Notes under the pieces: model-generated
What the model saw: the letters and a program-made list of their open reading frames with translations, nothing else
What the model was told of the DNA's origin: nothing
Database searches by the model: none
Shown here: one piece after another, positions 1-9,818 of the stretch
Layout: each line of letters begins with the position of its first letter
How positions within the stretch are numbered: the first letter of the stretch is position 1
Origin: Candidatus Vampirococcus lugosii
GTDB lineage: Bacteria; Patescibacteriota; Gracilibacteria; Absconditabacterales; Absconditicoccaceae
Length of the DNA: 9,818 nucleotides
Assembly: GCF_018420025.1 (NCBI RefSeq)
Contig: NZ_JAEDAM010000037.1
Coordinates: forward strand, 1 to 9,818
Direction: 5' to 3'
Translations under genes and position numbers: made by a program

Positions 1-3000
1 ATATCAAGATTAATTGAAGGTTCTACTATTGTAATAAGTTGATCAGATTGTCAAGTTAAAATTGTATCTCATAATTCATAATTTACTTCAACAGAATTTA
101 ATTTTGTATCTCACAATTTATTATTTTGAGAATCAAGAACGACAACATCATACTTAATAATTATATATTCTATATTAGTTCCAGTATTTGAATTTACTAT
201 ATCTTGAAATTCAAAATTTATATTTTCATTAATAATATTTTTAAATCATCAAGTATAAACTACTCAAGTTGATGCTTGTATTTCCAAACTATCTTGTAAT
301 ATAGATAATCCTGTTGGTAAAGTATCATTTATTTCAAGATTTTGAGTTGTTCATTTCAATAATGGAATTTGTATTTTATATTTTCATTTTTCTCATATTC
401 AAAGTTCTCAATTTCAAGGATTTTCAAGAGTTTTTATTATTCAATTATCTGTTCTTATATTTATTGTATCATAATCACTTGTAGTGTATTCTCTTCTATA
501 ATTATTATCAACTCAAGGATATGAATAATAGTCTATATTTACTGCTCAACTAAGTAATTCTCAATAAGTTACTGTATTTTCCAATATAGTATTATAAGTG
601 TATTCAATACTGTCTCATACTTCCAAAACTGTTGAACCTGAATTAAATTCATAATCTCAAGAAATAGTTGTTTTATTTGGAAGATTGTCTTCCCATTCCA
701 AATCATAAGCTGGTGCAGATCAATTATTTGTTATATTAATTGTTGTTTGTATTTCATCTCATCATTGTCAATAATTTTTACTAAATTCTTTACTTATAGT
801 AATATTAGGTTCTACTATATCAAATTTAGTTTTTTCTGTATTAGAACAATCAGGTTCACTATGTATTTTTTCATTATCATCTCAATTATAACTTAATTTA
901 ATTGTAGAATTTTTATTTCATCATGCTTGATTATTTGTATCATCAAGAACTATTGCTTTAGTTTCCAAAACAAAACCTGTTCAAGATCATGTTCATACAT
1001 TAATTATATCTCCAAAATCAAACTCTATAATATTTCAAGATAATGTTATATTATTTGATGTGTTTGATACTACTAAATTATTCAATATTTTTCATGTCAA
1101 AAATTCTATTCAATTAGGCAATTCTTGTTTAAGTTTTACTCATGTCAAATTTAGTTTTGGAATATCAACATTTATTTTATATGTAATTTCTTCTCATATA
1201 GCCAAATCTGAACAATTTATATTAAAATTATCTTTATTAGTTCCTGTAAGAGATGTTGATTCAATAAAATGATTTATTTCAAGATCATCAATATCTAAAT
1301 TAATAAAAGTGTCTCATGTATATTGTCTTTCTTCTCAATTATTATTTTTCAATGTTGAATATTCAAGATTTACTTTATTTTTTTCTTGTGTTCAAGCTAT
1401 AACTCATGATAGTACTTCTACTTCAAAATTTATAGTTTGTGTATTGTTAATAAGTAATTCATCAAGTGTTAATCAACTTGAGAATAAATCTTCAGCAGTC
1501 CCATTAAAATCTAAATTTCATGTTAATGTTCATGATAAATATTTAAGATTAGTAGGTAAAATATCTTTAACATTTAAATTATAAGCTGGAGAATTTGATG
1601 ATGAATTATGTTCAATATTAATTGTATATTTAACAGTATCTCATACTTGTGCATTTGAAGGATTTACCGTTTTACTTATATCAAGATTAGGTTCTACTAT
1701 ATCAAAATTTACTTGATTTGCAGTTTTACTATTATCTCAATCATAATTTATATTAATATTAGAATTTTTAGTATTTCATTCTTTATTATTTTCGTTATTA
1801 AGAACTCTTGCTGTAGTTTGTAAAACAAAACCAGTTCAAGATCAGGTTCATACATTAATTATATCTCCAAAATCAAACTCTATAATATTTCAAGATAATG
1901 TTATATTATTTGATGTGTTTGATACTACTGAATTATTCAATATTTTTCATGTCAAAAATTCTATTCAATTTGATAATTCTTGTTCAAGTGTTAATCATGT
2001 CAAATTTAATTTTGGAATTTCAATATTAATATTGTATATAACTTCTTCTCATATAGTTAAATTATCTCAATTTGTTCATGTAAGAGATGTTGATTCAATA
2101 AAATGATTTATTTCAAGATTATCAATATTTAAATCAATATTATCTGATTTATTATATTTTTTTTCATTTCAATTATTATTTTCTAATGTTGAATATTCAA
2201 GATTTACTTTATTTTTTTCTTGTGTTCAAGCTATAACTCATGATAGTACTTCTACTTCAAAATTTATAGTTTGTGTATTGTTAATAAGTAATTCATCAAG
2301 TGTTAATCAACTTGAGAATAAATCTTCAGCAGTCCCATTAAAATCTAAATTTCATGTTAATGTTCATGATAAATATTTAAGATTAGTAGGTAAAATATCT
2401 TTAACATTTAAATTATAAGCTGGAGAATTTGATGATGAATTATGTTCAATATTAATTTCATAAGATACTTCATCTCATACTTGTGCATTTGAAGGATTTA
2501 CTGTTTTACTTATATCAAGATTAGGTTCCAAAATATTAACAGGAGTATTTTTACTTATAGATTTAGATGAATAATTAAATTCTCATTCTGCTTTTCTATT
2601 TGTTCATTTTGAAATAGTATTTTTAACTATAGCATTAGTTTGTATTACAATACTTTGTGGATTTGTACTTGAATTAACTATATCTCAAAAATCTATTGTA
2701 GTTCATGTAAATATTGTTCAAGTTGTAATTGAAGATCAAGAAAAAGTTAAATCAGATCATAAGGAAACAATAGAACCACTAATAAATTCCAAATTACTAT
2801 GAAGATTTTCTTCAAATGAAGTTCATATATATGTTCATCATGATAAAGTAATTGTTGTCTCAAAACTTATTTTTTCTCATATAAGTAAATCGTTACCAGT
2901 ACTTCGTGTTTCTGAACTTCAAGAAATAATTCTTGATATTCATGGTCTTGCAAGTTCAAAATCAATATCAGTAGAAATAGGTCAGAAATTATTTACTTCT

Positions 3001-5615
3001 TTGGAATCAGCATCTTCACTTGAATAATAATCCATAGATATACTATTTTTTCTATTATTTCAATCTATAACAAAACCAGTAGTAGGAGCTAGTGTATAAT
3101 CAATAATAACAGATTTACCTTTTTTAATATTTGATCTTGAATTTATTTTATTAAAAGAAATTTCAAGATTTGTTCAAGATTGATTAAAATTTGCACCTGT
3201 TACTGTAAATCCTGATCAAACTATACTACCAGTATAAAAATTCATATTTTCTGGAATAATATCAATTAGATTTTCAACATAAGCATCATTTCTTCATTTT
3301 GAATTATCAATTATCACTTCAAAATCAACATTATTTCAATATGAAACATTTGTTCAAGTTGAATTTTTTGATACTTCTAAAGCAGGAAGTCATATAGTAA
3401 AAGGAACTTCCATTTTATTCATATTAAAAAGTTTTCATTCAGAATTTCTAAAACTTGCTATAGCTACATTTTTTTGTGGAAGTTCTCATTCATTATTGTA
3501 AGAAGAAGGTTTTTTATCCAAAATATCAACATCAAAAGTAATAGCAAAAGTATTACCTCACATTCAACTTCATAAATTAAATTCAATATTATTTGCATCC
3601 GTTGTTTCTATCCAATGATTATCTGATGCAGTATCTCAACTTAAAACAAGACCATTAAATTCATTATTAATTCAATTCCAATCATTTGTAAGTAGATCAT
3701 TTCAAAATATATCTTTAAGATTTTCATCAGTTTGAAAATTTATATTAGATATATTATCATTTGGTCACATTAATAATGGAATAGCATCTTTTATATTTAT
3801 TCATGTAAAATATACATTTGGAAATTCTACTTCTATAGCAAATTTAAGAGTAGATCATACGGGTAAAGCAGTTCAAGTATTATAATTACTATTATTATCA
3901 CTATTATAAATTGTTCAATCAGGTAATTCTACTGAAATTAATCTTTTTTTATTTGTAGGAACTGGAGCAGTTACACTTGCACTAGAATTGTATTCAAGAC
4001 TTGTTCATACAAGATAAGTATATCAATATCACCACCATCCAGAATAAACATATGAAATATATCAATAAAATTTGGCTTGATTAGTTAAAGTTTTTGTATT
4101 TTCATAAGTTCAATCTTCAATATCTCAATCCAAAATTGCTCTATATTCTATTGTTACAGTATCACCAGAATAAATATGTCAAGTTCATAAAGAAAAAATT
4201 AATTCAGTTTCTCAAGTATTAAGTAATTTTGATCAAGAAAAAGTAAAATTATTTCATGATCAAGAATTTGTACTTGAAAAATTTCATGTATATGATATTC
4301 AATCTGGTAAAGTATCAACAATATAAGTACCAGAACCTAAAGCTCCAAAATCAATATTTTTACCAAGATTTAATGTAAGTGTATAATTCAATTCATCTCA
4401 TATAACTGGATTTGATTTATCAACAATTTTACTAAAACTAGCATAAACTAAAGAATAAGTAGTTGATTTTTTGATAGAAGATGTTATTTGATTTGAAGTA
4501 TTTCATTTGTTCCATGTTCATTCTGCAAGCATTGTTGTATCACTTGACCAAGAATCTCAATTATTTATTTGAGCTGATTCATTTAATTCTATACTTCAAT
4601 CTAGATTGTATGAATCAATTTGAGATGATAATCACCTAGTTTTGTATTTAATTTCAAGAGTTTGTCCAGTTCATACATTAATTCATGATAAATCAAGTTG
4701 TACATATCAAGAATCATCACCAGTAAGATAATTTATGTTTATATTTGATACTCATCATGTTTGAGTAAATCATAAAAACTCTCTATTATTAGAAACAATT
4801 TCTTGAATATGTAAATCATTTAATGATCATTGAGAATTTCATTCAATTTTTATTGAAGTTTCATATTCATTTCAAACTATAAATTTTGTAGCTCAAGCTT
4901 TTGATATTTTATAAGGTACAAAACTAGTTGTAGCAGATTCAAAATAAAATCATTCTATATAATTAATACCAGATTCATAAAATTGATAATATGGACCAAA
5001 ATAAAAAGTATATCAATTTGCAGATTCAAAAAGATTTGCGGGGAAATTTATATCATTTGCATTATATTCAATAATTGATCATGTACCAGCAAAATTTATT
5101 GAACCTGGCATTGCTGACGAAGGTGCTCAATCTGGAACTGCTCATCTTCAATATATACTATTTTCAGCATATGCAAGAACCTTTATTTCTGTATCATCAA
5201 AAAGATCTATATTATTATTAGATTTTAAATTTAAAGTATAATTTTCAGAAGTTGTCTGTACTAATACATCATCAGTTTTGAAAAATAAATATTGTCATCA
5301 TGTATATGAAATTATTTCATAAGGATCTCATAAATCACTACTAGAAATAAATTCAATATTATCTGGAATATTTACTATAAATCAAGGATTAAATGCCTCT
5401 CATTCAGAACTTTTTTTATTTTTAAGATTTATTTTTAGTTGAAAATTTTCTCATAAAATATTTGATTCACTAAGTGAAGGATTTACTTCAAGATCTAATT
5501 TTGCTGATCAATCAATATTAGAACCAGAACCATTAGCAAAAATATTATTAAAAATAAAAGTTCATATAAATAATATGGAAATAATTAATAATTTTATTAT
5601 TTTGTTCAAACTCAT
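1..5615 (-). CDS. Giant secreted surface protein / putative adhesin built from repeated DUF11-type (TIGR01451-like conserved repeat domain) beta-sandwich modules. The N-terminus is complete and the C-terminus runs off the left edge (>=1871 codons, table 25).
   Basis: I checked every codon of the minus-strand frame by hand (plus-strand codon starts divisible by 3). There is no TAA or TAG from 5615 down to 3, while TGA occurs very often. In sequence this AT-rich, that is not expected by chance. The ATG at 5613-5615 has an in-frame TAA at 5619-5621, one codon upstream, so it is the first possible start. The N-terminus is MSLNKIIKLLIISILFIGTFIFNNIFA/NGSGS. The recurrent module EPNLDISKTVNPSNAQVGDEVSYEINIEHNSSSNSPAYNLNVKDILPTNLKYLSGT (2361-2528, twin at 1527-1694) fits the DUF11 pattern (GD-x-V-x-Y-x-I ... 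A-x-N-x-x-V-x-D-x-LP-x-x-L-x-Y). At least six such modules are recognisable, e.g. KIVDKSNPVIGDELNYTLTLNL...VDTLPDGISY and ITISKEFSKNYGQGGDEIQTTINITNNGSAPAYDLEWEDNLP. Confidence 0.85.
808..2523 (-). repeat. Intragenic tandem duplication of a two-domain module inside the adhesin gene: unit A 808-1689 (882 bp, 294 codons) and unit B 1690-2523 (834 bp, 278 codons).
   Basis: Direct comparison shows that 1351-1623 and 2185-2457 are identical over 273 bp. Segments 1639-1689 and 2473-2523 differ at 1 position. About 170 bp around 975-1140 differs from 1830-1995 by only a handful of mismatches. The remaining stretches are clearly diverged and carry in-frame indels: the offsets between matching landmarks are 882, 855 and 834 bp, all multiples of 3. 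The similar plus-strand track ORFs at 1060..1272 and 1915..2106 are antisense echoes of this repeat. Confidence 0.9.
5535..5615 (-). other. Predicted Sec-type signal peptide of the giant surface protein (about 27 aa).
   Basis: The translation is MSLNKIIKLLIISILFIGTFIFNNIFA|NGSGSN. It has Lys residues in the n-region, an uninterrupted hydrophobic core, and small residues (F-A) before a polar Asn/Gly/Ser stretch. The cleavage position is my estimate only. Confidence 0.6.
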
Positions 5616-5626
5616 TTTTTATTTTT

Positions 5627-5653
5627 ATATATGTAAAATATATTTACATATAT
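5627..5653. promoter_or_regulatory. AT-rich palindrome (11-bp arms, 5-nt spacer) 12 nt upstream of the adhesin start codon. Possible operator or weak RNA hairpin; function unknown.
   Basis: The sequence atatatgtaaa-atata-tttacatatat has arms that are perfect reverse complements. It lies in the 68-nt gap (5616-5683) between the small ORF stop and the adhesin ATG. A weak sigma70-like pair on the minus strand overlaps it: TTGACT at 5672-5677 and TATAAT at 5652-5657. The spacer between them is only 14 nt. Confidence 0.3.
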
Positions 5654-5683
5654 TATATATAAAAATAAAAAAGTCAAAATATT

Positions 5684-6079
5684 TTATATATTATAATTAT
5701 TTGTATTATTTGTAGTTCATGCTTCATCTGGTCTTATTTTTTTAGTTATAGCAGTTAATACTTCTGTTCTGAAATGAAAATCTCATATTCTATTTATATT
5801 AGAATCTAAAACATTTCTTCATTCAATTTTTAATTTAATTGTATTATTAAATAATCTACACATTTGTTCTTTTTCTATATCTAATCTAGTAATTATTTGA
5901 TTTCTATTTTCGGTATCTTGTGGAATTAAATCTTTTTTTTCATCAAAAATATTATTTATTATATCTTTTCATTTATCCAAAAAATCTGATAAAGTAATTT
6001 TTTCATTGTTTTCTTCATTTGATAATAATTTTTCAAATCTATTATCTAGCTTAAAATTTCATTCATCTTTATTTCACAT
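5684..6079 (-). CDS. Hypothetical small hydrophilic, charged protein (131 aa, table 25) with no recognisable family.
   Basis: The ORF runs from ATG 6077-6079 to TAA 5684-5686, with 5 or more in-frame TGAs and no TAA/TAG. An open run of 131 codons (168 if the upstream open frame to 6187 is counted) is very unlikely by chance at this AT content. The translation is MGNKDEGNFKLDNRFEKLLSNEENNEKITLSDFLDKGKDIINNIFDEKKDLIPQDTENRNQIITRLDIEKEQMCRLFNNTIKLKIEGRNVLDSNINRIGDFHFRTEVLTAITKKIRPDEAGTTNNTNNYNI. It starts 13 nt after the TAG of the upstream gene. The start is uncertain because upstream in-frame TTG codons exist at 6145, 6172 and 6181. Confidence 0.6.
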
Positions 6080-6092
6080 AATTTCTTGTAAA

Positions 6093-8804
6093 CTAAAACC
6101 TCCAAAAATTGATCCTAATAAATAGGAAGTTTTTTTTGGGATCAATTCAAGCTTGTGATTTCAAATTTGCAACTTTATCAAGTTTATTTACTCTTCTTCA
6201 TCATTCAATAGCAGAGAATAAAAAAGATTTAACAACATCTCTAACACCAATATCTTCATTATCTAATCATTTAATATTTGCTGATAAAGCGGATATAGCC
6301 GTTATATCAATTCCTAATAAAGCAAGTTTTCAAGCTATATCTTTATTATTTAAAATATTTCTAAAATCCATATTTTTTGTAAAACCTAAATAACCAAGAG
6401 CAGCAGCTGAAACATAAAAATCATTTCATCGATTTCATTCTTGATTTCATAATTTACCGTCTCTGATAAGTCATTCAGTTTCAACAGAGAAAAAATTGAA
6501 AGGCACTGATTTTGCAATTCAAACTCATCATTTTATTGTATTTTGTGCACCTTCCCAATTATTAATAACTTTAGAAGCACCTTTAATGAATCAATCCCCT
6601 TTTTGATACCATGTAGTTGATTTATATGCTCTAAGTCATCTTATAGTTGCACTTGTAGCGGCCCTTGCTCACATAGTGAGAAGTTTAGTTGCTATCATTG
6701 ATAATCAAACTCAAGCTACACTAGAAAGTCATATAATTGCTATTTCAAATGCAAGTTCTCACAAAATTTCTTTAGTATCATTAGATAAGTTAAACCATCA
6801 AATTCATTCTATATCACCATACATTTTCAAAAAAGGATTATTACCATCATAAGATCAAGACCAATTTGTATTTGTTTTAACAATTGCTTCTGTTATAGAT
6901 TGATTTACAGCACCTTGTAATAACATTACTTCTAATTCTTTTTTTGCATCATTTTCTGCATCAGCAATAAGTTTTTTAATTTTTTCTTTTTCTTCTTCAT
7001 CTTCTACATCATCTAATTTTTCTTCTAAATTATTTATATAATTATCAATTATTCCATCTGATTGACTAACTACCTTTTCTATCCTTTTAAAAAATTGAGA
7101 AATTTTTCTATTAAGTTCCATCCCTTGACTAAGTTCTCAATGTTCATTATTAAATAATCAAGAATTTATAAATTTTTCAATAATCGGATCATGTTCTAGA
7201 TTAGAACTTTCTATACGACCTCCACGAGATGTAGATTTATATAATTTAGAAATAATATTGTCTATTCATTCTTCTTGTATATATGAAATTAATTCATTAA
7301 TATCTCAATGATTAATTTGATTTTCAAAATCATATCAATAATCTTCATTTTCACCATATTCGGTTAATATATCAGGATTATTAATTACATATTCTTGAAC
7401 TAATTCTCATGCTTTTTTATGATCACCAAATTCCGTTTCTATTATTTGAAAAAGTTCTAAATGTCTATCATGTGAGCTTTTACCATCTTTATTATTTAGT
7501 AATTCATCAATTTTATTTCTTAATCATTCATTTTTATCTATCATTTTTGGTAAACTTCATACTCTATGTAGATGTTTATCTTCTACTATTATATCATCAA
7601 TTATAGTGCTTTTAATATTTTCTAATTTACTTGTTAATTCTTTTTGTACTTTTTGTAAATTATCTTCAATTCATCATTCTTCATAATCTCATATTATATT
7701 TATCAACATACCTTTCATAGGAACAGGAGAAGATAAGTATAAATCAATATAAGATATTTTTTCATAAATATCTCAAGATTCATTGTCTAAATCATTAAGT
7801 GCATCCAAATCTAATTCTATATTTTCTACTCTTCCAAAAACATTTTTTTTCTCATAATCTCATTGAAAAACATATAATAATTCTTTGGCAATATCAAAAT
7901 CTTCCAAACATTCTTCTTTTACTTTTTCCAAGAATTCTTTTGATTTCTCAAAATCTTTACTTTCAAAAAAATTTTTTGATTCCATAAAATCTGATATTTT
8001 TTCTTCAATTCAATTTAATCATTTAAGATGTGGATATTTATCAAAAAAATCTTCTATATTAGAACCAAAACTATTCATACTTTCAAAAATATCATCAAAG
8101 TCAGTTTCAATTATATCTCAATTATATAATATATTAAACTTTCACTCTTCATAATTAGAACTTAATAAAATTGGTGTATTTTCCATTTTTTCAATATATT
8201 CTCTAATTTCAGAATATGTATCTGGAGATATATTATTATATTCTGCTATTTCATCCCAAGTAATTCATTTACTTAATAATTCCATTAAATTAAAATAAGA
8301 TTCATCACCATTTTCATCTTTATAATTAATCATAAGATTATCGTTATCAGAAACTTGAAAAACTTTACTATCTTTTATATTAATAGTTAATGATTGTCAT
8401 ATATTTATTTTATCAACATCTTCTATTTCGTTTTTATCAATTAAATATTCAATTTTTAATCAATAATCTTTTGCAATTTGAGATAATATATCTCAATGCA
8501 TAACATCATGTTCTATTGTTTGTTGAACTCTTTCATCAATATTATTTAATAAATTAGTGACCAAATCATTTGATTTATATTCCATATCATTATTTGCAAT
8601 AATTTTTATCAAAAAATCAACTAATCAATATTGAATAGCTTCTTTTTGAGAATCACTGAGTTCATCTGTATCATAAATTTCTTCCATAAAAGAAGATGAT
8701 TTTAATACTATACTTTCAACAATATTTTCTTTTTCTTCAGAGGAAATATCACTATTTTCCAATCTAGTATCAACTGCTTTTTGTGTAAATTGTTCTATAC
8801 TCAT
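6093..8804 (-). CDS. 903-aa LysM domain-containing orphan protein (table 25): acidic helical N-terminal two-thirds and a hydrophobic Gly/Ala-rich C-terminal third, with no signal peptide.
   Basis: The ORF runs from ATG 8802-8804 (MSIEQFTQKAVDTRLENSD...) to TAG 6093-6095 (...KKNFLFIRINFWRF*). I translated every codon by hand and found only TGA interruptions. The track ORFs 8625..8921(-) and 6855..7121(-) are in the same frame and are fragments of this gene, each cut at a TGA. The LysM match is at residues ~100-143. I prefer the 8804 start over the track start at 8921. The 39-codon extension reads like translated AT-rich promoter DNA (YPKKIIANKYFLYIIYSKHYIFKYKLI) and contains a good TTGCAA-16-TATAAT promoter candidate. 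Confidence 0.8.
6096..6770 (-). other. C-terminal hydrophobic / Gly-Ala-rich region of the 903-aa protein, probably membrane-associated. The strongest transmembrane-helix candidate is at 6690-6743.
   Basis: The translation begins ...EILGELAFEIAIIGLSSVAGVGLSMIATKLLTMGARAATSATIRGLRAY..., with an 18-residue uncharged core IAIIGLSSVAGVGLSMIA at residues ~688-705. Shorter amphipathic or hydrophobic stretches follow: FYVSAAALGYLGF, IAGKLALLGIDITAISALSANI and VVKSFLFSAIEGG. The composition changes abruptly from the preceding Asp/Glu/Lys-rich region. This is assessed by eye only; I ran no TM predictor. Confidence 0.5.
8376..8507 (-). other. LysM (peptidoglycan/chitin-binding) domain within the 903-aa protein.
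   Basis: DVMHGDILSQIAKDYGLKIEYLIDKNEIEDVDKINIGQSLTINI aligns with the LysM consensus Y-x-V-x-x-GDTL-x-x-IA-x-x-YG-x-x-x-x-x-L-x-x-x-N-...-L-x-x-GQ-x-L-x-I. All three signature glycines (GD, YG, GQ) are encoded by TGA, at 8493-8495, 8460-8462 and 8397-8399. Confidence 0.75.
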
Positions 8805-8841
8805 AATTAATTTATATTTAAATATATAATGTTTTGAATAA

Positions 8842-8869
8842 ATTATATATAAAAAATATTTATTTGCAA
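8842..8869 (-). promoter_or_regulatory. Candidate sigma70-type promoter for the LysM-protein gene or operon.
   Basis: On the minus strand, TTGCAA (8864-8869) is followed by a 16-nt spacer and then TATAAT (8842-8847). This sits ~38 nt upstream of the ATG at 8804. The background is so AT-rich that -10-like hexamers are common, hence the low confidence. Confidence 0.35.
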
Positions 8870-9064
8870 TAATTTTTTTGGGGTAGTGTGCTGTAAATGT
8901 TAAAATGTCAGTATAACTCATCTTTGTAGAACAAAATTTCTAAAAACTTGATTTAGACAAGGATTTGCGAGAAAATAAAAAATTTTTTATATATTATATA
9001 ATTTTATATTATTTAAAACAATAATTTACTATTTAATTCTTTATTTTTAGATTAATTTTCAATA

Positions 9065-9097
9065 CAAGTTATTTTTTAAAAATAAAAAAATAACTTG
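9065..9097. promoter_or_regulatory. Perfect 13-bp inverted repeat with a 7-nt spacer in the divergent intergenic region. Candidate operator or RNA stem-loop.
   Basis: caagttatttttt (9065-9077), aaaaata, aaaaaataacttg (9085-9097). The arms are exact reverse complements. The right arm overlaps a TTGAAA -35-like hexamer at 9095-9100. Confidence 0.4.
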
Positions 9098-9122
9098 AAA
9101 AAGATAAAAAAAATAATATAAG
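9095..9122 (+). promoter_or_regulatory. Weak candidate promoter for the pilin gene.
   Basis: TTGAAA (9095-9100), a 16-nt spacer, then TATAAG (9117-9122), ~60 nt upstream of the ATG at 9183. Each hexamer matches consensus at 5 of 6 positions. AT-rich context makes chance matches likely. Confidence 0.25.
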
Positions 9123-9136
9123 TATTGAAAATATTA

Positions 9137-9164
9137 TTAATATTTAATATTTAATATTTAATAG
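9137..9164. repeat. Tandem heptamer (TTAATAT)x3 plus a degenerate fourth copy (TTAATAG), immediately upstream of the pilin gene.
   Basis: Read directly: ttaatat (9137-9143), ttaatat (9144-9150), ttaatat (9151-9157), ttaatag (9158-9164). The repeat ends 18 nt before the pilin ATG. Confidence 0.7.
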
Positions 9165-9182
9165 CTAAAAACTAATGAAAAA

Positions 9183-9818
9183 ATGGGAAATAATAAATGA
9201 TTTACATTAGTAGAGTTGATAGTAACAATAGCTATAATATCAATATTGGCGGTAGTAGCAGGATTAACACTTACACATTTTGTGGGGAAATCAAGAGATA
9301 CACAAGTAGTAAGTAATATAAATACAGTTGCCAAATGATTAGATATGTATTATATAAGTAATTGAGAATATCCTGAGCCAGATAATTTTACATGAGTATG
9401 AATAAAACAATGAGAGTGGTGAAGTGGTAAATCATCAGAAATAGAAATAATACCTCATCCTAAAAATAGTGATAAATCTAGTTTTGTATATACTATAACA
9501 GATAATCAAAAAAGTTATACTATAGCTGGATGGTTGGAAAATGAGTTAGTTATGAATGGTTTGTATACAGATAAATTGTATGCAAGAAATAATTATACAG
9601 ATATGATACTTTACAAAAAATGACAAATTCCAGTAATTGTAAAAGAAGATAATTGGGTTCCAGTTACTAATACAAATAGTGATTGATCTTCGTTTGTTGT
9701 ATTATGAGATAATAGTGAGATTGTAAAAAAACAAGATGGAACAAGTTTATCAGGTGATACTTTGGATGAAGTATTTAGTTGAGTAAATGAATATGTAGAA
9801 CAACAATGATCTACTTGA
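9183..9818 (+). CDS. Type IV pilin-like protein (prepilin-type N-terminal cleavage/methylation domain). The 5' end is complete and the ORF runs off the right edge (>=212 codons, table 25).
   Basis: The translation begins MGNNKG|FTLVELIVTIAIISILAVVAGLTLTHFVGKSRDTQVVSNINTVAKGLDMYYISNGEYPEP.... It has a short basic leader, Gly at -1, Phe at +1, Glu at +5 and a ~22-residue hydrophobic helix. It then has the pilin-typical (A/L)xxYYxxNGxYP motif. The G(-1) (9198-9200) and the NG of NGEYP (9363-9365) are TGA codons. I count 13 in-frame TGA against 8 GGN codons and no TAA/TAG. The last codon in the window (9816-9818) is TGA, so the ORF continues. Confidence 0.85.

What the first reader, a model, noticed from the sequence alone, without database searches (positions are those of the whole stretch)
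1..9818. TGA is a sense codon here, decoded as glycine (table 25), so standard-code annotation is blind to every gene
**Seen in sequence.**
- Two minus-strand frames stay free of TAA/TAG for 1871 and 903 codons and are interrupted only by TGA. The same holds for the 131-codon ORF and the 212-codon pilin ORF.
- TGAs sit on positions that are invariant Gly in well-known families:
  - prepilin peptidase site G(-1) in KG|FTLVE (9198-9200);
  - pilin NGEYP (9363-9365);
  - all three LysM glycines GD/YG/GQ (8493-8495, 8460-8462, 8397-8399);
  - the GD of DUF11 repeats (VGDEVSY at 2475-2477, VGDTVKY at 1641-1643).
- Reading TGA as Trp (table 4) would give implausible strings such as FTWVWIKQWEWWSGK and would destroy these motifs.
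- TGG is still used separately for Trp (e.g. 9531-9533). TGA is the majority Gly codon in the pilin (13 of 21).

**Established knowledge.** TGA=Gly is the code of Gracilibacteria (BD1-5) and Absconditabacteria (SR1).

**Inference.** The window derives from such a lineage or from one of its phages or plasmids.
Basis: partly seen in the sequence, partly recalled or inferred. Interest (0 to 1): 0.8.

Follow-up and report, generated by a model that had tools for sequence, protein, structure and literature searches.

The report
Known UGA-to-glycine code in Vampirococcus contig

Summary
The genes stay open for 1871, 903, 131 and 212 codons when only TAA/TAG stop translation; shuffled sequence gives at most 158.

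TGA means glycine, not tryptophan:
- Pfam scores fall in the order Gly > masked > Trp for N_methyl and LysM. For DUF11, Gly is clearly best.
- With TGA masked as X, five homologues (one confirmed standard-code) carry Gly at 100 of 328 TGA columns and Trp at none.
- In two recoded relatives, window TGA aligns with GGN 86 times and with TGG never.

The window is identical to a 9818-nt GenBank contig of Candidatus Vampirococcus lugosii (Absconditabacteria). Its 2021 genome paper states the UGA-to-Gly recoding and used Prodigal table 25. All four translations are already in GenBank/RefSeq with Gly at TGA. Verdict: already known, low interest.

By-product: the "131-codon ORF" is not a separate gene. 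It is the C-terminus of the LysM gene, split off by one extra A in an A8 tract (6130-6137). An independent assembly has A7 and one intact ORF, and a 1087-aa homologue aligns end to end.

Not testable here: tRNA-Gly(UCA), loss of RF2, and the predicted CGA/CGG-to-Trp change.

The parts
1..5615 (-). 5' part (1871 codons, ATG at 5613-5615, runs off the window start) of a giant DUF11-repeat surface protein gene with an N-terminal signal-peptide-like segment. It contains 138 in-frame TGA. It is GenBank 'DUF11 domain-containing protein, partial', and it matches VAMP_95_65 (contig 95, 1871 aa) in Supplementary Table 1 of the genome paper.
   Evidence: ORF. (Pfam DUF11, 104.6 bits with Gly). (TIGR01451, 140 bits, 5 stretches). 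(P0001, 1871 aa, from a contig of 9818 nt; matches the X-masked query at all non-masked positions and carries G at the TGA positions). (VAMP_95_65, 1871 aa).
840..2528 (-). Internal tandem duplication inside the DUF11 gene. Two units of about 278-285 codons (834-855 nt spacing) are 88-98% identical at DNA level. They carry one TGA (2076-2078) versus GGA (1242-1244) interchange.
   Evidence: families D1-D4. (codon-level alignment of the two units: 17 TGA/TGA, 1 TGA/GGA).
5684..6079 (-). The '131-codon ORF' (TAA stop at 5684-5686). It is really the C-terminal segment of the LysM gene, displaced into another frame by the extra A at 6130-6137. It contains 6 TGA.
   Evidence: annotated separately as WP_213349201.1 and MBS8122071.1. 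(aligns to residues 960-1084 of the 1087-aa homologue P0016, E 4e-16)..
6130..6137 (-). Poly(A)8 tract on the coding strand (T8 on +), where the LysM gene changes frame. An independent assembly of run SRR13241709 has A7 here, which gives one uninterrupted ORF. Both frames are free of TAA/TAG across 6093-6187.
   Evidence: L005 is 99.985% identical to window 8944-2428, and this indel is the only difference. (tract coordinates). (overlapping open frames).
6093..8804 (-). LysM-domain protein ORF as it stands in the window: 903 codons plus a TAG stop at 6093-6095, with 44 TGA. The GenBank model starts further upstream at 8921 (942 aa). The homologue's alignment favours the 8804 start.
   Evidence: LysM, 36.0 bits. 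(WP_213349203.1 at 903 aa; MBS8122068.1 at 942 aa). (P0016 aligns from residue 23 of the 903-aa form).
8382..8498 (-). LysM domain (residues 103-141 of the 903-aa form). Its three conserved glycine positions are all encoded by TGA (8493-8495, 8460-8462, 8397-8399).
   Evidence: (masked query aligns to Ecp6 and CEBiP LysM domains, with G at the first and third positions). (G in 120, 80 and 119 of 122 LysM alignments).
8805..9182 (.). AT-rich divergent intergenic region between the LysM/DUF11 gene string (-) and the pilin gene (+). It includes a perfect (TTAATAT)x3.9 array at 9137-9163. No function was tested.
   Evidence: sequence. (tandem repeats). (promoter-like sites are no more frequent than in shuffles). 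(no Rfam match).
9183..9818 (+). 5' part (212 codons, runs off the window end) of a type IV pilin / T2SS pseudopilin-like gene. The leader is MGNNK, followed by G|FTLVE, with G(-1) encoded by TGA at 9198-9200. It contains 13 TGA.
   Evidence: N_methyl, 35.4 bits. (TIGR02532, 33.5 bits). (masked query aligns X6 to G of 'KKGFTLIEL' in 9egp_A). (MBS8122069.1 / WP_213349205.1, 'type II secretion system protein, partial').

Best explanation
The window is the complete 9818-nt contig 95 of the draft genome of Candidatus Vampirococcus lugosii. This is an epibiotic predatory bacterium of the Absconditabacteria (SR1) branch of the CPR. Like its relatives it uses genetic code 25: UGA is a glycine codon, UGG remains tryptophan, and only UAA and UAG stop translation.

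In this 23% G+C genome the AT-richer TGA has become the main glycine codon, at about 76% of Gly codons in the window. That is consistent with AT mutation pressure (inference).

The genes are cell-surface genes:
- a LysM-domain protein of about 1039 aa;
- a giant DUF11-repeat adhesin-like protein;
- a divergently transcribed type IV pilin.

What is shown here: the codon meaning, the identity of the contig and the gene models. What is inferred from published work on the clade and not visible in the window: decoding by a tRNA-Gly with anticodon UCA, and loss of release factor 2.
For: **ORF structure**
- ORFs of 1871, 903, 131 and 212 codons are closed only by TAA/TAG, against a maximum of 158 in 200 shuffles.

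**HMM scores**
- Gly / Trp / X at TGA give 35.4 / 19.6 / 26.6 bits for N_methyl, 104.6 / 73.5 / 63.6 for DUF11 and 36.0 / none / 20.1 for LysM.

**Code-agnostic test, with TGA masked as X throughout**
- Five homologues (P0004-P0008; P0004 confirmed standard-code, 64% G+C, ends in TGA) have Gly at 100 of 328 window-TGA columns. Background Gly is 8.6% (binomial P = 8e-30). Trp occurs at 0 of 328.
- Summed BLOSUM62 scores rank Gly first and Trp last of the 20 amino acids.

**Codon-level test against two relatives that also use in-frame TGA**
- Window TGA pairs with GGN 41 and 45 times, with TGA 28 and 24 times, and with TGG 0 times.
- TGG pairs with TGG. Fisher P is 1e-28 and 1e-32.

**Other direct evidence**
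- The two copies of the internal duplication differ by TGA versus GGA at one position.
- Masked queries against solved structures put G opposite the prepilin G(-1) and opposite the first and third LysM TGA. G occupies 120, 80 and 119 of 122 LysM alignments at the three LysM TGA positions.

**Identity**
- All four table-25 translations are exact GenBank/RefSeq proteins of Ca. V. lugosii, each from a contig of 9818 nt.

**Literature**
- The genome paper states that UGA is reassigned to Gly and that genes were called with Prodigal table 25 (PMC8080830).
- It lists VAMP_95_65 (1871 aa) among the ten longest proteins.
- Proteomic proof of UGA = Gly exists for the sister group BD1-5 (PMC4032931).
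Against: - Nothing found contradicts it.
- The window holds no tRNA gene and no release-factor gene, so the decoding machinery was not seen.
- Only two natural stop codons are present (TAG at 6093, TAA at 5684). An occasional terminating role of TGA therefore cannot be excluded from this window.
- About 40% of window TGA columns align with non-Gly residues in the relatives at 31-34% identity. That is expected at this divergence.
- Codetta predicts that Absconditabacteria also read CGA/CGG as Trp (PMC8629427). Table 25 may therefore not be the complete code. The window has only 2 CGA and 0 CGG, and neither CGA aligns to Trp.
Confidence: 0.97

Rival explanations
1. TGA is read as tryptophan (table 4), as in Mollicutes and several insect endosymbionts, which have similarly low G+C.
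For: Low G+C (23%) is typical of table-4 organisms. Automatic gene callers at JGI and Logan translated the relatives and this same locus with TGA = W.
Against: - Trp substitution lowers or abolishes all three Pfam matches.
- Trp is found at 0 of 328 TGA columns in the five distant homologues, and window TGA never aligns with TGG.
- Trp ranks last of the 20 amino acids.
- Trp content would be 6.8% and Gly content 2%.
- TGG is used separately and pairs with TGG.
Confidence: 0.005
2. The standard code applies. The TGAs are real stops, and the region is decayed pseudogenes or non-coding AT-rich DNA.
For: Under table 11 no ORF exceeds 98 aa.
Against: - TAA/TAG-free runs of 1871 and 948 codons at 23% G+C have probabilities of about 1e-67 and 1e-34.
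- The read-through products have significant domain matches and full-length homologues.
- TGA sits at conserved Gly columns.
Confidence: 0.002
3. The code-25 contig belongs to a phage or plasmid of an Absconditabacteria or Gracilibacteria host, not to the chromosome.
For: - The contig is short (9.8 kb) and both ends are cut.
- Exact-match and protein searches of the GTDB species representatives found nothing.
- The PHROGs hits cover only the LysM and pilin domains.
Against: - There is no phage hallmark or replication gene and no match in the viral contig collection.
- The content is a giant adhesin, a LysM surface protein and a pilin. This matches the cell-surface repertoire that the genome paper describes for the bacterium itself, and the paper lists this 1871-aa protein.
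- The authors binned the contig with the genome.
- In a relative, the homologous giant gene sits among housekeeping-type genes on a 74-kb contig: RNase J, a glycosyltransferase and two-component regulators.
Confidence: 0.03
4. TGA has a dual, context-dependent meaning: Gly inside genes and stop at some gene ends.
For: Only two gene ends can be seen in the window, so the sample is too small to exclude it.
Against: Both visible gene ends use TAG or TAA. The relatives' giant genes end in TAA. RF2 is lacking in UGA=Gly genomes per the Codetta study's description of the clade. Nothing in the window suggests termination at TGA.
Confidence: 0.02

Closest known systems
Genetic code 25 (Candidate Division SR1 / Gracilibacteria code: UGA = Gly)
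   Same: In-frame TGA falls at conserved glycine positions. TGG is kept for Trp. Only TAA and TAG serve as stops. The genome has low G+C. The organism belongs to Absconditabacteria. The genome paper states this code for this very genome.
   Different: Nothing differs in kind. TGA takes an unusually large share of glycine codons here, about 76%. The two relatives at 33% G+C use it for 38% and 45%.
Genetic code 4 (UGA = Trp; Mycoplasmatales, Entomoplasmatales and some insect endosymbionts)
   Same: The same stop codon is reassigned, also in AT-rich reduced genomes. ORFs look equally open under either table, which is why automatic pipelines chose table 4 for the relatives.
   Different: The amino acid differs. 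Trp is excluded at the TGA columns.
Published Ca. Vampirococcus lugosii genome (Moreira et al., Nat Commun 2021, PMC8080830; PRJNA678638), contig 95
   Same: The products are identical: P0001, WP_213349203.1/MBS8122068.1, WP_213349201.1/MBS8122071.1 and MBS8122069.1. Each comes from a contig of 9818 nt.
   Different: The deposited gene models split the LysM gene into two ORFs (903/942 aa plus 131/153 aa). The A7 version in the Logan assembly of SRR13241709 and the 1087-aa homologue P0016 both indicate one gene.

Membership tests
Genetic code 25 (UGA = Gly) | Long ORFs interrupted by TGA but closed by TAA/TAG | tested here: met
   1871, 903, 131 and 212 codons with 201 in-frame TGA. The maximum in shuffles is 158 codons.
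Genetic code 25 (UGA = Gly) | In-frame TGA falls on columns where homologues and family profiles have glycine | tested here: met
   - Pfam scores with G / W / X substitution.
- Masked alignments: G at 100 of 328 columns against 8.6% background, P = 8e-30.
- Window TGA pairs with GGN 86 times in two relatives.
- LysM columns have G in 120, 80 and 119 of 122 alignments.
- G ranks first of 20 amino acids.
Genetic code 25 (UGA = Gly) | UGG still encodes Trp and is not interchangeable with UGA | tested here: met
   There are 16 in-frame TGG. TGG pairs with TGG in the relatives (2 and 3 times) and never with TGA.
Genetic code 25 (UGA = Gly) | A tRNA-Gly with anticodon UCA in the genome | not testable with these tools
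   No tRNA gene lies in the window. The rest of the genome could not be reached. The feature is described for the clade in PMC8629427.
Genetic code 25 (UGA = Gly) | No release factor 2 (prfB) in the genome | not testable with these tools
   This is a genome-level feature and the window holds four ORFs only. The genome paper and its held supplements do not mention release factors.
Genetic code 25 (UGA = Gly) | Organism belongs to Absconditabacteria or Gracilibacteria | tested here: met
   The products are exact GenBank/RefSeq proteins of Ca. Vampirococcus lugosii. The NCBI lineage is Candidatus Absconditibacteriota.
Genetic code 4 (UGA = Trp) | In-frame TGA falls on Trp or aromatic columns of homologues | tested here: not met
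   Trp occurs at 0 of 328 columns. Window TGA never aligns with TGG. Trp ranks last. Trp substitution removes the LysM match altogether.
Extended Absconditabacteria code (CGA/CGG = Trp, predicted by Codetta) | CGA/CGG fall on Trp columns of homologues | tested here: inconclusive
   The window has only 2 CGA (2904-2906, 6429-6431) and no CGG. The aligned residues in homologues are D, A, V, N and the like, not W. There is no statistical power.
Type IV pilin / T2SS pseudopilin (prepilin N-terminal methylation domain) | Short leader, G(-1), then F/M and a hydrophobic helix with E5 (GFxxxE) | tested here: met
   The sequence is MGNNK-G|FTLVE. N_methyl scores 35.4 bits against a cut-off of 21.2. TIGR02532 scores 33.5 against 16.3. 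It aligns to solved pilins.
DUF11 (PF01345 / TIGR01451) repeat surface proteins | Repeated DUF11 domains above the curated threshold | tested here: met
   PF01345 scores 104.6 bits over 4 stretches. TIGR01451 scores 140.4 bits over 5 stretches.
LysM domain proteins (PF01476) | LysM domain above the gathering score | tested here: met
   The score is 36.0 bits against a cut-off of 20.9, at residues 103-141. The rest of the protein has one full-length homologue only.

The most novel reading that the evidence does not exclude
The extra A in the A8 tract at 6130-6137 could be real rather than an assembly or amplification error. The full-length LysM surface protein of about 1039 aa would then be made only after loss of one A. 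That could happen in the mRNA by transcriptional slippage, as described for poly(A) tracts in AT-rich endosymbionts (my own knowledge, not checked here). It could also happen in the DNA by slipped-strand mispairing. Either route would make this cell-surface gene of a CPR predator a phase-variable or slippage-dependent gene. A7 and A8 versions both exist in assemblies of this organism's data, and this is one of four coding-strand A8 runs in the window.
Probability: 0.12. Interest if true: 0.35.

Novelty: already known. Interest (0 to 1): 0.1.

Why it matters
The recoding itself adds nothing new. UGA = Gly has been known for SR1 and Gracilibacteria since 2013. It is stated for this genome in its 2021 paper, and the public records are translated with table 25.

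The practical lessons are modest.
- Large automatic protein collections (JGI, Logan) carry table-4, Trp-rich mistranslations of the relatives and of this very locus. This weakens homology searches against such lineages.
- The deposited annotation splits one LysM surface-protein gene in two at a homopolymer.
- Table 25 may not be the whole code of this clade, because CGA/CGG-to-Trp has been predicted. That needs the whole genome to test.

Tried and rejected
**Searches for the source or for relatives that found nothing**
- An exact 50-mer from the window found nothing in the GTDB species genomes or in IMG/VR.
- A protein-guided scan of the GTDB genomes with the DUF11 protein found no relative.
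- Looking up table-11 fragments of the genes in the contig index found nothing.
- The word-indexed protein search with the masked, fused LysM protein found only the protein itself. The exhaustive HMMER search was needed to find the one full-length homologue, and its DNA is not on record.

**Scans of the window and loci**
- ARAGORN found no tRNA in the window and no tRNA(UCA) in the relatives' loci.
- Rfam found nothing.
- The promoter and terminator scan gave no more sites than in shuffles.
- PHROGs gave only LysM and pilin domain-level hits.

**Literature**
- Campbell et al. 2013 (PMC3619370) is not held.
- The genome paper and its held supplements say nothing about release factors or a tRNA-Gly(UCA).

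**Readings rejected**
- Table 4, pseudogenes and a phage or plasmid origin (see the rival explanations).
- The CGA = Trp check had no power, with only 2 codons available.
Full report
**1. The observation**

- TGA at 9198-9200, 9363-9365, 8493-8495, 8460-8462, 8397-8399, 2475-2477 and 1641-1643;
- TGG at 9531-9533.

With only TAA and TAG as stops the window contains four ORFs:
- 1-5618 (-): 1871 codons from the ATG at 5615, open at the window start.
- 6093-8939 (-): 903 codons from the ATG at 8804.
- 131 codons from the ATG at 6079 (-).
- 9183-9818 (+): 212 codons, open at the window end.

In 200 shuffles the longest TAA/TAG-free run averaged 102 codons, with a maximum of 158. From composition alone, 1871 stop-free codons has a probability of about 1e-67.

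The ORFs hold 201 in-frame TGA against 63 GGN and 16 TGG. Glycine would be about 2% of residues without TGA and 8.4% with it. Trp would be 6.8% if TGA were Trp. Under table 11 the longest TGA-free stretch in any gene is 93 codons, and no listed ORF exceeds 98 aa.

**2. What TGA means**

*Family profiles.* Substituting Gly, Trp or X at every TGA gave these scores:

| Pfam family | Gly | Trp | X |
|---|---|---|---|
| N_methyl | 35.4 bits | 19.6 bits | 26.6 bits |
| DUF11 | 104.6 bits | 73.5 bits | 63.6 bits |
| LysM | 36.0 bits | no match | 20.1 bits |

*A test that does not presuppose Gly.* I searched with the big ORF with every TGA written as X. I then aligned the hits to the masked query.
- Five distant homologues (P0004-P0008) were pooled. 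P0004 is confirmed standard-code: it is 64% G+C and ends in TGA.
- They have Gly at 100 of 328 TGA columns, against a background of 8.6% (P = 8e-30). They have Trp at none.
- Summed BLOSUM62 scores rank Gly first and Trp last of the 20 amino acids.

*Codon-level comparison.* Two closer relatives, P0002 and P0003, are 31-34% identical, come from contigs of 33% G+C, and also carry in-frame TGA. I compared them codon by codon.
- Window TGA pairs with GGN 41 and 45 times, with TGA 28 and 24 times, and with TGG never.
- TGG pairs with TGG.
- Fisher P is 1e-28 and 1e-32.

*Other direct evidence.*
- The two copies of the 834-nt internal duplication in the DUF11 gene differ by TGA (2076-2078) versus GGA (1242-1244).
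- Masked queries against solved structures put the prepilin X opposite G in 'KKGFTLIEL' (9egp_A).
- They also put the first and third LysM X opposite G in Ecp6 and CEBiP.
- Across 122 LysM alignments the three TGA columns hold G 120, 80 and 119 times. Those proteins were found with a Gly-translated query, so that last count is slightly biased.
- One reader detail is weaker than claimed. The NGEYP position is Q, N or D in the best solved pilins.

**3. Where the window comes from**

The masked search returned P0001, NCBI 'DUF11 domain-containing protein, partial [Candidatus Vampirococcus lugosii]'. It is 1871 aa, from a contig of exactly 9818 nt, and it carries G at the TGA positions.

The table-25 translations of the other three ORFs are also exact database entries from that contig:
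- WP_213349203.1 / MBS8122068.1, the LysM protein;
- WP_213349201.1 / MBS8122071.1, a hypothetical protein;
- MBS8122069.1 / WP_213349205.1, 'type II secretion system protein, partial'.

NCBI places the species in Candidatus Absconditibacteriota.

The genome paper (Moreira et al. 2021, PMC8080830) covers the point fully:
- It says genes were called with Prodigal table 25.
- It discusses giant surface proteins and type IV pili.
- Its Supplementary Table 1 lists VAMP_95_65, 1871 aa.

Proteomic proof of UGA = Gly exists for the sister group BD1-5 (PMC4032931).

**4. What the genes are**

On the minus strand:
- A LysM-domain protein, with the LysM domain at residues 103-141. The C-terminal part is hydrophobic and Gly-rich. 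Only one full-length homologue turned up among 1.84 billion representatives.
- Then a giant DUF11-repeat protein with a signal-peptide-like N-terminus. It is cut by the contig end.

On the plus strand, divergently transcribed:
- A type IV pilin with the leader MGNNK and the motif G|FTLVE. It is cut by the other contig end.

No phage hallmark genes, no tRNA and no Rfam match were found. In a relative, the homologous giant gene lies among ordinary cellular genes on a 74-kb contig. A chromosomal origin is therefore much more likely than a phage or plasmid.

**5. By-product: the '131-codon ORF' is not a gene of its own**

- A Logan assembly of run SRR13241709 (L005, 6516 nt) is identical to window 8944-2428 except for one base. 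The window has A8 on the coding strand at 6130-6137, and L005 has A7.
- With A7, the LysM ORF and the 131-codon ORF form one ORF. It is 1039 aa from the ATG at 8804 and ends at the TAA at 5684.
- The single full-length homologue P0016 (1087 aa) aligns with this fused protein end to end (residues 23-1037 against 20-1084, E 4e-95).
- The 131-aa product alone aligns with P0016 residues 960-1084 (E 4e-16).
- In the window both frames are open across 6093-6187.

The ancestral and probably functional state is one gene. Whether the A8 in the GenBank contig is an amplification or assembly error or a real variant cannot be decided without the reads. To restore the frame on A8, one A must be lost or the ribosome must shift +1. 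A classical -1 shift would not work.

**6. Open points**

- The decoding machinery, meaning tRNA-Gly(UCA) and absence of RF2, is a genome-level feature. It could not be examined: the window has no tRNA, and the rest of the genome could not be reached.
- Codetta predicts that Absconditabacteria additionally read CGA/CGG as Trp (PMC8629427). The window has only two CGA and no CGG. Neither CGA aligns with Trp in homologues, so nothing can be concluded.
- Promoter scans were uninformative.

**7. Verdict**

- Observation: confirmed.
- Interpretation: supported.
- Novelty: already known.
- Interest: low.

The only items beyond the published record are the split LysM gene at a poly(A) tract and the table-4 mistranslations of this locus and its relatives in automatic protein collections.

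Noticed in passing
window 6130-6137 (with 5684-8804, minus strand): The LysM ORF and the 131-codon ORF are one gene, split by one extra A in an A8 tract. An independent Logan assembly of SRR13241709 has A7 and an intact ORF (1039 aa from the ATG at 8804). The only full-length homologue (P0016, 1087 aa) aligns across the junction and through the '131-aa' part. Whether this is an assembly error or real slippage is unresolved.
   Followed up: yes
L001 10001-19309, L003 388-8730, L005 24-3260: JGI and Logan gene calls for the relatives, and for this same locus, were translated with table 4. P0002 and P0003 carry 113 and 114 Trp from TGA against 12 and 11 from TGG. L005's product does not match a table-11 translation, though its Trp content was not checked directly. 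Large protein collections therefore hold Trp-rich mistranslations of code-25 organisms.
   Followed up: partly
window 840-2528 (minus strand), and the end of L005 at window 2428: The DUF11 gene contains a tandem duplication of about 834-855 nt, with segments 88-98% identical. The independent Logan contig breaks inside it. Copy number in the real genome may therefore differ from the assembled two.
   Followed up: partly
window 2904-2906 and 6429-6431: These are the only two in-frame CGA codons, and there is no CGG. Codetta predicts CGA/CGG = Trp for Absconditabacteria (PMC8629427). GenBank translates them as Arg. Aligned residues in homologues are neither R nor W.
   Followed up: partly
window 8804 versus 8921 (minus strand): GenBank (942 aa) and RefSeq (903 aa) disagree on the LysM gene start. 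The homologue's alignment begins at residue 23 of the 903-aa form (subject residue 20), which favours the ATG at 8804. The extra 39 residues look like translated AT-rich spacer.
   Followed up: partly
window 9137-9163 and 8981-9014: A perfect (TTAATAT)x3.9 array and a looser 10-nt AT repeat lie in the 378-nt divergent intergenic region between the LysM and pilin genes. No function was tested.
   Followed up: no
codon usage of all four ORFs: TGA supplies about 76% of glycine codons here (201 of 264). The relatives at 33% G+C use it for 38% and 45%. C- and G-ending codons are almost absent, for example GGC 0, TGC 0, CAC 0 and CTG 0.
   Followed up: partly
cluster 1: The 90%-identity cluster of the LysM protein also lists a 57-aa member named 'ribosomal protein L39E' (P0011). 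This looks like a clustering or naming oddity in the protein collection.
   Followed up: no
L001 10001-19309 (P0002): The closest relative of the DUF11 giant protein is 3102 aa and has a sortase domain hit (PF04203) recorded on the same product. The window's copy is cut before any such C-terminal part could be seen.
   Followed up: no

Follow-up and report, generated by a model that had tools for sequence, protein, structure and literature searches.

Three adjacent genes for predicted envelope proteins on a code-25 Absconditabacteria/Gracilibacteria contig, one of them a LysM gene interrupted at a poly-A tract

Results

Genes and features of the window

The stretch of DNA analysed here (the window) is an entire contig of 9818 bp, and the genes at both of its ends are incomplete. 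Translation with table 11 yielded fragments only; when UGA was read as a sense codon, four long frames appeared, at 3..5618(-), 5684..6187(-), 6093..8939(-) and 9165..9818(+), containing 201 in-frame TGA codons between them. The features assigned to the window, with the evidence for each, are as follows.

1..5615, minus strand: gene for a giant secreted repeat protein of at least 1871 aa; frame starts at base 3 and the 3′ end lies beyond the contig (Pfam, TIGR01451, hydrophobicity)
5616..5683, minus strand: 68-nt spacer from the LysM gene stop to the giant-protein ATG (palindrome and promoter-like site)
5684..6129, minus strand: C-terminal tail of the LysM gene; this assembly has it in the +1 frame with respect to the upstream part, to which it is fused in contig L001
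6130..6137, minus strand: poly-A tract (T8 on the plus strand); A8 splits the gene and A7, in the Logan contig, keeps it whole
6138..8804, minus strand: main body of the LysM gene (ORF, domain models, hydrophobicity, homologue alignment)
6678..6821, minus strand: best-conserved block of the family, followed by a hydrophobic helix (hydrophobicity, homologue alignment)
8382..8498, minus strand: LysM domain, aa 142-180 of the 942-aa form (Pfam LysM, 7e-09; PDB LysM matches)
8805..9182, no strand: A/T-rich divergent intergenic region of 378 bp between the LysM and pilin genes (coordinates)
9183..9818, plus strand: type IV prepilin gene of at least 212 aa, 3′ end beyond the contig (N_methyl, TIGR02532, GspG N-terminus)

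Starts at 5615, 6079, 8804 and 9183 reproduce the spacings of 68, 13 and 378 nt given in an earlier reading of this DNA made from its letters (the sequence-only reading). The ends of the contig hide the genes that flank the pilin and the giant protein.

The genetic code was examined by aligning the TGA codons of the LysM gene to its homologue from Candidatus Absconditicoccus praedator, described below. Glycine was faced by 20 of the 46 codons, against a background glycine frequency of 7.5%, and tryptophan by none (0/46). The invariant glycine at position -1 of the prepilin cleavage site is likewise encoded by TGA. TGA at these glycine positions bears out the earlier proposal of code 25, and by this evidence UGA is glycine in the window organism, as in code 25 and not code 4.

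The two terminal genes

The giant-protein gene, which carries 138 in-frame TGA codons, matched DUF11 (PF01345) at 104.6 bits against a cutoff of 24.6 (5e-30, four stretches) and TIGR01451 at 140.4 bits against a cutoff of 24 (1e-41, five stretches). About ten DUF11-type or related β-sandwich modules are arranged in a chain, the gene contains a recent 834-nt tandem duplication, and a hydrophobic stretch at aa 1-29 fits an N-terminal signal peptide. No LPxTG-like motif was found in the 1871 aa present, the C-terminus lying beyond the contig. The protein is predicted to be exported by Sec as a chain of DUF11-type β-sandwich domains. A surface fibre is its most likely form, and a role in adhesion may be proposed.

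At the opposite end, the prepilin matched N_methyl (PF07963) at 35.4 bits against a cutoff of 21.2 (6.6e-09), TIGR02532 at 33.5 bits against a cutoff of 16.3 (2.3e-08) and the GspG N-terminus at 3.6e-10. Its sequence consists of the leader MGNNKG followed by FTLVELIVTIAIISILAVVAG, with the cut falling before FTLVE. From this motif the prepilin is presumably cleaved after the leader glycine and polymerised into a pilus. A single-sequence AlphaFold model of the incomplete gene product reached a pLDDT of 40.0, the N-terminal helix alone being confident. In a cluster look-up both the pilin and the giant protein were singletons.

A poly-A tract divides a single LysM gene

The sequence-only reading counted four genes in the window, one of them a small orphan at 5684..6079 separated from the LysM gene by a 13-nt gap that was taken for a plausible operon junction. 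In the deposited assembly the upstream frame of the LysM gene (frame A) does reach a stop, at 6093-6095, giving a product of 942 aa. The window was compared with an independent assembly, contig L001 of the Logan assembly of SRR13241709. Over 6516 aligned bases (∼6.5 kb) a single difference was found, A7 in place of A8 at 6130-6137. In the A7 version the LysM gene continues through the small orphan as one ORF with no internal stop; its product has 1039 aa if translation begins at the ATG at 8804 and 1078 aa if it begins at 8921. This repaired ORF is collinear with the A. praedator protein (residues 62-1076 of the query against 20-1084 of the subject, E 6e-95), and the alignment opens at the Met encoded at 8804, which supports that start. 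The small orphan by itself matches the C-terminus of the same protein (aa 967-1091, E 2e-15); it makes up the C-terminal ∼130 aa of the LysM gene and lies within the tail at 5684..6129. Its frame, at 168 codons, is barely longer than the longest stop-free run in shuffled sequence (maximum 158 codons).

Since tail and main body form one gene, the 13-nt junction is a frameshift site rather than an intergenic gap, as both L001 and the full-length homologue indicate, and three genes are present instead of four. On homology, the ancestral and functional state of the LysM gene is a single gene. The extra A in the A8 tract is either an assembly error or a variant within the population.

It is possible, though we consider it unlikely, that the frameshift at A8 has a biological basis. 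The tract might act as a switch of the cytoplasmic tail, through phase variation or rescue by slippage, or the gene might be an emerging pseudogene that yields a truncated protein of 903 aa and a separately translated product of 131 aa. Two otherwise identical assemblies differ only in the length of this tract, an in-frame ATG lies 17 codons past it, and rescue by poly-A slippage is known in A/T-rich reduced genomes, from studies of Buchnera and Blochmannia. The tract is, however, just 8 nt long, and the two assemblies agree at four further A/T runs of 8 nt in the window wherever these are covered. Translation signals do not help this reading: a Shine-Dalgarno motif is missing at all three accepted start codons, and the sole GGAGG upstream of the internal ATG lies ∼20 nt away, too distant, leaving no mark of a translation start there. 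A homopolymer error of assembly or consensus is the simpler reading of A8.

Domains and topology of the LysM protein

The LysM domain scored 35.9 bits against a cutoff of 20.9 for PF01476, so that DUF11, N_methyl and LysM all lie above their model cutoffs and the domain guesses of the sequence-only reading hold. A PDB profile match to the LysM of Ecp6 was obtained (E 1.6e-09), and multi-LysM proteins align over aa 137-236, where a second, weaker LysM-like module lies ∼40 aa downstream of the first. These modules are carried by an N-terminal part of ∼680 aa that is acidic and mostly helical; the 942-aa frame-A product has a net charge of -67 and its N-terminal 700 aa are acidic throughout. The best-conserved block of the family contains the motif YGDIEGIGxFN (6789-6821), directly followed by a hydrophobic helix (6678-6770, aa 718-748 of the 942-aa form). 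Past the helix the protein is neutral to basic and includes a basic, Gly-rich loop.

The N-terminus of the protein is not hydrophobic, and no signal peptide was found. Matches to NCBIfam, PHROGs and PDB profiles were confined to the LysM module, and the C-terminal 395 aa had no Pfam match at E ≤ 1. Comparison with toxin, pore-former, lysin and phage families (NCBIfam, PDB, PHROGs, Pfam and phage records) revealed no similarity. A homologue-led structure model was poor (pLDDT 42.5), and a fold search with that poor model gave no match at E ≤ 0.001.

The hydrophobic segment would most simply be a membrane anchor. The predicted protein of ∼1039 aa would then begin with an acidic helical LysM part, continue through the YGDIEGIG motif into a single transmembrane helix and a basic loop, and finish in a tail of ∼330 aa; by the positive-inside rule this tail would be cytoplasmic, with the LysM part facing the wall. 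Its role is most likely that of a membrane-to-peptidoglycan tether or scaffold. It is unusual for ∼680 aa to adopt an N-out topology when no signal peptide precedes them, and this counts against an otherwise preferred explanation. The sequence-only reading saw in this region a membrane-inserting, envelope-breaching end; with no likeness to toxins, lysins or pore-formers, it resembles an ordinary transmembrane anchor with a basic loop.

Relatives of the LysM protein

A single homologue could be detected, a protein of 1087 aa from A. praedator (UFX83428.1/WP_231177726.1, genome CP054059.1) annotated as 'LysM peptidoglycan-binding domain-containing protein'. A. praedator is a cultured epibiotic predatory Absconditabacterium. 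The two products previously described as orphans without a family are consequently one protein with an annotated LysM homologue. When 1.84 billion representatives were scanned in full with HMMER, the A. praedator homologue alone was returned beyond LysM-only matches. The LysM protein, the small ORF and a two-sequence profile also served as queries in word-indexed searches, and only the window's own proteins appeared among the matches listed; these are weak negatives, with at most 8000 candidates considered for a query of low complexity. Genome and metagenome contigs, scanned both by alignment and with a degenerate motif, contained no further locus of the family, the genome collection being one without A. 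praedator, and viral contigs, scanned with the degenerate motif alone, contained none either. The degenerate motif allowed Gly as GGN or TGA, required the exact conserved motif and was checked on both known loci. Other LysM matches (P0008, P0019, P0049 and P0071) were dismissed on inspection as generic multi-LysM wall enzymes. Protein databases under-represent code-25 genomes because most public ones are mis-called with table 11. By these searches the family is lineage-restricted, comprising so far only A. praedator and the window organism.

Spacers and neighbourhoods

The 68-nt spacer between the LysM and giant-protein genes contains an A/T-only imperfect palindrome that abuts the giant-protein ATG (fold z = -3.35), together with a promoter-like site, TTGACT and TAATAT separated by 16 nt, at 5677-5650. 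No G+C-rich terminator was seen between the two genes. In the 378-bp divergent region the best promoter-like match lies at 8869-8842, upstream of 8804. The promoter scan as a whole performed no better than chance, with 35 matches against 39.8 in shuffled sequences. The 378-bp region had no Rfam match, and an Rfam scan of the window gave one sub-threshold chance match. Co-transcription of the LysM and giant-protein genes, proposed from their co-orientation and the 68-nt gap, is not supported.

In A. praedator the homologue is surrounded by ychF, an alaS fragment, greA, folA, glyA and other genes. No match to a DUF11 protein or adhesin, or to a pilin, was obtained by tblastn within ±10 kb, and no prepilin motif was present in that interval.

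Discussion

Taken together, these data probably describe three adjacent envelope-protein genes in a code-25 Absconditabacteria/Gracilibacteria bacterium, and not a demonstrated functional island. That every gene in the window encodes an envelope protein, as the sequence-only reading held, agrees with the domain models and hydrophobic stretches. Where proteomes are rich in surface proteins, such shared location of neighbours is weak evidence for a system. Recognition of the frameshifted tail removes a false orphan gene and settles the start and true extent of the LysM protein, which becomes a candidate for study in the cultured A. praedator system.

The larger proposal was that the locus forms one contact-dependent module for attachment and attack, co-transcribed and with a common control region, in which a pilus provides reach, a DUF11 fibre provides attachment, and binding to prey peptidoglycan and insertion into or breach of the prey envelope fall to the LysM protein. 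If true, it would offer a concrete genetic way into the question of how code-25 predators or episymbionts attach to their prey and open it. In its favour, each of the three products is an envelope protein; the LysM and giant-protein genes point the same way, and the 68 nt that separate them contain no G+C-rich terminator; the only LysM homologue is that of a cultured epibiotic predator; and published work ascribes host attachment to pili and giant DUF11 proteins (PMC8080830). The proposal is nevertheless improbable. Lack of conserved synteny had been named by the sequence-only reading itself as the result that would refute it, and because the adjacency of pilin, LysM and DUF11 genes is missing in A. 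praedator the idea fails by that criterion, in a single comparison with one genome at 25% identity. The LysM protein, moreover, shows no lysin, toxin or pore-former similarity, no catalytic domain and no secretion signal; its hydrophobic segment with a basic C-terminal flank resembles an anchor for the membrane of the producing cell itself; and the 68-nt gap itself holds a promoter-like site and a palindrome. With a synteny test of n=1, the window organism may still possess a lineage-specific module, but nothing supports 'envelope attack'.

The position of the LysM gene, adjoining and diverging from the prepilin gene, raises the further idea that its product is a pilus-associated peptidoglycan anchor or scaffold, an analogue of FimV or TsaP divergently co-regulated with the pilin. 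With its LysM domain, its long and largely acidic body and its single transmembrane helix, all within ∼1000 aa, the protein does resemble the FimV/HubP architecture, and these features are shared with FimV, HubP and TsaP, the LysM proteins associated with type IV pili in diderm bacteria. We nevertheless regard such an analogy as quite doubtful. FimV and TsaP models in NCBIfam gave no match at E ≤ 0.1; FimV/HubP-type scaffolds are marked by a signal peptide, by the FimV core with its C-terminal motifs and by an acidic cytoplasmic region behind the helix, a combination that the window protein does not show; and the domain order differs from that of FimV, the acidic region preceding the helix on the same side as LysM. 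The neighbourhood of the A. praedator homologue contains neither a pilin gene nor other pilus genes. A secretin is not expected if these CPR cells have a single membrane.

More speculative still, and with very little probability attached to it, is a combined scheme in which the LysM-acidic-transmembrane factor would act with the neighbouring pilus and DUF11 fibre at prey contact while its cytoplasmic tail was toggled by A7/A8 slippage. That the contig is part of a phage or mobile element, with a fibre encoded by the giant-protein gene and a tape-measure or lysis protein by the LysM gene, is a negligible prospect and was dismissed: tape-measure proteins can join long helical regions, wall-binding domains and hydrophobic segments, but PHROG matches were confined to the LysM module, 50,697 phage records gave 0 tblastn matches and viral contigs 0 motif matches, and the A. 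praedator homologue sits among chromosomal housekeeping genes.

Comparison with known systems

The closest known counterpart of the LysM protein is its A. praedator homologue, also encoded in code 25, which is collinear over its full length and shares the LysM modules, the sequence YGDIEGIGxFNLS, the hydrophobic helix, the basic loop and a C-terminal helical tail. The two differ in length (1087 aa against 1039 aa for the repaired window gene) and are 25% identical; the gene is intact in A. praedator whereas it is frameshifted in the window, and its neighbours are housekeeping genes there and the pilin and giant DUF11 protein here. The prepilin resembles type IVa pilins and GspG-like pseudopilins in having a leader of six residues with Gly as the last, F at +1, E at +5 and a hydrophobic α-1 helix. 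Unlike them, it has a mature part of more than 205 aa, still unfinished at the contig end, a globular part without a family match, and a Gly(-1) specified by UGA.

For Candidatus Vampirococcus lugosii, giant membrane or surface DUF11 proteins and a rich repertoire of pili have been proposed to serve host recognition and attachment (Moreira et al. 2021, PMC8080830), and host lysis was assigned to a hemolysin, a holin, a transglycosylase and peptidoglycan hydrolases (PMC8080830). A pilin-LysM-DUF11 cluster is not described in PMC8080830, and the likeness of that system to the window is one of theme and broad lineage. That Absconditabacteria attach to their hosts by means of type IV pili and giant DUF11 proteins is plausible and has already been published (PMC8080830); what remains here is the lineage-restricted LysM family, so far limited to two organisms.

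Reading frames and genetic code

Under translation table 11 only short ORFs are found across the window (G+C ~22%). Reading UGA as sense opens four long frames, which hold 201 in-frame TGA codons in total. The window is the entire 9818-bp database record, and both end genes are therefore truncated.

Long frames with UGA read as sense
3..5618, minus strand, giant DUF11 protein gene
5684..6187, minus strand, 'small orphan'
6093..8939, minus strand, LysM gene
9165..9818, plus strand, prepilin gene

Among 1.84 billion representative proteins, all scanned with HMMER, one homologue of the LysM protein was found beyond LysM-only matches: P0007 (UFX83428.1, RefSeq WP_231177726.1; 1087 aa, E 3e-68), annotated 'LysM peptidoglycan-binding domain-containing protein' and encoded on the 1.13-Mb chromosome of Candidatus Absconditicoccus praedator. 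Judged from the alignment of the LysM gene with this protein, TGA is glycine, not tryptophan, in the window organism: 20 of the 46 aligned TGA codons face Gly (background frequency 7.5%) and none faces Trp. Within the window, a TGA (9198-9200) encodes the invariant glycine at -1 of the prepilin cleavage site, in itself a concise proof of UGA as glycine in this organism. TGA makes up 62-100% of the glycine codons in each gene. The proposal of code 25 was thus borne out.

The small orphan is the tail of the LysM gene

Among the members of the LysM protein's 90% cluster is one of 1078 aa from the Logan assembly of SRR13241709. Its contig corresponds to window 8944..2428 and differs from it at a single position in 6516 bases, with A7 in place of A8 at 6130-6137. 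Deleting one A fuses the LysM frame with that of the 'small orphan', with no stop between them. The repaired protein aligns with P0007 almost end to end (residues 62-1076 against 20-1084, E 6e-95), and the 131-aa orphan alone matches P0007 residues 967-1091 (E 2e-15). From the fusion and both alignments it follows that the orphan is the LysM gene's C-terminal tail and that the 13-nt 'junction' is a frameshift site; the A8 tract is either an assembly error or a genuine variant. Four more 8-nt A/T runs occur in the window (5933-5940, 7843-7850, 2157-2164 and 9106-9113; n=5 in all), and only 6130-6137, which is also the frame-breaking one, varies between the two assemblies. Of the four genes claimed by the sequence-only reading, the coordinates stand and the count falls to three; its two undescribed proteins are one gene with an annotated homologue.

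Two annotation versions exist for each of these two frames, of 942 and 903 aa for LysM and of 153 and 131 aa for the small ORF. An unrelated 57-aa 'ribosomal protein L39E' (P0004) also appears in the LysM cluster at 90% identity, evidently as a clustering artefact.

Gene starts and spacers

Starts at 5615, 6079, 8804 and 9183 reproduce the gaps of 68, 13 and 378 nt proposed earlier. Since the P0007 alignment begins exactly at Met 8804, this LysM start, and with it the 378-bp spacer, is favoured over the gene caller's 8921. A scan for sigma-70-type promoters found 35 sites against 39.8 in shuffles, fewer than expected by chance; its best minus-strand match lies directly upstream of 8804. Most of the 68-nt spacer preceding the giant gene is occupied by an A/T-only imperfect palindrome (5617-5672, minus strand; fold z = -3.35), which abuts the AUG of the giant protein and is overlapped by a promoter-like TTGACT-16-TAATAT at 5677-5650. 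The palindrome could be an operator, a translational hairpin or mere A/T-rich symmetry. An Rfam search matched no family, and the Shine-Dalgarno motif is absent at all three start codons. A short G+C-richer patch, GACAAGGATTTGCGAG (8955-8972), lies in the otherwise A/T-only divergent spacer.

Giant protein and prepilin

The N-terminus of the giant protein is hydrophobic, its DUF11 / TIGR01451 repeats score far above the cutoffs, and self-comparison resolves the protein into a chain of ~10 related modules. Its gene carries a very recent tandem duplication with a period of 834 nt, the length of a DUF11 module together with its partner. The Logan contig breaks off inside the repeat, so the number of copies assembled may not be reliable.

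Duplicated blocks of 300 nt inside the giant gene
1319-1618 and 2153-2452, 98% identical
also 869-1168 and 1724-2023

The plus-strand gene encodes a textbook prepilin N-terminus. In the protein collection, the pilin and the giant protein each form a singleton cluster. The domains guessed earlier were correct, and the surface-protein content of the window is upheld.

Neighbourhood of the LysM homologue

The sequence-only reading had proposed an attachment and envelope-attack module and named lack of conserved synteny as an outcome that would refute it; this outcome was obtained in the one comparable genome, A. praedator.

Neighbours of the P0007 gene in A. praedator
Upstream: ychF, 175-aa hypothetical, alanyl-tRNA synthetase fragment, 83-aa hypothetical
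Downstream: 298-aa hypothetical, two small ORFs, greA, folA, glyA, further housekeeping genes

In tblastn searches (code 25), the giant protein and the pilin were unmatched in 23 kb of this locus (L002) and the neighbours of the P0007 gene were unmatched in the window; a six-frame scan of the locus for prepilin motifs found none. The module idea is weakened and not killed, since this is a single comparison at 25% identity. The P0007 gene is tightly flanked by two charged hypotheticals, of 83 aa (L002 9747-9998) and 298 aa (13298-14194), with gaps of 2 and 12 nt. Neither matches a family or has a counterpart in the window, so A. praedator may have another small operon at this site. Profile and motif scans of genome and metagenome collections yielded no further loci, and a motif scan of a viral collection gave no match; the motif pattern does match both known loci. 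So far the LysM family is found only in A. praedator and the window organism, which adds its second member.

Likely role of the LysM protein

The N-terminal ~680 aa are acidic and helical and include two LysM modules, one of them clear and the other weaker. Next come the block YGDIEGIGxFNLS, where conservation within the family is highest, and a helix (aa 718-748 in the 942-aa form) with 18-25 hydrophobic residues; a Gly-rich, strongly basic segment and ~330 more residues follow. A second hydrophobic patch does not keep its hydrophobicity in P0007. Outside LysM, no part was recognised in Pfam, NCBIfam, PHROGs, PDB sequences or phage genomes; the AlphaFold model of P0007 is poor (pLDDT 42.5), and its fold search gave no significant match. 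The charge pattern suggests a cytoplasmic tail and a LysM part directed toward the wall, from which we infer a probable role as membrane-to-peptidoglycan tether or scaffold within the envelope of the producer itself. That the protein lacks a signal peptide is a difficulty for this reading. Nothing points to the lytic or pore-forming function that 'envelope attack' implied.

Comparison with known systems

For this lineage, the Vampirococcus lugosii study already describes a membrane proteome enriched in giant proteins, whose domains include DUF11 and others for adhesion, together with a rich type IV pilus repertoire; both have been read as serving host recognition and attachment, and host lysis has been attributed to other proteins (PMC8080830). 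Expressed pili and adhesion-type proteins have been reported in Gracilibacteria (PMC11452946). The window is a further example of known gene kinds, a giant DUF11 protein and a type IV pilin, and its remaining value lies in a corrected gene model and a testable LysM family present in a cultured predator. Compared with pilus-associated LysM proteins of the FimV and TsaP types, the LysM protein is alike in general architecture only and differs from them in sequence and topology.

Follow-up and report, generated by a model that had tools for sequence, protein, structure and literature searches.

The window analyzed here, the whole 9.8-kb contig of Candidatus Vampirococcus lugosii, encodes a large LysM protein that we tentatively propose, from its sequence, to be a lineage-specific single-pass envelope protein, with an acidic LysM part on the wall side and a C-terminal domain in the cytoplasm. 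The gene most likely occupies positions 5684 to 8804 of the minus strand (1039 codons and a TAA stop, provided that the A run described below is A7) and extends beyond the 3′ end of both deposited models. One full-length, collinear ortholog was found, in Ca. Absconditicoccus praedator (1094 aa, 29% identity, end to end), so that the protein, first taken for an orphan, is not strictly one.

The gene extends beyond the 3′ end of the deposited models

The contig uses genetic code 25, in which UGA encodes Gly. With UGA read as sense, the ORF listing contained a minus-strand frame of 949 codons at 6093 to 8939 with 44 in-frame TGAs, from which code-25 translation starting at the ATG at 8804 gives a 903-aa product; under code 11, the 903-codon ORF was not visible in the ORF listing of the window. 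The reassignment was evident within the gene itself: glycines 104, 115, and 136 of the LysM domain, all three conserved, are encoded by TGA, and codon comparison with the ortholog showed conserved Gly positions with GGT in one species opposite TGA in the other, in both directions. The same UGA-to-Gly reassignment is stated in the Vampirococcus genome paper (PMC8080830).

Two models have been deposited. The RefSeq protein WP_213349203.1 corresponds to the 903-codon ORF (6093 to 8804, minus strand), with the 3′ part of the gene lying at 5684 to 6130 in the deposited form, while the GenBank model VAMP_95n100 (minus strand) starts at 8921 and has 942 aa. The deposited sequence carries a run of eight A (T8 on the plus strand) at 6130 to 6137, within codons Pro-Lys-Lys 889 to 891 on the minus strand, where an independent assembly has A7. 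This Logan assembly, L001, is identical to positions 2428 to 8944 of the window but for one base in the A run, and its product P0154 reads through the junction uninterrupted to give 1039 aa. In the deposited frame, the run leads into a tail of 12 residues, NFLFIRINFWRF, and a stop (6093 to 6131, minus strand). This tail has no counterpart in the ortholog, which is matched across 6093 to 6131 by the +1 frame and not by the deposited one; judged by this comparison, it is evidently not part of the real protein. Since the A7 assembly reads through and the ortholog is collinear from end to end, the gene runs to 5684, and the ORF end at 6093 is most likely an artefact of a one-base homopolymer discrepancy; the true protein would have about 1039 aa. 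What looks like a small ORF further downstream is the C-terminal helical domain of the LysM protein, not a separate gene. The GenBank model errs at both ends: it begins 39 aa too early, and the homopolymer indel cuts its end short. RefSeq places the start correctly and shares the shortened end. Of the 903-aa ORF given in the initial annotation, the frame and the ATG stand, but the 3′ end does not.

In reduced, host-dependent bacteria, phase variation of surface genes often occurs at homopolymers, and the two assemblies come from essentially the same DNA and differ solely at this run, which is among the only three A/T runs of at least 8 bases in the shared 6.5 kb. A8 could be the real genomic state in Vampirococcus, marking either a decaying pseudogene or a poly-A contingency locus at which the product alternates between full length and a C-terminal truncation. 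We regard this as very unlikely, as the Vampirococcus DNA was whole-genome amplified (PMC8080830), which makes homopolymer errors likely, and 8 bases are short for efficient slippage. Moreover, the downstream frame is open for 148 codons, against 7 to 9% stop codons in the off-frames, and is better conserved (33 to 42% identity), indicating that it is under selection as coding sequence.

One ortholog and a non-conserved gene neighborhood

Beyond LysM, an exhaustive protein search among 1.84 billion representatives gave no match other than the ortholog, and by these searches the family was shown to be restricted to the Vampirococcus/Absconditicoccus lineage, with the qualification that metagenomic code-25 proteins are mostly mis-called in public sets. 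In a word-indexed search, the full-length query returned its self-match alone; the C-terminal part or a two-species C-terminal profile returned nothing, a weak negative, as known proteins were missed too. Scans of genome, viral, and metagenome contigs, including a custom pattern for the YGDIEGIGxFN block with Gly as GGN or TGA, found no relatives; from the genome contigs, neither source genome seemed retrievable by such scans. Family libraries (Pfam, PHROGs, NCBIfam, and PADLOC) run at permissive thresholds on the whole proteins and three regions of both orthologs gave no non-LysM match common to the two, profiles of PDB sequences gave LysM matches alone, and our literature search found no paper mentioning this protein.

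Only two predators of Chromatiales have been described, Vampirococcus and Absconditicoccus (PMC13059738). The wall of both is of the Gram-positive type and contains peptidoglycan, and their surface is complex (PMC8080830). Besides Vampirococcus, the species with the ortholog is the sole member of the family described as preying on purple sulfur bacteria.

The gene neighborhood, whose conservation was to be examined according to the initial annotation, is not conserved between the two species. In Vampirococcus, the gene lies between a giant secreted surface protein of >1871 aa downstream (3 to 5615, minus strand, off the contig end; signal peptide and 4 DUF11 domains) and a divergent type IV prepilin-like protein upstream (9183 to 9818, plus strand, off the contig end; motif G|FTLVELIV, Pfam N_methyl at 35 bits). 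Neither is conserved beside the ortholog, which is closely packed between two soluble proteins without export signals, and none of the 10 flanking Absconditicoccus proteins matched anything in the window. The neighbors are thus an adhesin and a pilin in one species and housekeeping genes in the other, and offer no guilt-by-association.

A LysM domain in an acidic region without an export signal

The LysM domain that had been noticed at residues ~100 to 143 was confirmed by Pfam PF01476 at residues 103 to 141 (8382 to 8498, minus strand), with 36.0 bits against a gathering cutoff of 20.9, an E value of 6.9e-9, and coverage of profile positions 5 to 42 of 43; the hmmscan-type test that might have overturned the call thus supported it. 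Among PDB sequences, a two-species profile matched solved LysM domains that bind peptidoglycan or chitin, among them those of Ecp6 (E = 2e-10), MltD, SafA (E = 0.005), and LytE. The LysM motif (GD-x-L, IA, YG, N, GQ-x-L-x-I) is present as HGDILSQIAKDYG...DKN...IGQSLTI, a stretch that aligns to the LysM domains of Ecp6, CEBiP, and MltD and is kept in the ortholog; the Thr of GDTL is replaced by Ile/Val. In an AF2 model from the two-sequence alignment, region 100 to 145, where the beta-alpha-alpha-beta fold of LysM would lie, had pLDDT values of 28 to 47. A possible second, degenerate LysM-like segment, INYKDENGDES...GITWDEIAEYNNISPD, lies at residues ~157 to 200 (8205 to 8336, minus strand). 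About 15 multi-LysM matches extend over it, it reached E = 0.003 against LysM repeats in pairwise alignments, and it is conserved in the ortholog; Pfam made no LysM call there. The protein has one canonical LysM and possibly a second, degenerate one, and we infer from the domain that it binds peptidoglycan.

The domain is embedded in an acidic, mostly helical N-terminal region (residues 1 to 650; 6855 to 8804, minus strand), with a net charge of about −79 (−123 in the ortholog). Composition counts bore out the abrupt switch reported after residue ~640: residues 1 to 640 contain 13% E, 10% D, 5% G, and 2% A, while residues 641 to 903 contain 12% G and 9% A and have a positive net charge. The acidity is specific to the LysM protein and not proteome-wide, the ortholog being the most acidic of 21 proteins at its locus. 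A PADLOC match of the acidic helical region to the anti-phage protein SngA of Shango (20 bits, E = 1e-4) was seen in Vampirococcus only, with no match of the SngA profile to the ortholog at E up to 10, and was rejected as compositional.

No signal peptide was found by inspection of hydropathy, charge, and motifs at either candidate start (8804 and 8921), in line with the initial annotation. The maximum 11-residue hydropathy (KD11) in the first 50 aa was 0.96 in Vampirococcus, 0.40 in the ortholog, and 1.49 from the upstream start, far below the 2.9 and 3.2 of two positive controls in the same window, the secreted adhesin and the prepilin. Residues 1 to 20 have a negative net charge, the RR motif is absent, and no Sec/Tat or lipoprotein export signal was identified in the LysM protein. 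It had been considered that the true start might lie upstream and encode a signal peptide; however, the 39 residues added by the ATG at 8921 have neither signal-peptide character nor a counterpart in the ortholog. The N-terminus MSIE[QS]FT is kept at the protein level in both species, with different codons. The best promoter match on the gene's strand, a weak sigma-70-like site (TTGCAA-16-TATAAT; 8842 to 8869, minus strand), falls within the GenBank 39-aa extension; in the promoter scan, such sites were in total not above shuffled expectation.

A single conserved hydrophobic segment and a conserved C-terminal domain

The most conserved block of the protein, NPxLxMYGDIEGIGxFNLS at residues 656 to 674 (6783 to 6839, minus strand), lies directly on the N side of a predicted transmembrane segment. 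In the ortholog alignment, the stretch of residues 641 to 680 has 62% identity versus 29% overall, as expected for a functional membrane-proximal element, and the motif was not recognized by any family library searched. The segment itself, IAIIGLSSVAGVGLSMIA (residues 688 to 705; 6690 to 6743, minus strand), is the sole hydrophobic segment conserved between the two 29%-identical species, with KD19 values of 1.95 in Vampirococcus and 2.14 in Absconditicoccus and a small-xxx-small spacing. The one strong transmembrane candidate initially pointed out is thereby retained. The several amphipathic segments proposed along with it were not conserved as hydrophobic in the two-species hydropathy comparison, and neither was a second hydrophobic patch at residues 823 to 841.

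The segment is followed by a weakly conserved, Gly/Ala-rich, net basic region (residues 706 to 891; 6132 to 6689, minus strand), and then by a conserved helical domain at corrected residues ~905 to 1039 (5687 to 6091, minus strand). The latter matched residues 948 to 1084 of the ortholog by BLASTP (E = 2e-16, 33% identity), and alignment segments across residues 881 to 1000 showed 32 to 42% identity. The membrane region is therefore not C-terminal, as first described, since about 135 aa forming a conserved soluble domain come after it in the full protein. The C-terminal region, which the initial annotation had not recognized as any named family, matched no housekeeping family in searches of Pfam, NCBIfam, PHROGs, PADLOC, PDB sequences, and Foldseek. 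AF2 gave a mean pLDDT of 51 for the N-terminal 674 aa of the Vampirococcus protein and of 34 for the C-terminal 437 aa of the ortholog (<40 in the part matching residues 706 to 891, and 55 to 68 in the helices of the C-terminal domain), and with such means the models lend no structural support.

Proposed orientation in the envelope and alternative readings

The flanks of the membrane segment are asymmetrically charged. Within 25 residues, the counts of K+R and D+E are 1/6 on the N side and 5/0 on the C side in Vampirococcus, and 3/5 and 6/0 in Absconditicoccus. According to the positive-inside rule, a statistical rule by which the basic flank of a transmembrane segment marks the cytoplasmic side, this would make the C side cytoplasmic and the LysM side external, in agreement with the location of LysM ligands. 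In the proposed role, the protein would sit in the membrane of its own cell through one helix (residues 688 to 705), with the ~680-residue acidic helical LysM part on the wall side, where LysM would bind peptidoglycan, and the Gly/Arg/Lys-rich stretch and the conserved C-terminal helical domain in the cytoplasm. On this view, it would link wall and membrane, serving as a tether or scaffold in the elaborate envelope that these epibiotic predators have. Of the three readings initially put forward (effector, tether, and phage-like protein), the envelope-spanning tether fits best, given the one membrane segment that is conserved together with the asymmetric charge of its flanks.

The export of such a large domain weighs on this proposal. 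The membrane potential can assist the translocation of negatively charged N-tails, as shown for short tails only; known signal-less N-terminal translocations concern about 100 to 200 residues (ProW, EbpS), and we know of no precedent for a domain of ~680 residues. A more specific idea, which we consider doubtful, is that the LysM-bearing domain is brought outside without a signal peptide, either by reverse signal-anchor insertion of a size without precedent or by another route recognizing the conserved MSIExFT N-terminus, and that the protein forms part of the ~100-nm fibrous junction that joins predator to prey; as a secondary possibility, poly-A slippage might switch the cytoplasmic domain on and off. 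Conversely, the protein could be inserted in the opposite orientation or attached peripherally, with the acidic LysM part as a cytoplasmic scaffold or sensor and the C-terminal part facing outward. A cytoplasmic N-terminus is the simplest reading of a conserved, acidic N-terminus that lacks a signal peptide in either species; 680 aa are made before the membrane segment emerges and would be hard to export, the ortholog is encoded between soluble, signal-less proteins, and the PDB matches include the LysM of SafA. Kbp, SpoVID, and SafA are examples of cytoplasmic LysM proteins. In this orientation, however, a flank with 5 to 6 Lys/Arg and zero acidic residues within 25 positions would have to cross the membrane, and to our knowledge LysM ligands are extracytoplasmic in nearly all characterized bacterial cases, so that we consider it somewhat unlikely. 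LysM would then serve for something other than binding the mature wall, as in Kbp or the mother-cell proteins SpoVID and SafA.

It was also suggested that the protein is an exported effector. As a predation effector, it would leave the cell by a non-Sec exit (holin-like, pilus-associated, or other) and dock through LysM on prey or own peptidoglycan. The family is limited to two described predators of Chromatiales (PMC13059738), Vampirococcus has been reported to have holin and hemolysin-like factors (PMC8080830), the signal peptide is lacking, the hydrophobic helix has a glycine-zipper-like spacing, and the conserved N-terminal heptapeptide could serve as a recognition tag. In that case, the Gly-rich hydrophobic helix might form a pore or translocon by inserting into the membrane of the prey. 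Nevertheless, a 135-aa soluble domain and a basic cluster after the helix are the typical stop-transfer arrangement of a resident protein, and no similarity to a toxin, pore-former, or trafficking domain was found (no LXG/WXG/Rhs/PT-type Pfam domains at E up to 10). Nor did the C-terminal module recur behind other N-termini among the 1.84 billion representatives, as polymorphic toxins would have it: its sole homolog is the collinear full-length ortholog, with no shared flanking genes and hence no conserved immunity or chaperone gene. The effector reading gained nothing from the analysis, and we judge it improbable. Still more so, to the point of being scarcely credible, is a phage-derived tape measure or lysis protein, domesticated or in a prophage. 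The protein's length and helical character, its hydrophobic segment, and its LysM would suit such an origin, as would its matches to PHROG endolysin/LysM families, but the latter are confined to residues ~58 to 151, i.e., the LysM module. Two tape-measure proteins were among the Foldseek viral matches, with E values >0.1, TM-scores <0.15, and a low-confidence query model. The non-LysM 896 aa had no tblastn match in 50,697 phage and 72,556 plasmid records, viral contig scans were empty, neither neighborhood contains phage genes, and there is no catalytic domain.

Relation to known LysM proteins and significance

In its logic, the LysM protein may resemble the FimV/HubP landmark proteins, without homology. 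FimV/HubP/TspA of Proteobacteria are very acidic, single-pass proteins of about 900 to 1600 aa in which one LysM anchors a scaffold to peptidoglycan, and the Vampirococcus gene adjoins a type IV pilin gene, an adjacency not conserved in Absconditicoccus. FimV has a cleavable signal peptide and a periplasmic LysM, followed by the membrane segment and a cytoplasmic acidic region, whereas the LysM protein lacks a signal peptide and has an acidic region that is continuous with LysM and precedes the membrane segment. No FimV model was among the NCBIfam/Pfam matches at E up to 1, no FimV-type protein matched outside the LysM region among the 150 best exhaustive matches, and the protein is not a FimV/HubP member. 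The nearest precedent for the proposed topology is EbpS of S. aureus, an integral membrane LysM protein that lacks a signal peptide and yet exposes its charged N-terminal part of ~200 residues at the surface. EbpS differs, however, in its C-terminal LysM, in exporting ~200 aa versus 680, and in having two membrane segments versus one, and no homology to the LysM protein was detectable. SpoVID and SafA of B. subtilis and Kbp/YgaU of E. coli likewise lack an export signal, and SpoVID is also strongly acidic, but they are soluble proteins of 150 to 575 aa with no membrane segment, and the similarity is confined to LysM. Residues ~95 to 150 were best matched by the LysM modules of murein hydrolases (MltD, LytE, and phage endolysins); unlike these, the LysM protein has no catalytic domain, and its remaining ~95% matches nothing.

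Within their large clade of uncultured bacteria, only Vampirococcus and Absconditicoccus have been characterized, and roughly half of their genes lack annotation. As one of few large envelope-type proteins common to both, the LysM protein makes a plausible candidate for a part in envelope or attachment biology specific to the lineage, and the 1039-aa sequence is the one to use for comparative or structural work. If LysM truly lies outside the cell, the protein would be an extreme case of signal-peptide-independent export.

The deposited 3' end of the LysM gene is a probable artifact

With the standard code, the region yielded short ORFs only. When UGA was read as sense, a 949-codon open frame with 44 in-frame TGAs appeared on the minus strand (6093..8939), along with another of >1872 codons and 138 TGAs. 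UGA is read as Gly in Candidatus Vampirococcus lugosii (PMC8080830), and this reading was visible within the LysM gene itself, since TGA encoded all three conserved glycines of the LysM domain and, at Gly positions conserved with the ortholog of Candidatus Absconditicoccus praedator, GGT codons of either species aligned with TGA codons of the other. GC content of the window was 17-29%. The plus-strand GC skew was strongly negative over the LysM gene (6000..8750, down to -0.46) and turned positive beyond 8750, where a prepilin gene occupies the opposite strand, a pattern that would fit a coding strand rich in purines (G over C).

Translation from the ATG at 8804 reproduced the 903-aa product of the initial annotation. 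The RefSeq model starts at this position, and the GenBank model VAMP_95n100 at 8921 (942 aa). The resulting 39-residue extension (8805..8921) did not look like a signal peptide and was missing from the A. praedator ortholog, the N-terminus MSIE[QS]FT was kept between the two species despite different codons, and, as weak evidence, the best promoter-like site fell within the supposed extension. We conclude that VAMP_95n100 begins 39 codons upstream of the true start. In the ortholog, the GenBank model (UFX83428.1) errs the other way, starting 7 codons too late relative to the conserved MSIESFT start in RefSeq.

While the start at 8804 stood, the end at 6093 did not. The 903-codon ORF ended 12 codons past a run of eight adenines (A8), and the +1 frame was open across this run into a small downstream ORF, which matched residues 948-1084 of the only homolog (E 2e-16, 33% identity). 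The 90% cluster of the protein included a 1078-aa member, translated with TGA=Trp, from the Logan assembly of SRR13241709, and this member ran uninterrupted through the junction (...IDPKKTSYLLGSIFGG...NNYNI). At the DNA level, the Logan contig equaled the window over 2428..8944 at 6516 of 6517 positions, and the sole difference was A7 (Logan) versus A8 (window) at 6130..6137. Three A/T runs of at least 8 were present in the shared 6.5 kb (5933..5940, 6130..6137, and 7843..7850), all inside the LysM gene, and the middle one alone varied between the assemblies. The downstream frame was open for 148 codons, with 7-9% TAA/TAG in the off-frames, and the region it encodes was one of the more conserved in the protein. 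Given the A7 assembly, the homolog match, and the long conserved open frame, the real gene is most likely 5684..8804 (minus strand), encoding 1039 aa. The 3' end of the deposited ORF is probably an artifact, and the A8 may represent an amplification or assembly error, or else real heterogeneity.

Relatives and gene neighborhood

Searched exhaustively with HMMER, 1.84 billion representatives yielded 386 matches at E up to 0.001, and all but one of the best 150 of these were confined to the LysM stretch. The exception, a 1087/1094-aa protein of A. praedator (E 3e-68), was collinear with the corrected protein from first to last residue at 29% identity, and the product is thus not a strict orphan. 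No further relatives turned up in genome, viral, or metagenome contigs, which were also scanned with a pattern tolerating TGA-encoded Gly, in a setting where public gene calls of code-25 organisms are mostly fragmented. The two species belong to distant genera of Absconditicoccaceae, and both prey on Chromatiales in saline lakes (PMC13059738).

In V. lugosii, the gene is flanked by a divergent prepilin gene and a giant DUF11 adhesin. The latter (3..5615, minus strand), a secreted surface protein of >1871 aa running off the contig end, carries a signal peptide and four DUF11 domains, and TGA (Gly) makes up 7.4% of its codons. Its gene contains a tandem DNA module of ~834-855 bp with copies 88-98% identical (869-1168/1724-2023 and 1319-1618/2153-2452), and these repeats probably account for the assembly break there. 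The type IV prepilin-like gene (9183..9818, plus strand) also runs off the contig and encodes the N-terminal methylation motif G|FTLVELIV; its pairing with the LysM gene is not kept in Absconditicoccus. There, the ortholog lies amid housekeeping genes as one of three closely packed genes separated by 2 nt and 12 nt. The other two encode a Lys/Glu-rich protein of 83 aa and a very acidic one of 298 aa (9747..9998 and 13298..14194 of locus L002, CP054059.1), and neither protein had a known family, signal peptide, or membrane segment. None of the ortholog's neighbors matched the window, and the neighborhood is not conserved.

Anatomy of the corrected protein

Acidic helices (residues 1-99) precede the LysM domain (residues 103-141). 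The LysM call of the initial annotation was confirmed, with PF01476 scoring 36.0 bits where the cutoff is 20.9; a two-species profile matched the solved LysM domains of Ecp6 (2e-10), MltD, SafA, and LytE. Residues ~157-200 (8205..8336; INYKDENGDES...GITWDEIAEYNNISPD), which aligned weakly to LysM repeats and were kept in the ortholog with no Pfam call, may be a degenerate second LysM. The absence of a signal peptide also held, with a maximum 11-residue hydropathy of 0.96 in the first 50 residues, compared to 2.9 and 3.2 for the neighboring adhesin and prepilin by the same measure. A strongly acidic, helix-predicted region reaches to about residue 650. Residues 1-650 carry a net charge of about -79 (-123 in the ortholog), and the middle of the acidic region (residues 241-440) was the least conserved part, at 12-17% identity. 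This acidity is specific to the LysM protein, since housekeeping proteins at the A. praedator locus span pI 4.6-9.9 and the ortholog is the most acidic of 21 proteins.

The abrupt switch in composition described earlier was recovered near residue 650, where E+D fell from 23% to 9%, G rose from 5% to 12%, A rose from 2% to 9%, and the net charge became positive. Then follow the best-conserved block, NPxLxMYGDIEGIGxFNLS (residues 656-674; its 40-residue window 62% identical), the one hydrophobic segment that both species conserve (residues 688-705; KD 1.95 and 2.14), a poorly conserved basic stretch rich in Gly and Ala (residues 706-900), and a conserved helical domain (residues ~905-1039). Counting K+R/D+E over the 25 residues on either side of the hydrophobic segment gave 1/6 (N side) and 5/0 (C side) in V. 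lugosii, and 3/5 and 6/0, respectively, in A. praedator.

Searches with the whole proteins and three regions of both orthologs recognized nothing outside the LysM in any library. A weak PADLOC match of the V. lugosii protein to the anti-phage protein SngA was not reproduced in the ortholog. AlphaFold2 models built from two-sequence alignments averaged a pLDDT of 34 (C-terminal part, from the ortholog) and 51 (N-terminal part), and Foldseek with these low-pLDDT models returned no match below E 0.1.

A candidate wall-to-membrane tether

The single conserved hydrophobic segment and its conserved charge asymmetry are best explained by a resident single-pass membrane protein, the tether alternative of the initial annotation. 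Under the positive-inside rule, the C-terminal third would be cytoplasmic and the acidic LysM-bearing part would face the wall, where LysM ligands are located; a wall-facing LysM combined with a membrane segment would make the protein a wall-to-membrane tether or scaffold. The logic would be analogous to that of FimV/HubP, although the protein is unrelated to these in sequence and differs in domain order. Export is the difficulty with this reading: to our knowledge, no N-terminal domain of 680 residues has been seen to cross the membrane when it lacks a signal peptide, and precedents for signal-less N-terminal export, such as EbpS and ProW, involve 100-200 residues. The inverse orientation, in which the LysM would be cytoplasmic as in Kbp, SpoVID, and SafA, avoids such export and therefore competes seriously with the tether reading.

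The protein could also be an exported effector, but the data gave this reading no support. A phage origin, including the phage-like protein suggested earlier, is essentially excluded, as PHROG endolysin matches were confined to the LysM and the non-LysM 896 residues had no match among 50,697 phage records. These residues matched none of 72,556 plasmid records either. The family itself is new, but LysM-anchored envelope proteins as a kind are already known.
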